From: a virus
Strand: one strand, 5' to 3'
Virus record (IMG/VR): IMGVR_UViG_3300036987_000083
Span: 1 to 64,000 of that record
Length of the DNA stretch: 64,000 nucleotides
Below the pieces are notes generated by a model that was given only the letters and a program-made list of their open reading frames with translations, had not been told where the DNA came from and did no database searches. Positions 1 through 64,000 of the stretch are shown one piece after another (within the stretch, counting starts at the first letter, position 1; each line of letters starts with the position of its first letter). The position numbers and the translations under genes are program-made.

Positions 1-24
1 CCCCCCACTAGAAGTACCAAGTAT

Positions 25-765
25 TTAGCGCTGAGAAGGGCATCGCGCGAGCATGCGCTCCCCCATCCCCGTGATGGAGAACAGGACTCGCCCTTGACGG
101 CCCACTCCGTTGCGGCGGATGTAACCACGCTGCGCCAGCTTCATCCACTCGGGGAGCATTTCGGTGGGGGGAGCAAAGGGACCGGAAGACAGCAGTCGGA
201 GGATGCCTTCTACCTCAGGAGTGACTGGCGTGAGCATGAGACTCATGACGCTTCCTCTCTTTCAGAATACAACATACCACTAGTGACTTCCGTTGTCAAG
301 CGCCCGTGTCTGGTACGGCAGTAACGTAATCCACCCAGAAGTCCTCGGCTTTGACTCTGTTGTCGCTGGAGCCCCAGCGGGGGACGCCAGCCTCAGTGAT
401 TGGCTCCTTAGTCTTCGGGTCGACCCCAATTACAACGAGCGCAAGGTATACCCAGTCCCTACTGAAGGACCCGTCCGCCTGCCGCCTGAGGACTCTCCTT
501 CCGGGCCGTATTGCGGGTCTGACTCTGAAGGTCACCCCGGCTCCCACCCGTAGCCGTGTTCCTCTGTCGTGCTGAGCTTCCCGTCTGGAAGGACTTCCCG
601 CCAGTACCAGTGGTTAGAGAGGCCGTATTCGCCCCAGAAGGACCCCCGGGTGATTTTCACCTTGCGGCCATCAGGGTGGAGGACGATATCGCCAATACTG
701 AAGGGCGGGCCACCCAGCACGGACTCGGTTAATTCTTTTGCCCAGTTGGAAACGCTCATTGCCAC
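25..765 (-). CDS. Three small hypothetical genes (25-246, 296-547, 532-765)
   Basis: Co-oriented ORFs; TTGACA-17-TATGTT promoter near 270-295 upstream of 25-246; no family recognised. Confidence 0.5.
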
Positions 766-815
766 TCCTTACGCAAGTTTGGGTGCCTGGAGACTTGGGC
801 CTAGGTTCTTGCTGC

Positions 816-1331
816 TCACCTAATGATTCTCACAACGCCCGGCGTGCCCTTGCCGTGCTTCGCATTCATCTCGGCCACACGCTTCTCCACCGTCTCAGGC
901 TTGATGGGGACGTAGATGATTTCGGGTCCGAAGGTCATGACGAGCAACACGTAGCCCGCGTCACGGTGCTTGGCCGCCAGCTTCTGGAACTTCTTCTCCA
1001 GTTTGGCATCTTCCTTGGCCTTGAGGTCCGCTTCCACCAACTCCCCGATGAAGAGGTCCTCGCTCATCTTCAGTGGCGTTCCGTCGCCCCATTCACTGGG
1101 GACCGGAGGCTGCGCCTGAATGAAGGCGTTCCAGCGCGCACGATTGGCGGGGTCGATGAAGTCCACGTCATTAGGACCGCCCGTCCCGTGATTCGAGGTA
1201 AAGCCGACCTTCACTCCATCCCAGTACATCTCAGCCGTGAAGGCATTGGTCTCCTCGGAGAGGGAGGGGGAGTGCTTAATCTTCCGGAGGGTAACAACCA
1301 TCTGAGGGGCAAGCTGGGCGGCTGCTGACAT
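816..1331 (-). CDS. Conserved phage-type hypothetical protein (171 aa)
   Basis: Motif LRKIKH..SEETNAFTA..Y.DG....SNHGTGG resembles phage hypotheticals; GGAG RBS; upstream TTGACA promoter at 1387-1392. Confidence 0.7.
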   Translation of the reverse strand: MSAAAQLAPQMVVTLRKIKHSPSLSEETNAFTAEMYWDGVKVGFTSNHGTGGPNDVDFIDPANRARWNAFIQAQPPVPSEWGDGTPLKMSEDLFIGELVEADLKAKEDAKLEKKFQKLAAKHRDAGYVLLVMTFGPEIIYVPIKPETVEKRVAEMNAKHGKGTPGVVRIIR

Positions 1332-1436
1332 GTGGTGCTCCTTGGGGGTTGAGTGCCCACAAGTAGTACCACGTTCGGACTGCGATTGTCAAGCACAACA
1401 CGCGACCATGTGGTCGTTCCGGCCAGGGCGGAAAGC

Positions 1437-1465
1437 AAAAAAAAAGCGGAGGCCGTAGCCCCCGC
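1437..1465 (-). terminator. Intrinsic terminator
   Basis: GCGGGGGC-TACG-GCCTCCGC hairpin followed by T9 on the minus strand. Confidence 0.85.
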
Positions 1466-1524
1466 TTTAAGCTCCAGTCCGTGTTGCCTACCCGCCGTCG
1501 CCCGCATCGGAGCCCGTTAGGAGC

Positions 1525-2745
1525 CTATGCCGGAGGCAGGCTGCTGACGAACTTCTCGGCGTCCACGAAGGTGCTGAACGCTTGCGGGTGACAGAGCATG
1601 TTGAAGGACTTCCACCGTCCAACCGTGGGGTCCACGGGCGCTCCGAGGGTCACAAAGCGCCGGAAAATGATGCGTGAGTTGCGCCCGCTCCGGATGGCCC
1701 GAGCCATCTTGTTAGCCTCGTCTTCGTTCGCTGGGACTGCGTTTTCGTAGCGGAGCATGTCCGCCACCTCTGGACCATGGACTTCAGCCACGATGAAGAC
1801 CACATGGTGAGTTGCCTTCGGGGTCTTGGTAGTCATGGGAGGGGGTATCCAGTCTGAAATCCGAGGTTTTGAAGGTCTTTCATGGAGACCTTGAAAATCT
1901 TTCGAGGGCCGATCGCAGCAATGACCTTTGCGTTGAGCCAACCACGCCCAGGGTCTGGAAGAGACTGCCCAAGCTGGGCACAAGAAAAGACGTGCCAGTG
2001 TGGGTACTTCTTGGTGTCGTAGTTCTCCAAGTCCTTGGGGACCTTGATTTTCGCGGCTTTCGCCAGCGGAACCAGCATCTCGATCATCAGGTAGGCCATG
2101 TGTTTCTCCTTGAAGCCCCTATACTACCGGTTGACTGCCGTTGTCAAGTTGAAGTCCGCACAAAAGCGTCCGGGTGGGCGATGCACGCCGCAAGACACGC
2201 TTCGACAAACGGGAGAAAGTGCTCGTACATCCCCCAGCCATTTGCTGCATTGAGTTGCTCGAAGTGCGCTGGCCGCGAGCGGAGGTCGTCGAGACCGACT
2301 GAGAGCAGCGGGATGAGTTCCCGCGCATACGTCAGCGGTGGCACCGCTTCATTTGGGTGCCAGAGCGCCTGGTAAATGCCCGCCGCCTCCGCCATCGGCC
2401 CAAGGTTGTGGGTGATGTTCCTGTCGAAGTACGTCATGCGCCTCTGAAGGGTGTGCTCGTGTTGGTGAGTGCACTCGTTACAGTGGTGCGTTTCGGTAAC
2501 CAGCTCGGCTGGCCCTTCCAGATAGAAATCAAGGCTCATGGTTACCGCTCCTCTCGGATCTTGATGCGAATTGCCCGCTCGCCCGGCTTCAACTCAAATC
2601 CCGGGTAGTCGGCCGCGTACCAGAGACTGCCCCGCTTCACAGCCATGCCCGTTCGACCCGGCCAATCCGCCAGCATGTGCATGGTGGGAACAGCGTCCTC
2701 CTCCACCACCTTATTTGTCTTGAGGTCTACGATTTGGAATCTCAT
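1525..2745 (-). CDS. Four hypothetical genes (1525-1836, 1833-2099, 2144-2539, 2542-2745)
   Basis: Coupled ORFs, two TTGACA promoters (about 2141, about 2774); 2144-2539 carries the phage-conserved motif NITHNLGPMAEAAG...NGWG. Confidence 0.65.
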
Positions 2746-2776
2746 ACCCCCTTTTACCACCAGTTGACTGCCGTTG

Positions 2777-3118
2777 TCAAGGCCTCGGAGCCGTCTCTTT
2801 CTCCCGCTCGGTCCAGAAGCGCTCAGCGCTGAGGATGGCTGCTCGCATCTTGGAGGCCCCACTAGGGTTGGCGGAGTGGACCATGCAGGTGATTCTGCTT
2901 AGGGTGCCCTTAGCTGCCTGCTCCTCAATCCAGCAGGCTACGTCGTAGCCGTTACCGGCATCACCGAGGTGCTCTCCCAAGTCGTGGTCCAAGCTACAGC
3001 CGGTGATGTCCCCCACCTTGAGGCGCTCGATGGTTTCAGGGGCCGTATAGGTCCTGACAGCGAAGCCCGGAGGCGTCGCCCGCTCGTCGTCGAGGTATAG
3101 CCATTTTTCCTGAGCCAT
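2777..3118 (-). CDS. Cyclic-phosphate-processing receiver (REC)-like domain protein
   Basis: LYLDDER..P, SLDHDLG, GYD, HSANP.G motifs typical of this RNA-repair-associated family. Confidence 0.75.
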   Translation of the reverse strand: MAQEKWLYLDDERATPPGFAVRTYTAPETIERLKVGDITGCSLDHDLGEHLGDAGNGYDVACWIEEQAAKGTLSRITCMVHSANPSGASKMRAAILSAERFWTEREKETAPRP

Positions 3119-3603
3119 TAGAGCCCCTCGTCCCCATCGATTTCACTGATGCAGCTACAATTGGAGCAGCCACCTGGAATCGGGATGGCGTGACAGTTAC
3201 AGTCGCACGCTTCATCCCCTGTGGCGACTTCAGGCAAGCCACCCTCAATGAGCTTGAGTCCTAGCTTCTTCTGTTTTTCACCTGGCGCAAGAGGGACCCC
3301 GGGCTTCTCGGCAGCCAGCTTGGCTGCGATGTCTGGATGCCGAAGAAGGAACAGCGCCCAAGCGTCTGCAGGGGAGTAGGTATCTTCCAGCAGCTTCTGG
3401 TTACCGCCCTCCTCCAAGATGCGCTGGGCAGCCGCAGCAGCGAGAGCCTTGAAAACCTGGCGTGAAGCCTTGAAGTAGGCTTTCTGGTCCTTGTTGACGC
3501 CGACCTTCATCATCTTGAGTGCGTTATCCACCAAGTCTTTGATAGCTGTGTCGTAGAAAGTCTGTGCGAGGCCAAGTACCTTTGGGTCCCGGGTGTCACT
3601 CAT
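3118..3603 (-). CDS. Hypothetical protein (161 aa, Cys-rich C-terminus)
   Basis: ATG 6 nt after the -10 of a TTGACA promoter; coupled to the REC gene. Confidence 0.65.
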   Translation of the reverse strand: MSDTRDPKVLGLAQTFYDTAIKDLVDNALKMMKVGVNKDQKAYFKASRQVFKALAAAAAQRILEEGGNQKLLEDTYSPADAWALFLLRHPDIAAKLAAEKPGVPLAPGEKQKKLGLKLIEGGLPEVATGDEACDCNCHAIPIPGGCSNCSCISEIDGDEGL

Positions 3604-3712
3604 GCGCTACCAGTAGCACGTTGCGACTACGGTTGTCAACGTCGCTTGATGTGCTTGACACTGAACTGCAATCCGTGTATAGAGGGTTCATCCACACTAA
3701 CCGGAGAAATCC

Positions 3713-4412
3713 ATGAGCACGAGATGTCAGATCCAAGTCGAGGGTAGCAGGGTCCTTTTGTATATCCATGCGGATGGGTACTGCTCGGGCATCCTCCCTA
3801 CGCTGTTGCCCTTCGTGGCGAAGTTCCAGAAGGTTCGTGGGGACGACCCCGAGTTCATGTCGGCGCGCACCCTTCAGGCGTTCATGAATGCCTACGACAA
3901 GGCTTTCCCTGACGACTATGAGGGACACCTCAGCGGGTTTGGGGTGGACACGGAGGTCCACGGGGATACGGAGTATCTCTACGTGGTGCGAGCCGGGGGA
4001 GCCGTAGAGGTGTGGCGTGCCCGAGGTGGAAAGAACCTCGGTGTGTTCCCCGTGGGCACTGACCCAGAAGTAGCGTTGACACAGCTTGGGGATGACGGGA
4101 CGTGAAGCCGTGGCTGAATTGACTTACAAAATGGCAACCCGTTCCGTCGGCTCGGTCGTCATCGTGAAGAACGCGAGCAAGAAGCTGCCTGAGGGCACCA
4201 TGGGTGTCCTTGTTCGCTGTTGGAAGGACTACGGGCTTCAGTGGGGTTGGCGAGAGACAGTAGAGGACGCAGTCAATCTTTTCCTGGCCGATGGCAAATG
4301 GTACCGGACGCGTCTCGCCAACATTGAATTGCTGGAGGTCGGTCCTGCCGAGAAGGAGCAAGCGGACGACCTACTCATTGCCTATATGGCCGCAGGGTCT
4401 CCCCGAGGTTGA
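3713..4412 (+). CDS. Two hypothetical genes (3713-4105, about 4086-4412)
   Basis: Divergent promoter TTGACA 3655-3660; GGAG RBS; first ORF has MSTR...Y.H.DGY, a motif common in phage hypotheticals. Confidence 0.65.
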
Positions 4413-4422
4413 GGTCCGACGC

Positions 4423-4626
4423 CTAGTAGTGACAGTCGTCTTCAACGAAGTCATCTTCAAGCAGAAAGATGAGCGTCGCACGGCTGATGTAGTGCGCGTC
4501 TGCGTCATGCTCTGGATGCTTGGGGTTTGAGGTCCCCTTGGGAGCCCCCTTAATGCGGAGCAGCTCGCCATCCATCGCCTTAAGCTTTTCGAGTAACCGC
4601 TTGAGCTTCCTGGTTGGAGTATTCAT
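4423..4626 (-). CDS. Small hypothetical gene directly downstream of the CRISPR array
   Basis: AAGGAG RBS; ATG 63 nt after the last repeat. Confidence 0.55.
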   Translation of the reverse strand: MNTPTRKLKRLLEKLKAMDGELLRIKGAPKGTSNPKHPEHDADAHYISRATLIFLLEDDFVEDDCHY

Positions 4627-4689
4627 GGAGTCTCCTTAACTGCCTTGTGCCATTTTCGGGTTGTGCGGTGCGTGTCGTGCAGCGGGCAC

Positions 4690-5447
4690 GTCTCGATTTC
4701 ACAGCCATCGAGCTGGCTTTGTTACATTCGTCATCGGCGTCGCCAATACACTCGTGAGGCTGTCTCGATTTCACAGCCATCGAGCTGGCTTTGTTACAAC
4801 TCGCACCACCGCCGTGGGCGCCGGGGGGACAGCGTCTCGATTTCACAGCCATCGAGCTGGCTTTGTTACGATCGCCGAAGGCACCATCCGCACCGTGATG
4901 GTGAAGTCTCGATTTCACAGCCATCGAGCTGGCTTTGTTACGACGGCGCCGCCCTTCATCGCCAAGAGCACTCCGATGTCTCGATTTCATAGCCATCGAG
5001 CTGGCTTTGTTACAGCGGCTGCTGAAGGCCCCGAGCATCATCGGTGAGTAGTCTCGATTTCACAGCCATCGAGCTGGCTTTGTTACGCGGTTCGCAACTC
5101 ACACTCGGCGTCAGCACCTCCTCGTCTCGATTTCACAGCCATCGAGCTGGCTTTGTTACGTCGCAGATAGACTGAAGGCGCATGCGAGGATCAGGTCTCG
5201 ATTTCACAGCCATCGAGCTGGCTTTGTTACGTGCCCAGAAAGGGCGGGCTGCAAAGCGCGGGTCTCGTCTCGATTTCACAGCCATCGAGCTGGCTTTGTT
5301 ACTCGACTTCCACCGAACGAATCAGACGGGCGGCGCTCGTCTCGATTTCACAGCCATCGAGCTGGCTTTGTTACATCGCTTCGGGCGCGCCAAGCCGTTA
5401 GGCGGTCGGAGGTCTCGATTTCACAGCCATCGAGCTGGCTTTGTTAC
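4690..5447 (-). CRISPR. CRISPR array: 11 repeats (36 bp), 10 spacers (35-37 bp)
   Basis: Plus-strand repeat GTCTCGATTTCACAGCCATCGAGCTGGCTTTGTTAC starts at 4690, 4762, 4834, 4906, 4978 (C>T at 4990), 5051, 5124, 5195, 5267, 5339, 5412. Transcribed sense GTAACAAAGCCAG-CTCGAT-GGCTGTGAA-ATCGAG-AC has a 3' hairpin like Cas12m repeats. Confidence 0.98.
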
Positions 5448-5591
5448 CTACCTTGAAGTTCCCAAAACAGTTCTCAGTGGTTGGACCCTCCTTTTCGAGC
5501 GAGTCCCTTACGCCGGTATCCTTGGCGGCCCAAGTTCTGTGCGTTGTTTACTAACTATTTAATTTTCAAAGAACAACTGGCTGCGAGCGGT
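5448..5591 (-). promoter_or_regulatory. CRISPR leader
   Basis: 144-bp non-coding segment between the cas stop and the first repeat, with an AT-rich core (5546-5575). Confidence 0.75.
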
Positions 5592-7355
5592 CTAAGCAGC
5601 CTGAGCCCCATTGAGGCGCTCGTTAAGGATGCGCAATAGATTGGAAGCTGCGTTGTAGTCTCGGTCCCAAGTGGCCGCACACTGCGAGCATGTATGCTCC
5701 GTGGTCTTCTTGCCGTTCCAAGTATCGACATAGAGGCACTTGTGGCAAGTGCGTGAAGTGTTCTTGGGGGGAAGCATTTCTACCTGTGCTCCATATTTTG
5801 AGGCGGCTGCCTTGATTGACTGCACCAATTCGGAGGGAGCGGCCATCGTGCGATGGTGCCGAGAGCTAGAATTTACTCCCCCGGATCCGTTTTCCGGTGA
5901 AGCCGACCTGGTGAAGGGTGCAAGGCTCAGCTTTTCCAAGCCGATGTTCGCATACGTTCGTGCGAGTTGCGCAGAAAAAATACGGAACTCCTCTTTGCGG
6001 GCACGAAGCACGGCGTCCCTCTCGTGCGCTTCCCAAGCCCAGAGGTGATCATCGTGTTGCCACCAAGCCAGAAGCGAATCCACTATAGTGGTATCCCCCT
6101 CTAAGCGGTGTTTGAGCCAGTTGGACACAAAACCCTTTAACTTTGTGGAGGAGCGAGACTGCACCATTCGAGCGGAGAGCTGACGGAGCCAGCTTGGCCA
6201 CGCGGTGGTGTCATGCTGGCTCAGCCATTCACCGAGGAAGCCTTTCGCTAAATTGAATTCAACATCCCGGTGCCCCCGGATAATGTTGGGGTGTTGCATG
6301 CGCCGGATTAGCCCTTCTGAAAGCAGAAGCTCCCCGTGCGCTCCAAGAGAATCCTTCCAGTACGCCACGCGAATGCCGGTCATCTCCTTCTCGGAGTCAT
6401 GCCCTCGCCAGCCCAAATCAATGGCGACAGAGGCTTCCTGTAGATTCTTGGTAGGAAGAAATGTTTTGGACTCCACCACAAACTGCACCTTGTACTTCCA
6501 GTTAGACGCCAGCTTTCCGTTCCGCGTGAGTGTCTGCGAGGGTCCGTTACGATACCTAAGCAGTCGGACTGCCATGACACGTGCATCCAGGGGGAGCGGG
6601 CGGTGGAGCACCATGGGAAGTTCTGCCCACATGGGTTTACGCTTAGCATCCGAGCAGACTCGAAAACGAATCAAGGTTCGCTGCTTTGCGCGCCGTCCCG
6701 AAGCTTGCCCTTCTTGTGCATCTGAAATAGGCGCAAGCTGGAACTGACTGTCATTGCCACTGAGTAGTTGTGCTACGGTACGTCCTTTTTGGAGTTGAAC
6801 CTCAAGCTGCCCCGTCCCGTCCCAATCCTTGAACTGCGGTGGGGTTGGATGCTGCTTGGCCGCATCCACTGCTTGCTTGCAGTTATTGTAGTTGCTCCAA
6901 TAAAGGCCGCTTCGACGCGTCTCTGCCACCCTAAGCTCGTATGCTGCTTTGTTGATGGCCTCTCGCTTGGCGAGGAGAGCTGGATCCTTCGTTCTCGCTT
7001 TCTTGATTGTCTGCAATTCTGCTCGTGCAGCCTTGAGCTTTAGCTTCAGCTCCTTTGTAGCGGCCACCAGCAAGTCGGTGCCTTGTTGCTTGGAGCGCGC
7101 AGTCTTGATGCTGGCGTAGGCCTCTTTGACCTGAGCATCAAGCGCATCTACGACTGCCTTTTGCTTTGCCGCCATCTCGTCTTCGTAGGACAAGGCGGAT
7201 TGCTTGCGTCTCCTGTCTCGCTCCAGCCCAACGAGCACATTCTTAAAGCGATGACAGCGCTGAAGCTGAGAGTCGATTAGCTCCGCACCGGAAGTCGGCG
7301 GGAGACACCCGTACTCATACACCCGCGATGGCAGCTCACTTGTCTTGCGTCGCAT
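5592..7355 (-). CDS. cas12m: Type V-M (V-U1) Cas12m-like effector, 587 aa
   Basis: RVYEYGCLPP N-terminus, long helical REC region, LYWSNYN, WDGTGQLEVQLQ, LPMVLHRPLP, RuvC-I IDLGWR, RuvC-II LEKL, CxxC..CxxC Zn finger, RuvC-III DRDYNAA; abuts the array. Confidence 0.85.
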   Translation of the reverse strand: MRRKTSELPSRVYEYGCLPPTSGAELIDSQLQRCHRFKNVLVGLERDRRRKQSALSYEDEMAAKQKAVVDALDAQVKEAYASIKTARSKQQGTDLLVAATKELKLKLKAARAELQTIKKARTKDPALLAKREAINKAAYELRVAETRRSGLYWSNYNNCKQAVDAAKQHPTPPQFKDWDGTGQLEVQLQKGRTVAQLLSGNDSQFQLAPISDAQEGQASGRRAKQRTLIRFRVCSDAKRKPMWAELPMVLHRPLPLDARVMAVRLLRYRNGPSQTLTRNGKLASNWKYKVQFVVESKTFLPTKNLQEASVAIDLGWRGHDSEKEMTGIRVAYWKDSLGAHGELLLSEGLIRRMQHPNIIRGHRDVEFNLAKGFLGEWLSQHDTTAWPSWLRQLSARMVQSRSSTKLKGFVSNWLKHRLEGDTTIVDSLLAWWQHDDHLWAWEAHERDAVLRARKEEFRIFSAQLARTYANIGLEKLSLAPFTRSASPENGSGGVNSSSRHHRTMAAPSELVQSIKAAASKYGAQVEMLPPKNTSRTCHKCLYVDTWNGKKTTEHTCSQCAATWDRDYNAASNLLRILNERLNGAQAA

Positions 7356-7396
7356 CAGCTTTCCTTCGGGAGTGGAGGTTGTTTGGATCTGCCCCT

Positions 7397-7468
7397 CTTA
7401 TACTACTCGGACTCCGAGTTGTCAAGAGCCCATGTCACTTGACAAACACGGTTCTACTGTGCTACCGG
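7397..7468. promoter_or_regulatory. Back-to-back sigma70-type promoters (cas12m leftward; 7475 operon rightward)
   Basis: Minus: TTGACA(7425-7420)-17-TATAAG(7402-7397). Plus: TTGACA(7439-7444)-18-TACCGG, ATG at 7475. Confidence 0.75.
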
Positions 7469-7474
7469 TGGTGT

Positions 7475-8695
7475 ATGCCCCCTAAGAGCCTTACAAAGTG
7501 CGTGGTCCGAGACTGCAGAGCTACTCCACCACACTGTGGTCACTGTCAGAGGAGTCCGAGTGACGGTGCTCACGAGATGGATCTACGCACCGCGCGTCAG
7601 TCTGATTGCTGGCCTGAGTACGTAGAGGTTCAGTGCATCAATTGCCACAAAGACGGCTATACAAAGCTGGTTCCGACACAGGTTGACTGGAGTTGCTCCT
7701 AATGGACTGCGGATTTCAGTGTTTTACGGTTGATGCTCCTGGGGCGGATCCCACTTGTCCCATCCACAGCCGGATTGCGGGGGAGCGGGCGGCGGTCGAG
7801 CTTGCGTGGCGGGAGGTAACTGCCGAGCATACTGCGCAGCTTGAGGAGCAGGAGGCGCGCATCGCACGGCTGGAAGAATTGGTTACATCACTGCGGGATG
7901 CTGTGGCAGGCATTCGAGGCTATCTGGAGCTTGATGAGTAAGCGAGACGACATGAAGTGCTACGCCTGCAACGGTAGCGGCTACTACGACAACACAGGCA
8001 GCCCTAAGTGCAGCTCTTGTGGTGGAACTGGTAAGCGAAAGAAGCAGATGAAGCCGAGCAATCCACGTCAGGTCGTTCTCTTCCTCAAGGACTGGTACAA
8101 ACCTGGGTCTGCCATGAAGGCACGCAATGTGCCTCTGAAGGAGAAGCCCGATGTGCTTTGGACTCTCTTCCGAGAGACGGATTTAGCCAGTCCCCCAAAG
8201 CTTCCTATTGTCCCTGTGGTTCGAATCAATGCGTGGCCGGAAGATTATCTCCATGACTGGAATTGGCGTCGTGGCGAACTCATCTACTCTTCACGGTGCG
8301 CGGATGGTCCTGTGTGGATTTTGCTGGAGTACCAGGGCACGCAGTACTGACGGCCGACCACGTGGTCGCTTGCGGAATTCTCCACCTCGCGCTAGAAACC
8401 CGCCTCGATGACGATGAGGTATGTGGACAGGAAACGTCAAGCAGCCCAGTATCATCGGGATCTTGTTGCAGTGAACGTAGCGAAGGGGTTGGAGTTGGCC
8501 CAGCGACAGCGCGGGGAGCTGCTCACCCCGCCCGAGCACAGTGAACTTGAGCTTACTGCATTGCTTTCCGTATATCTCGTAGCCTTACAGGTTACGGGCT
8601 TCGTAGACGATGAGGCTGCGCAAGGCCGGATATTTCAACGGGCTACGAAGTTGGCGGAGGAGAAGTTGGGGACGGCACTGGAAGTGCTTCGTTAG
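7475..8695 (+). CDS. Operon of small genes (7475-7702, 7702-7941, 7934-8350 with CxxCxGxG Zn-finger pair, 8408-8695)
   Basis: Overlapping start/stop codons; Cys motifs CYACNGSG and CSSCGGTG. Confidence 0.6.
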
Positions 8696-11336
8696 CCGGC
8701 AAATCAACCTGCCTGTAGAACAACTGCGCAGCCTCGATGCTGCACTTTACAGCAGATTCGAATTGCTTCGATGTCAGCAGGTGTCGCATCTCCAGCGTGT
8801 TACTGCCGTGGTTTAGCGTCATCGCCCCCGCGAGAGAATTCACTAGAATTTCTCGGGCTAGTTGACGTACTTCTTTGCTCAGCCCTTTTTCCCTTTTTAG
8901 CTCCATACACTTCACCTTCGTCCCATTACTACGTTGATGCACGGTGGAATGAAATCGTTGAGTGCCACTTCTTCATCTACGAGGTTTGAGTCTCGCTTCG
9001 AGGCCTGTAGCGCCATGTAAAGTCTCCCACAGGCGTGAGAAACACGCAGCGCTACTTTAGGGGGCACATAAGCCGTCGAGAGCCAGCCCCCGCGCTTGGT
9101 GGTTCGAACGGGGAGTACCTTCTCAATTATGTCGCGAGTATTACGGACCGAGAGCCCACCTAATAGCCAAGCAATGTCCTTGGCTTGCTGTTTCGTCATC
9201 CTAACCGTCACGGTGCTTTTAGCTCGTCCACGCAAGTGAACCTGCTTCTTGTTGGAGGCGCTCATGCTTTCTCTATTACTGCGTCATGCCTTGGATTGTC
9301 AAGCGCAGTGTCCCAGAGAACCGCGCATGTGGGTAGCCGAAATGTGATTTTACCTGTGTTAGCCCCCAGAAAAGCTTGGACCATTCCCGAGGTAATATAG
9401 CCGCTCGGTGGCTCCTGCAACAAGTCTCTGTGGTCACAGGCCGCGCGCATACTGAGGGGCTCCAAGTCTTCGTGATCAGTAGCTGCCGCTAGGGCCTTCA
9501 GTGCTCGTTGTGTCAGACAAACTCGGTCCATCCGCTATTCGTAGTACCTGGAGCTGCTGTAGTCGGTCAAGCAACGCTTGGGGCGCTACTTGAGTCCCTT
9601 CAGGACGTAGTCCGGGTCTTTGCCTTGTTCGATGAGGGCTAGGGCTACTGCTTCGTAATACTTCGGTCTAAACGGTAGCTTGCTCTTTATTGTGAGTGTT
9701 GCGGTGAGTACCGCAATGGCGACGCTGAGGTTTTTTGAATCCGCAACCAAGCGCGGTTTCAACCACTTATTCACCAAGCCGGGGTTCTGGATGTTGGCAT
9801 GTACGAAGTCAAAAATTTTTGAGATTCCTACCATAACATCTTGCATGCGTCCTTTATAACACCCTGGTGCGTAGGACGGCGAAGTAGTTGCTTGCTGGAG
9901 CTTGGCAGCTTGTCTTGGGGCGCCACTGTGGTGCCAAGCCCCTGCTTACTTAGTTAGCGCCACAGTCAGCGCCGCTACGGGCAGGCTTCTCATCATGTCC
10001 GCCTTGGCGCAGGAGGCGCACTCGGGGAGCCCGGCGCGCTCAGGACGGGTATTACAGTTGCCGTGAGCCGCTCGGTGGGAGCCCTCGATGAGGCGGGCGC
10101 AGTGCTCTCTAGCGCGGAGGGCCACTGCGTCCCTGTCCTTGGCCAGCTTTAGCACTTCCAGAAGCGCGTCGCGTTCCCATCCAGAGTCAAAGTTGTCGAC
10201 TAGTCTTTCGATCTTTTCAATTGCTGTCATGGGGTCCTCCCGGACTCCGTTCTGACTTGCAGGTTCACGCTGTCCTCCTGGCGGCGCAACGGTCTTCCAA
10301 GGTGTAGCACCATTTGCAATTGTACCAAGGCTTACACAGGCGTCCGCTGATGACAGCGACGATGTTTCTTCCGACGACTCGCTCCTTGTGCGCGAGTTGC
10401 ACTGCCTTGGCTTTGTACTTGCCATTTATTCGCCAAAACTCAACCACAGTCAGCGCCGCCGTCTTAGCGCCCATTGTGCTTCCTCCAATCGGGTAACACG
10501 CAGCAATAGCTAAATTCTTTCGTCATTTTGTCTTCAGGGCCGCCCGGAGGTGTGTAGCCCACCAACGTGCGCGGCTGACAAATGAAGGCGATTGGCAGGC
10601 ACTTGCGAAGTCCCCGTGGAAAGGGACGTGCTGCCCGCCTTTTCCACGGGAGTCCGCGTAAGCGACTGTACGCTCAAATTCGTCAGTAATTGATTCCAAT
10701 GCGTGCTCCAGGGTTGCAATGCGCTTGGATCGATTCTCTGCAATCCTCTGCCACTCCGGCCACTCGCATGTCGCCGTAGGGTGGTACTCCATCCCCTTGT
10801 GGAACTTGTCGGGGCAGTCAGCAATTTGCCTTCCAGGCCAAATGCCTCCCCCGCACGTCGGGCACAGCGCTTCTCCCTTGCCGCTCATGGCTTGGCCTTT
10901 GTGCGTGGGGGTGTTTCCGGCATCTCGGTGTTGTTCACAATCCCACCTCCTTCGGGTGAAGGTCGCAGTTACCGTCCCTGTCGTAGTCGCGCTCGCAGCA
11001 CTGTCCGGTGGCTTTTACAATAGCAGTCTGCACTGCTCGTTCCCAGGGCAGGTTGCGAGACGGGGGTTCGTTTTGCGCCCATGCGCGCGCCTCGCGCAGG
11101 GCTGCGAGCATGTCTTCGGCAGCGCCTTCCAGCCTCCCTTGCTTGTTTGCGTCGTCCCACTCTCGCGCCCACGCTGCGCGTCGAGCCTCTGCTGCTGCTT
11201 CCACGCGAACGGGATCATGCAGCGTGCAGTAGTCCCGACCCCCTCGATTGATTTTGGCGGTATGCGCACACTGCCGAGAGTGCATGGTTCCGCTCGAAAA
11301 GACTCGTTCGCAGCACCGTTTGACCTCTTTATTCAT
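8643..11336 (-). CDS. Run of hypothetical genes (8643-8906, 8912-9265, 9262-9531, 9586-9846, 9946-10230, 10265-10474, 10523-10888, 10935-11336)
   Basis: Co-oriented, closely packed ORFs with RBS or leaderless starts. Confidence 0.55.
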
Positions 11337-11709
11337 GGAGTGTCTTGTCACCTTTCCGACGGTCAATGCATTCAATCCACTGTACGAGTACCGCAGCGGT
11401 TTGAAGGAGTTCCTTGCGGAGGTTGGCTTCCTCGCCTAGCGCTGCCGCTTCTATAGACTCTGCGAACTCTTCGAGGGCGATGTCGGCAAAGGCTACAGTC
11501 TTGCGTCTCATGTGGAAATTGCACTGTTGCTGCGCCTCGCGCGCACTTGCAACGCCCATCCGTCTTGCGATGTCTTCTGCCCGTTTTGGGCTGGTGCATG
11601 TCAGCCCATACTCGGAAGAGACATCGGGGAGGTTCTGCTCCCCCCATTTGGCGTGTTGCCGGACACGCTCGGCGTACACCTCCTCCAAGACTTTTTGTGT
11701 GGGTTTCAT
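11329..11709 (-). CDS. MazG-like all-alpha NTP pyrophosphatase
   Basis: ER.RQ..KWG, LEEFAE..EA, LRKELLQTAAV..WIE.ID (ExxE...ExxQ pattern). Confidence 0.6.
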   Translation of the reverse strand: MKPTQKVLEEVYAERVRQHAKWGEQNLPDVSSEYGLTCTSPKRAEDIARRMGVASAREAQQQCNFHMRRKTVAFADIALEEFAESIEAAALGEEANLRKELLQTAAVLVQWIECIDRRKGDKTLHE

Positions 11710-14363
11710 GCGTCTTCCGTTAACGCAGTGCAGAGGGCGTGCAACGCGTGGCGCTCGCGAAAATCGATGGAGTCGAAACCCTGTCCGCGAGTCAGCAAGT
11801 AGTCTCGCGCGGATACCAGCGCCTCTTTTAGTTTCGCGGCACGAGCTTCGGCTCGCGCTGCTCGCTCGTAATCCCTTTTTTGAAGTGTGTGGATTTGCTC
11901 GTAGGTGCCAACCCACGTTTCTACCTCATCACGCAGCTCTGCTACCTCATCACGCAGCTCTGCCACGGTGGCTTCGGCTTTGTCTCTTTGTTCGATGATG
12001 GTGCCAAGGTTTTTACGTGTATCCTCATAGGGGGTGGCTTCGAACCCTGCGGTGTTCAGGGCCGCCACCAATGGGTAGAGATGCTCGCTAAAATTGAATC
12101 CCTGCATTCCGACCATCGAATTGCGAATGTCATTTACCTTGCGGCCAAGCTCCTCCAGTTCCACGATGCGGGTGTGGAGGGCAGACACCTTTTCGCAGCA
12201 GAAAGCGCAATCACTCGTTTCACAGTCGGGACAGCGCTTCATGCTTCCTCCTTGTTCCGAGTGGTGTAGCGCAGACGACAGCCTGTCGCCGCGCTACGTC
12301 ACCATGCGTGCGGAGGCGCTCCGGGACGCAGACCGCGCAGCCGCAGTGCCAGGCTGCCGAGGCGTGCAGGTAGCGGGCAAGCGTGTGGCGCTCGGCGCTC
12401 GCTTGCGAGCGTTCTGCCTTGCGGTGGTTACTGGTGCGGAAGAGGTCGTCCGTGGCATTCACCAGCCAGAGCGGATCGACGAGGAACACGCAAATGGTGA
12501 TGAAAAGCGGCACCATGCACGCGACTAGTAGAGCGAGCCACATTACGTCTTTTCCTCAGCCGCGAGGGCGGCGCGAGCCTTCTCCCATGCTCCCGGAGGC
12601 GGCATGCCGTCCACGAGACACGCTTCTGGCATTAATCCTCGCAGCGCCTCCTCCAACTCCTTTACGCGTGCCACAAGAATGGCCTCTGGGCCTCTGAGCT
12701 TGTCAATAGCCGCTAATACCCTGTTGTAAGCCCAAGTCTTCAGCGCGGGCCGCCCTAAGATAGTTACATGCAAGAGCATGCTGATTGTGAAACCAACTAC
12801 ACGCTCAGGAGTGAGTCCTGGCATACTCAAGACTCGTTGATCAGTTTTGTCCGTGATTGAGATGTAATACTCTTCAAGCTCATTACATCTGATTTCATAC
12901 TTACAGTAGTTATCTTCGTGGATGATCATTTGAACAAAGCCCTCATTGTAAGGTTCGCGGTGGTGTGAATCACGGGCCATCCTTCGCCGCGAGGGCAGCT
13001 CGGGCTGCCTCGCACTCTGGTTCGTGTCCTCGATGGGAGCACTGTCCTGCGCATTGGCCAGCGGTGCGCTTGCCGATGGTTTGTGAGTGCAAAATCGGCA
13101 TGAGTCCCCGCAGTGCCTGCTCTAGTTCCGCGATGCGCACCTTGTCGAGTTCATTCTCGGCCTTGGCGCACAAGCCCTCCTCGGTAATTCGATTGTCGTC
13201 CGTAGGCGGCTCGCATTCTAAGACGTTATTACCTGCACGGAGGCGTTCGACCGCGCAGCCATGGTCAGGGCCGCAATACTCCGACGCCAGCTTGGCGACG
13301 TGGGCCCGGAGTCGTACTACCTCTTGTTGCGCGGCGGTGAGCGCCGCCCACGTCTTGCTGCGTGCCGCCTGGGCCTCTCCCGTGCGACGCGCGTACAGTC
13401 CGGCTTCATGCGCAGCGCTGTCAGCCAGTTCGCGTAGCGTCTCGCAGCGGGCCAGCGCTGCGTCGCGCTCGCGCGTCACGCGCTCCAGAGTTTCGGCGTC
13501 TCGGATGCGAATAGACTCTGCCAGTCCGCGACCGCACACTGGGCAGACCGCCATGTCCATGCACTCGTGAATCATTTTCCAGCTCCCGTCACGAGGGGCG
13601 TGGCCCGGACAAGCCGCGCCGCTTGCTCGGTGCGTTGCCCTAAGTGCGACTCCCCCGCACCCATACGGACCATCTCCGCAAGTCGGTCACACGCCTCCGC
13701 GCACTTCTCGCGCTGCCTCTCGGCCACGCCGTCGAGCGCCGCCAGCGCCTCGTCGCGCTCACGCATCGCCGCCGCTAGTCGATGCACAGCCACGTTCGGG
13801 TTGTCGACGAGCAACGCCAGCGCCGTGTCGCGCTCCTTCGTCACGCGCTCGGCGTCGGCCCGCGCCTCGTCGCGCTCCTTTTCGGCCTTCTCGATGTCGT
13901 ACAGGTAGTCCTTCTCGCGGTCGAGGAGTTGATCCCGCAGTCGCACAGCCTCGTCGCGCTCGGCCCGCGCCTCGTCGCGCTCCTTTTCGGCCTTCTCCAG
14001 CGTCTTGAGGCTCGTGGCATTAGCGCGCTCTACCTGAGCGCAAAAGTCGCGCCACTCGTCGCGCTCGCGGATTGCCGCTGCTACCTGTCGCGCAGCCGCG
14101 CTAGGGCTATCTGCTGCCAGCGCGAGGGCGTTATCGCGTTCCCTCGTTCGTGTGGCGAGTTGCAGGTTGACCGCTGGCAGCTCGTTAACCACGAGCCAGT
14201 CTACTTTAGCCTGCGCCTCGTCCCGTTGCTTTTCGGCATGTTCCAGGGCCGCAACAGTGGCGAAGAAACGGTCATCATCAAGGGGGCACTTGGTCGCAGG
14301 CGCGCCGTGGTACGCAACGAGTTTCTGCGCCTCCTCTAGCGTGTAGGGCTTCCCGTAGCTCAT
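11706..14363 (-). CDS. Coiled-coil, Ead/Ea22-like genes (11706-12242, 12220-12543, 12543-12929, 12970-13575, 13572-14363)
   Basis: Heptad repeats (AELRDEV x2 from a 21-bp tandem duplication at about 11921-11962; EKAEKERDEARA x2); RAALAA.E termini. Confidence 0.55.
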
Positions 14364-14487
14364 TGCGAACCTCTACACCAAGTAGCTTGTGATTGTCAAG
14401 CGTTCCTGAATTGAGTAGGCACCTCCAGTGAAAGCCGGTACTTGTTGTCGTCCTCCCCTTCATGCTGAGGGGACGTTTTTGTGGTTG

Positions 14488-15105
14488 CTACTGGACACCC
14501 TTGGCCGGGCGGAACCACTCTGAGACGCAGGTATCTTCGCAAGGGACGGCTTCGGCTTTTAGGAGGTTACCCACGGTGAGTTCCCCGCACCAGCAGCAGG
14601 CAAAGCACACATCCATTCTGTCGTGGAGTACTTCCGCAACACCTTCCGCACAGCCATCACAAATGTAATGCCAGAGGAGCGCCATGCGCCTAGCGTACTA
14701 GTCGTCTTTGCTCTCTTCAATTTGCATTTCTCGGCGGCGTATAGCTCTCTCGGCTTCGCGCACTTGATCCTCGAAACTTGCGATTGACCTGGCATCTGTA
14801 GCCATTGACAGGTCTGGGGGTCTTGGGGCCTCTACTGCCGGTGCTGGTTCTGCGTACACTACGGGAGTCCGCACATCCAAGCGCAGGTCTTCATCTAGTG
14901 GAAGAATGGTCCCCTGGCCGGGTCCCGTTACCAGCGCGATATTGTACATGTCGATGTAGCCGCGACGAATGCAGTCAAAACCTGCGGCCTCCAGCTTTGA
15001 GCGGATCTCCTCATATGCGTCCGCGCTTATTTCCAGGAAGCTAAGCAACTCGGGGTAGGTCTCTCGGCCTACTTTCGTTTTCTTTTTGGTGGATTTAGGG
15101 GCCAC
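14488..15105 (-). CDS. Two hypothetical genes (14488-14685, 14698-15105)
   Basis: RBS-preceded ORFs. Confidence 0.5.
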
Positions 15106-15132
15106 GGGGTACCTCTGCTTATGGGGCTATCA

Positions 15133-15588
15133 TCACTTCTCTGATAGCGTGGAGCGAGCCCAAGCCTCTAGAGTTGGGTGGTTCTCCGCCAGTCCATGCG
15201 TCGTCGGGCACTCGATAAAGCAGACGCCAGGCTCCTGTCCACTCGTAACTCGACCGGGAAATAATCGGGGCTCATCATCCAGCACACAAATAGAGGTGGG
15301 CTTGTGCGCTTCAACCCAAGCCTCGATGGATTCCCAACGAGACATTATCTCTACGGGAGTGACACCAAGGTATCGCGACATTAAATTCGGACGGCCTCGA
15401 AAGAGCATCTCCCCGATGTCTTCTGCTCCGTGGATTTGTCTCCACGAGGAGTGCACGATGACATTCACCGCAGGGTATTGCTCCAAGAACGAGTGAATCA
15501 GCGGCATCTTGCCGAAGAGCGCTTCGCCTCTAGATCCAAACGGGTGTAAGACGCCATCGAAGTCCAACGATAAAACATACTTAGGCAT
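15133..15588 (-). CDS. HAD-superfamily phosphatase, RNA-repair (Swiss-army-knife) type
   Basis: LDFDGVLH motif I, VHSSWR motif II, VLDD motif IV. Confidence 0.8.
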   Translation of the reverse strand: MPKYVLSLDFDGVLHPFGSRGEALFGKMPLIHSFLEQYPAVNVIVHSSWRQIHGAEDIGEMLFRGRPNLMSRYLGVTPVEIMSRWESIEAWVEAHKPTSICVLDDEPRLFPGRVTSGQEPGVCFIECPTTHGLAENHPTLEAWARSTLSEK

Positions 15589-15679
15589 ATAGGGGCCTTG
15601 TGGCGACCATGTGGTCGCTGCGCGGGGATTCATGGGGCCTGTGTAGCCCGCGCGTGTTTTTGGAGCAAGGTCCGGGTTT

Positions 15680-17135
15680 TTACAGCTTCACGTTGAACAT
15701 GGCTAGCTCTGCGGTGTTACCGGCGGGGTCGTAGTGCGCTTGAATGTTTGGCCCACCATCAAGGGTCTCCGGGTCGAATGCTGAGACTTGGATTCCTTTG
15801 GCCATCAAGAGCTTGAGTAGTCTTTTGGCTTCGTGGACTAATTCTTCAGGCTGAGCGTGCATGTGCACATAAGCGGAGCACATGTCGGAGGCTCCACCGT
15901 CCCCAGCGTCACAGACGTTGAAGCCATTGGCGCGTAGCCACTTAACGGTCTGAGTGATGCCCGAACTAAATTCCTGCTTCCTCTCTTTCTTCGGGTCCTT
16001 CAACTTTTTGCCCCTCCCTTGTGCCTTGGGTTCCGGAAGCACGTGATTCGAAGCCTCCTCTCGTTGCTGAACTTCCGCCACGGCCATGCCGTGTCCGAAG
16101 AAAGTAACGGACACTACTACTGCATCAAACTGAAACGCACGGCTTGCTTTGGGCCTGGATTCGTACTTGGCGTCCCCAATCAGGAATACTCGGTCACCTA
16201 CTCGCGGGGGCATGATCCAGTCTGTGGTGTCCATCTTAGCGTCAAGCGTTCTCTCGTGAAAAACGACTCTCACGGTGACTCCCTTCCGTGTTTTTCGAAG
16301 CAATCAGGGGAGACACAGTTGCCTAGCGGGTCCACTTGGCAGTAACCGCAGCCCTCACATATAGCATAGGCGTAGAGCCCTTGGGCTGCTTTGTCTTCTG
16401 GGGTTAGTCCCGAGAGGTCGCCACCTTCGCTGCGGACCGTTGCTTCGGAAGGCGAAGGTTGCTTGGTTGCCTCGCTGGTCGGTAAACCAAAGTGCTTCAC
16501 CGCGCATTGGTTGCAGAAATCCGCCATTGTTGTGCTTTCTCGCGTGTCTTGGGTCTTGTGGCCTATGGGAGTTGCGACAGCGCCTTCGGCTTGTGTTTGG
16601 GCCATAGCTGGCGGTAAAGGGCTGCGGCGAAGTGGTTGCAGTTGCTTTCATGAATGCGCTCGCTGCAATGCGGACAATCCGACGCGCCAAGTTCAATAAG
16701 GGCTAGTGTGAGGTTTTGCTCCACTTGCCCGTCTACCGCGCGAAGCATGCGGGCCACCGTTTCCGGGCGGTACCCCGCCTCAAGCAGCATGTCAGCGACG
16801 ACGGCAGAGTTAGGTTCCCCCATGAATTGGCCTGGCTAGAAGTCGTCGTACTTCAGGATGGGCTTGTCCAGCGCTTTGAGCATTCTCTTAAGGGTTGCCC
16901 GAAGCTCTGTCTTATTTTCTCCCCAGACACCCACAGGGCTCTCTGTAATTGAGCCCGGCTTTGTCTTGGACTTCTTGGACTCGTAATGAGCTTCGTGAAT
17001 GGCCAGCGAAAACCCGGAAAGGCTCTCGGAGCGCTGGACCCTGTGGCGAACCACACGATGATTCCAGAAATGCGGTGGGGTTTTCTTGCTAGCGCGCTTG
17101 GCCATTGCTCGCCTTGTCTGGGTTTTGGTACTCAT
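15680..17135 (-). CDS. Hypothetical genes (15680-16303, 16270-about 16605, 16563-16823, 16836-17135)
   Basis: Packed ORFs; 16836-17135 has WNHRVVR...IHE.HY...DKPIL, seen in many phage hypotheticals. Confidence 0.55.
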
Positions 17136-17305
17136 CCTTAAGCGCTTGGATGGCCTCTAGGCTGAGTTGTCTACAACACCCGTCGCAGCCGTGCTTCCCC
17201 ATGTTCTCCGGGTGTCCTATGCCGTGAGGGCAGTGCAGCTCGAATTGCCGAGTATCCGCCCGAAATCGAACACTCCAATCTTTTTGGTTAGTCACGCGAG
17301 GCCCC

Positions 17306-17794
17306 CTAGTTATCCCGCAGCCAGTCGCATAACCGCTGCAACTGGACTTTGGTGATTGTGTAGCGGTGCATCTTATGCACGCCTTGTCCGTGTGAGGTCC
17401 GAACCCACTTCTGGCCCAGGGCTCTTTTGGCACGCTTGAACATTGTTTCGTAGTAGCCGGTCTCTTTTGCGGCCCTATACAGAGAGTATACTTCCGTACG
17501 TGTGGTGAGCCCCAGGGCCTTAATTTTGGTCGAGACCGACTGGGGGTGTCGTCCAAGCTTGAGTGCGATTTCCTTATGGCCAAATCGTTCCACCAAGTCA
17601 AACAGCTCACTTACTTCCTTCTTGGTCCACCGTCGGTGTTTCCCGTTGTACATTGGGAGCCCCGCCCGCTTGAGGAATCCGCTGACCGAAGAACGCTCTC
17701 GGCCCAAGTGCCTCGCTAGATCCGAGCGAGCCACTGTGGCACTGTTTTCCTCTAAATACTTGATGTCTTCTGCCGTAAACTTTCTGGCAGTCAT
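17306..17794 (-). CDS. Tandem Myb/homeodomain-like HTH protein
   Basis: Two repeats: FTAEDIKYL...LARHLGRERSSV and WTKKEVSEL...IALKLGRHPQSV. Confidence 0.7.
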   Translation of the reverse strand: MTARKFTAEDIKYLEENSATVARSDLARHLGRERSSVSGFLKRAGLPMYNGKHRRWTKKEVSELFDLVERFGHKEIALKLGRHPQSVSTKIKALGLTTRTEVYSLYRAAKETGYYETMFKRAKRALGQKWVRTSHGQGVHKMHRYTITKVQLQRLCDWLRDN

Positions 17795-20700
17795 TTACGG
17801 CCTCGTCGCGGGCGCAGCGCTGCTGCGGCTATGTCGCCCTCTACATGTCCGCAGCCAGCGCCTTGGATTAGAATGTCTCGAAGTGCTTTTCGCAGCCGCC
17901 GCACTTCCGTGTGGAGCTTGCTAGCCTTGACAGCGTTTACCATGCGTACCGTTCTCGACTCATACCGCTTGAGCGGAGGATCAAAGGAAAAATCCCAACC
18001 TCCCCATTTGTCCTGATAAAGCCAGACCTCCTCGGGTTTACTCTTTACGCGTTTCATTCAGGCTCCGTGGACTCGCAGGGCTCCATCACTCTCCACGCTC
18101 ATACACCCTCTTGCCTATGATTGTCAAGTTCGGCCACGTGGTCGTCAATAAGGGACTCGGCGGCCGGTCGGGGGCACGCCGGTAGGCGTGGGCTTGGGGG
18201 TTAGGGTTGCCCTGTTCGGGATTGGATGGAGTCCCAATGCATCGAGTGCGGCCTTGATGCTGCAGTTGTGGTCGTGCGGCTCAAATGGGCTCTTTCGGCA
18301 GTCCTGGCAGGCCCTGGCCTCACCCGCAAGCCTATATCCGTTTATTGTGAGGGGTTCTGTGAGTTGAGAGCGGGCGGCATCGACTAGCCGCCGGGTCGCT
18401 TCTCTGCGTGCCGGGTCTACTGCATACAACATTTCTTCCACTTCTTCCGGCGAGTATCCCGCCTCCAATAAGGCGTCTCTTACGTTCCTTGGATCTGCTG
18501 CTCTCATTTGTTTTCCAACACCCAGAGCCGCCCTCTAAGTGTCAGTACGCCCCCTTCGTGCGTCTCTTCTCGTATGAGGGCACCACTCTTCAGGGCTTCA
18601 CGCCCGAGTGCGTTGGCGATGCGGAACCACGTGTTTGCGATGATTCGTGATTGATTCTCTGAGGCGTACAGTAGGAGCGCGTCATCCGGCCACCGTTCCA
18701 CGGCGGAGATATAGTGGCCCTGTGCCGCCAAAAGCATGCGTTCCACTGTGGCGAGGGGATAGCCAGCTTCGAGTAGCGCATCCCGCACGTTTCGGGGATC
18801 AGGGGCGAGTTGGATTGTCATCGCCCCACCACCTGAATCTTCTCGATGGCCTCATCAAACGCTACCTCAAGCCTCTCCCTGATGAAGGTCGCGCAGGGTC
18901 CGCAGTAACCGATACCGGGCCCGGAATACGTTGCCCGTAATTCCCGAGGGAAAACGTCTCTTGCCCAGAGGTAATGCTGCGCGTCTACGTGCTCTTTCCC
19001 ACAGCAATCACAGTTGTACCAAGACTCTTGATGCGCTGGGCACTTTATGATTTTCGCGGCCAGGTGGCCATCGTGTAGATTGGAGTGACGAAACCGTTTA
19101 GGGATCCTAGCCGCGCCGCAGCCAGCGCAGATGGTGCCAACCCCTTCGCACTTAGGACACTTGTAGTAACCCACACACTCCCCTTAACTTACGTTGGGCG
19201 CGATTGTCAAGGAGCGTCCATGTGGTCGCTTAAGTCTCGGCGGTAGCCGGGCAAGGCGGCACCGTGCTGCTGTTGGTGGTCAAGCTGCTGGTTTGGCCTT
19301 GTCGTTGCGAACGCTGTAGTAGGTGCCGAGGAATCCACCAAGCAGTGCTGCAATGAGCAGTGTGTTGTCCCCAACGTAGCTAATGGTGCTGTTGGCGAAT
19401 AGACCCAGTACCGCCATGCTCCAAAGACCCGCGCGGAAGGGACGGCGTGCCGTTACGCTGAGGAAGTAGTAGACGTAGCAGACATCGGCCAGTCCAACAG
19501 AGACCATTACCATCAGGAATTTCAGCGCGTAGGGCATTCCCGTTTGTATACTGAAACTACGGGACAAGCCACGACCTTGCGGTTGCTCTAGTTTTTATTG
19601 GGGTAGCAAGTCCTAATTTCCCGGTTCAACCCTAGCGACAGAAAAGCCAATGGCTCCACAGGTTCGGCTCAGGTGCACTACCTCGTCGAGGTACCCAGAT
19701 TTGAGTTCTTCCAAGTGCTGCGCGCAGGCGTGGGTGTAGCACTCGTACCGGGCCACTCCGTCAAACAAGTCGTAGGCGTCTAGCAGCCCTGTGGGCTGTC
19801 CGTGGTACCAAATCTCGTAGACAGCATCGAACAGACACCCAATCGCGCAGCACTGGAGTGCTTCTTTTGGCACGACCGCCTCCTGCTATGGGGACCGCTT
19901 GACGACCATGTGGTCGCTAGGTGTGCGCGGCCTGCTTCCAACGGGCCAAGTCTCTCCGGTACCCCCTGGGCAACACTCGTCGCACCAGTGGTTTGGTTCC
20001 CTATGGTCATCAAGAAGCCCGCACTGTCCTCCTGTAATAGGCCCACGAGCCCGGCAGTACCGCGCTGGAGCGACGGGAGTCCTGACTCGCTTCGGCGGCA
20101 ACCTGAACCACGAGAGAAATCGTTGGAGCACTAAGGACTCGGTTCCTTCTTCAGGGCTTGGGCAAGGGCGCGACCCATGGCGGCGGTTGCTTGTTCTCGT
20201 GCCTCCGAGAAGTAGGGGTTTGTTTGCATCTCGCATTCCTTGGGTGAGGCACAAGGACATGTACCCTCTTCAGAGCCGCCCATGCACGTCATCCTGCATT
20301 GGGCGGCGAATTTGGCTCGAAGCGGTCGTGGAATCATGGTCGGCCCAAGGAGAGAGTGACGTTGTGGAAGTTGGCGGCGTTAGTGTTGATGATGCCCTTT
20401 GGGAGGTTCTTTTTGAAGAACTTCTCGGCCATGCGGGAGTCGCTGACCTGACTGGTCATATCCCAGAACATTACAAGCCGCCCGGGACCCGTCTTCTCTG
20501 TGCGTAGTCTCGCCCAGAAGAGGGACAGCACGACCGGCATGATGTCTTTGTTGATGCGGAACTGCCCCACCTGCTGGTAGTGCCCGCGCGTGACCTGCTC
20601 CCAGTGAACGAACTTGCGCTGGTTGCGGGGATCCGGAAGACGCCACGTATTTTCGATGGCCCAATCCGCCCAGAGGTTTTGAGTCTCATTGGCGTTCGCT

Positions 20701-21023
20701 TCCACGATGGCGTAGGTCTCCTTGAAGCGCTCGGCTACCCACACGTCATGGTCGTCTTGGTCCTTCTGTTTCTGCGCACGGTACGTCGCCTCCGCATCGA
20801 TGGCGGACAGCGAAGAAAAAGACCCAGCAGCGTTCCTTTTCTTCATGAGTCTCTTTTCCATCTTGCTTTGAGTGTCGTTGACGACACTCTTCAGCAATTC
20901 CTCGCTCCAATGCGTGCCAGGCAGCGTGGAGTCTCGGCATAGGTCCCCCTCCATTGCCACGACGAAGCCATTGACCGAGAGGTAATGCCTACCGCACGCA
21001 AACCCTGTATCTATCTTGTTCAC
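17791..21023 (-). CDS. Hypothetical genes (17791-18057, 18145-18507, 18504-18821, 18818-19174, 19280-19567 membrane protein, 19613-19873, 20131-20337, 20334-21023)
   Basis: Coupled ORFs with ATGA overlaps; 19280-19567 has three hydrophobic segments. Confidence 0.55.
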
Positions 21024-21518
21024 TTAGGCTTTCTCCATGAACTCCAGTAAGTCCTGCGGTGAGGTGTTCATCGGGACAAGCGTCTCAGCGCCCGGGTACT
21101 CCACCTGCTGCATTGCCACCACTACAGCTTCTGAACAGAAGACGGAGCCCGGCGTGTTCCAAGGGTTATTCCACTTCCTCTTAAGCCAGCGGCCCAGAAG
21201 AATAGGTCCGTTGCCCAATAAGCCTGTGTAGTCGAAAGTCGTGCCAAGGTAAGTCAACGCCACATATTTAAGGCCTTCTTCCAGGGGCACCTTCGGTACA
21301 CAAGTTCTTACGAGGGTGTTCTTTTTCAGGAAGTTCGACAGTGGGATTTCGCGAAAGCCCACGTCACTGGCCTCTAGGACCATGTCCACGCCCCAGTCTT
21401 GGTCGAAGTAAATAAATATCGCGTGGCTGCACTCGCTCCTGGTGAGCCAGCGCACCAGGCGAGAGACGAGGCTGTTGGTGTCAGTGGTGAATCCAATGCG
21501 GATGTTGAGGTTTGTCAT
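21024..21518 (-). CDS. Permuted papain-like (YiiX/YaeF-type NlpC/P60) hydrolase
   Basis: S.L.RW.T.S..SHA (His), FDY, FCSE (Cys) in circularly permuted order. Confidence 0.7.
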   Translation of the reverse strand: MTNLNIRIGFTTDTNSLVSRLVRWLTRSECSHAIFIYFDQDWGVDMVLEASDVGFREIPLSNFLKKNTLVRTCVPKVPLEEGLKYVALTYLGTTFDYTGLLGNGPILLGRWLKRKWNNPWNTPGSVFCSEAVVVAMQQVEYPGAETLVPMNTSPQDLLEFMEKA

Positions 21519-21709
21519 GGCCTCACACTAGCCAAGACGCGCATCCAGAGCCACCCATGACGGCCGCCAGAGAAACAAAAGGCCTCTCCTTCCCACATCT
21601 TGTGCCCACTATACAAAGATACCCCACGGGCTTGCCGGGCTTCGTCTGCAGGAACAGCTAGGTCCTACGCAGACGACACTTCAATTCGCTCATAGAGTTC
21701 TCAGTGGGG

Positions 21710-22608
21710 TTACTTTATTTCTTCGGCCAGCGACCACGGTTCCTTTCCGTCACTACAGTTATTTCGGTCGATGTTGATGAGGCCGTCGTCTTCGGGCGTA
21801 CGCCACTTGTTGTCGCAGACGCTCGTTCCCTGAAAACACACGCCTCGGATATCCTCATCAGCTAGTTCCCCAAGTCCTTTGATTCCGCCTCCAAGCTGGG
21901 AGCACGCCGAGCTGACCTCCGAAATCATCTTGCGCGGGATCCAGACGCGATCGAATGTCACCAGTAATGCGATGCGCTCAGCGCGTGTGAGCCGCTCATC
22001 CTCCGCTAAGTTCCAGAGGCGTTGCGAGTATTGCATCCAACTTGCGTACTCGTGGTCGGTGGGGAGCCTGCAGTACTTCTCGAAGAGGAAGTCCCAAATT
22101 TTCGGAGCGTGAAGCCAGGAATTGCCCTGTTCAAACGCTTTTTCGACCTGTCCATCATTCTTGATGCGAAACACTGTCGTTCGGCTCATGGGGCTCCAAG
22201 CGGAGGGGGTACGGGTTTGGCGCAGCCGTAGCAGGTGTAGACGTAGTCGATGCCTTCCACATGGGAGCTGCAGTCCTGACAGCTATTTGTTTTAGGGTCC
22301 CTGTAGCACTTCGGCCAGACGGGTTCCCCGCAGAGGTCGTCCTTGCTGTCGTACAGGACAGGCACGGAGCAGTTGATGCAGTAGGGGAGCATTTACATTT
22401 CCCTAGGCTCATCTCGTTCGATGCCAATCGTATAGTCCCAACAGCAGACATTCTCCGCTACGAGTGAGGCCTCTTCCCGAGACTCAAAGACAACCGCTTC
22501 TCCCCTCCTATCATTCCACGCCGAACCCCCATTGGGGGCGGGCAGCTTCTGAACGAGGTATGCCTCGACCTCACCCTCGGCATTTCTCGCCACCACACGG
22601 TATTTCAT
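21710..22608 (-). CDS. Three hypothetical genes (21710-22189, 22186-22392, 22393-22608)
   Basis: Operon behind a TTGACA promoter at about 22671. Confidence 0.55.
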
Positions 22609-23334
22609 GCGGGCTTCTCCTTTTTGGCGCTACGCCATGCACGTCCCACTTACACCACGTTGACCCCTATTGTCAAGCGCGGCGTTACGTGCTATGCCCT
22701 TCTTCCAATGAGACTGCACATCCGGCCTCGGCACATGAGCGAGACTGTCTGCACGCAAACGGGCACTCGCACGCTGCCGGGAGAGTCCTCTACCTCAGAC
22801 GCGTCGGAGGAGGTGGAGTGCGCCCAATGCCGGGTAGGTGTCGATTCGCTGCTGGAGGCTGGCGACATCGTCATGACCGAAGAAGGTCACTGGCAGATGG
22901 AAGATCGCCCCGAAGAGTTCCGCAGCGTCTACAACTTCATCAAATACCTGGGCGATGATGAGCGGAAGGGGTTTACGCTCGAAGAGCTTCAGGAATGAAA
23001 CGTATATGCCGAGGCACAGTTGTCGGGGCAGTTGTCACCGCTCCCTCCATTGCAGCAGTTGTTGCCACAGTGTCCGCAGAGAACCATGGCGCAATGACAC
23101 ATCGAACAAAACGACCAGCTATGCTTAATCACGGGTTCTCCTGGCGTTCGAATGTAGCTGCCTGCGCCACATCAGCACGTCCACGAAGCGGACAACTCTC
23201 AGCATGCCAATCATGGGGTCGATCGGGAGGGGCTGCATTGTCTCCCCAGTCAGCCTTACCGCAGTTCGAACAACCTACTGTTTGATCCCAAACTTCAAGA
23301 CAAGCGGCCATCTCTTCTAATGTGGTAGGGGTAT

Positions 23335-24494
23335 TCATTTGGACATCAACCACTCGTCAATGGCAACGGAGCGTTCCGCGCTAGACAAGGGACGGGCGAG
23401 AACCTTTGGTGCCAAGTCACCTTGGCCAAGGAGCCACATCGTAAAAAGCGACGAGCAGTCGCTATCGGGATTGGCCGGGTAAAGCTCAGCCACGCAGAGA
23501 CCGTCAGCAGCGTCCGCGCTCCTCCTGATTCTATTTCCGCAGCCCCTGCAGTGCCTCGCCGGAGTCTCCCGGTGCTCCGGAACACTCGCCTCTTGACGGA
23601 CTCTCTCAAGCGCATTCTCGATGCCCATGCATTTCCCTGTAGGCGTAAGTCTCAAAAGAGGCCGTAGCCAACCGCGTCTCTAATCCCGCCGTAACCAAAC
23701 AAGGAATCGGAGTCCTCTTCGGAGAAGACCAGCGAGGGGTTGCCCTGCTGGCAGAACCAGAGAACGTACAACGCCAGATCCTCACACTCAACCTGTGGGT
23801 AGTCCAGAATAACCTCCCACGTCTCCCTGGGGAGTTCCTTCACACGACGGGCACGCTCCTTGGCCTCGTTGAATTCGGCCAGCATGTCATAGCCTGCATC
23901 AAACATGGCGAAATAAGCCTCGGCATCGAGACTGCGGTTCCCGTATTCACTGAAGATGCTCGTAGGGTGGGCCACTCCGGGAAGCTTATTGACGGCCCCT
24001 TCAAAGGCGGCGACTACCGCAGCCATGGGGCTGTTGCACCCAAACACAAACGCCTGGGTCCTCCCATGCCCATCTCCGGACCAGTCTCCAAGAGGCATGC
24101 TGAACCTGTAATTCAGGCTCCCCCTCTCGGCAAAGCCTTTCTTGACGGTCTTAGGGCTGGCCTTGGTGGCGGACTCTTCAGCGGTAGGACGTGCGCGTGA
24201 GGTCATGCGCCTTCACTACACGAGTTAACCGTGATTGTCAAGCGGCGACCATGTGGTCGCGAAGGGGAGGTCCACTGCGCCCTAGCAGTCCTCGCCCTGT
24301 TCGTCGTCTACTCGGCGTCCAATACCTACAGGGACATCCGGGACAGGCCCTGCGTGCTGGTGGAACAGCACCATGCTCAAGATTCTTTTGTCCACGAGGA
24401 CACCGCACTGCTGACACAGAAAACAGTGTGCGTTGCGCTCCTCCAACCAACGCGCCGCGTAAGCACTGACTCTGGCGCTGTCTTCTGGATTCAT
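23335..24494 (-). CDS. Hypothetical genes (23335-23655, 23652-24206, 24282-24494)
   Basis: Leaderless starts at 24206 and 24494 behind TTGACA promoters. Confidence 0.6.
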
Positions 24495-24609
24495 AACCTC
24501 TTTTTAGTACAACCAAGCGGTCCTTGTCAAGTCCACGGGACGCGACCACATGGTCGTTAGCGCGCGTAAGGCTACTGTATTGCGGTATACACGTCGGTTG
24601 GGAGTCTGT

Positions 24610-25218
24610 ATGCTGGAAGCTATGCTCATTCGGTCCCTTATCGCAGAAGGAAGAGCGCTCTTGTGCGAAGAGCTTCGTGTGGATGAAGAGAAGCTCTTTT
24701 TCTTTGTGCGGCTTCCAAGGGCGGTTCGAACTCGGCTGACTGAGATTGCGCAGCAAATCACCAAAGGCACTAAGTTTGAGCCTGAAGCCGCGAACGACCA
24801 CATCACCTTGTTGTACATTCCCCGGTTCGAAGGGGGTGTTTCCGAGAAGGTTCGGGACCAGGTTATTGCCGCTGCTAAGAAGGTGGCCAAGTTCTCTGCT
24901 CCTATTCAGGCAAAGATTCAGGGCTGGGGGTATTTTGATGGCGCGCAGGGAAAGGACAATGAGCCCGCCACCGCCGTCGTCGGATTGGTAGACGCTCCCG
25001 GGCTTGCCCACCTCCACGTTGCGCTTCACCAAGAGATTCTTCGGTTGGGCCTCGATGCGCCACAGAAGCACGGTTACACACCTCATGCTACCTTCGCGTA
25101 TCTTCCGCAAGGCGAGCGACTTCCGAAATTGCCAGTCCTTAAGGACAGCTTTTCGATTCCGGAATTCGAGCTGAGCAACGACGCTTTCTATCGGTTTCCA
25201 CTCAAAGGGCCCAAATAA
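24610..25218 (+). CDS. 2H phosphoesterase (LigT/ThpR or Acb1-like)
   Basis: Two HxT motifs: HITLLY and YTPHATFAY; GGAG RBS at 24601. Confidence 0.85.
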   Translation: MLEAMLIRSLIAEGRALLCEELRVDEEKLFFFVRLPRAVRTRLTEIAQQITKGTKFEPEAANDHITLLYIPRFEGGVSEKVRDQVIAAAKKVAKFSAPIQAKIQGWGYFDGAQGKDNEPATAVVGLVDAPGLAHLHVALHQEILRLGLDAPQKHGYTPHATFAYLPQGERLPKLPVLKDSFSIPEFELSNDAFYRFPLKGPK

Positions 25219-25262
25219 AATTAGATACCGGACTTAGAGCCCTTCCTCAGGCCTCAAGTCCG

Positions 25263-26652
25263 TCATGCCAGCCCCTTCACGCCTTTCATGAGGCGCTCAA
25301 GGGCTTGGACGCGAGCCTCCGGTCCTCCTTTCAGTCCTCGGGCTTGTATTACTTGACTGATCAACTCATCGAGAATTTCCCTCAAGGAGCCAAGGGTGCT
25401 GTCGGGGTTCTTCTCCTTGTGGAAAACCAGCCAGCTACCGCGCAGCTTGAACTCTCGCGCTAGGAGTTCCTTCATCTCAGGGTCCATCTCCCATCCCTAC
25501 CGTGGAACCAGTGCCGAAGTCCAGCCTGCGACCACGTGGTCGCTCATATGTTCCGCTCAAGCATCTCCGTTGGGTTGCACGTATAGACGTTGTACTCGTC
25601 TTTGCGCAGGTTTTTAGCTGCCCACTCCGTGGCGACACAGAGCTTCGGGAACTTCTTGGCCTTGCGCCACTCCGTAAATCCCCCGCGTTGGTCCCCTACC
25701 TCCAACGCGAAGCTAAGTGGCGCGATACGGGTTACGAACCCGCGATGAACGTCACGCACTACATAGAAATTCCGAGCCATAACCTAAAAGCTCCCATGCT
25801 CCAGAATCGACTTGTCGAGCGCCTTCAGCAAGAGAAGTACCTCCTCGGAATGGTACACCATCTTCCGCCCCTCTCCAGTGCTTCGTCCCGAAGGACAGCG
25901 CAACGAGGGCATGTGGGGATGACGGTACGGGTCCGGATGGTGAGCACCACGTCACCCTCGCCGCCATTAATAAACCTCCCATCGGTTACCTCGGACTCGT
26001 CACACGCCACGGTGTCCTCGCGGATGCCAAGAGCGCCGAGTCGCGCCGCCTCACCTACAGTCCAGCGCAAGTCGAGTACGCCCGCGCATATGGCTAATCC
26101 CCACTCCGTAACGTGCGTAAGACTCCTCAGTGGAGGGAGGGCTTGGCGGAATCGGGTGGGAGGAAACGCGGCCATTTTTTCACTTTCAGCCGCAAATGAC
26201 GCGGACTACTTAACCGGCACCTTCGTCTCGTCCCACTTGAGACCCTTCTCCTCAAGGACTGCGGCGCGCAGCGTCTTTACCGTTGCGTTTGGCAGATGAA
26301 TCGACCCAACGTAATTCGAGTCATCGACGCAGAGCCCGAAGCCAGCCTCAGTGTGCTGCACTTCCTCGATTGCCTGAAAGGGCTCCCGCGCCGGCAACCA
26401 CTCCGCGCGCCACACCTCGCGGTCCTTGGGGGTCCGCAGGGTTTGGGCCTGGCAGATGGCCAGCAAGTAGACGCGGGTTACATACGCCGTGCCGTCATCC
26501 ATCTCGTACACGGCAAAGGTACCCTCTGGCGCAGGACAAAGCGTCTGCATTGTATACTTGATGCGCTCATCCCACTTCGCTTGATACTCTGCGAACTTGG
26601 ACTTGGGGGCGGACTTCGCGGCACTCTTCTGCGTCTGGGGCTCTAGGGTCAT
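25263..26652 (-). CDS. Hypothetical genes (25263-25487, 25544-25780, 25825-26175, 26206-26652)
   Basis: 25825-26175 belongs to the PTCPxCAVLRD paralog family. Confidence 0.6.
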
Positions 26653-26716
26653 CCGGCGTGGGTACCGTGGAACCGATGTCGAAGTCCAGCGGTAGCGACC
26701 ACATGGTCGCGCCGGT

Positions 26717-26837
26717 TCCGGAAGGGGAGGCGCGGCACGCCTCTATACGCCCCAAGTACTCTCAGATGGGCCTCTGAGGGGCCCAGGAAGCGAAAGCGGC
26801 CCTTAACCCCCTCCCAGTCCGGAAGGGGAGGCGCGGC
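26717..26837 (+). repeat. 20-bp direct repeat TCCGGAAGGGGAGGCGCGGC x2
   Basis: Exact copies at 26717-26736 and 26818-26837. Confidence 0.85.
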
Positions 26838-27524
26838 CGCCTATAAGGGCTCCCAGGAGGTCTGGAGGGGAAAGGATTCAGGGTGGAGGGAGGGGAGAGA
26901 GGGAAGGAAGGGGAAGGAGGAGGGGAAGGGGCTCCCCATGGCGCTCCATGACGTCGTGCTCACACAAGGGCTGCTCCGGGTAGGGGCTACGCCAGCACCC
27001 GGCCCCACATCTGTTACAGGCCTCGCCATTACAAAGCTTACAGGAGGGACCCGGGCAGTCGTCGTCCATAGTCGTAGCCTTACCGTGAAGTCCCCCAGGT
27101 GGGAAGGGTGTCCCTACTGGGCCTCGGGAGGACTCGGAGGGCTCAGGACAAAGCCCCCTCTCAGGTGAGTTGCCCTACTCCCACCACCCCCACCATCACC
27201 CGCTTAACCCCCTTGTTTCGTGGTCCAAATCCAGCGACCACGTGGACGCTCTCTGCTAGTGTCGTAGATCCACCTGAAAAGGTCTATTCCACGATTTCAG
27301 CTCGTTATTTGAATGAACTGTACACATCCCAGACTGCCATTCGTGCCTCCTTCCTCCTTCCCTTCTTCCCTTCTTCCCTCCTTCCTCCTTCTTCCTTCCT
27401 CCTTGTGGCCCGACCTTCACTTTTGGGACCCCCTGGGGGGGTAGGGTACCTATTGTACAGCGGGAGTTTTCCTTCCTCTCTGTGGCGCGATGGTTGGGAG
27501 TTTTCCCTGCCCCCTTTGGGCGCG

Positions 27525-28297
27525 CTAGACGAGCGGACTGCCAGGTTGTGCAGTGGATGTCGGGGAGTTGGTGTCCTGGGCCGAGGCAGGTGCCCCCCGG
27601 CAGGCTTCCACCGCCGCGTCCCATAGGACGGCGCATTGGGGGCAGGTGGGGAGGGAGAGGGGCTGGCCGTTTTGCCAACGGAGTACCATTCCTACAGCCA
27701 CCATGTAAACCGCGCCGGAATCCCCACAGGCCGCCTGCCCCATGGGCAGGGACGCGTAGGCGCTACTGTCTAGCCCCGCGAGGTAGCAGAGGGCCCATTT
27801 TGAGACATGGACAGGCTCCCTTGTCAAGTGGAGGCCTCCTTCTTGGAGGTGTAGGCTCCCATGGCCTCGTCCCACGCCACGCTGCATGAAGGGCAGTTAG
27901 GGAGTACAGTGAGTTGGCCTTCCTTCCAGAGCCTTACGGAGCGAAGTGAAACCCACTCGGTAGGGCCTGGCAGGACTGGCACGCCACAGTACATGGTTTC
28001 GTACTCGCTCAGGCAGTAGGTGAGGGAGTCAACCCGTAGGATGCCCCTCAGCGAGTCCAGGGCCTCGGTGGAGACGTGGATTACCTTATCGAGGGTAGGC
28101 CCCGTTTCCCGGGCGTCCATTGCGCCCCCTTTTCCGGCAATCCGCGTTGAACATATTGACAGGCAATGGTTCAGTGGTGTATTACTCTCCATATGGACCC
28201 GCGTTGCTTTGCCCGGCCGCTTGGACTTCTTTGGAGCCCCCGGCCCATGGGGCAGGCGGGGTTGTGTGGGGGTCGGGTAGACAGGGGTGTCTGCCAT
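27525..28297 (-). CDS. Two paralogous putative Zn-binding genes (27525-27827, TTG start; 27824-28297)
   Basis: HVS...CG...LP.CP.C.V.WD.A motif in both; AGGAGG RBS 7 nt before the TTG. Confidence 0.6.
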
Positions 28298-28309
28298 TGG
28301 GGAGTACAG

Positions 28310-28951
28310 TTAGGCCTCCTCGGAGTCAAAGGGGCGGGGGCCGCCCGCTTCCGTCAAGGAGGCTACGTGCCCGTTGGAGTAACAAAAGTCCAGAGTTACG
28401 GCCTCCGCCGGGGTGAGGGGAGGGCCACCATACTGTACCTTGCCCTGCTTGGTGACGATGTCCTCAAGGCTGAAGACTTCGGTACCCGCCGCCAAGAGAA
28501 AGCCCCTGTCTTCATCACGTTCGCCCTGCCATTCCACCACCCCGTTGAGGGTGTAACCCCAGGGCTTGAGAAAGTGCTCCATGAGGTAGATGAGCCACTC
28601 TTGGTAGTTGTAGAACTTCTCCACGCCGTCCCACTCGATGGCATCTCCGGCGGCATTGGGGGTCCACTGGCACCAGAGGCCTGGCTGTCCTTTGGGTTCA
28701 GTGGAGTAGTCCAGGACGTCCGGCGTGTGTTCTTGGCCGAAGTTACCGAGCGACGCGCCTACGAAATACCCGGCCTCTTCCCCCAGGGGGAGCCCGGCGG
28801 CAACCCTCAGCGCATCCGGACGCGGTGCTGTAAGCGCCGGGTTTCGCCGCACGCGACGCGTCTTACAGAAAGCCCTCAGGTAGGCGGCATGCTCCGGCTT
28901 GAGGGGAGGGGTAACCCTCCAGCTTCCTGTGAATTCCGTAGTGTAGCCCAT
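28310..28951 (-). CDS. Conserved large-phage hypothetical protein (213 aa)
   Basis: MGYTTEF.G...PGLWCQW...WDG.EKFY.Y.EWL.YL...L.G...WQGE. Confidence 0.75.
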   Translation of the reverse strand: MGYTTEFTGSWRVTPPLKPEHAAYLRAFCKTRRVRRNPALTAPRPDALRVAAGLPLGEEAGYFVGASLGNFGQEHTPDVLDYSTEPKGQPGLWCQWTPNAAGDAIEWDGVEKFYNYQEWLIYLMEHFLKPWGYTLNGVVEWQGERDEDRGFLLAAGTEVFSLEDIVTKQGKVQYGGPPLTPAEAVTLDFCYSNGHVASLTEAGGPRPFDSEEA

Positions 28952-28954
28952 GGG

Positions 28955-30251
28955 TTAGTCCTCACTTGAATGAGGCTTGGCCCCGAAGAGGGCGAAGAAG
29001 GGAATCAGTTTCTCCTTGAAGCATGTGGGGCAGATGTCGAAGGACAGGGACTCGATGTTCCCGCCCTCCGGGGAGGCGTCGCCCTCCTCACAGGAGACAG
29101 ACGTTTCGGAGACCGTGTAGGCGCTGGGCGCATCCCACTGGCCGCCTCCCGGCCTGTCTGCCCTCCGCTTACAGATGTCACAGGTGACCTCCACCAGGCA
29201 CTCTTCGGTCCGCTGGGGGATGACTATGTCTTCGAATCGTTGGGCCATGGGTGTAGGGTACCTTAAGTGTCTGCTGTTGTCAAGTGTTCAGCGTTACCGC
29301 TCGTTCCGGAGCAGGGCGAAGGCCAGTACGGGCCACGCGGCTCCCATGAGGAGTGCGGCGCTCCAGTGGAGGCCATTCAGGATGGTTCCGTAGCGCAGCT
29401 CCCTTCGGCTGCCGTAGAGCACGAAGGCGCTGAATAGGAGCGCTCCCAGGAGGTAGATGCTACCGACTGCGATGAGTGCGTACATGAGGCCTCTCATAGC
29501 ACCACCGGTCTGCTGTTGTCAAGTGTTGCCAGGGTAGTAGTAGCCACGGCTACCGTGGCGCATCTCGTCGCTGGTAGTCCAGCCACGGGGTTCGGCTACG
29601 AAGCTCCAGCGGACCCATATCACGTCGATGTCGGAGATGGCCTTGCAGCTTCGCAGCGCCCTGTCCAGGTTTCGCGCCTCCTCTGTGGGGTACTGGTCCG
29701 GGGAGTCCATCATGCGCTTGGCGTAGCCGCGCAGCGCGATGGCCACGAGTTCCTCGGGTTTTTGACGTGTCATCCTGCCTTTATAGCGCAACCGGTCTGC
29801 CGCTGTCAAGTGCGCCGTAGTGGATGGCTGGCTGGGAGTTTTCCTCGGGAGGGCTTCCTGGGCGACCACGTGGTCGCGGTCCGGCATCGAGGGAGGCGGG
29901 GTTACTCGACCCTCGGGGCCTGCACTACTTCGGTGGCTCTGCCTTGTCGCGGCCGTTGGAGGTGCCAGCGTCCAGCGCCTTGGTGACGGCCAGCATGGAA
30001 GTCTGGAGGTGGTTGAGCGCCAGCAGGAGGCAGCTCTGCTGGGCGAACTCCGCTGGCTTATCGCCGCGCAGCACGGCCTCGAAGACGCCCTCCATCCGCA
30101 TCACCCAGTCGGTGGGGTCGTGGTGGATGTGCCTGGTGACGACGAGCTTCAGTTTGCCAACCTCCAACTCGAAGGAGGACGGAGGGACCTTCCTCTCGCG
30201 CTCTCCACGGCTGTAGCTCGTGACGTCCCGCCAGTCCTTGGTGTTTGCCAT
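28955..30251 (-). CDS. Small leaderless/hypothetical genes (28955-29248, 29294-29485, about 29519-29773, 29925-30251)
   Basis: Each lies behind its own TTGACA promoter. Confidence 0.6.
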
Positions 30252-30338
30252 GTCCCCTCTTACCCTCATTAGACTGCCTTTGTCAAGAACTCAATGAAGG
30301 TGGTTAGTGGAATTGTCGGAGGGAGTTTTCCGCAGGTT

Positions 30339-30662
30339 TTACTTTTCCAGCCGGAGCCATTCGCACATGGCGTCGAGCTGTTCTTCGGAGATGCCGCAGG
30401 AGCTTCCTCGGTTAGGCTGCTTTTTCCACCGTTGGTTGAGTCCGAGCCTGGCGCGGTGGAGTTGGTGTTTCAGGTAGCCGGTTCTGCGAGTGCATTCGGC
30501 CAGGGTGAGTAAGTCGCTCTTCGCCCGGGTCTTGAGACGGCACAGCCTATTGGCCACCGTCTTCACTTTGCATCCCAGGGCTGCCGCAATTTCCACCCGG
30601 TCGTGTTTCTCAGCCAGGTCCAACAGTCGGTTCTCCTGGGCTTTTGTCCACTTGGCGACCAT
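30339..30662 (-). CDS. Myb-like HTH protein
   Basis: WTKAQENRLL...EIAAALGCKVKTVANRL. Confidence 0.65.
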   Translation of the reverse strand: MVAKWTKAQENRLLDLAEKHDRVEIAAALGCKVKTVANRLCRLKTRAKSDLLTLAECTRRTGYLKHQLHRARLGLNQRWKKQPNRGSSCGISEEQLDAMCEWLRLEK

Positions 30663-30703
30663 CTCGAAAACCTTTCTGCTTCGGGAGGGGTGTTACGGCC
30701 CGC

Positions 30704-33443
30704 CTACGGCTTCCTCCAGTTCTTGCGACGTAGGTTACGCGCACGACGCTGGAGACACGGGCGACAGTCCACGTCGCGGCAGCCGTCGTCGGGGAAGCGG
30801 CCAGCGCAGTAACCCACGTCGGCGGTCTGCGCCTTCAGCCGCGCCTTCAGGTCCTTCACCTCGGCGCGTAGGTGCGCGGCTGCCTCCTCAATACCCGCAC
30901 AGTCGTACTCGTCGCTCGGACAAACCCATCCGTCGTTCTGGTCGATCCTCACGTCCCCCTCCTTCGCCGCGAGGGCGGCGCGGGCTGTCTTGTTGATGTC
31001 GAGCAGTAGGGCGGAGCACTCGCTGTCTGGGGTGATTCGGTAGATACGTTCCACCGCCTCACGCAGCCGCTTGTTCTCGGCCTTTAGCGCCTTCACGCGC
31101 GCCCCGAGGAGCAGAATCTCGTTCGCATATTCGGCGGTCACAGACGGCGGGAGCATCGAACCGCAGCCAGGGCAAATCACATCTCCTCCTTCGCCGCGAG
31201 GACCGCGCGGGCCGCTTCGCAACCGTCTTCGTGCCCACGGTACGGAATCAGCGAGGGTATGGCACACCAGCAGCGCGCGTTCTCTCCTTCGTCCCAGTGG
31301 CCGACATCTTCCAGCGCCGCCTCGGCCTTCTTGGCGCGCTCGACCAAAGCCTTGATGTCGCGGAGCCGCAGCTTGGGCATACCGCCCCCAGTGAAGAAGT
31401 GCAGCACATCGTCTGCTTCTGGGTTATATGCATTGATCCAATCTTCAAGTTCACTCACGGCTTCTTCTCCTTCGCCGCGCGGGCCGCTTCGCGGTAGGCG
31501 TCCACCATGTACGTCAGCTCTGCTCGGGCTTCGGATGCGTCCTTCTCCAGGTACGCGTTACGAGACAAGAGACGGTCGCGCTCGTCACGCATCGAATTGA
31601 ATCGGAGACGAAGGTCCTCCAGCGCGTTACAGGTAGCACGGAGATCCGATGCCAGGCCGCAGCTATCACATGCGTAGTTGCTATTCACTCTCCACCTCCG
31701 AGGCACCAGGGAGTGCGGCGCGGGCCGCGTCCAACAGGACCATCAGGGCTTCGTTGGTGGGAAGCGAAATGGCGCCGTACTTGTCAACGGTGGCCGCGTC
31801 CAATACAAGCCGCGCGAAATCCTCCAGGCGCTCCACTCGTGCCACGAGTCGGTTGTTGTCCGTCGTTAAAGCGTCGTTGTCGCCCTGCAGCGCCTTGAGT
31901 GTCTCCAGCGCCTCGTCGCGCTCCCTCGTCGCGCGCTCCATGGCCTCGATCGTGGCGCGGACGCGGGATCCCATCACTTCAGTTGTCGCAGCCGCCACAG
32001 AGACGATGTCTTGCGTCGAATAGGGCGTCTTGTTCATTTGTTCTCCTTCGCCGCGAGGGCGGAGTTGGCAATATCGACGACCGAGCGCTCGTCGTCCATC
32101 GGCTCAAAGAGCGAGCCCGGCAGGTCGTGCCCGGAGTGCAGAATCAGTTCCAGCGCCTCCTCCAATACCTTCACCCGTGCCACGAGGCGGTCGTTGATTT
32201 CGTGCATCCGTGCCAATGCCACATTGTAGGTAGGCACGCATGGACAGCATTTGGTGCGCGGGTCGCTCACGTCTCCCCCTTCGCCGCGAGGGTGCGCCGC
32301 ATGTCACACAGCATTGCGTCGTAGGCGCAGGCTCGGCACACGTCCCACGGCTCCGCGTCTTCGTCTTTGTGGTCGTGCTCCCACTCAGATGCGTCATGCC
32401 CAAGATGACTCACGACGCGCCAAAGCGCCTTCTCCAACTTCGCGATGCGCGCCTCATCTCTGATTTGTCGGCGCACGCTACCTTCTTCCAGCTTCTTCAC
32501 CCGCGCCGTGAGGCGGAGGACTTCGGCGCGGAGGCGCGCGTCGTTGTCGAGAATGTCGTCGCGTTCCTCGTCGGTGATGAGGTGCATTCCGCCCGTCTGC
32601 GTCTTCAACTTCGCCAGCGTTGCACGCTTCACGGCCCCTCCTCGCAGCAGTAGAAGCACGCACAGTCGTCGGGGTGGGGCTGCGGCCCCTCCTTCGCCGC
32701 GAGGGCGGCGCAGGCGCGACACGGCTCCACGCGGTCGACGCATTCGTGGTCCCACTCTGGGTCGGCGCACTTGTAGCAGTCGATGTTCACGGTCCCATTA
32801 CAGTGCTTGCGCAGCGCCTCCTCCAGCACGCGGACGCGCGAGGCGAGGCGTCGTGTATCGCGCTCAACTTTCCGTACTTCTTCGTGGTTCCATCGGCCCG
32901 ATGACTTCTCACTCGCCGCGAGGGCGGCGCACGCAGCGTCTACGGCGTCAGACCAGTCATGCCCGCCAGTCCACGCAGCATCACTCCACGCAGCATCACG
33001 CGACATCAGCAGTCCACGTATCGCCGCCTCCAACTCCGCGATGCGCTCCGACGCCTCGACGCTGCCCATCGACAGCGAGTCCGCCACGGCGTCGCGCGTC
33101 GCGTCGGCCTCGTCGGCCTCGCGCGCCAGGGCACGCAGCTTGTCTCCGAGTGTCATGCGTCCTCCTTCGCCGCGAGGGCGGCGCGGGCAGCAGCCTGTGA
33201 CTGCTCCCACTCGCAGTCACACGGGTATTCGGACGGCTCGTGGGCCGGAGCATCGAGGACTCGCGCCAGTGCCGCCTTCAGTCGAGCGTTCTCGTCCCGG
33301 AGGTCCAACACTTCGCGCACGGCGCGATTCTCGAACTGGTTGGCCGGGGACTCAGCCTCTCGGGTGAGATACCGTTCGTAATAGCCATCCAACCCCTCTG
33401 TTGTCAGGCGATCCCGCCTCGCTCTGCCGTACCCGTCGCTCAT
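30704..33443 (-). CDS. Coupled array of mosaic coiled-coil genes ending in (R)AALAAKE (30704-31180, 31177-31458, 31455-31706, 31681-32037, 32034-32270, 32267-32632, 32629-33156, 33153-33443)
   Basis: ATGA/GTGA overlaps; shared ARVxxLEEAL and AALAAKE motifs; leaderless promoter at 33443. Confidence 0.7.
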
Positions 33444-33799
33444 GTCCTGTTAGTAGCACAACGGCACTGCCTATGTCAAGGATGAGGCGGCTGTGGTGCT
33501 GGTGTGGTTGCTTGGGCTCTTGGCACGCCAGGCCCGGGGAGCACAACCTCTCCCTTCGGGCCTGGCGCGGGCACCCTCCGGGGCGCCTCCGTTGCGGCCG
33601 CGCAGAGGACTGCCGCTAGTTACCGGTGTTGGTCAGTCTGCGCGGCAGTTACTGTTGTGTCGTTGGGCGGCGCTTTCTTGAGGAATGTCCCGGCTCGGCC
33701 CCGCTCCTGGGTACTGGGTCCTTGGTGGAAAAACGAGCGCGCAGCCTAGGCGGCTGTATTGGCTACTTGTCCCTGTCTCGCAGGGCGCGCCCTGAAGGG

Positions 33800-33985
33800 T
33801 TAGGTGATGGACGCCTGCGCCTGCTCCAGGCACTGCTTCGCGAAGGCATCCCGCGCGGTGTAGTTGCGGATGGGGTTCTCCTTGTCGAAGGCCTTGAGCT
33901 GCTCCGAGACGGCCTGCATCACCTTGGTGTTCCGGTTCGAGCGAGTCTTGCTAGCCCGAACCTGCGCCTTCGTACGGTTTCCCAT
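33800..33985 (-). CDS. Small basic hypothetical protein
   Basis: AAGGAG RBS; TTGACA promoter at about 34041. Confidence 0.55.
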   Translation of the reverse strand: MGNRTKAQVRASKTRSNRNTKVMQAVSEQLKAFDKENPIRNYTARDAFAKQCLEQAQASIT

Positions 33986-34522
33986 GTGCTACTCCTTGGT
34001 TCTTCGAGTGGAGAACATCTATACTGCATGCAGACTGCCCTTGTCAAGGGCCAAGAGGCCAGCATATCTCCCAGCTTCCGTTAGCATTGCGCCTCCAGAC
34101 GGTATGGACTACCTCCGTGCCCAAATCGCGTACTTGCACGCTGTACTCCGGCGGGTTGAAGAGCTTCGACACTTTCTCCAGTCGGTCAGCGGCGGCCTGC
34201 GCCGCAAGTAGCCCCTCGTACACGCCCTCCACTTGGTAGATGACTTCCTTGGCGTCATCCAGGCCGGAGGACATCAGGATGTAGACTCTCACGGCATCAC
34301 CACAAAGGAGCTGGTGAGGGTACGCGGACTCTGCATCGGGGCGGTGTCGAGGACCATACGCGTCTTGTAGCACAAAAAGACCGTCGTTGTCAAGTACATC
34401 CTAGTGGAATGTGGGTAGGGAGTTTTCTGTACCCTGTCGCTGTCAGCGACCATGTGGTCGCGGGTGCCTGGGTAGGGCTACCGATGAGCTATAGGCCTGA
34501 GTAGCCCGAGCTACTTCCCGAG

Positions 34523-34594
34523 TGACCCCACCGGGATTCGAACCCGGATTCTCACCTTGAAAGGGTGGCGACCTAACCCTTAGTCGATGGGGCC
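34523..34594 (-). tRNA. tRNA-Glu (TTC)
   Basis: GGCCCCA/TGGGGTC acceptor, CT-TTC-AA loop, CCGGG-TTCGAAT-CCCGG T arm. Confidence 0.92.
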
Positions 34595-34687
34595 TTGCTG
34601 CTGTTTTTCTAGCATGAGGTGAGTAGAAGTACGAAGATTACGGGGGACCACGTCAACAGCGTTTCGATTACAACTTGTTTTGTCATA

Positions 34688-34759
34688 TAGACGCGGCTGG
34701 ATTCGAACCAGCGACCCGCTCCGTGTAAGGAAGCAGCTCTACCCCTGAGCTACGCGCCT
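34688..34759 (-). tRNA. tRNA-Val (TAC)
   Basis: AGGCGCG/CGCGTCT acceptor, GCTTC-CTTACAC-GGAGC anticodon arm, TTCGAAT T loop. Confidence 0.92.
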
Positions 34760-34760
34760 G

Positions 34761-34833
<73 letters not shown>

Positions 34834-34920
34834 AAACAACAGGGGCGTGGGATATTACCTTTCGGATTGACTTCCCCAGTTTAAGCCCCGGATCAAACCC
34901 TGGAGCACCCCCTTTTCCGC

Positions 34921-35100
34921 TTAGCCGATATCCTCCACAAGGACAGTCTTCCGTCCCGCCGCCTTGGCTTTCTCCGCCGCCGCAGCGTAAATCCGTTCCA
35001 CCACCCGGCTGAGTTCCTCGATGGCTTCCGCCCCGGTACGAAGACCCTGGGCCTTCCCAAGGGCTTTCACTTTGCTAGTTACTACTAGAATTTCGGACAT
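34921..35100 (-). CDS. Bacterial histone-fold protein (Bd0055/DUF1931-like), 59 aa
   Basis: MSEILVVTSKVK...RTGAEAIEELS.....AAEKAKAAGRKTVLVEDI closely follows Bdellovibrio Bd0055 (MAEVLVVTSKVK...GRKTVMARDI, from memory). Confidence 0.85.
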   Translation of the reverse strand: MSEILVVTSKVKALGKAQGLRTGAEAIEELSRVVERIYAAAAEKAKAAGRKTVLVEDIG

Positions 35101-35237
35101 GGGTTTTCCTTGTTGTACGGTTATGGACAAGAGCAGCCTACGTGATGAGCCCGCCAGTCGGGGCACCACGGTTTGTCGCCGCCATCCGGATGAGGGATAC
35201 CTTCTGCGGAGCGCTTAGTCAACCACAGTAGTTCTGA

Positions 35238-35432
35238 CTACTTGATTGGGTTCTCGTCTACATCCACGATGCGGAGACGGCGCTTACGCGCTACGCCTGC
35301 GGTAATGGCCTCCGAAGCGGTGTAGTCGCTGTGGCTGTGCTCCGTAAAGCACTCTTGGGTGCAGATGGCCTTCAGCCTTCCACCTTCGTACAGCCGCTCT
35401 CCGCACTCCTTCTTCTTGGTCGCGTCATCCAT
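35238..35432 (-). CDS. Small hypothetical protein
   Basis: ATG shortly after a TTGACA promoter at about 35463. Confidence 0.5.
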   Translation of the reverse strand: MDDATKKKECGERLYEGGRLKAICTQECFTEHSHSDYTASEAITAGVARKRRLRIVDVDENPIK

Positions 35433-35477
35433 GCTCTGTACATAGCACGATGTACCTGCCGGTGTCAAGCGGCGGGA

Positions 35478-36688
35478 CTAGGAAGAGTTCGAGCTGTGGT
35501 GGGTGCTCGTCGCCCTTGAACGCAGGATGGAGTGCATCCTCCTCCGCACCACCGACCCTGACCACGACGTCGACCACGCCCTCGACCTCGACCACGCCCT
35601 CGACCTCGACCTCGACCTCGACCTCGACCTCGACCGCAGCCACGCCCTCGACCACGCCCTCGACCATGACTTCGTCAGCCGCCTAACAATCATCAGGCTC
35701 ATACGGTCCTTTCTCTTGAATGGCGAGTGGAGCGCATCCAGCACGGCGTGCTCGACCTCGCCCTTGAGATCGAATGTGACCTCGATATCGACTGTGCGTT
35801 AGACCGTGACCGCGCCCGCGACGGCGACGACCACATTCCCGTCCACGCCAGTGACCACAGCCCAGTCCGCGAGCCAGACCGCGTCGACACCCGCGACCAC
35901 ACCTTCGTCCATGACCACGTCCGCGTCTTTGGCGGCCGTCTAACAACGATCAGGCTCATAAGGTCCTCGCTCTTGAACGTTGTGTGGAGCGCAACCCTCC
36001 CCGCGCCGAAACGTTTGAGCTCGACCATGCCCCCGACTTTGACTCTGATTTGGACCACAACCTGGACCCCGACCGCATCCACGACCCCAACCTGGACCTC
36101 AACTCCGACCCCGCCCTCGGCCTGGACCTCAACTCCGACCCCAACCACGACCTCGACGTCAACCACGACCATCCACCAGGGCGTCGCCGAACAATAATTA
36201 GGCTCATATGGCCCTTTCTCTTGAGCGGCGAGTGGAGTGCATTCGTATCCGCACCACCGACCCTGACCCTGACCTCGACCCCGACCTCGACCACGACCTT
36301 GACCTCGACCACGACCACAACCACGACCACAACCTGGACCCCGACCTCGACCTTGTATTCGACCTGGACCACGACCTCGTTTTCGACTTCGTCAGCCGCC
36401 TAACAACGAGTAGCTTCATACCGCCCTTCTTCTGAGGCGGCCGGGCCTACCCTCCTCTAAAATTGAACCCGTGCGCGACCATACCTGCGTCCGTAGCTTC
36501 GATAGAGCGTGGATGCGGTTTCTGGACCACGCCAGAGACTTAAACTCCTTACGTCTCGTACCCCGTACTAGTGATTTTAGCGCCAAACGCAACGGCGACT
36601 GTACTAAGGACTGTAACGTGTGACGCGGCCCTAATAGGCGCCGCGCCCGAGTCATTTCCAGTCGACGCACTACGAGTAGTGTCGTCAT
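35478..36688 (-). CDS. Five tandem coupled Arg/Ser/Trp low-complexity genes (36416-36688, 36204-36419, 35956-36207, 35699-35959, 35478-35702)
   Basis: Each begins M(T/K/S)xL(L/I/M)(V/I)VRR; all linked by ATGA overlaps. Confidence 0.7.
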
Positions 36689-37011
36689 TTCGTGGCGATT
36701 GTTCCGCCCTTGAGGATTCGTGAAATCCCGACGACGGGACGTTCCACCGCGAAGTCGCCGAGGTACTCGGCTTCCACGCAGTTCGCGGGGTCGGCGACGA
36801 AGCTGTGCAGACGGCCTGCGTCAGCGATCCAGCTAGCGTCCTCCAGAAGGTAGTAGCTCGGAGTGATTGCTGCGATTCGCCCGTAGTAAATGGGGTCCGC
36901 GCAGATGATGGCGACCCAGGCCCCAGGCTTAAGCCAGGAACCTGCCTCCTGAAGGGCGTCATCGCTCACTGCCACCTGCTCGGCCCGAATTTCCTGCTTA
37001 GACTTCGACAT
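36685..37011 (-). CDS. Conserved phage hypothetical protein heading the RS-repeat array
   Basis: YYGRI......LLEDASWIAD.GR...EAE motif; ATGA-coupled to the RS genes. Confidence 0.7.
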   Translation of the reverse strand: MSKSKQEIRAEQVAVSDDALQEAGSWLKPGAWVAIICADPIYYGRIAAITPSYYLLEDASWIADAGRLHSFVADPANCVEAEYLGDFAVERPVVGISRILKGGTIATK

Positions 37012-38459
37012 GGTTTTCTCCTGAGGTGAGCGCGGTACGGATTACGCAGAACCCGGCGTGACCGAGTACCCTGAACTCGGGGTCCCCGGCGCAGTTGCAG
37101 GTAAGATTGACTGCCATTTCCAGCGCCGTCTCCAACTCCCGTACCCGCGCGACGAGTCTGGTGTTGTCGGCCACAAGTTTGTCTAGTTTTTCCATTAGTT
37201 ATGCATCCCCCGCTCCGTCCGGTGACGCAACTCGCCCAATACGGTGTTTGTCGCCCCAACGCTAAGGCTGGAGACGAACAACAATGGGGAATCGGTGCCG
37301 ATGGCGACACAGAGCAACACGCCAGTGATGACGCTAACTGCCGCGTGTGCTTGTGCCATCCGGAGGCTCACCTCGTACGCGGCGAGCAGTCTCGTTCCCA
37401 TTTGTAGAAGTTCAGCGTGGTCGTCGGATTTCATTGGTTTTCCTTGATGCGCGCAAGCTCTTCGCTCCAGAAGGCGTCGCGTTGCTTATCCTGGAACTCG
37501 ACTACAATCATCGGGTCTTTGGGAGTGGCGCCGCATTCGGTGGTGTCGAAGCTGACGATACGCCCTGTCTGATGGAGAAAGGAGCGGAACCGCTTATCCG
37601 CTTCGCGGTCCCCTCCGTAAATGTACCCATCTACCAAGCTAACCACCTTCACCAGGTCTCCGAGTTTCATCGCGCCCTCAACGCTTTCCCGGGTGTTCCG
37701 TCTTGTTAGCGTCCGCGTCTTCCGCCTTCCAGGCGCGCTGTTCCAGACTGCGAATTTCTTCCATGAGATCCTCCAAGTCGAGCCGCAGAGCAGTGGGGAG
37801 GAGGAGCTTTTCCTCTAGGGCCGCACTCAGAGAATGTGATGCCACGGAGAGGCTTTCGAGGAGACGACCCCACCTGCGGCCGTACCTCCTGTTGAATAGC
37901 TGCCTGATAGGTGGACCTTTTTTCTTACGCTTTGTATTCACAATTCCTCCTTCGCCGCGAGGGCGGCTCGGGCTAGCTCGGCGGCTTCTGGTCCAGAGAA
38001 ATAAACGCCCATGACCCCATCGTCATAGCCGTTTGCAATTTGGCTTAGTGCCCACTCCAGCTTCGCGATGCGTGCCGCGAGGCGGACCTCGCGCTGTGCC
38101 CGCGCCTCGCGCTGCTTCTCGGCGGTGTCGCGGAGCGCCGCCCGTGCCGTGTCAAGGAGCCGCTGGATTGCGGCTTCCTCCGCCGCGTCGCTGATGAGCT
38201 GGCTGACTTCCGCCCGCGCCTCGTCGCGCTCAAGCAGGTGCTGCTGATTTATTACAGCGACCTGCTCGTAGCACTCCTTCCACGTCATGACGGAAAGCTC
38301 GTTCGGGTCACGGAGAGCGGTTTTTTTCCACGCGTCGCACTCCTTCTTTAGCCGCGCTACTTCCGCTCGAAGCTGCACTAGTTCAACAGCGTCTTTCTCC
38401 CGTTGCTCGATTCCCAGTTGATCCAAGTCGAAACGGATTGCCTTCTCTTGATTGCTCAT
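36998..38459 (-). CDS. Hypothetical genes (36998-37195, 37195-37434, 37431-37670, 37678-37941, 37938-38459)
   Basis: Coupled ORFs; 37938-38459 ends RAALAAKEEL. Confidence 0.6.
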
Positions 38460-40069
38460 GCCGGGGTTCCCCTAAACGCCGCGTCGCGTGACACGACTTC
38501 TCCTGTTAGCTTCACGACTACCTTTACGGGAGGCTCATCTGAGGTTACTCCGTACACGTAAGGGTTGTGGTGGCTCTGAACGTAGTAACGCTTCGTTGTA
38601 CGCCACGCCTCTCGGGCGTCTCCAACCAAGAGGGTGTCTTGATGCCCGTCCCAGTACGTGACGACGTATTTACGCTTCATGTCGTCACCGCTCTTCCTTC
38701 GAGCGCCGCGTCCCGAAGGACAGCGCAACGCGGGCATGTGGGGATGGTGTTGCGGAGATAGTCGGCGGGAATGAGCGTGATGTCACGGCCAGTGGAGTCA
38801 GAGCACCGTGCCCCGTCGCACGCTCTGACCCAATCAGGGGTGTCTCGCTCCTGCATGAGGCCCGAACGCAGGTGTGTCCACCCCCACACCGTCGCGTGTG
38901 TCAGCGGGGCGCTCATGGCGTCACCTCTTTTCCTTCAAGCGCCGCGTCACGCATCACAGCACATTTAGGGCATGTGGGGATTTTTTTGCGGATTTGCTCG
39001 GAGGCGATGGTGTAGCTCCAGTCAGGCTTGTTATCGCACGCCCGGCGCCACCCTTCGTCGATATTGGGTTCGTCCCCCCTCAAAACGCGTAGCCCATTCA
39101 CCGTCGCGTGCGTCAGTGGTTTTGCGTTCCGCGCCACGACGACACAACTATCCCATACGTCGGAGTGCGTTAGCGGGGCGGTCACGGACGCCTCACGACA
39201 TACCGGTAGCGACGGGGTACCGCCGATCGTTGGCCGTCACAGACTGCAATCGCACGTAGCGCGAACGCGCGTACCTTGCCTGGCGTCGCCAGGTCATGCG
39301 TCTGCTCATTTAGCATGGCGCGCACAACAGCGATGCGCTCCTCTAGGAACAGTACCTCCATTCGCTTCTTAGCAGTCATGATTGGTCCGAATAGAGGATC
39401 CGCCTAATACTGCGGATGTTCCCGAGGTATCCCAGGCGCATCACCTCGCCGTGCTCATCGTGGCCAAGCGCCCCCTCGTCAGCAAGGCTTGACGAGAGAC
39501 TCTCCAACGCCACGCGCACCGTCATTGACTCGGCGGCAGTCAGGTCGAAGCCGTTAACTACTACCCGTGCTTCTTCGTGCTTCTTGCTCATGGCGTCCTT
39601 AATTACGAGGTCGGCGGCACTCACGGCGCTGCCTTGAGGAGGCATCGAATTCTTACGAGAGCGTCGAGGTAGGTTAGGCGCCGCATCTCGTCGTCGTTGC
39701 TGCTGCCGAGCGCGCCCGCGTTCACGAGTTTCCCTGTAAATGCCTCCAAAGCTACGCGTAGCGCTTCTGATTCGTTAGGCGACAGCCCCATACCGTTGAT
39801 GATTACCAGCGCCTCTTTGGCTGCCGTTGTGGCACTCACGGCTGCGCCCAATCCGGAATCATCCATTCTGCGCAGTTAAGATCCGTAATGCGTGCTGCGG
39901 CATTTGCGACATGGCCGCGCTCGATTTGCCGCGCGATAACGATACTTGCCGCCTTCAGCCGCGCCTTGAGATCCTCATTCTCCACTTGGAGGTGCTTACG
40001 CTTCTTTTCCCACTCGCGGAGCGCCTTTTCCCCCTCCGCCTGGTCTTCATGCCACTGGCTATTGCTCAT
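38456..40069 (-). CDS. Small genes, including two PLTHAT/PTCPxC paralogs (38677-38916, 38913-39185)
   Basis: GTGA/ATGA-coupled chain; shared motifs. Confidence 0.6.
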
Positions 40070-40257
40070 TAGACCCCTCGGTTTCTCACGATTCCCTCGC
40101 GTGCCTATACCACGGCGGTGATGCTATTGTCAAGGGCGTCTTAGTGGAGAAATACAGTGGAGTTTTCCAAGACCCCTCCCGGCGCGACCATGTGGTCGCT
40201 TACCGAGGCGGCAGGCCGGTCGTATAGTAACTTGGTTCTGTGGTGCTTTGTGGTGGG

Positions 40258-41022
40258 TTACCCACCGTAGCGACGACGCTCGTTGTACAGCTCCAGCTCG
40301 TGGTAGTCCTGGTCGCTCAGCGCCTCGCCGTCGGTGCGACGGGGCGAGCGGTCCGAGTAGCTATTGGGACCGTTGTAACGTCGAATCCGGCTGTGGTGCG
40401 CGTCGGCGCACTGTTGGGCCGCACTAATGCTTCGGTGCGCGTGACTACACGAACCGCATACGTCCCCTCGCGCCTCATAGGTCACCATGGTGTCTCCTTG
40501 TTGAGGCATTTACTGCCTAGCCCTCGCCGCCCGCATCCAGAAAGCGGATGCCTTCATCTGAAGGCAGCTCCATTCCGTAGTGCTCTTCGCAGCGGTACAT
40601 CTTGTAACTGCCGGGCACGGCCTCCCCAGCCAGCGCAGCATCTCGCCGCTCGACAGGCAGTACCAAGTCGGAGTGCTGCTCCGCCGTAATACTGGCCTCC
40701 CGGGGGCCTTCGGCCCGCACGAGATGGATTTGGAAAAAGCACTTATTGCTGGTGTAGACCTTGTAGACCTTCATGGCTTCTCCTGGGGGTTGCGGTGCTT
40801 CGCCATTGGCGCCGTCTCGTCCAGCCAGTCGGCCAGCGCTTCGACCAGCTTGGCCACCTCACTACGAGTCATGTGCGCGTAGCCCTTGAGCGGAGTGCGC
40901 GGCGTGAATTGCAGGCACATACTCCGCGCCTCACCCCCAAAGAAAGAGGTGACGTACAAGTCCCCCGCCAACTCAGGGGACTCTGGAATCCGCTCGTCGC
41001 TGGGGAAAATCTCTCTGGACAT
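40258..41022 (-). CDS. Hypothetical genes (40258-about 40488, 40517-40774, 40771-41022)
   Basis: RBS or leaderless starts. Confidence 0.6.
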
Positions 41023-41324
41023 GGATCCTTTATACGCCAACCAACTGCTGTTGTCAAGCGCCTGGAAGTGGAACCGGGCTTGGGAGTTTTCTGTACCAGC
41101 CCTGGGGCGACCATGTGGACGCTGGCGGGAGTTAGTACGGTGGGCCTCTTGGGGCGTGCTTCCATTGGCCGGTCAGTCTGTCTAACCAAAACCAGCCCTT
41201 GATGGTGCGCACCCACCAGTCATCGTGGCGCGTGATGTAGCGACAGTCGATAATCTCCCCCTCTACTTGAGGGAGGTTATTTTCCTTCAGAAGCACCTTG
41301 TATCGGTCAGAGGTCCACATGGCT

Positions 41325-41909
41325 TCAGTTGAAGCGGTGCTCCCACGCGGCAGTCAGCGCGTCATGGTACTCCGCCGAGACGTGCCCCTTCATAGCCGCG
41401 AGAGTAGAGGGGTCGGAGCCGAGGAAGCCCCAGCACGAGTCGCCGTCCGCCGTGCCGCCTTCGAGGACGTAGCCCCAGATGTTGCCCTGAAGGTACTCGT
41501 CGTAGCTCTCGACTTCCCCCTTGAGGCACTCCTCCGCCTGCTTGCGAACCTTCGCCGTGATGCGCTTCACCCCGAAGTTCTCGCGGATCTTCTCGGGCGT
41601 GGCCACGATGTAGCCCACGTACCCGGAATCCCAGCGGTCCGTCGGGGGACCCACGCGCATAGTGATGCCGCTGTGGTCGTACAGGGAGAGCGCAAGCACG
41701 ATGGAGCCCTCGGGCGCATTCTCCTTGAGCCATTCGGTCGGGTCCACCTTGGGCTGGATGTCCCCGAGGATATAACGGCGGTGCCAGCACGCCATCACCC
41801 CGAGGTCGCTCCACTCCCGAGGAGACTGGCCCTCTTCGTCCTGAATGATTTTGGCGGACGGCAGGGGGATGGCGACGGCTCCACCAACGTCTTCGTTGTA
41901 GTCGGGCAT
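41325..41909 (-). CDS. Conserved phage/plasmid hypothetical protein
   Basis: WH.RY.LGD, LSLYDHSGIT, WDSG.VG, E...YD.YL.G..WG, DSCWGF motifs. Confidence 0.75.
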   Translation of the reverse strand: MPDYNEDVGGAVAIPLPSAKIIQDEEGQSPREWSDLGVMACWHRRYILGDIQPKVDPTEWLKENAPEGSIVLALSLYDHSGITMRVGPPTDRWDSGYVGYIVATPEKIRENFGVKRITAKVRKQAEECLKGEVESYDEYLQGNIWGYVLEGGTADGDSCWGFLGSDPSTLAAMKGHVSAEYHDALTAAWEHRFN

Positions 41910-42537
41910 GGGTCCCTTATACCTCAGAAAGACTGCTATTGTCAAGCTCTTGCTACTGGACCGCTTGCCGTACAGTCTCCAGCCACCCCGAGGGTTGATC
42001 CACGTCGGCGAGGAACTGCTGGGGGTTGCTGATGGGTCGAACGATGGCCTGAATCAGGTGTGGGGCGTCGCCGTGGGAGTCCGCCGCGAGGTCCCTGCGA
42101 CTGTAGTAGCCGTACCAGTCCCCGTCTGGGCCTCGCGTCAGGTACTGCGTGGGGCTCACCTGCCGGGCCAGCGCCTTTGCAGCGCGGAGACTGTTGGCGG
42201 TGTCCGGGTTGCGACCGTTGCTGTAGGTAATCAGATAGAGGGGCATGGTCGGTCAATACCACAGCAGCCCTGCCGTTGTCAAGCGCCCAGAAGGAGTCCG
42301 GGGCCGTTGGTCGTGTAAACTTTTATTGACCTGGGCTTAATTTCTTGGCATTCCCCCTGGAATGAAATGCCGACATGGGCGGATGGGGCCTTGCCCTTTG
42401 TGCAAGGGTGAGGCGCAAGACAGGAAGCTTTTGCGGGACCTTAGCCGTCGTGTGGCACAGCTTGAAGCTACCGTGGCTACACTCACCACGTCTGGCTCCA
42501 AGACTTGTACCCGCCTTAATGGCTGCAAGGCAGGCGG

Positions 42538-43050
42538 GTGCGGCAAATGATGCCTAAAGCAAAGCCGTCGGCGATGATTGAGCTATGGAGCATTAACCGC
42601 TGGTTGCGGTGGACGGGCATTCGTCTAGCCGTCGAGGTAGACATCCTGGGTGCAGGCCTACCGACTCGGGGGCCCACTCGTATTGGCCTGGTCTGGTGGG
42701 GGTGGAAGGACTTGCTCTCCTCGGCGAAGCCCTCCGCCGGGCAGCTTCTTCCGCTGATGTCTGGTTCCGATGAGGACACTCCCGACCCCCTGGACCACTT
42801 CAAGCTGAACCTGGCGCCCCTCCAGGCGGCCCTTCCACCTGCGGAAGGGCAGGTGAAGTCCCGTCTCAAGCGTCTCCTGGGCTCCCAGGAGCCTCGCGCA
42901 GCGTCTCCAGCCCCGCTGAGGAGCTATGACAGCCCCACTCCACTCCGGCCTGCCACGTCCTCGTGCCTTCACCTCGTCAAGGGGGAGTTCCGGACCTGGT
43001 GCCAAGGCTGCCTCCACTGCGCCTCTGTCCCCGACAAGGACTCCTGGTGA
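42538..43050 (+). CDS. Hypothetical protein (170 aa)
   Basis: GTGA-coupled to the methyltransferase. Confidence 0.5.
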   Translation: MRQMMPKAKPSAMIELWSINRWLRWTGIRLAVEVDILGAGLPTRGPTRIGLVWWGWKDLLSSAKPSAGQLLPLMSGSDEDTPDPLDHFKLNLAPLQAALPPAEGQVKSRLKRLLGSQEPRAASPAPLRSYDSPTPLRPATSSCLHLVKGEFRTWCQGCLHCASVPDKDSW

Positions 43051-43685
43051 GAGTCCTCATCGGCTGTGAGTCCAGTGGTACTGTGCGTGACGCCTTCCTT
43101 GCGGAAGGCCACGACGCCATGTCGTGCGACTTGCTGCCTACGGAGGTGCCAGGACCCCACTTCGAGGGGGATGTCTTCGAGGCCATCGGCCTTCGTAGTT
43201 GGGATCTCGCGATTTTTCACCCACCCTGCACGTACTTGAGTGTCAGCGGGATGCACTGGAACGGGAATCCGAAGCACAAACGGGGGCAGGATCTCATCGA
43301 CGGCGTGAGCTGGGGGCACCGGCAGACCAACGACTCCGTAGAGTTCGTACGACGGCTGCTGTTCTGCGGCATTCCCCGCATCGCGGTTGAGAACCCGGTC
43401 GGGGTGCTGTCCACGAGGCTTCGTAAGCCGGACCAGGTGATACAGCCCTATGAGTACGGGGACCCCGAGAGCAAGAAGACCTGCCTGTGGCTGGTAGGCC
43501 TGAAGCCCCTTACTCCAACTAACGTACTCCCCCTCCCCGAGGGTGGGCGCTGGGCGAACCAAACTGCCAGCGGTCAGAATAAGCTCGGTCCCTCTGCAGA
43601 CCGGTGGAAGATTCGTAGCAAGACGTACCCAGGAATCGCGCGGGCCATGGCCGCCCAATTTGGTTCGAGCGCGTATACACTTTGA
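43047..43685 (+). CDS. Short phage-type DNA cytosine-C5 methyltransferase
   Basis: RVLIGCE.SG (I), SCDL (II), GDV (III), HPPC (IV, catalytic Cys), ENP (VI), KKTCLW, RSKT. Confidence 0.8.
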   Translation: MRVLIGCESSGTVRDAFLAEGHDAMSCDLLPTEVPGPHFEGDVFEAIGLRSWDLAIFHPPCTYLSVSGMHWNGNPKHKRGQDLIDGVSWGHRQTNDSVEFVRRLLFCGIPRIAVENPVGVLSTRLRKPDQVIQPYEYGDPESKKTCLWLVGLKPLTPTNVLPLPEGGRWANQTASGQNKLGPSADRWKIRSKTYPGIARAMAAQFGSSAYTL

Positions 43686-43837
43686 TTATACATAAAAAAC
43701 TTTATGTTCGAGCCCAGCCCTCTTCCACTCGTTAGCGTCATCCAGGCCGAAGGGCGGCCGGATGCGGCCGTCTCGACTCCGGCACTGCTGCGTGCTGCTC
43801 GCCGAGCCAAGATATGAAGCTCCGGCAAGCCACGCGC

Positions 43838-43909
43838 AGGCCTGTAGCTCAGTGGTAGAGCGCGCTCCTTATAAGAGCGGGGTCACGGGTTCGAGTCCCG
43901 TCGGGCCTA
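43838..43909 (+). tRNA. tRNA-Ile (TAT)
   Basis: AGGCCTG/CGGGCCT acceptor; CGCTC-CT-TAT-AA-GAGCG anticodon arm (anticodon 43870-43872); ACGGG-TTCGAGT-CCCGT T arm. Confidence 0.9.
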
Positions 43910-44176
43910 CTCCAGACTAGAATCCCCCAAGAACAAGAGCCCTGGGGTGACCTCGGCTGACAGTACCGTGGAAGGATCTTCCAAGGGATGACCCCAGGAG
44001 ACTTACCCTGGTCGGGACTCAGTGGAAGAACCCGTCCGGCTCCGGCGGAAGAGGCTAACAGCGTCCACATGGTCGCCGATGGGATGTGGGTTCCTGGTGA
44101 TGACACCAGGAACCCTGGTCAGGCTCGTCCTTGGCGCCTCCTTGACAATGAGATGGCTACCTGCTAGTGGTGTGCC

Positions 44177-45684
44177 ATGTCCAACACCAAGAACGGCAGC
44201 CCCGCGAAGGTGAGAAGGAAGCTCACGCAATTCGGCGTGGTGATTCGACGGCACCCAACCAGCGAGGCCGAGAAGCTGCTGATGCGGGATTTTGGCAACG
44301 AAACCCACGCTGAGTGCAATCACGGTGTCGGGCACTGCCAGTTCTCCAAGATGTTCGAGGTGCTCTTCAAGGCGGAGCGGCAGCGTCAGTACGAGGCAAG
44401 GAAGCTCGCCACCTGCGACGGGTGTGGCCGGAAGGGCGGGGATATCCAGTCCTGCGGCAGAGACGCGAATGGGGAGCCGGACGCTCCTAGTCTTTGCTTC
44501 CTCTGCCGGAAGACCTATGAGCGAGGTGGGGAGCCCAAGCGCGTCCCCTCCGCGACGCTGGGCGAGCTGGATAAAGTCGCCAAGAGGGTCGAAGCCCGGC
44601 TGAACAAGCAGCACGAGAAGTTGCTGAAGGAGACGAGCAAGGCGCTTCAGTTGGGCATCGCGCTCGTAAACGCGGCGTGGAACTGCTCGCGGAACCCGAG
44701 CGATCCTCAGTTCCAGAAGATGACCGACTACGACAAGGGACCAACAGAGGCGGCCCTGCGAAACGCGGCGGACAAGGTGGACCGCACTCTTTCACGCCTT
44801 CGGCGGGATTCACGAGGGGACTCCTAGTGGCCAAGCGCAAGCACAGCAAGACGGGGAGCACAGTGAAGCGTGTCCTCTCGTATACGAATCGGAAAATGGA
44901 GGGACAACTCCTTTGGGACGCTTCGACCGAGGAGCTGGAGGCGGGAGCCGTGCTTGCGCTTTTCCGCCACCTCGACGAGGAGTGGCAGGTCTACGGGGAA
45001 CTCACCGAAGAGCCTTATCTCGCCAAGTTTCCGGAAAACCACCCCGATGGGTGCATGTGTGAGCCGTGTCAGTACGCGCGAGAGACGCGCAAGCAGGCTC
45101 CTGTGGAAAAGGAGGCCAACGCGCAAATGCTTGCGCTGTACAAACGTGCGAAGAAGGGAGAAGCGCAGGCAGCCAAAATCCTGTTGCACGAGCGAGCGTC
45201 TCGCGAATACGAGAAGTACGCATTCGTTTCCGTCGAGTCGGAAACCTCGACGTATCCAAAGCGGGAGTGGGGCGTCACCAAGCCTTGTGGCGTCGGCTAC
45301 GTCCATAAGACCGGGCTTATCCGCTGGGGCAACCACGGGCGACTTTTCTACTCCCTGGAGCCTACCCTCGACTTGGCCGTGAAGCGGCTGACTGCTGAGG
45401 GGGGTGTGCTGCGCTACGACATTTCCACGCGGGAGGAGGTCCTCATCGAGGAGCCGTGGGCTTTGGTGCCGTTCCGGGCGCGCAAGGTGAGCCCAGCCAC
45501 CAAGACGATGGAGACGGAGGAGGAGTATGCCTGCGCGATGCTGAATGTCGCCGATCCGAAGAACGCTGCACACGCCATGAAGGTGCTTGCGTTGGGCACC
45601 ATCCCTGCGGGGGAGAAGGTTCTGAAGTTCACCAAGCAGGTCTGCCCGTCTTGCGCGCGAGAGATGGAGAGGTTCGATCCGTGA
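44177..45684 (+). CDS. Two hypothetical genes (44177-44827, 44827-45684)
   Basis: GC3-biased; TAG/GTG overlap; CxxC motifs. Confidence 0.65.
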
Positions 45685-46156
45685 TGGCGCCTGTTGAGAA
45701 GTTTCACGCGCACCTCGACCTGTGCCCGCAGTGCCGTGAGCACCCCTTGGAGTTGTGCGCGAGTGGCCACCGACTGTTGCTTGACATGGCTGGACCCTCG
45801 AAGCCCTACTCGATGTCGTCGTCCGTGAGTCCCGAGTCATCCCCTTCCGGGTCGTCGAAGCCTAAGTAGTCCGGCTACCTGAGGTGGAAGCCTCGCCGAT
45901 GGGGCTGCTCCCTGGGTCACAATGCCAATTTTTATAATTTCCTGCCCGGCCGGGAACCCCTGAATACCGCTACTTGGCGGCCTGGCCTCGGCGACCACGA
46001 CCATATGGTCGCCCTTTATAAAAAAAAACTAGAAGTGGAAGACGCGCTGTCTGTCAGCGGGAGCAGCGTCCGGGTTCTTGTTCGAGTCCGGGGGAGTCCC
46101 GTCCGGATTCCCGGGCGCGCCATCAGAGGGCGACCGTGTTCTCGGGCCGGGGACTT

Positions 46157-46717
46157 TTACCAGCCTGGAGGCACCTTCGTAGCCAAGCAGGTGACGGTGT
46201 TGTTCCCCCACTTGAGCCCAAGATCCGCAAAAAGTGAGGGCGGGAACTCCGCCTCGCCGAGTGGCCACAGCGCAGGCTCTCCCGGCCGCCGGGTATGAAG
46301 CCCGCCCTGCAGCACACCGATGATGCGCGTATGCCCTGCAACGGTGCACTTCAGCAGGTTCGCCAGGGCTCCTGAGAAGTTCTGCCCACTGGCCCCCTGG
46401 AAGGTACTACAGGTGCGGAACCAGATGAGGGTGTCAGTACGCACCCTGGGGATGAGCACCGCGAAGCTATCCACTACGCTGGGCTGGGAGGCCAGCCATA
46501 CCGTACCTGCGCTTCCATGTCCCCAATATTGGATGGACTCGTAAGTGGTGTCCTTCCTCGCCAGCCAGTTGAGGGCGTCTGCCCAGGACTCCGCTGCGTA
46601 ATACTCGTCAACGGCACCGAAGGCCTTCTGGAGCCAGCACCCTACAGCCCAGGTGAGACGAAGGAACTTGTCCATCCAGCGAGGACCGGGATTATTGTCG
46701 TAAATGGTAACGCGCAT
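46157..46717 (-). CDS. DUF4347/caspase-like-fold hypothetical protein
   Basis: IQYWGHG and WFRTC motifs suggest a His/Cys dyad; tentative. Confidence 0.45.
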   Translation of the reverse strand: MRVTIYDNNPGPRWMDKFLRLTWAVGCWLQKAFGAVDEYYAAESWADALNWLARKDTTYESIQYWGHGSAGTVWLASQPSVVDSFAVLIPRVRTDTLIWFRTCSTFQGASGQNFSGALANLLKCTVAGHTRIIGVLQGGLHTRRPGEPALWPLGEAEFPPSLFADLGLKWGNNTVTCLATKVPPGW

Positions 46718-46775
46718 GTCGGGCACTCTACCTCACCGGTAGTGGAATTCTAGCGGGAGTTTTCCGCGACCTGGC

Positions 46776-46809
46776 AAAACAAAACCCGCCGTCCCAGGTG
46801 GGAGGCGGG
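46776..46809 (-). terminator. Intrinsic terminator
   Basis: CCCGCC-TCCCA..TGGGA-C-GGCGGG hairpin followed by TTTTGTTTT. Confidence 0.75.
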
Positions 46810-46827
46810 CTGCGCCCTCCAGTGCTA

Positions 46828-47817
46828 CTACGGCACCTTGCCGTAGTGCTTCTCGACGAGAGCCTCGACCTGCGCCTTGAAGGCCGCCGGGAATTCCCAG
46901 ACGGACTCGGCAGGGTTCCACTTCCGGGGGAGGAGCGCCTTGTCCAGCTTCCGAAGCTCGGCGACGTAGCTCATGCGGAAAGGCGTCTTCACCTTAAGGG
47001 TGTCACCCACCTCGGTGATGCTGATGATGGGCTCGCCAGAGGGGAGGGTCTTGGGGGGAGTCGGAGGTGCGACGGGACTCGTGACGTAGGGGGCGAGGGG
47101 TCCCATCTTGGCGAGCTTGGCCGCATCTGCGGCAACCTGGGCTTCCGCCAGCACCTGCAGCTCGGCAAGGTGGATCTCCGCTGCCTCGATGGTTTCGACG
47201 AGGCCCTCGAAGTGCGGGTAGTGCTTGATGACTGCCATACGAAAGGCGTTGAACTCGTGGGCAGGGAAGGACCAGCACGCCTTCGAGACGCTCGGCCCCA
47301 CCGGGTGGAACTGGTAGCCATGGATTCGCTTGAATGCCATCCGGGCGGCCTTGTTCTGAGGGCCGGAGACGCCCAGCCGCCCTTCAGCCATCGGGAAGAC
47401 GGAAGCCAGCCCCGTGGCCGCCTCGCCCATCCAGAGCGCCACGATGCCGACGTAGCCCAGCCCGAGGACGATGCCGCAGAGCGCCTTGATGTTGTGGCGA
47501 TTCTGGTTGTGAGACAAGATCCATTCAATGCGCTTCACCTCGATGCGCCAGTCTTCGCGGGAGCCCGCGTCGCTTGCCCGGAGGGCCGCTTCGAGGTTCT
47601 GAAACGTTTCCATCGTCTCGGGAGTCAGTTCGAGCACGTCCACCGAGGAGTAGGCCGCCAGCACCTTCTCCATGTCGGAAGGAATGAGACGGGCGAGGAG
47701 TGCATTGTCCAGCAAACGACAATAAGGGCCGATCCCCTCGTTGAGGCTCGCCGCGTCGGTGAGAGGGTGGCTACAGCGGAAGCAGTGACGGGATCCGAGA
47801 TTCTTGGGGGCGTACAT
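46828..47817 (-). CDS. Protein with DUF6011-like Zn ribbon (N-term) and HARP-like domain (C-term)
   Basis: CFRC..PLTD..S...GIGPYC; KTPF....ELRKL....RKWNP....WEFP. Confidence 0.6.
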   Translation of the reverse strand: MYAPKNLGSRHCFRCSHPLTDAASLNEGIGPYCRLLDNALLARLIPSDMEKVLAAYSSVDVLELTPETMETFQNLEAALRASDAGSREDWRIEVKRIEWILSHNQNRHNIKALCGIVLGLGYVGIVALWMGEAATGLASVFPMAEGRLGVSGPQNKAARMAFKRIHGYQFHPVGPSVSKACWSFPAHEFNAFRMAVIKHYPHFEGLVETIEAAEIHLAELQVLAEAQVAADAAKLAKMGPLAPYVTSPVAPPTPPKTLPSGEPIISITEVGDTLKVKTPFRMSYVAELRKLDKALLPRKWNPAESVWEFPAAFKAQVEALVEKHYGKVP

Positions 47818-47850
47818 GGGTGGCTCCGAGTGACTGCGGGTGTGAAACAG

Positions 47851-48675
47851 TCATAGCACGTTGTATCCACCGTTGTCAAGTTTGTAAGATAGCCCACAGT
47901 TCTGAAGACTCGGGGTTACTTGCTTCAAGAATTTGTTAGCATTTTCGGCATAGAGCCGGATGCCTTCGTAACGCTTCGTCCCTCCTAACTTATTATAAGA
48001 CCCGTTTGAGGTACCGCGATTGACCCATGTACACTTGGTGCTATCCACTTGGGTTTTGATTTTAAGGAGAGCGCGAAGCGCGAGATTTTCGTCGTGGGTA
48101 AATGCACAAGTTGAGAAACGAATTGTGGTTTTGTCCACATGCCCTGTGGGTCGGACTCTAGCCGGAGACAGACACCCGTCGTCGAGATACCAGATCCCCA
48201 AGCCTAACTCCGTGATGGTGTCGAAAGGGTGAAGTGGCACGGATTTTCTTCCCTCGATTACGACGAGCTTCGCCAGCTCAGTAAGGAATGGGTGTCGCAC
48301 AGTACGTAGGCGGATTCGATCGGGTGGGTAATCTATTGTCCGTACAAGCGGCCCAAGCAGCTTCGCCTTCCACCGAAGATAGTCCTCTTGGCTAAGTGCG
48401 TGCTTAATTTCCAGCCCCCAATTACTCCCCGATTGTCGTGGCTTCGCTAAGTGGCCGTCTCCAAGGATAGAACCGAGGATGACTTGCTGAGCCATTTCGC
48501 TTACGGGAATGGCCGCGTTTACTTGAGAAGGTATACGTCCTACGGTGCGCGCGTTTTCGGCACGACAAGGCTTACAGAGCCGCCTCGCCGCTTTCTTCGT
48601 ACCAAGACAATACGCGGGCACCGGGATGGGGACGCAACACTTGGCGCAGCGCAAGTCTACCCAGCGTTCATTCAT
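47851..48675 (-). CDS. Free-standing LAGLIDADG homing endonuclease (I-SceI-like, two motifs)
   Basis: VILGSILGDGHL and GLGIWYLDDG; YL.WK; RK.VP; F.T..F. Confidence 0.85.
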   Translation of the reverse strand: MNERWVDLRCAKCCVPIPVPAYCLGTKKAARRLCKPCRAENARTVGRIPSQVNAAIPVSEMAQQVILGSILGDGHLAKPRQSGSNWGLEIKHALSQEDYLRWKAKLLGPLVRTIDYPPDRIRLRTVRHPFLTELAKLVVIEGRKSVPLHPFDTITELGLGIWYLDDGCLSPARVRPTGHVDKTTIRFSTCAFTHDENLALRALLKIKTQVDSTKCTWVNRGTSNGSYNKLGGTKRYEGIRLYAENANKFLKQVTPSLQNCGLSYKLDNGGYNVL

Positions 48676-48843
48676 CCTTCGGTCCTAGCGTGGAGTAACT
48701 CCATGTGTCCATGTGGTCACGGCATTGACGGCCGCGACAGGGCTACCAGGCTGTGCAAGTGGAACCCGGACGGGGAGTTTTCCGCCCAAGCGGACACGGA
48801 AAGCCCGGCCTCCAGGGGAAGCCGGGCCGCGTCCATGTGGTCG

Positions 48844-49702
48844 CTACCAGAGGTCGTAGAAGCTGAGTTCGGACTTGTCCATGCCCAGAATCGTCCGGGC
48901 CGCGTCGGAGAGCTGCTGCTGGGCCTCCTGCCGGGGCTCGGTGTCGTCCGCACCGAGGCCTCGGTACTTGTGCATCGCCGGTTCCATGAACAGCTTGTAA
49001 GCGGACAGCACCGCCTTGTTGATGTTCTGCTTCGAGGGAGGGATGCTGCGCAGCTCCTTGCGGAGGTAGCGGAGCGACTTGCCGAGCGCGGAGTTCATCC
49101 CTCGCGCAGCCGTCCCTACGCCCTTCATGGAGCAGTAGAGCTGCCAATCATCGGCGGAGAGCTTCGGAATGACGAGAGCCGGGAGTCGTGGGGTAGGCAT
49201 TTGATTACCCTCCCTTGAGGTGAGCGTGGCCGCACTCGTCGCAGACCCACGCGGGGATTCCATCTACGCCGTTGACAGTGACGTGTAGCAACGTCATTGG
49301 CTCGATGTGCCCCTTGACGCACATGCCGGGCTCAGGGAAGTTGTAATCAGCCTCAGCCTTGTTGCGGCACCATTCCACATAGCCGAGGCGGGTGTCGTTG
49401 TTGGCGACTTCGTACTTCCAGTCAGCGAGCGGGAAGGCGTCGGTTTTGAGCGAGGTGGGCATGGTTTCCTTTCAGCCGAAGAGGGCTTCGAGTGCCTCGA
49501 TGGTGGAACGAGCAGCGTAGAGGGGAACGACCGTCTTCTTCCGGGTGAGGGTGTCGGTGATGGTCACCTTGTTACCCTCGGGGTCCACCCGGAAGCGAGC
49601 CGAGTCGGTGACGAACGTTTCCGTCTGGACGAGGATTTGAAGCTCGCCCACATCGGTGCCTGCGAGATTCTCTCCGACTCGGGTCTTCACGGGGTTGGCC
49701 AT
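48844..49702 (-). CDS. Three hypothetical genes (48844-49200, 49205-49462, 49472-49702)
   Basis: 49205-49462 has DWKYEVANNDTRLGY.EW, a phage-conserved motif. Confidence 0.6.
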
Positions 49703-49787
49703 GCACTCCTTCTACACTATGAACTGCCACAATGCAAGCCCATCTTTAACCTTGACAATGACAGGGGCGGCGAGGTATAAGCTACGC

Positions 49788-50329
49788 ATGAATCCCAATC
49801 AACGCGCGGCCTTCAACCGTCTCGCCCTTGCGCTCTCTCAGGCGCAGGAGGCGCTTCTCGATGTGGTGAAGGAGTCCGACGACGTTATTCGGTCGGCTGA
49901 CGACGCCTACGAGGCATCCAAGAAGATGGCGGACATGCTTGGAGAGATGAGTGATGATTGGCAGCCGGAGGAGAGCAGCGGCTTGCTCTGCGAGCTGTAC
50001 GAGGCGGTGGAGCGCGTGCAGCCCGAGCTGGACAGGCTCAAGGCGGCGGTGGAGCCGAAGGAGGAGTCCCCTCCCGACATCCTCGTTTTCGGCGCTCCCG
50101 TGGTGAACCTGTGAGCGGCGTAGAGGTGCGGTTTAAGCGGTGGGGGCACAAGGAGGAACCTGTCTCCGTTGTGATGGATGTAGTTCCTCGAAAGGGGGAT
50201 CTACTCCTTTGGGAGTATACCCACCCTTCTGCGTCTCCCATCCCGGTGGGCAACTACGTGGTGACGTCCGTATGTTGGGTGATGGCGAACACCCAGTACG
50301 TTACTGTGCTGCTCGTTCTTAACAACTAG
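49788..50329 (+). CDS. Two hypothetical genes (49788-50114 leaderless; about 50111-50329)
   Basis: TTGACA 49752-49757, TATAAG 49776-49781, ATG 49788. Confidence 0.6.
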
Positions 50330-50394
50330 CCCAGGTTCACTGGCGACCACATGGTCGCTAGTGGAATACCCGCAGGGAGTTTTCTGGGTTGAAC

Positions 50395-50420
50395 AAAAAA
50401 AGACCAGGCCAAGCCTGGTC
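50395..50420 (-). terminator. Intrinsic terminator
   Basis: GACCAGGC-TTG-GCCTGGTC followed by T7. Confidence 0.85.
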
Positions 50421-50436
50421 CTTTCCGCCCGCGTAC

Positions 50437-52148
50437 TCACGGGTTGTAGTTCTCTTCTGCGTCCTCAGCTTCCTGCCTTGCCGCCTCGCTGCGTTCCTCG
50501 TCGGTGACGGGGCCGGGGTCCGGTAGATCCACAGAGACGCTCGGGGCTCGCTTGTTCACAAAGCGTACTCCGCGTCCGTGGGTGCGCTCCTGTGCCCGCG
50601 CTTCGCTCACGGTGACCCACGGGTAAGTGACTCGACCTTCAGCGGAGTCCGGTGAGTACCCATCCTTCCAGACGTACTTGGAGCCTGCCCCTCGTTCGAT
50701 GGGACCTCGGAGGTAATAGGTAACGGTGTCTTTCATCCCGTTAGTCGATTCCCAAGGGGGCGAAGAAGCCGAGCCGGGCCGCGTCTCGCAGCGTCGTGTA
50801 CCCGTACCCGTCAGGCTCGTCCCCCCATGACATATCGCCCGCCACCACGATGCGGAGCGGCTTACCCTCCTGCTTGATGACTCGGCAGGCCGCGTCGCGG
50901 GCGGCACCGTCCCACACGTTGTAGAGGTCCGCGAGCGTCTGGTTCGCGTCAGTGTCCGCGATGTCGTTGATTTCCGACTCGTCGAAATCCTGGAGGAACT
51001 CGTTGTTCAGCCAGAGGAATTTGGGGTCCTTCCGCGCCCGCTTGGCGGCCTCGATGGTGGCGTTGGCGCGCTTCAGCAGTCGTGCCTCCAGCGCCTTGCT
51101 GCGCTTGAGCTTCGTGGGGCCAGTAACGATGATGGTGAGGAGATCAGCGCCCATGGGGTTTGTTCCTTTCGACTGCGGGTGTGCTTCGTTTATACCACGC
51201 TAAGACTGCCGTTGTCAAGGGACGGTAGGGAGGGTGCCGTCGTCGCACCATTCGGCGTCGGCATTGACTTCGATGCCCTCGGGCATCGGCTTCGAGGATT
51301 CAAAGATTTCGTGCATGTTGACGAGGCGGCTACCAGACTCCCCGTAGTAGCGAGGTTCCGAATATTCCTCGCGCGTGTACCCCATCTCCCGCAGCTCCTT
51401 GAGGGAGGGTCGGTCGTCCTCGGGCAGGTCCTCCCACGACACGTCCGTGCTGGTGACAGTGAAGACGTGTTTCCCTTTCCCTTCTGCGTACAATTCGGAT
51501 TCCCGAGCCCTGTCGATGAGCTTGAAGGGACCGAATTGCCGGACCAACTCTTCGACGGTGTAGAGGGGCATGAGCATTCAGTACCACGAGTGGTATGCTG
51601 TTGTCCAGTGGAAGTTCTAGCTGGAGGGTTCTCCTTGCTGCACTTCGAGCGCCGCGTCGCGCAGCACGGCGCATCTGGGGCAGGTGGGGATGGTGTCGGC
51701 TTCTGGACTCCCGCCGCAGGCAACCTCGGCCACGGCGCGCCAGGTGGCCTCGTCCGCAATCTCGACCCCATCGCACGCGCGGACCAGTTGCGGCGTTTGT
51801 GTGAATGGAGAGCCGTAGCGCAGCCGCTCCAGTCCTCGGAGCGTCGCGTGTGTCAGCGGGGCGGTCACGACCCCTCCTCGCAGCAGCATGTCTCGCACCT
51901 TCCTACCAGCACAGCAGCGTCGCACATCCTCATGTCGTCACCTCTTTTCCTTCGAGCGCCGCGTCTCGCATTACGGCGCATTTGGGGCAGGTGGGGATGG
52001 TGTCGCGGATGCCCGCCATGCCGATGGCTTCGTGAGGATGTTCTTCGCTGCTTCCGCACGCCAGGCGCCAGGCGTGTGCGGCTACATCGGGCTCTCCACG
52101 CAGCGTTCGAAGCGCGTTCACCGTCGCGTGCGTCAGAGCGTCAGTCAT
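50437..52148 (-). CDS. Hypothetical genes (50437-about 50736, 50741-51154, 51215-51577, 51617-51868, 51930-52148)
   Basis: The last two are PLTHAT/PTCPxC paralogs. Confidence 0.6.
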
Positions 52149-52196
52149 GGCGTCACCTCCACGGCGCGCGCCTTTGTGATGCGGGTGGGCCTTGAG

Positions 52197-53024
52197 TCAC
52201 TGGCGTCCCCGTCCGGTGGATTTCAGGATGGGGCCCAGGTTGGAAGCCCAGAGGTGGAGTTGTTCCACGGTGTACAGGCCGTAGTTGTAGAGGTGTTGCT
52301 CCATCGGATTCAGCCAGAAGACGACGGGATGTGCTGTCATGTCCTTTTGGACAGTGCTATCCTTGGTCCACCGGGGGGACAGGGAGAACCACCGCCGTCC
52401 TGCTTTATTCAGCTTCGTCTCGATGCCCGTATTTGCGGCAGCCTGAAGGAGGCTTTTCTGGTCCAAGTCTGCCGCCAGCATTGCATCCACGGAGTCTTTG
52501 GGCAGCTTCGAGACGATGGCGAAAAGGAGGCCACCACCAATGTGGAAGGGTCCGATGTTCGTCCAGAAGGCCACGTCGCGCTGTTGGAAGGCCAGGTGCA
52601 TCTCTCGCACCCGATTGCGGTCGAAGTCCGCCTTCTTTCCCCACGCCACCATGCCGAAGCTCCGCTCATCCCACGCGCATGCGAGGTTCCGGCGGTCCTC
52701 GTTGTACCACGGACCCGGCCTCGTCAATTCCCCCTCCCTCACCCGTCGCTCGAAGCTCGCGTTGGTGGTTTCAGAGGCACTGAGGGTGTCCGGGGAGTAG
52801 CCGAGGATGGTCTTGTCCTTGCCGTCTATGAAGCAAAGGTTTGGGGGGCAGGTACGCACTCGTCGCCGCTCGACCCCATCCACTTCGTCACCCGGCAGCC
52901 CGAAGGACGCGCGGAGCTTTTTCGTGCCAAATTCGTGCTCCGCACAGAAGTCGCTACCCATCGCCAAGCCGAGCAGGCTGCCTTGCGCGTCCAGCACCCA
53001 CTTGGGTTCGTTCGTTCGCCTCAT
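52197..53024 (-). CDS. Conserved large-phage hypothetical protein (275 aa)
   Basis: GSDFCAEHE.G...AWDE.SF...FWLNP.EQ..YN.G; leaderless start. Confidence 0.75.
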   Translation of the reverse strand: MRRTNEPKWVLDAQGSLLGLAMGSDFCAEHEFGTKKLRASFGLPGDEVDGVERRRVRTCPPNLCFIDGKDKTILGYSPDTLSASETTNASFERRVREGELTRPGPWYNEDRRNLACAWDERSFGMVAWGKKADFDRNRVREMHLAFQQRDVAFWTNIGPFHIGGGLLFAIVSKLPKDSVDAMLAADLDQKSLLQAAANTGIETKLNKAGRRWFSLSPRWTKDSTVQKDMTAHPVVFWLNPMEQHLYNYGLYTVEQLHLWASNLGPILKSTGRGRQ

Positions 53025-53166
53025 TGCGTTCCATTACCATGTTGGGTCTGCCCTTGTCAAGATAACTGAGCGACCATGTGGTCGCGTCCCCGAGTAAGGA
53101 GTTTTCCTTACCGGACAAAAGACAACGGGTGAAGAGGCCCCGCAACCCCTTCCCCCGTCGGATCCT

Positions 53167-54123
53167 TTAGGTGGATCTGTTCAACTCCTGGTTACCCGCC
53201 GATGGCATCTCGTTGTCAAGTGGCGGGGCTGGGGTGGATCCTCCGAGATTCTCTGGCAGCACCTCTGTCTCAAAGGCCTCCCCAGGGGAGAGCTGCGAGG
53301 GGGGTATGACGCGAGCGTGTTGTGCTGCCAGCCTGAAGGCCTCCTCGTAGGAGTTGGCGGATACCTCCACCTCTCCGTAGAAGGGCCTCCAGACTGCGAA
53401 TCGGAAGTTCTTCATGGGTTACTCCGGCCGCTCCACGCAGCTCACGTCGATGTCGTCATCGTCGAAATCGACCTTGTTCCCGTCGAAGTCGTGGATGGTG
53501 TACGCCGAGGAAGTCACGAGCATGCGTCGAGCCTCCTTCTCCGCTGCCGCCGCATTCTCGGCTTCCACCTGAAGGACGAAGCCGATGGGGAGCGTCACGC
53601 TTCCTGCCACGTTGAAAGTCTTGATGCCCGAGGAATCCGCCTCAGTGAGCAAGTCGGGGCGGTACTTCTTGAGTACCATCAGGAGGATGTCGCGCCCAGC
53701 TTCCGCGCAGTCTTCCTCGCTCATGCCGGGGACCACCTCGAAGAGCCGGGCCGCGATGTCCTCCTCAGTGGTGATTTGCTCGTCCGCGTCCAGCTTGCTG
53801 TTGTAGCTCATTTAGCCCTCCTCCTCTTCAGCCTCGGCGTCCTCGCAGTCCTCACACAGTCCGGGGGACTCGATTTCACTGCCGCAGTCCTCGCAGTAGT
53901 CGTCGTTCCCCTCTTTGTCGTCCTCCTCGCCCTCCACCTTGAAATACTTGAGGGCAGTGGCGAGGAGGTGGTTGTAGTCCCCGGAAGTCATCTCCTTCTG
54001 AATCAGCTCGATGTCTTCCTTTGGCATTCCCGCCTTCCGCGCAGCCTTGAGGCAAACCGCGATGACGTTGAAGGCGTTGCCATCAATTCCGACGAGATTC
54101 ACGCTTGGACGGATGCTCGGCAT
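53167..54123 (-). CDS. Three hypothetical genes (53167-53415, 53419-53811, 53812-54123)
   Basis: 53812-54123 has LVG.DGNAF...GDY.HLL and an acidic tail. Confidence 0.65.
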
Positions 54124-54187
54124 TTGTTTCCTCGGGTGTTGCGGGTGTCCCCCACCAGTACCACGACATGCCTGCCGTTGTCAAGAA

Positions 54188-54781
54188 CTAGAAGGGCGGG
54201 GTGACGAACTCGATGACGGGCGGCCAGTTGCAGCACCCGATTTTCCAAGCGTAGGCGTCCATGATGTCCTTTGCCTCCTTGAGCCCGGCAGCGTTGGCGC
54301 ACACGGTTCCCGTGTATGCCCGGTACACCTTGATGGCGTCGATTTTCTTACCCCGCTTCACGAGCTGCTTGTGGTTAGGCAGAAGCGGAGGGGGGTTGAG
54401 GATGTCAAACACAGGCTTGATGGTGCCTTCCGCGATGAAGTCGTCCACCAAGAGCTTTGCCGTCAGCAGGTCGGGCGTGGAGCCCGTGAGCGCGTGGATG
54501 CGGAGGCGGTATGTGGAGATGGCCTCCAGCTTGTGTCCAAGCAGGGCCAAATCCTTTTCCTTGACACTCAGAGGTATGGCGAATTTCAGTGGTGGTGCTT
54601 GCTTCGGCGGCTGCGTCGCTTCGAGACTCGTCACCGCTGTCAGCCCGGCTGACATTTTCGTAATCCGGTTGTTCAGCTCCGCGACTTCCGCGCGCAGCGA
54701 CACCAACTCTGCCCCCATCCCCACATTGAGGGATTGGACCGCTTCCATGACTTCCTGAAGGGAGGGCTTCTTGGCGGGCAT
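54188..54781 (-). CDS. Protein with two ribosomal L7/L12 C-terminal-like motifs
   Basis: KLEAISTYR...TG..L.TAK..VD and KIDAIKVYR..TG...GLKEAKDIMD. Confidence 0.6.
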   Translation of the reverse strand: MPAKKPSLQEVMEAVQSLNVGMGAELVSLRAEVAELNNRITKMSAGLTAVTSLEATQPPKQAPPLKFAIPLSVKEKDLALLGHKLEAISTYRLRIHALTGSTPDLLTAKLLVDDFIAEGTIKPVFDILNPPPLLPNHKQLVKRGKKIDAIKVYRAYTGTVCANAAGLKEAKDIMDAYAWKIGCCNWPPVIEFVTPPF

Positions 54782-54978
54782 GGCGTCCATATACCGCACA
54801 ACGACTGCCGTTGTCAAGATACTAGCGAGGTTAGGGAGTTATAGGAAGTTTATGGCCGCCGGACCTACTTCCCTAGAATCACCTAACCAGGCCGGGTGGA
54901 AGAGTGGCGGGAGTTTTCCTCTTCTTGTGGTAGGAACCTGGGTGGTTAACCTGGCGCATCACTAACCCGAGGATTCAC

Positions 54979-55269
54979 ATGAAGATTCGACCCATGCAGG
55001 ATCGGCTCATCGTCAAGCGCAACACCGGAGACGACGTTTCACCTGGAGGCATCCACATCCCCGTCGCGGCCAAAGCGAAGCCCCTGGAGGGAGAGGTTAT
55101 CGCCGTTGGACCGGGCAAGCGTCGGGAGGACGGGGTAATTCACCCACTCGGCGTGAAGGCGGGAGACACCATCCTCTTCGCTAAGTACGCGGGGGCTGAA
55201 ATCAAAATCAACGGCGCAGACTTCCTGATGATGCGTGAGGACGACGTTCTCGGCGTCTACGAGCCGTAA
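54979..55269 (+). CDS. groES: Co-chaperonin GroES
   Basis: MKIRPMQDRLIVKR...PGGIHIP..AK.KP.EGEVIAVGPG...VK.GD.ILFAKYAG.EIK...MREDDVLG. Confidence 0.95.
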   Translation: MKIRPMQDRLIVKRNTGDDVSPGGIHIPVAAKAKPLEGEVIAVGPGKRREDGVIHPLGVKAGDTILFAKYAGAEIKINGADFLMMREDDVLGVYEP

Positions 55270-55278
55270 CGCGGGCTG

Positions 55279-55308
55279 AGCCCGCCTCCCCCTGTGGAGA
55301 GGCGGGCT
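55279..55308. terminator. Hairpin between convergent genes
   Basis: AGCCCGCCTC / GAGGCGGGCT 10-bp stem. Confidence 0.65.
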
Positions 55309-55325
55309 TGTCCCTGCTCATGCGG

Positions 55326-55790
55326 TTACTCGACCGCAGTATCCAGCGCCTTGAGCTGCGCCTCCAGCGCCTCCGACTTGGTGGAGAGCGCGAGGAAGAC
55401 CTTGGCGACCTTCTCGGTGGCCTTCTTCGCCTTGGCGACCGCCTTCTCCAGCGCCGCCCGCGAAGCCGCCGCCTTCGCCGCCGCCTTCTCCGCCGCCTTC
55501 GCCGCCTTGATCTCGGCAGCGGTCAGCTTGGGCAGGCTGGCCTTCACGATCTCCTCCGCCGCGTAGAAGCTGGCGGGGCGACGCCCCCGCTTCCCCTCGA
55601 ACTTCGCCATGTGCGCCTTGGCCTCCTCCACCGTCATGGGCGCGGCCTCGGTCGTCGCCAGCTTCGCCTTGAGCGCCTCCAGCTCGGCCTTGAGCGCCTC
55701 GACCGTGGAGGTCGGGTTGACAGCGACCTCGGTGACGACCGGGGCAGTGTTGACGACGGGGGCAGTGTTCTCGTTGGTAACGGTGTCCAT
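55326..55790 (-). CDS. Ala/Lys-rich basic protein with a KRGRRP motif
   Basis: Extreme GC3 codon bias; own promoter (TTGACA about 55878); KAAKAAEKAAAK tract. Confidence 0.75.
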   Translation of the reverse strand: MDTVTNENTAPVVNTAPVVTEVAVNPTSTVEALKAELEALKAKLATTEAAPMTVEEAKAHMAKFEGKRGRRPASFYAAEEIVKASLPKLTAAEIKAAKAAEKAAAKAAASRAALEKAVAKAKKATEKVAKVFLALSTKSEALEAQLKALDTAVE

Positions 55791-55893
55791 TGTGTTCGCT
55801 TCCTTGGGGTTGTGCTGCGTTGAACTGCGTTGTGCTGCGCCTTTGATTCCTTACTTATAAACCAGTGGGCACCTGATTGTCAAGGGCAATCAG

Positions 55894-56247
55894 TTAGGGT
55901 TCGTAAATTGTCAGTAACTTGGTGATTTCCATACCGAAAGTGTCGCGGTAATACGCAGACAGCCGGTTGAAGTCTGCGCGCGACAGGACGATTCCGCTCT
56001 TGGTGATTCCGCTGATGCCAGAATGGAACCACGCCAGCGGTCGAACACCCGAGCCCTCGACGAGGGCCTGAGGGCGGCACTCCGGCTTCGCGTACCAGTC
56101 ATCACTTCCGTCCACGATGACGGCTTCGGGGTGAACTCTCCAGACCTCCTCGGGGCTAGGCCTGTTGCTGAAAAAGTTAGTGAAACCGGAGGTTCCGGTA
56201 TGCGCCCTGGCACCAATCCCAATGAACGTCCGGAGTTCGTCTCCCAT
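55894..56247 (-). CDS. Hypothetical protein
   Basis: Leaderless start behind a TTGACA promoter. Confidence 0.55.
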   Translation of the reverse strand: MGDELRTFIGIGARAHTGTSGFTNFFSNRPSPEEVWRVHPEAVIVDGSDDWYAKPECRPQALVEGSGVRPLAWFHSGISGITKSGIVLSRADFNRLSAYYRDTFGMEITKLLTIYEP

Positions 56248-56347
56248 TCCTTCATCTACAGCCAAATGCCTGCCGTTGTCAAGTACCGTGGGGCATTTGC
56301 GGTTGATGTCCGGGGAAAACTCCTCGCTTAGGCGACCATGTGGTCGC

Positions 56348-57097
56348 TTACGGGACGCGGGACCAATCGGGCAAGTAGATGGAGTGACTGACGGCGTAGT
56401 GCTGGACCGTCTTGCTGTGGATGTAGCACGGGTCGCCCTGGCCGGACGCGGTGAGCCAAGCGGTGACTTCGGGGGTGTGGTTCTCCACCATGATGGTGGG
56501 GCGGTAGTCCAAGAGGAACTGCCTGGCGCCCTGGAGGATGGGCAGTTCGTCCCCCTGGGTGTCCACCTTCAACCAAGCCTTCCCCCTGGCGGCAACCTGG
56601 TACTCGAAGGGTGGAAGTTTCATCTCCCTGGGCAGCCTGGAGACGTACTCGTCTAGGGTTTCACAGAAACGTCCTGGCCCTGGCAGCTTCGAGGGCGTGT
56701 GGTGGCACTCCGGGGTGTTCAACCAGCCGGTTTCCCTATGCAGCCCGGTGAGGTTCAGGGTGGCGCGGCGCTCCCAACCGTTCACCTCCACGGTTTTGGC
56801 CATCGTCGAGACACACGTGGCGTCCAGGTCCCAGCAGTGGATATGGGCGGCACCGATGGCCAGGGCGGAGAAGGCGTAGGCTCCATAGCCACAGCCGACA
56901 TCCAGTACCAGGTCCCCAGGCTGCACTTGGAAGAGTTGCTCCCGGAGTTGCCGCTCTTGGCTGTAGGCGAAGTGGGAGGCGTGATGCCTCGTGCTCACCA
57001 TGGCGGGGAAGGGCGTCCCACGGAAAGAGAAAACTCTGCGAATCAACCTGGGCATCCTGGTGATTAGAGCACGCCGGACAGGAAGTGGAAATGACAA
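56348..57097 (-). CDS. FkbM-family SAM-dependent methyltransferase
   Basis: VLDVGCGYGAYA; LKVDTQGDE..IL.GA..FL...P.I.VE; start uncertain. Confidence 0.75.
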   Translation of the reverse strand: MSFPLPVRRALITRMPRLIRRVFSFRGTPFPAMVSTRHHASHFAYSQERQLREQLFQVQPGDLVLDVGCGYGAYAFSALAIGAAHIHCWDLDATCVSTMAKTVEVNGWERRATLNLTGLHRETGWLNTPECHHTPSKLPGPGRFCETLDEYVSRLPREMKLPPFEYQVAARGKAWLKVDTQGDELPILQGARQFLLDYRPTIMVENHTPEVTAWLTASGQGDPCYIHSKTVQHYAVSHSIYLPDWSRVP

Positions 57098-57146
57098 AGC
57101 CTCCTCAGCCGCGCGGGCCGAGGAGGCTTGAAACTGCGTCGTCGCT

Positions 57147-57631
57147 TTAGCCCAGCTTGATGATGGGCAGCTCGACCTGCTTCTTCTCGAAGGCGGCAGT
57201 GGGGAAGATGGCGATGAATCGAGATTCGCTCCGCTTCACCACCATCGGCTTGAGCCCGGTGAGCTTGCGGAAGGTGGCCAGTCGGGTGCTGCCCGTCATG
57301 GAGAGTTCCGTCTTGAGGACGATACGCTTCGCGTCCTCCTTACCGGACTTCTTGTGGATGAAGGGAACGGCGCGAAGACCGAGACTGGCGGCGAGTTCGG
57401 ATGCGGTGACTTTCATAACTACTCCTTGGGGTGGGACTACGGGAGGTCGATGCAGGTGCCGGTTTCGTCCAGCGTCACCACGATGCTTTGCGCGTCCACG
57501 TTGAGAGCCGTAGCCGCGCAGCGTGCCACCATCTCCAAGAGCGCCCGCTTATACTCGGGATGGGCCGGACCGCCATCCAGCAGGGACTCAGCGACCGAGA
57601 GCATCGTGGAGCCTTTGATGGTGAAGTTCAT
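57147..57631 (-). CDS. Two hypothetical genes (57147-57416, 57437-57631)
   Basis: Strong codon bias; AAGGAG RBS and a leaderless start. Confidence 0.6.
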
Positions 57632-57675
57632 GGGTCCCCTATACCATGTCCGGGCTGTCGTTGTCAAGAGCGCCG

Positions 57676-57999
57676 TTACCACTCGAACACAGGGAATTGG
57701 TTCAGCAGCTCTCCGTCGTTGTCAAAGAGGACGTAGCTACACCCCAGCCCCCGCGCGGCCTTGAGGATATCGCTCAGCGCATTCAGGGCCTCGCCAGCGT
57801 TGATGCCCTCATACGCCTGCTGCAAGAACATCGGCTCGTGGTCCCCGCCAGTCCACAACAGCCAACCGTGCTCGCCCTTCATCGCGGCGTGCTGGTCCAT
57901 GAAGGAGGGGCTGGTTCCATGAGCGGTGACGAGGACTTCCCCGAGGTGGCCGGTGGAGAGTGTGAGGATAGGCTCGATGCTGCTATTGGTTTCGCTCAT
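57676..57999 (-). CDS. DUF5983-like protein
   Basis: LSTGHL...GWL...AR..GC.Y..FD.DG.....FP.F.W. Confidence 0.55.
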   Translation of the reverse strand: MSETNSSIEPILTLSTGHLGEVLVTAHGTSPSFMDQHAAMKGEHGWLLWTGGDHEPMFLQQAYEGINAGEALNALSDILKAARGLGCSYVLFDNDGELLNQFPVFEW

Positions 58000-58031
58000 G
58001 TCGGGACCATAGCACGCACAGGTTGCCTTTG

Positions 58032-58313
58032 TCAAATACCCAGCAGCGTGCCGCTGACTTCATCAATGCTGAGGCCGCTTTCGTCCTCCCACTCGCACCA
58101 CACGCCGTCTTCGCACACTTCGAGGCCCCCGGCGTTGCAGAAGTCGGGCTTGATGCGGTTCTCGAATTGGAAGATGTCGTAGCTTGCGAGTACCTTCAAC
58201 AGGAGCGCACCCTCGCGCGGGCTTTTCACTGGAACGTGAAATGCCTTCCCGGGAACCTGGGGGATGTGCCAGACGCGGAGAATCTTCTCTTTCGCCTCGG
58301 TCTTCTTGGGCAT
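58032..58313 (-). CDS. P22 gp17-like (superinfection-exclusion escape) protein
   Basis: LRVWHIPQVP.K.F.V.V.S..EG.....L..YD.FQ..N.IKPD.CNA.GL matches the P22 gp17 pattern (from memory). Confidence 0.8.
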   Translation of the reverse strand: MPKKTEAKEKILRVWHIPQVPGKAFHVPVKSPREGALLLKVLASYDIFQFENRIKPDFCNAGGLEVCEDGVWCEWEDESGLSIDEVSGTLLGI

Positions 58314-58442
58314 GGCGTCCATATACCGCACAACGACTGCTATTGTCAAGAACCGCCCAGTGGAATTCCGGGGAGGGAGTTTTCTTACCTGGACGAAAAC
58401 TTGGGCGGCCAAGAGCGTCACCGCTCCGGTCGCCCCTTTACG

Positions 58443-58790
58443 TTACTCTTGTGCTTTTTGGCGAAGTCGATCTTCTTCGAGGTACTTTTCCCAGGCAGCG
58501 GACGCTCGTTCGAGCACCTCGTCAATCTCATCGAAGGAGAGATCCATCGAAGCGCTGAGGTCCGCGTACTGCTCGGAGGTGAGTTGGCACCCTCGAATCT
58601 CCGAGAGGAGGCGCATGAACTGAATGGGGTCATTGTTCCACTTGTCGTTGCTCACAGTTCGCTCCTAAGGCGGTAGGTGTGTCCCTCAGTTGTCGTCTTC
58701 TTCGTCTTGGGGTTCGGACGCGAATACCGCCATCATCAGGGTGAAGACTAGTACCAGCCCGATGGTGGCACCCATCCACAGGTACGCGGG
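58443..58790 (-). CDS. Small hypothetical genes (58443-58655, about 58686-58797)
   Basis: RBS-preceded ORFs. Confidence 0.45.
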
Positions 58791-58798
58791 GTCCATGA

Positions 58799-59119
58799 CT
58801 ACCCGTTGAGGACTTCCGCCATCTTGGTGGGCTTCCAGTAGATGTCGCGCTCCAGGGGAAGGTGGAAGCGGTTCTTGACCGCCTCCAACTCTTGGAGGCT
58901 GAAGTTGCCCATCTCGTCGCAGTCTGGGCCGAGAGGAGAGACGACGTAGCCGAAGAAGATGACATCCCCCTCCTGCTCCTCTCCCTCGAAGACGTACCAC
59001 GTCCCTCGCCCGCAGGGATCGAAGATTTTGACGACGGCCACCTTCTCGTCGAGAGGCACATTCTCGGCGCTGTAGAGCTTGGGGAGAGCGGCGAGGAGTG
59101 CTTTGGTGAGGAGCTTCAC
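58799..59119 (-). CDS. DUF2958-family protein
   Basis: KIFDP.G..TWY..E......FFG.V.....E.G.FSL.ELE......LPLERD.YW. Confidence 0.75.
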   Translation of the reverse strand: MKLLTKALLAALPKLYSAENVPLDEKVAVVKIFDPCGRGTWYVFEGEEQEGDVIFFGYVVSPLGPDCDEMGNFSLQELEAVKNRFHLPLERDIYWKPTKMAEVLNG

Positions 59120-59139
59120 AGAGAAACCTCCGTTCGGGT

Positions 59140-60274
59140 TTACAGCTTCTCGGCTTCCGCGAGATTCAGAATGGCTTGCGCTGCGTCGATGAACTCTTGC
59201 ATGGAGGACTGCACCAGCCCGTCGCAAGACTCCGCATCCACGAGAATGTCCCGCGTGAACTCGGCCAGCAGCCGGTACTCTGACTGGCCTGAAGCCTCGT
59301 AGTAGCCGAGGAGCACGTCGAGCTTCTCGCTGGGCTTAATGGACACGGGTACTCTCCTTGTGTGTGGTGTTATACTACCGGCAGGTTGCCATTGTCAAGC
59401 ATCTGAACTGCATTTGTATGGTGTCACCTCGGCGCGCCGCGTGGCGTTGGCCGTCGCCGCGTCGTCCGCGCTGAGGTAGCCAGCGGCTCGCGCCACCTCC
59501 TCGGCGAAGCGGCGCGCCTCTCCGGCCAGCGCGTAGGCCTCCTCGCGCAAACCCGGGCGCCAGCATGCCGTCCTGAGCATCGACGTCAGCACGCACAGGC
59601 GCCGAACGCGCTCGACGGGCGAGGCGGTAGCGGAGTCCCGACGCGCGAGTTCGATGTCCCGCGCGAACTCCGCGAGAGTAGTGGGCGGATTCGTGGTGCC
59701 GGTCATCGTGGTCATGGTGTGGCTCCTGTGTGCTGTGTGTGAAGGTGGCCCGCGATGCGCTTGCGCCTGTTGTCAAGGAGCCCAAGCGTCTTCGAGCATC
59801 TTGGCCGCCACTTCGGCTCGGTTGATGGCTGAAGTAGAGCGCAGCAGCTTGATGACTTTCATGACGACTTCCGTCTGGCGCACGCCCTGCTCGTAATTCG
59901 CCTTGAGGATCTTCTGGTTGGCGTTGTAGAGCTTCTCGAACGTTTCTTCTCGGTGGTTACTCATGGGGTGCATATACGACAAAAGGACTGTCGGTGTCAA
60001 GCTATTCAGGCTGATTGGCCGGTCGTTCGATTTCCCGGTAAATGGTGCCCCGGAAGGACTCCATGAGTTCGACCAACGCAGGAGAGCCGCCGGGTGCCAC
60101 AGGGAGCCCGAGCGCCTGCTGCGCCTGCTTCAGTGCCTTCGGATCCATCACCGCGAGGTAAGCGCGGACGTGGGGCGTCAGCACCAGCACTTTGAGCGCC
60201 GCTGTCAGGGTGTCTACCTCGTCTTGCTGGGCACAGGGGCAACAGATTTGGTGCTGCTTCTGGGTCAGTTTCAT
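59140..60274 (-). CDS. Hypothetical genes (59140-59346, 59395-59715, 59773-59964, 60002-60274)
   Basis: Each has its own TTGACA promoter or RBS. Confidence 0.6.
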
Positions 60275-60411
60275 GCGTAGAATATACCACCACCGTCTGC
60301 CAGTGTCAAGTGGGTTGGGGCTATTTGAGCCAGCGACCATGTGGTCGGTCCAGGCGCCAGGGGTGGAACGCGGGGAGGGAGTTTTCTCTTTGGTGGTCTT
60401 GGCCTCAAAGC

Positions 60412-60443
60412 AAAAAGCCGGGCCCCTCCTGGAGCCCGGCTTT
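60412..60443 (-). terminator. Intrinsic terminator
   Basis: GCCGGGC / GCCCGGC stem followed by TTTTT. Confidence 0.75.
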
Positions 60444-60476
60444 CATTTCCACTGGAGGAGAGGATGTGCGCCGTGT

Positions 60477-62367
60477 TTACTTGGGGCAGTCGTCACAGGC
60501 ACCTGCGCTCCATGGATGATCACAGCGACGGCTCCATGTCATAAAGTACCTGATTTCGAGTGTGGGGAGCCCGAATTTCTTGGCAAGGTGTTCGTCTACC
60601 TCTGCGTTTTCGGGGACCAGGTAGCCCCCCATATGGGGCTTTTGATGCTTGCGGACGTAGCGGTCTTTTTCGGCGCGAATCTTAGCGCCGAGGATTTGGC
60701 GTTCAGTAGGCATTAGCGCGTCTTCTTGGGGCTCTTGCGCTTGCTGGCCTCGCGCAGCATATCGACCCCGATGTGCTCGGACACGATGTAGATGTTCGAG
60801 TGCTTGGGGATGGCGGTGAAGTAGATGCTGGAGTCGGTGGCAACCATCTGGTTGCACTCGACGTTCTCTCCCTCCCAAGTCTTCGTGCTGCTCGCCTTCA
60901 CCTCGACCGTGAGGTACTTACCCACCGCGTCGGTGTCCCGGCGACCTACCTGCTCGTAGCGGAGGTACACCGCGTTGTCGTCGAAGTAGTAGGTTTCGAT
61001 GACGCGAGGCTCCTTCTCCTTGAGCCGCCGAAGCTCGGCGATGCGACGGAGCGCCCGCCGGGCGACTGCCGGAGTCAGCTCGACGTACACATACGAAATG
61101 TCTGCGTTGTAGTCGTTGTTGGTGCTGCTTCCGAGCATGAGAATGTGCATGGGGTGCCTTTCGACTGCGGGTGTTCCTAGTTATACAACGAAAGGTCTGC
61201 CGTTGTCAAGGAATACTCAGCGGAGGTCTACGCGAACACGGAGAACCTTGCCTCGACCGGCGGCTTCGTCGGCTTTGAAGCCGTCCGGGCTGCACATCTC
61301 CACCAGCACGCGCGCGTGGAACACCAGCGAGAAGTTCTGTTGCTCTTCATCCCACCACGCGAAGTAGCTCCCGCCAGGGTCTTCTGTAACCCGCACTGCG
61401 ACGACTGCGAAGTCGTTGTGATCATGATAGCTGAAGATGTGCTCCACGATGCGGGCTGCCGGGTAAAAGTACCTGAAGCCTTCGGCTATTTCTGCTGCAA
61501 AGAGGTCGGAGGTGCGCTTGACGTGACTCGGGGCTTTCCCGTGTTGGGGGCGACGCCCCCAGTACCCATCCTCCCAGTTGTCGTCGTTGCTACGGCTCAT
61601 GCCCGGTTTATACCACGAGCTACCTGCTGTTGTCAACCCCACCGTACAGGGTGCGGTAACGAGCCAGCGTGTTGGCGCAGATGTAATTGATTGCGCCGGA
61701 GGGTGACGTGTAGGGGACGAGCTTGGCTCCGCATTCGCAGGTGGAATTCATGTCCGCCTTATATTTCAGTGGCGTGCCGTTGTCAAGGAGTGGAGTATGG
61801 CGATGTGGGAGTTTTCCATGTCAGGCCTGGGGGAGGCGGACAGTAAGAAGCCCCCCGGCGCTGAAGGGCGTCGGGAGGCTTATTGAATTTCGGGGGAGCG
61901 AGTTGTTACGGTGGCGATGAACCGTTCCGCTATTTTATTCCCTCGTTCCTTGTATCCACGGCTTAGTCTTCGTCCTCGTTGTCCTCCTCGTCCTCGTTGT
62001 CCTCCTCGTCGGAGGTCAGCTTGGCCAGTGCGGCGGCCTTCTTCGCGGCGAGGTCGGCCTGCACCTTGGTGGCGATGGCCGGGTTGTTGTGGAGGAAGAG
62101 ATCCCACGCTGTCCGAGTGCCTGCGATGGTCTTCCCACCCAGCTTGTGGCGTGGAAGCCCGTCCCCCAGCATCACCTGGGAGGCGCAGCCTACGAGGGCC
62201 GCGTAGATGGCGTTGGACTTCTCGAAGTAGGCCGCTGGGTTCTCAGCCCGGAGCTGGTCCGTACACTCGGCCTGCGCGAACATCTTGAGCAACAGCGACT
62301 GCACATCGGGGTTGATGAGCTTTGCGATTTCCAGCGCCTTGTTCACCTTGTTTGGATTGTCGGTCAT
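60477..62367 (-). CDS. Hypothetical genes (60477-about 60713, 60713-61150, 61217-61600, 61963-62367 with acidic tail)
   Basis: Promoters at about 61204, about 61631, about 62429. Confidence 0.6.
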
Positions 62368-62494
62368 CGGGGCGTCTCCTTGTTCGGCGGGTGGACTGCC
62401 CACCGCTTATACACCATTGCGCTTCAGATTGTCAAGGGGTTCAAATGGAACTTAGTTCTTGACAGCGGCAGGCATTTGGCTGTATAAGTGACCC

Positions 62495-63852
62495 ATGACT
62501 ACCAAGACTCCGAAGACCAAGGGCCACTGCAACGTGCGTACCTGCCGGGCGGTCCTTCCGTGTTGGGAGCACTGTCAGGACTCCTTCGATGGCCTGCACG
62601 AGCCCGACATGGCCTCCGCTTTTGTGGGGGATGGTGCGGACGTGGGGGTGGTGGACTTCAATTGTAGGCACTGCGGGCAGTCGGGCTCTCTCAAGGTGCG
62701 GCCGGAAGACGTGGTGTTCTCGTGAGTGCCGAGAGTGGGCTGGACGCGGCGGTGGCTAAGCTGAAGGTGGAGCTACGGGAGATGGAGCAGCAGCTTGCTA
62801 CTGCCCGAGCTGGGCAGTTAGAGGCGTTACGGGCCGTTAGTGCCCTCTATAACCTTCGCTACGACTTGAAGAAGCCTGTGGAGCATGAGCCCACGCGAGA
62901 GGCGCTTCGGCTCGCGGAACTCGCGTTGTACGGTAAGTAAGCCCTTGTCTTGTGTCGTAGGAGGAAACGTGAAGACGAAGACCTGCCCCCACATGGCGCC
63001 GCGTGATGTCGTTGGTGACGAGCAAGACTGGTGTGTTCCCTGCCTTCGTGCAGAGGTGACACAACTGCGCGAGGCGCTTGTGGATGTGGAGAGGATTGCG
63101 TCGGTGTGGCGCAACGAGCGCGATGGGGCTCGTGCAGCATTTAGCGCCGTCAGTGACGCGGTGATTTACGCTGCCGGGGATGCCTTCGCGGTTGAGGTTG
63201 ATGGAGGTATGGACGCTGCCGCCGAGAATCTCGTTCGCTGTATCTCGCGGCTCGTGAAGGAGCGCGACGAGGCGCAGCGAGAGGTCCACCTCCTCCAGTC
63301 GGAGGCGGGCAACGCGCGGGCCGAGCGCGACGAGGCGCGAGCGGCGGTCACTCACTTGGAGAAAATCATCGACCTATTGGAGCGTAAGGTTGACGGTCCG
63401 GCAGGACTTCGGGCTCGCGCCGAGAAGGCCGAGGCGACGCTGCGCGACATCGCCGAGAGGCAGCGTGAGGAAGATGCGCTGGCGGCCGAGCGCAGCGCGG
63501 CGGTAGCCGGGCAGCCGCGAGCTGCGTGGGGCCGTGTCATTCGCGCCACGCCCCTCGTGACGGACGGAGGTGAGTCGTGAGTGTCTACAACCCCGGGGAG
63601 GGCATCCCCGAGCGGGAGATGTCCGAGATCCGAGCCGAACGCGACCGCCTCGCGGCGCGGGTGAAGGCGCTGGAGGAGGCGCTCCGCGACATCGCCGAGA
63701 GGCAGCGCGAGGCTTGCGCGCAAGCCATCCGACCTAAGCCAGGGGAGTCCCGGGCTGAGGTTTTGACGCGAATCGCTTTCAGTCAAGGTGTCGTCCGGGC
63801 CACAGCCCTCGTGACGGACTCGACCGAAAGGGAGGTAATGGACGAGGAGTGA
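62495..63852 (+). CDS. Operon (62495-62725, 62722-62940, about 62970-63580, 63577-63852); last two are coiled-coil AERQRE...RATPLVT paralogs
   Basis: Leaderless promoter TTGACA 62459-62464; GTGA overlaps. Confidence 0.65.
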
Positions 63853-63954
63853 CTGGCAACTGTGAGTCCGGAGGGCGCGACCACGTGGTCGCTGCTCTTT
63901 TTCTGTTGGCCAGGCTTGCAGGTGGAACTTGTGGGAGTTTTCCATTAGACGCCC

Positions 63955-63980
63955 AAAAAAAACCTGGGCCGAAGCCCAGG
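63955..63980 (-). terminator. Intrinsic terminator
   Basis: CCTGGGC-TTCG-GCCCAGG followed by T8. Confidence 0.85.
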
Positions 63981-64000
63981 GTTTCCTACGGCAGCCTGGT

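Follow-up and report, generated by a model that had tools for sequence, protein, structure and literature searches.

When a large phage carries a stand-alone, Cas12m-like CRISPR locus with an apparently intact RuvC triad, does the effector cut its targets, or does it bind and silence them? This question is raised by a locus at positions 4690–7425 of the window, a 64,000-nt stretch corresponding to positions 1 to 64,000 of IMG/VR record IMGVR_UViG_3300036987_000083. An earlier note on this DNA had offered two readings, a compact cleaving intermediate between TnpB and Cas12m, and a silencer used against competing elements or the host. The silencer is favored by the analysis described here, while nothing was found in support of the cleaving intermediate. 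From the combined results, we consider it probable that the locus is a functional type V-M CRISPR system in a large myovirus-like phage, and that it acts as a silencer by binding only.

The complete contig is 179,489 bp long and derives from groundwater and coal metagenomes; its IMG/VR record gives a CheckV completeness of 88%. PHROG matches to a portal, a head protease, a tail sheath and a baseplate hub were found on it, together with a weak terminase-like match, and by this gene content the contig is a large myovirus-like phage. When the first 25 kb were compared with phage records by megablast, zero matches were returned. The earlier note had seen no cas1, cas2 or cas4 in the window, and a Pfam search, in which the controls matched, extended this observation: neither the window nor the whole contig, at its estimated 88% completeness, contained a match to Cas1, Cas2 or Cas4. 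Their absence is a general trait of type V-M loci, which have arrays and lack other cas genes (PMC10691335).

As the earlier note had described, the locus consists of a 587-aa gene, a 144-nt leader and eleven repeats, all on the minus strand and all behind their own promoter, and every one of these elements was recovered where it had been placed. The promoter (7397..7425, minus strand) has a perfect −35 box, TTGACA, at 7425–7420, separated by a 17-nt spacer from TATAAG at 7402–7397, and lies 42 nt upstream of the ATG. There are 25 sites of this type in the genome, compared to 0.25 in shuffled sequences, mostly on the minus strand between 2.8 and 83 kb; only three sites genome-wide, the cas12m promoter among them, are perfect TTGACA-N17-TATAAG. 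A generic promoter scanner missed it, because the scanner demands a T at the last −10 position. A ribosome-binding site, AGGAA (7361..7365, minus), is located 5 nt upstream of the ATG at 7355, from which the open reading frame of cas12m (5592..7355, minus) encodes 587 residues. The public gene call is 527 aa long and starts 60 residues too late: Y15, G16 and P20 at the N-terminus of the 587-aa form are near-invariant across the family alignment. The leader (5448..5591, minus) extends from the stop codon to the first repeat and is A/T-rich in its 5' part. Neither a terminator nor a good promoter was predicted within it, so that co-transcription of the array with cas12m is the simplest reading. 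An Rfam search of positions 4300–7800 returned zero families.

The CRISPR array (4690..5447, minus) contains 11 repeats of 36 nt (GTAACAAAGCCAGCTCGATGGCTGTGAAATCGAGAC) and 10 spacers of 35–37 nt. Ten of the repeats are identical, and the remaining one (4978–5013) has a single substitution in the loop. The repeat folds as a two-stem pseudoknot, for which the evidence is covariation in a set of 15 Cas12m-locus repeats: 97.8% of the cells were paired, compared to at most 41.5% when the partners were slid, and seven of the nine pairs had compensatory changes. In register, the pseudoknot closely resembles the solved crRNAs of PmCas12m and Cas12m2. No anti-repeat was found in the vicinity of the locus, and elsewhere in the genome just one repeat-like sequence occurs, a solitary unit at 154365 that reads in the same direction as the genes around it. 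In contigs from two DNA runs the array is collapsed across one repeat (joint 4689 to 5412), which is an assembly effect and uninformative on spacer turnover. The core of the repeat was absent from IMG/VR apart from its own record, from GTDB species genomes and from JGI metagenomes; neither a donor nor an array in a host came to light.

The 587-aa protein matched the PADLOC Cas12u1 profile with an E value of 1.1e-96 over profile positions 4–530 of 533. Its five best PDB chains were all Cas12m, with E values from 1e-72 to 2e-17 (23vw, 1.2e-72; Cas12m2, 5e-20; GoCas12m, 2e-19; UnCas12m4a, 2e-17); the next chain, a Cas12f (E = 2.5e-6), matched only the zinc ribbon, residues 509–574. An AF2 model of the protein (pLDDT 89.8, pTM 0.80) was superimposed on the Cas12m structures, as the earlier note had proposed for MmCas12m, and gave TM scores of 0.80–0.81 and a Z score of 25.2 with Cas12m2 (8hhl) and GoCas12m (8pm4), at an rmsd of 3.4–3.5 Å over 537–539 aligned residues. 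The model has the whole-chain architecture of Cas12m, which comprises a WED domain, a REC domain with an insertion, a RuvC domain with a helical insertion and a zinc-ribbon TNB domain. In the family alignment, the signature motifs that had first suggested Cas12m coincide with conserved columns (W153, G182, Q189, H251–P255 and G315). Profile, sequence, fold and repeat structure all identify the protein as a full-length Cas12m (V-U1/V-M), and all four back the description of the locus as a phage-borne Cas12m system that stands alone. Of the sequences found, none exceeds 43% identity to the protein.

Two other identities were considered for the protein. The PADLOC model PDLC01692, labelled Cas12f, scored about as well as Cas12u1 over the same span, which we read as a matter of naming, given that the solved Cas12f chains match the zinc ribbon only. 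Cas12f (type V-F) was rejected on the extent of that match (residues 509–574), a TM score of at most 0.47 and an NCBIfam Cas12f2 score of 34 bits (cut-off 450). If the protein were instead a transposon TnpB (IS200/IS605 or IS607), the neighboring repeats would be unrelated to it. The NCBIfam guided_TnpB and IS607_TnpB profiles do match its C-terminal third, but with scores below their cut-offs (59.9 bits versus 100, and 40.1 versus 350) and over residues 437–575 only, and IS200_TnpB reached 31 bits (cut-off 425), also in the C-terminal part only. Solved TnpB chains matched with an E value of 0.012, compared to 1e-72 for Cas12m; structural alignment to TnpB (Z = 19, TM ≤0.47) covered just 338 residues; and 587 aa exceeds the roughly 350–450 aa set as the size criterion for TnpB. 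Moreover, an array with a Cas12m pseudoknot directly follows the gene, as it does in most relatives. A TnpB identity is refuted as far as sequence analysis goes, and we assign it practically no weight.

The RuvC residues D, E and D and the zinc finger are retained, as the earlier note had stated. On the minus strand, the family alignment places the RuvC-I aspartate at D313 (AIDLGWR; 6417..6419), aligned with aidlgwr of 23vw, the RuvC-II glutamate at E474 (GLEKL; 5934..5936) and the RuvC-III aspartate at D566 (WDRDYNAASN; 5658..5660). The zinc ribbon of the TNB domain, with C537, C540, C556 and C559, spans 5679..5747 on the same strand (Pfam PF07282, E = 3e-14). In the 11 closest relatives, which are 35–43% identical to the phage protein, D313, E474, D564, D566, N568, A569 and N572 are invariant, as are C537, C540 and C556, with C559 nearly so. 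The invariance of the triad and of the DxDxNAAxN motif argues that the site does something, a site that has no known role in D-E-D Cas12m.

An intact triad, which had been taken as unusual for Cas12m, is in fact what the majority has: D-E-D is the commonest state among 32 relatives, with the RuvC-I aspartate present in 23, the RuvC-II glutamate in 24 and the RuvC-III aspartate in 30 of the 32 sequences. According to the clade description given in PMC10442227, Cas12m triads are HEK/HQK, HDD, DED/NED and DED/DND/NED, and clades 3 and 4 with D-E-D had been defined in 2022 (cited in PMC10442227); the triad found here fits these types and matches that of clades 3 and 4. Nor do characterized Cas12m proteins uniformly have altered RuvC residues, as the earlier note had held, since four of the eight orthologues tested in 2024 have D-E-D (PMC11013384).

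Could the D-E-D site be active, giving this Cas12m the ability to cut or nick targeted DNA in the manner of Cas12f or TnpB? In that case competing elements or host DNA would be destroyed by the phage rather than silenced. The closest relatives all keep D313, E474, D566 and the DxDxNAAxN motif, and the zinc ribbon is intact; Omura et al. left open DNA hydrolysis by a two-metal mechanism in clades 3 and 4 (PMC10442227), and a preprint on the myxophage MV-1 infers the same for its own phage Cas12m (bioRxiv 10.64898/2026.09.14.751636). Against this, none of the eight orthologues tested cleaved dsDNA; D-E-D, H-D-D and N-D-D proteins alike bound dsDNA without cutting, including all four with D-E-D, and purified D-E-D MsCas12m showed neither target nor collateral cleavage (PMC11013384). 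Conversion of the HDD triad of Cas12m2 to DED did not restore cleavage (PMC10442227), which indicates that features beyond the triad block cutting. The closest solved relative, 23vw, also has D-E-D and was deposited as a DNA-binding protein, and our model can be superposed over its whole chain on Cas12m2 and GoCas12m, neither of which cuts. We therefore regard target cleavage as unlikely, but the conserved D-E-D site may retain a catalytic role that was missed in the tested orthologues.

Binding-only silencing, the reading that we prefer, would proceed as follows. A near-consensus sigma-70-type promoter of the leftward, presumably early, arm would drive cas12m; the promoter itself is observed, while its early timing and a single transcript that includes the array are probable. 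Judging by the orthologues, Cas12m would then cut the pre-crRNA inside the repeats, an activity that is retained in the RuvC mutant D274A of MsCas12m (PMC11013384), and the pseudoknotted 3' part of the repeat, whose structure comes from covariation, would form the 5' handle of a tracrRNA-independent crRNA. The complex would recognize PAM-flanked dsDNA complementary to approximately the first 17–20 nt of the spacer and, by lasting binding, would block transcription or replication without cutting, as suggested by the behavior of the four D-E-D orthologues that were tested and by the name under which 23vw was deposited. The targets would lie in a G+C-rich host, in its own DNA or in other elements it carries, rather than in close kin of the phage. 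Lacking adaptation genes, the phage would not make new spacers alone.

This view of the targets comes from the composition of the spacers, which have a G+C content of 64.9% compared to 57.7% for the phage (p about 0.003 for the excess by resampling). Searches for spacer targets came up empty in the phage's own genome and in five large related phages, and likewise among 50,697 phage records, in which the sole match had an E value of 0.8. A search of 72,556 plasmids gave no significant match either: the weak ones (E = 0.2–0.7), 29 of 32 positions in Shinella plasmids and 28 of 30 in one Azospirillum plasmid, are not significant. Exact 22–24-nt PAM-proximal parts of four spacers were absent from IMG/VR and JGI metagenomes.

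The lack of a target for any spacer, together with the missing adaptation genes and the presence of Cas12m in only one of five large related phages, might be expected of a decaying relic with no present function. The locus itself looks otherwise. The 587-codon frame is open, the near-consensus promoter is one of the three perfect sites in the genome, 10 of 11 repeats are identical, every family-invariant residue is kept, and the triad and zinc ribbon are conserved. From these sequence features the locus is apparently intact, and we consider decay very improbable.

The solitary repeat mentioned above suggests a different use of the effector. It occupies genome positions 154365–154400 on the plus strand, 149 kb from the array, and is identical to the array repeat at 34 of 36 positions; the single change in the stem preserves the pair as G.U. 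A 15-bp terminator hairpin is located 9 nt upstream, and the AGGAG site and TTG start codon of a late (baseplate-block) gene of 122 aa follow 8 nt downstream. The junctions are the same in contigs of two independent metagenome studies. Similar units occur elsewhere: a related 200-kb Cas12m phage has five, where about 0.5 per genome would be expected by chance, one of them directly behind a TTGACA-N17-TAAATA promoter and another among tRNA-like sequences, and several dispersed units, together with mini-arrays, occur in a 153-kb phage that carries two cas12m genes. It is conceivable that Cas12m acts on the phage's own transcripts via the solitary repeat, besides or instead of acting on foreign DNA, and we offer this as a tentative reading. 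With the same reserve, Cas12m might bind and cut the mRNA at the repeat, thereby either controlling the late gene or turning the leader into a hard-wired guide. However, there is just one such unit in this genome, and its transcription is uncertain because a strong terminator precedes it; among the public runs listed as containing the phage, none is of RNA. The guide-like flank of the repeat has no second match in the genome or in five related phages (at most four mismatches in 20 nt for the search of the phage's own genome and the related phage G004), and the unit could be a recombination remnant. In the related phage G001, the homologue of the gene behind the repeat (32% identical) overlaps the upstream ORF and has neither a terminator nor a repeat upstream.

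The locus, which we continue to read as a probable silencer, belongs to the known Cas12m (type V-M) family and is not a new kind of system. What is new is a phage-encoded member that appears intact and is divergent, no sequence found being more than 43% identical to it. At least 22 viral contigs in IMG/VR have Cas12m relatives, most of them with arrays, and viral and cellular sequences are interleaved in the tree of relatives. Together with the present locus, these contigs make phage carriage of Cas12m recurrent, beyond the case described in one 2026 preprint. The locus makes it possible to test what a lytic-type large phage silences, why D-E-D is retained and what the solitary repeats do. Compact, non-cutting Cas12m is in use for base and epigenome editing, and orthologues with other PAMs are of practical value.

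The best solved relative is 23vw ("CRISPR-associated DNA-binding protein Cas12m", 577 aa), which aligns with residues 14–576 of the phage protein and is similar in size; it shares the D-E-D motifs (aidlgwr, leef, dqdynaa) and the HR..P and LYW motifs, and its DNA-binding activity is taken from the deposited name. MmCas12m2 (8hhl, 8hio) and GoCas12m (8pm4) have the same whole-chain architecture, a tracrRNA-free pseudoknot crRNA and no adaptation genes, but are only 20–23% identical to the phage protein, have H-D-D in place of D-E-D and are bacterial or plasmid-encoded. MsCas12m and the three other D-E-D orthologues (Bigelyte et al. [quoted passage not shown]

Among phage systems, a close parallel is MvCas12m of myxophage MV-1, which is also phage-borne, with D-E-D, an adjacent array and no cas1/2/4; it is described as having no tracrRNA, and no spacer targets were found for it (bioRxiv 10.64898/2026.09.14.751636); it differs in its length of 610 aa, its 8 spacers and its myxobacterial host. 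A 610-aa protein on a Myxococcota MAG contig (L150), with D305, E463 and D555, fits the description of MvCas12m; it is 29.5% identical to the Cas12m described here and groups elsewhere in the tree. Cas12j (CasPhi) of huge phages, as cited in the MV-1 preprint (bioRxiv 10.64898/2026.09.14.751636), is likewise a compact type V effector with an array and no adaptation genes, but represents another Cas12 lineage (Z ≤13 to the AF2 model) and is an active nuclease. Finally, single dispersed repeats are known from phages as viral solitary repeat units and Racr/Cracr RNAs (PMC10651486; PMC10120712; bioRxiv 10.1101/2024.10.29.618823). Those units mimic host repeats and hijack the types I and V-A Cas proteins of the host, whereas the unit described here is a copy of the repeat in the array that belongs to the phage's own Cas12m.

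The earlier note had described a 587-aa effector, a 144-nt leader and 11 repeats as a single minus-strand unit with its own promoter, and all of these elements were confirmed in the sequence. The cas12m promoter comprises a TTGACA -35 box (7425-7420) and, after a 17-nt spacer, a TATAAG -10 box (7402-7397). An AGGAA ribosome-binding site lies between the -10 box and the 587-codon ORF (7355-5592), and the 144-nt leader separates cas12m from the first repeat of a CRISPR array that runs down to 4690 and consists of 11 repeats of 36 nt and 10 spacers of 35-37 nt, all on the minus strand. Ten of the repeats are identical, and the remaining one has a single substitution in a loop. No terminator was predicted between cas12m and the array, and 63 nt separate the last repeat from the start of the next small gene. 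The absence of cas1, cas2 and cas4 from the window was borne out and extends to the whole 179,489-bp contig, on which no match to Cas1, Cas2 or Cas4 was found. The locus is real and complete, and apparently functional.

Promoter-like sites of the form TTGACA-N16-18-TA[TAG]A[AC][GT] occur 25 times in the genome, compared to 0.25 times in shuffled sequences. The minus strand carries 21 of them, and nearly all copies are minus-strand sites between 2.8 and 83 kb; they look like an early promoter class of the phage. The perfect version, TTGACA-N17-TATAAG, is found three times, including the copy in front of cas12m. In the public gene call of the contig, the protein has 527 aa, with a start 60 residues too late, and lacks the conserved N-terminal WED strand, while the 587-aa form was called in a second public assembly. 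Because the family-conserved residues Y15, G16 and P20 fall within the first 60 residues, the 587-aa form is the correct one.

The contig, a linear IMG/VR virus record of which the window covers the first 64 kb, has a G+C content of 57.6% and a CheckV completeness of 88%. On its plus-strand right arm, PHROG profiles revealed genes for a portal protein, a head maturation protease, a tail sheath and a baseplate hub, and the contig is therefore that of a large myovirus-like phage. One large right-arm ORF gave a weak terminase-like match. A 1,497-aa ORF at 105766-110259 on the plus strand (8767-13260 of locus L001) combines a weak match to the terminase large subunit with an internal HNH endonuclease match, and may be a terminase with an inserted element. 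Four tRNA genes (Glu-TTC, Val-TAC, Lys-TTT and Ile-TAT) are present in the window, at 34522-34833 (minus) and 43838-43910 (plus). The cas12m locus was also found on contigs from two public DNA runs belonging to two studies, one of a groundwater and one of a coal metagenome.

The Cas12m-like identity of the effector (P0001) held up at the level of both sequence and fold. Pfam recognized only the zinc-ribbon TNB domain, and the NCBIfam TnpB and Cas12f2 models matched only the C-terminal third, far under their cut-offs, while the PADLOC Cas12u1 profile matched end to end (E = 1e-96). Among all PDB sequences, the five top chains were all Cas12m, including 23vw (1.2e-72), Cas12m2 (5e-20), GoCas12m (2e-19) and UnCas12m4a (2e-17), followed by Cas12f (2.5e-6, zinc ribbon only) and TnpB (0.012). 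An AlphaFold2 model based on an alignment with 32 relatives (pLDDT 89.8) was superimposed over the whole chain on Cas12m2, as the earlier note had suggested, and on GoCas12m, giving a TM-score of 0.80-0.81 and a Z-score of 25.2 over 537-539 residues with an rmsd of 3.4-3.5 Å. Only 338 residues could be aligned with TnpB, and the TM-score against Cas12f was at most 0.47. From these matches, the protein groups with Cas12m and not with IS200/IS605 TnpB. Cas12m is a large family, with 1,534 clusters (50% identity) scoring below E = 1e-30, and the best relative of P0001 is 43% identical. The protein is a divergent Cas12m, and the locus is a new, phage-borne addition to type V-M, a known family.

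The repeat was aligned with those of 13 other loci encoding relatives (11 IMG/VR viral contigs and two other public contigs) and with a solitary repeat from elsewhere in the genome (154365-154400), giving 15 sequences in total. All 15 share one layout with two covarying stems: stem I, which pairs GCC with GGC (about -28 to -26 with -17 to -15, counted from the 3' end), and stem II, which pairs CTCGAT with ATCGAG (-23 to -18 with -8 to -3). The two are interleaved, forming a pseudoknot. Paired cells amounted to 97.8% on the alignment, versus at most 41.5% when the partners were slid, and compensatory changes were seen in seven of the nine pairs. Stem II is as previously claimed, but stem I and the pseudoknot had been missed. 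The paired positions are near those reported for the solved crRNAs of PmCas12m and Cas12m2 (PMC10442227 for Cas12m2). At approximately 70,180-70,480 on the minus strand, the genome also carries a pair of H-type pseudoknot units, one reading TAGGG-C-CCCGGA-CCCTA-TAACT-TCCGGG and the other covarying with it. They share their topology and arm lengths with the Cas12m repeat but differ from it in sequence, and were not matched by the Cas12m repeat model.

The RuvC triad is indeed kept, as D313, E474 and D566 in the family alignment, together with the zinc ribbon (C537, C540, C556 and C559). Among 32 relatives, 23 have D at the first position, 24 have E at the second and 30 have D at the third, with N or H variants scattered among them. 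Wu et al. 2022, as cited in PMC10442227, distinguished four Cas12m clades, with clades 3 and 4 being of the D-E-D type, and Altae-Tran et al. 2023 described a "gradual inactivation" within V-M (PMC10691335). In the work of Bigelyte et al. 2024, none of eight orthologues, including four with D-E-D, cut dsDNA; purified D-E-D MsCas12m cleaved neither DNA nor RNA, whether as target or collaterally, and its RuvC D274A mutant retained pre-crRNA processing (PMC11013384). The closest solved relative, 23vw (577 aa), has D-E-D like P0001 and was deposited as a DNA-binding protein. The premise that characterized Cas12m proteins have altered RuvC residues is therefore out of date, D-E-D clades having been recognized since 2022 and D-E-D orthologues tested in 2024; an intact triad is the usual state in the family and one that has already been tested. 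The prior expectation for a new D-E-D Cas12m is binding without cutting. Among the 11 closest relatives (35-43% identity), no variation is seen in the triad or in the DxDxNAAxN motif, which favors cleavage of the target by P0001, but the lack of dsDNA cutting by the D-E-D orthologues, and the failure of an HDD to DED conversion to restore cleavage in Cas12m2 (PMC10442227), make this quite unlikely. Binding without cutting is thus preferred, with P0001 as a candidate compact DNA binder and the D-E-D site under selection for some as yet unexplained role.

The spacers had no matches in the phage's own genome or in five related phages, and none at a significant level in phage and plasmid collections. 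Four exact PAM-proximal spacer segments were not found in IMG/VR and JGI metagenomes, nor was the repeat found in GTDB genomes. The mean spacer G+C content is 64.9%, compared to 57.7% for the phage (p about 0.003), which would fit targets in a host of higher G+C content or in that host's other mobile elements.

A September 2026 preprint describes MvCas12m of myxophage MV-1, by its own account the first phage Cas12m, as a 610-aa protein with D305, E463 and D555 and eight spacers, without adaptation genes or identified targets (bioRxiv 10.64898/2026.09.14.751636). A GTDB contig from a Myxococcota MAG (JADZFZ010000476.1) encodes a 610-aa Cas12m with exactly these triad residues, 29.5% identical to P0001, which fits this description; it may be a phage contig inside the MAG. 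With a single conserved peptide pattern as the seed, 22 viral contigs (6-180 kb) encoding relatives were retrieved from IMG/VR, most with an array 80-200 nt after the gene. The closest relative (P0041), like cas12m in our phage, lies among small unannotated ORFs; it is on an 86-kb contig and is followed by two diverged repeats. On a 180-kb marine phage contig (L008), the array after the cas12m gene (7768-9100; relative P0017) has about 28 diverged repeats with covarying stems and a period of only 45-51 nt, leaving spacers of about 17-20 nt, unlike normal arrays built by Cas1-Cas2. The contig also carries an AcrVA2-like gene, 6 kb upstream.

The viral proteins are interleaved with bacterial MAG sequences of many phyla in a maximum-likelihood tree of 54 sequences, where well-supported branches force at least eight changes of the viral label. 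The portal protein places our phage in a large group of 160-200-kb phages. Only one of five large members examined carries Cas12m: G004, an IMG/VR phage of 199,636 bp whose portal protein is 55% identical. Its Cas12m, 33% identical to P0001, is likewise on the minus strand at a similar position near the left end, and the repeats of its array (6122-8563), about 34 in number, have diverged somewhat. The two proteins do not form a sister pair on the tree, and vertical descent is therefore less likely than independent gain or replacement at the left-end site. The locus adds to a published record of phage Cas12m that is still thin.

The solitary repeat at 154365-154400 on the plus strand (8366-8401 of locus L003), outside the window, is identical to the array repeat at 34 of 36 positions, and one of the two differences changes a C-G pair of stem II to U.G, retaining the pairing. 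It has the same sense as the surrounding late genes, in a block downstream of the baseplate hub gene. A strong terminator, a 15-bp hairpin, ends 9 nt before it, and the AGGAG site and TTG start of a 122-aa ORF follow after 8 nt. It is present with identical flanks in both independent metagenome assemblies, and shuffled genomes gave no such match. G004 has five solitary units outside its array, at 13078-13113 (plus), 40898-40933 (minus), 52881-52916 (minus), 60067-60102 (plus) and 126481-126516 (minus), with about 0.5 per genome expected by chance. One is directly behind a TTGACA-N17-TAAATA promoter, one is between tRNA-like sequences, and three represent a variant with compensatory stem changes. 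G012 (IMG/VR 3300032770_000005; loci L021 and L031), a complete phage of 152,857 bp with two cas12m genes, has 81 matches to the covariance model of the repeat, in arrays at about 37-40, 59-60, 104 and 106-107 kb and also in mini-arrays of two repeats and in single units, located at about 72.7, 80.0, 85.5, 91.5 and 96 kb. None of the flanks of the solitary units in our phage and G004 matches a second site in the genome that carries it. An action of Cas12m on phage transcripts, or a role of the solitary units as hard-wired guides, is a tentative and rather doubtful reading. The locus with its solitary repeat offers a handle on this recurring, unexplained pattern. Viral solitary repeats that mimic those of the host have been described, under the names Racr and Cracr (PMC10651486; PMC10120712; bioRxiv 10.1101/2024.10.29.618823), whereas the units described here copy the phage's own array.

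Follow-up and report, generated by a model that had tools for sequence, protein, structure and literature searches.

Here, we describe a histone carried by a phage: a 59-residue protein, P0001, that by sequence and predicted structure is an α3 histone of the HBb/Bd0055 'bacterial dimer' type, and whose gene belongs to a phage-borne histone lineage. It is encoded in a 64,000-nucleotide stretch of viral DNA, the window, which covers positions 1 to 64,000 of an IMG/VR virus record of 179,489 bp (CheckV completeness 88%). We moderately favour the reading that P0001 is made early and acts as a homodimer that would bend or coat DNA independently of its sequence, serving as the HU/IHF-like protein of this phage.

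Fold, class and DNA-contact residues

The histone gene lies on the minus strand (34921..35100; α3-truncated histone fold of the HBb/Bd0055 type) and reads from an ATG at 35100 to a stop codon at 34921-34923, giving 59 aa and a stop. An alternative longer frame of 82 aa starts from a GTG at 35169, but because a Shine-Dalgarno-like AAGGA (35107..35111, minus strand) is placed 6 nt 5' of the ATG, and because the N-termini of homologues align at Met1, we take the 59-aa form to be the product. Every motif that a preliminary description of this DNA had quoted for the 59-aa protein (VVTSKVK, EAIEELS, AKAAGRKTV and EDI) is present in P0001, which has a net charge of +2 and a pI of 9.2. In a phmmer search of all PDB chains, its residues 1-58 match HBb/Bd0055 (8fvx, 8cmp) at an E-value of about 5e-11, and HMMER recovers 111 relatives at E<1e-3 among 1.84 billion representatives; in these searches the similarity to histones is far beyond chance. 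Alignment with homologous genes gives synonymous-only differences at 14-24 of the 59 codons, a pattern of substitutions typical of coding sequence. Pfam returns PF00808 alone (E 0.001; 19.7 bits, under the 21.4-bit cut-off) and no match to the DUF1931 profile at E≤1, and PHROGs returns a single meaningless match (E 0.15). Neither a tblastn search of 50,697 GenBank phage records nor an IMG/VR scan with P0001 as single query gave a match.

The AlphaFold2 model of P0001, based on a 64-sequence alignment, has a pLDDT of 93.4 and a helix-loop-helix-loop-short-helix arrangement (α1 8-17, α2 24-47, α3 55-58) in which α3 is only four residues, or one turn, long. Foldseek against the PDB ranks the HBb entries 9ezz, 8fvx and 9f0e best (TM 0.90-0.92, rmsd about 1 Å, 52% identity), followed by Leptospira HLp and archaeal HTkC, and then by HMf-type and eukaryotic histones at a TM of about 0.6; the comparison with HMf itself gives a TM of 0.55-0.63. 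The preliminary description had made its assignment hang on a histone fold, and model and structural search both find one. To be read as likeness to HBb rather than as independent proof, because the HBb dimer has already been solved, the prediction of a P0001 homodimer has an ipSAE of 0.80 (median of three runs) versus 0.00 for the best of three controls, and passes a mark that 20 of 30 proteins known to form one-chain pairs attain, as does one of 23 proteins with a single-chain structure. Between runs, at least 96% of the contacts are the same, the partner pLDDT is at least 90, and loop L1 (residues 20-23) contacts residues 51-53 of the partner copy.

The class of 'bacterial dimer' α3 histones, which includes HBb, was defined by Schwab et al. 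(2024; PMC11390915), and its conserved α1 lysines occupy profile positions 11, 13 and 17 (PMC11390915). P0001 has the marks of the HBb class, namely similarity over the full length, a one-turn α3 and a shortened α2. It also keeps the RKT motif of L2 and the RD clamp (Arg50-Lys51-Thr52 and Asp57, corresponding to HBb Arg51-Lys52-Thr53 and Asp58), and its α1 entry (Thr8, Ser9, Lys10, Lys12, Lys16; a Thr-Ser-Lys-x-Lys pattern) is identical to that of HBb. The resemblance to HBb of Bdellovibrio bacteriovorus (8fvx, 8cmp, 9ezz, 9f0e), at 52% identity full length, thus covers the truncated α3, the short α2, the L2 motif, the clamp, the α1 entry and a predicted dimer. In contrast to HBb, P0001 is phage-encoded, its L1 is one residue shorter, it has no C-terminal tail past α3, and it sits in a tRNA cassette instead of a chromosomal locus. 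The preliminary description had called the protein a histone of the 'Bd0055/DUF1931 type': the Bd0055 half of that label fits the 'bacterial dimer' assignment, but DUF1931 denotes a different group of α3 histones. Since no DUF1931 Pfam match was obtained, and since HLp (9qt0), a Leptospira 'DUF1931' histone, is matched merely at E 0.01 with 31% identity, we place P0001 outside the DUF1931/face-to-face group.

How far are the DNA contacts of HBb kept in the phage protein? Contact counts for HBb derive from simulations, which rank Asn22 first and Arg57 second, followed by Ser9, Thr53, Thr8, Ser24, Lys10, Lys12, Lys52 and Lys16; in that protein the RD clamp is Arg51-Asp58, and Arg57 contacts the DNA backbone (PMC11317129). 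Seven of these ten main contacts are identical in P0001 (Thr8, Ser9, Lys10, Lys12, Lys16, Lys51 and Thr52), and three differ, with Asn22 replaced by Arg21, Ser24 by Gly23 and Arg57 by Glu56. As an observation on the family, contacts Asn22, Ser24 and Arg57 are non-defining for HBb histones and vary among members.

The preliminary description had noted that the usual arginine of RKTVxxRD is replaced by glutamate, and had suggested that this could lower DNA affinity. The replacement itself is borne out, as Glu56 aligns with HBb Arg57 in the phmmer alignment; the suggested consequence is not, given that the clamp is intact and that glutamate is normal at this site in HMfA and HPhA. These archaeal histones wrap DNA with Glu at the equivalent position, and the L2-α3 segment of HMfA/HMfB and HPhA is near-identical to that of P0001, the Glu before the clamp Asp included (AGRKTVKVEDI in HPhA, GRKTVLVEDI in P0001). 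P0001 nonetheless differs from the archaeal nucleosomal histones, as it is without the full-length α3 and longer α2 that let these form tetramers and wrap DNA. Across 145 aligned domains, Glu56 occurs in 27, and Arg21 accompanies it in 26 of these, whereas 49 of the 68 domains with Arg at position 56 have Asn or Ser at position 21; this association comes mostly from one weakly supported clade (SH-aLRT 81), with too few supported independent contrasts. Because glutamate is normal in HMfA and HPhA and 26 of the 27 relatives with Glu56 carry Arg21, Glu56 is, in these alignments, a clade signature and not a lesion. Positions 21 and 56 share one inter-subunit DNA site, so that the arginine of the L1-L2 site looks relocated from α3 to L1 rather than lost. 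Glu56 is not among the confident cross-interface residues of the predicted dimer, so no pairing of Arg21 with Glu56 is seen there. Weakened DNA binding or a dominant-negative role of P0001 is not indicated, because the clamp is intact, archaeal wrapping histones carry Glu, and Glu56 comes with Arg21.

Phage genome and histone lineage

The contig is that of a genuine 179-kb myovirus. PHROG matches identify a portal (E 7e-63), a gp23-like major head protein (E 4e-74) and a tail sheath (E 8e-55), and a head protease and a terminase with an HNH insert are also encoded; the capsid protein is less than 35% identical to that of any GenBank phage. The genome has a GC content of 58% and one histone gene only, and a search for an HU/IHF gene (PF00216) in the phage found nothing. 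Its source is a large, uncultured phage of groundwater. The contig is a metagenome assembly without terminal repeats, and the whole stretch is present in two DNA sequencing runs (groundwater and coal), either of which may be its source sample; RNA sequencing runs containing the stretch are not listed.

The nearest relatives of P0001 are rare and come from metagenomes only, with identities of 72%, 66% and 59-60%, and most of their clusters have one or two members. All eleven relative contexts that were read are phage-like. Around them are arrays of small unannotated genes, SNF2 helicase, Tad3, VWA proteins and a response-regulator receiver, as well as intein-bearing RNR, thymidylate synthase, dCMP deaminase, PolA and a PD-(D/E)XK nuclease, and the more distant clade members adjoin either thymidylate synthase, dCMP deaminase and RNR or else PolA. 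Three IMG/VR genomes (190, 187 and 168 kb) carry relatives as well, and one of the three has terminal repeats. A histone gene nested in host sequence on a misassembled contig, the other ground on which the preliminary description would have withdrawn its assignment, is therefore not what we find: the contig is a bona fide phage contig, and the relatives lie in phage DNA as well.

The best cellular matches are 51-59% identical to P0001 and belong to Bdellovibrionota, a few Iainarchaeota and four bacterial genomes (G006-G009), the last with histones at 53-59% identity and a genome GC content of about 60%. In one of these four the histone gene follows glyS in an ordinary chromosomal context, and comparison of their tRNAs with those beside the phage histone gives a generic 80-89% identity and no host signal. 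The IMG/VR and cellular hits were obtained with a 7-sequence alignment and the pattern LVVTSKVK, which favours Bdellovibrio-like N-termini, so the list of cellular matches is biased. Because none of these matches is closer than 51-59%, no genome sampled so far looks like a recent donor of the gene, which does not identify the host. The suggestion that the histone hints at the host is accordingly weak, as identities rise to 72% inside the phage clade and Bdellovibrionota histone loci have a median GC content of 44% versus 58% for the phage; a published survey of phage histones also predicted other hosts for phages with such proteins (PMC13681535).

The tRNA cassette and the Cys/His module

As the preliminary description had it, the histone gene stands directly upstream of tRNA-Lys, tRNA-Val and tRNA-Glu genes on the same strand. 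The minus-strand tRNA-Lys(UUU) gene (34760..34833) begins 87 nt past the histone stop codon; tRNA-Val(UAC) (34688..34759, minus strand), the sole Val(UAC) gene of the phage, abuts it with zero spacer, and tRNA-Glu(UUC) (34522..34594, minus strand) is the third of the group. The contig has 46 tRNA genes, and since 40 of these sit in one island at 129.9-142.7 kb, the histone-linked trio is a mini-cluster of its own. The 87-nt spacer between histone and tRNA-Lys has no stable fold (z 0.54) and no Rfam family.

This arrangement recurs among relatives. At four loci (L012, L014, L015 and L016) tRNAs lie no more than 100 bp past the histone and include an abutting Lys(UUU)/Val(UAC) pair, as in the window; at L008 the order after the histone is tRNA-Asn, tRNA-Lys, one ORF and tRNA-Val, and at L009 and L010 Val, Asn and Glu tRNAs follow 1.3-3.5 kb downstream. 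The tRNA-Lys of the window is homologous to the histone-linked Lys tRNAs of L008, L012, L014, L015 and L016, and more generally the Lys and Val genes of the cassette are homologous between loci and have the zero-spacer junction in common. With its counterparts in L012 and L014 the cassette tRNA-Lys shares 85-89% identity, versus 81% with the second Lys(UUU) gene of the same phage, in the main island, a difference that is small. Almost nothing else was found to be shared with these loci within 8 kb on each side of the histone-tRNA unit, and the three large IMG/VR genomes that hold L014-L016 (G001-G003) gave no match to the capsid family or portal of this phage. With the flanks unshared and capsid and portal unmatched, histone and tRNA pair persist together while their surroundings change. 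No tRNAs lie near the histone in clade members further removed (38-53% identity), which makes the tRNA linkage a trait of the closer subgroup. At P0133 and P0144, gene-free gaps of 726 and 245 bp follow the histone. The linkage could be historical rather than functional.

The small genes around the histone form a long array on the minus strand, preceded by sigma70-like -35 motifs. The phage-wide motif TTGACANNGGCAG occurs in 30 copies in the 64-kb window against 1.3 expected, 28 of them on the minus strand. One of these copies is the promoter-like motif TTGACACCGGCAG at 35456..35468 (minus strand), the putative start of a unit of the histone and three tRNAs, and the next promoter-like copy on the minus strand (34035..34047) is the likely downstream limit of the unit. 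Between the two are a 64-aa ORF of unassigned function (35238..35432, minus strand; the first gene past the motif, with no Pfam match), a decayed Cys/His ORF, the histone and the three tRNAs. Read most simply, this layout would have histone and tRNAs co-transcribed early, from a promoter of the host-polymerase type. Support for the promoter comes from the repeated -35-like motif, the -10 being poor at the 35456-35468 copy: a strict -35/-10 pattern misses the site at 35468, and a scan of 34300-35600 for a consensus sigma70 promoter found nothing. A terminator scan of 34300-35600 gave no site between the two motif copies.

The histone family is often fused to a second module. In L008, L014, L015 and about a dozen database clusters, the histone is joined in frame to an N-terminal Cys/His module of about 40 residues, with seven Cys and one His in a pattern of about 30 aa (C-x2-C-x3-C-x4-C-x2-C-x2-H-x3-C-x-C). 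The module also occurs as stand-alone small proteins, and the VWA-domain gene upstream of the histone in L012 carries it as its C-terminus. Searches of Pfam (ZZ included), PHROGs and the ESM Atlas gave no match to it, and AlphaFold2 models a fused relative with middling confidence only (pLDDT 73); the module is a probable metal-binding one. Its counterpart in the window is a decayed ORF of 33 codons (35121..35222, minus strand), closed by a stop codon and in another frame than the histone, in which only four of the eight metal ligands remain. The window histone is thus an unfused, stripped-down form of an often-fused family, and we propose that a small Cys/His module was linked or fused to the ancestral histone of this phage lineage.

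Proposed role, alternatives and implications

From the computed family, fold, predicted dimer, contact residues, viral origin and cassette synteny, we infer DNA binding, timing and target as follows. In the predicted dimer, two copies of P0001 pair head-to-tail, with L1 (Leu20-Gly23) of one packing on L2 (Lys51-Val53) of the other. At each end, the L1-L2 pair and the first turn of α1 (Thr8, Ser9, Lys10, Lys12, Lys16) would contact the DNA backbone across the minor groove with no sequence preference, so that the dimer may bend or coat DNA as HBb does. The preliminary description had likewise suggested, as a possible role, that the histone coats or protects phage DNA. Relative to HBb, the changes of Asn22 to Arg and of Arg57 to Glu would move the arginine of the L1-L2 DNA site and not remove it. 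Since the phage is without an HU/IHF gene, the most likely role of the dimer is that of an architectural nucleoid protein made by the phage for itself, with phage DNA in replication, in transcription or in its packaged state as the substrate. The histone is probably made early and abundantly, on a transcript shared with tRNAs whose processing would set the 3' end of the mRNA, because it lies with three tRNAs in one inter-promoter interval behind a sigma70-like -35 element; its lineage seems to travel as a cassette with the tRNA-Lys/Val pair. An acidic residue at the site of HBb Arg57, a Gly at that of Ser24 and a net charge of merely +2 are points against the proposed DNA binding.

The chief alternative is that such a protein targets the host. 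An early-made histone could coat or compact the host nucleoid and shut off host transcription or replication, in the manner of T4 Ndd or chlamydial Hc1. A minus-strand array of small genes behind sigma70-like -35 motifs is the usual site of early host-directed genes, HBb-type binding is sequence-independent (PMC11317129) so that host DNA would be an equally good substrate, and the same has been proposed for H1-like proteins of other large phages (PMC12619734). However, the distant clade members lie inside phage nucleotide-metabolism and replication modules, a better fit to a role on phage DNA, and this phage has no other HU/IHF-type protein for its own DNA; we consider host takeover unlikely, if worth keeping in mind. 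Far less probable is that P0001 heterodimerises with an HBb-type histone of the host and alters host chromatin, as a dominant-negative or hybrid partner. Interface residues are conserved with cellular homologues at 51-59% identity, and the two residues that are systematically unlike HBb both fall at the inter-subunit L1-L2 DNA site, so that a hybrid dimer would have asymmetric sites, with Arg21 and Arg57 at one end and Asn22 and Glu56 at the other. Yet a strong homodimer is predicted, Glu56 is ordinary in functional archaeal histones, and the Arg21/Glu56 signature is common to the whole phage clade, fusions with the Cys/His module included. The preliminary description had entertained such a dominant-negative partner of the host histone; this requires a putative histone-bearing host. 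The GC content of 58% does not fit Bdellovibrionota, whose histone loci have a median of 44%, and the published survey predicted other hosts for such phages, so that the idea is weakened.

The position of the histone before tRNA-Lys/Val raises the thought that it acts on RNA, in tRNA or transcript handling, and the adjacency does persist in divergent phages while flanks change. Every characterised relative binds double-stranded DNA, though, and the DNA-backbone contact residues are conserved in P0001; distant clade members are without tRNA neighbours, and the 87-nt spacer has neither notable structure nor an Rfam family, which leaves an RNA role highly improbable. We give next to no weight to an artefact, be it a chimeric contig that carries host DNA or an ORF that arose by chance. 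That the contig is a metagenome assembly without terminal repeats would allow it, but phage hallmark genes lie on the same contig, two runs, either perhaps the source, contain the whole stretch, complete phage genomes of IMG/VR, with terminal repeats, have histone-tRNA cassettes homologous to this one, and the coding-type substitution pattern and highly significant homology leave little room for chance. A last reading goes beyond the role that we favour and is correspondingly doubtful: the histone, the tRNA-Lys(UUU)/Val(UAC) pair and the Cys/His module, whether fused, adjacent or decayed, may be one mobile early-expression cassette with a functional linkage. Such a cassette would move between large phages without detectable capsid or portal similarity, its histone being phage-adapted by the move of the arginine from α3 to L1; the tRNA pair would provide strong transcription and a processed 3' end, and the metal module would target or regulate the histone.

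How does P0001, as a putative HU/IHF-like homodimer, relate to known systems? Histone folds like that of Bd0055 were reported in Caudoviricetes in 2025 from IMG/VR 4, as 84 proteins (BBVHFPs) with predicted dimers (PMC13681535), so that P0001 is a further case of an already known type, and its contig may well be among the 84. It has the Bd0055-like fold, the predicted dimer and the IMG/VR tailed-phage contig in common with these proteins; the BBVHFPs are, however, described with a C-terminal helix (PMC13681535), which the 59-aa P0001 is without. In the text of that report, the words 'trna', 'zinc' and 'cysteine' occur 0 times each and no Arg21/Glu56 signature is given (PMC13681535). The 'Phage histones' of Schwab et al. 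(2024) likewise have an α3 fold and lie on tailed-phage contigs, but they have a C-terminal helical tetramerisation domain and no RxT...D motif, whereas P0001 has RxT...D, has no extra domain and ends two residues past the clamp Asp. The module fusions among P0001 relatives recall the ZZ histones, in which an N-terminal ZZ zinc finger precedes a bacterial-dimer histone (Schwab et al. 2024), although the phage module has no ZZ Pfam match and P0001 itself is unfused, with no N-terminal domain. Three features are modest but concrete novelties against this literature, namely the cassette with tRNA-Lys/Val, the Arg21/Glu56 signature, and the fusions to a Cys/His module that has decayed in this phage; a literature search for these three found no other paper.

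Phage HU-type proteins such as SPO1 TF1 are small, abundant, phage-made dimers that bend phage DNA. The role that we propose for P0001 is the same as that of TF1, although the HU/IHF and histone folds are unrelated. The characterisation of bacterial histones began only in 2023, and whether they coat DNA while leaving it straight or bend it is still in dispute. At the two HBb positions with the most DNA contacts, the phage copies offer naturally occurring substitutions (Asn22 to Arg and Arg57 to Glu), and they are small, easily expressed and directly comparable with HBb. The cassette and the Cys/His fusions, both absent from the published survey, are testable handles on expression and targeting. 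Were the reading as a mobile cassette true, the phages would possess a chromatin module with its own rules and not a borrowed host gene. If P0001 is used in an HU-like manner, or acts on the host nucleoid, histone-based chromatin would extend to the viruses of bacteria.

The Cys/His module and the neighbourhood of the histone gene

The small domain that is often fused N-terminally to phage histones, here termed the Cys/His module, spans ~30-40 residues and contains seven cysteines and one histidine, with the core ...CGEPWC..C..HYADC.CPGPH. A decayed copy is present in the window at 35121-35222 (minus strand), and further copies are found at the loci of two relatives (L015:5872-6177 and L008:87-395) and in proteins P0118-P0127, P0132, P0171 and P0211, among others. 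The module occurs in phage-histone fusions, as free-standing small proteins, and at the C-terminal end of a VWA-domain protein encoded at L012, the locus of another relative. Searches of Pfam, PHROG and Atlas returned no match to the module, which is uncatalogued.

At L012, the VWA-domain gene lies upstream of the histone gene and a gene for Tad3 (anti-Thoeris) lies 3-4 kb downstream (8677-9741 and 13988-14422). This VWA-histone-Tad3 layout, seen in one phage lineage (L012 and the contexts of the relatives P0133 and P0144), recurs in three independent contig sets.

Architecture and cellular kin of the phage histones

Tandem histone doublets are common among the relatives, including P0022 and P0101 (237-238 aa) and P0004, P0005, P0009 and others (~120-150 aa); in two of the doublet relatives an extra N-terminal Cys/His-rich domain of ~60 residues precedes the doublet. 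Two more distant phage relatives, L017:5854-6177 and L018:5827-6171 (44% and 38% identity, respectively), carry Lys-rich N-terminal extensions ahead of the histone fold that resemble histone tails.

Among the closest cellular kin of the phage clade, at 53-59% identity, are the histones of four related bacterial genomes of 2.9-4.4 Mb, each with two HBb-type histone genes (G006, with L046:6001-6174; L023; G008; G009); GC content is ~60% for L046 and L023. One of these histones, with Arg in loop L1 and GKKT as loop L2, is encoded immediately behind glyS.

tRNA genes, a promoter-like motif and other phage genes

The phage encodes 46 tRNA genes, a near-complete set, of which 40 form an island at 129.9-142.7 kb of the contig (L005:5893-18661); sites outside the island include L006:1941-2017, L006:6559-6633 and window 43838-43910. 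The histone-adjacent trio stands apart from the island, and Lys(UUU) and Glu(UUC) are present twice, once in the island and once beside the histone.

Against an expectation of 1.3, the window contains 30 copies of the motif TTGACANNGGCAG. The minus strand carries 28 of these (for example 2135-2147, 35456-35468 and 54172-54184), and the motif is probably the -35 part of a phage promoter serving small-gene arrays.

In a 1497-aa ORF (L004:1766-6256; contig positions 105766-110259), an HNH endonuclease segment is found together with terminase-like ones, pointing to an intein or a homing-nuclease insertion within the large terminase. In the translation of P0117 (window 55326-55790, minus strand; 154 aa), the AT-hook-like motif KRGRRP precedes a helical stretch rich in Ala and Lys; the protein is a possible second DNA-binding architectural protein.

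In a 187-kb IMG/VR phage, the histone-tRNA cassette is closed by a tRNA predicted by ARAGORN with the anticodon UCA (L015:6861-6933; 'SeC'), which would read UGA and could serve as a suppressor or recoding tRNA.
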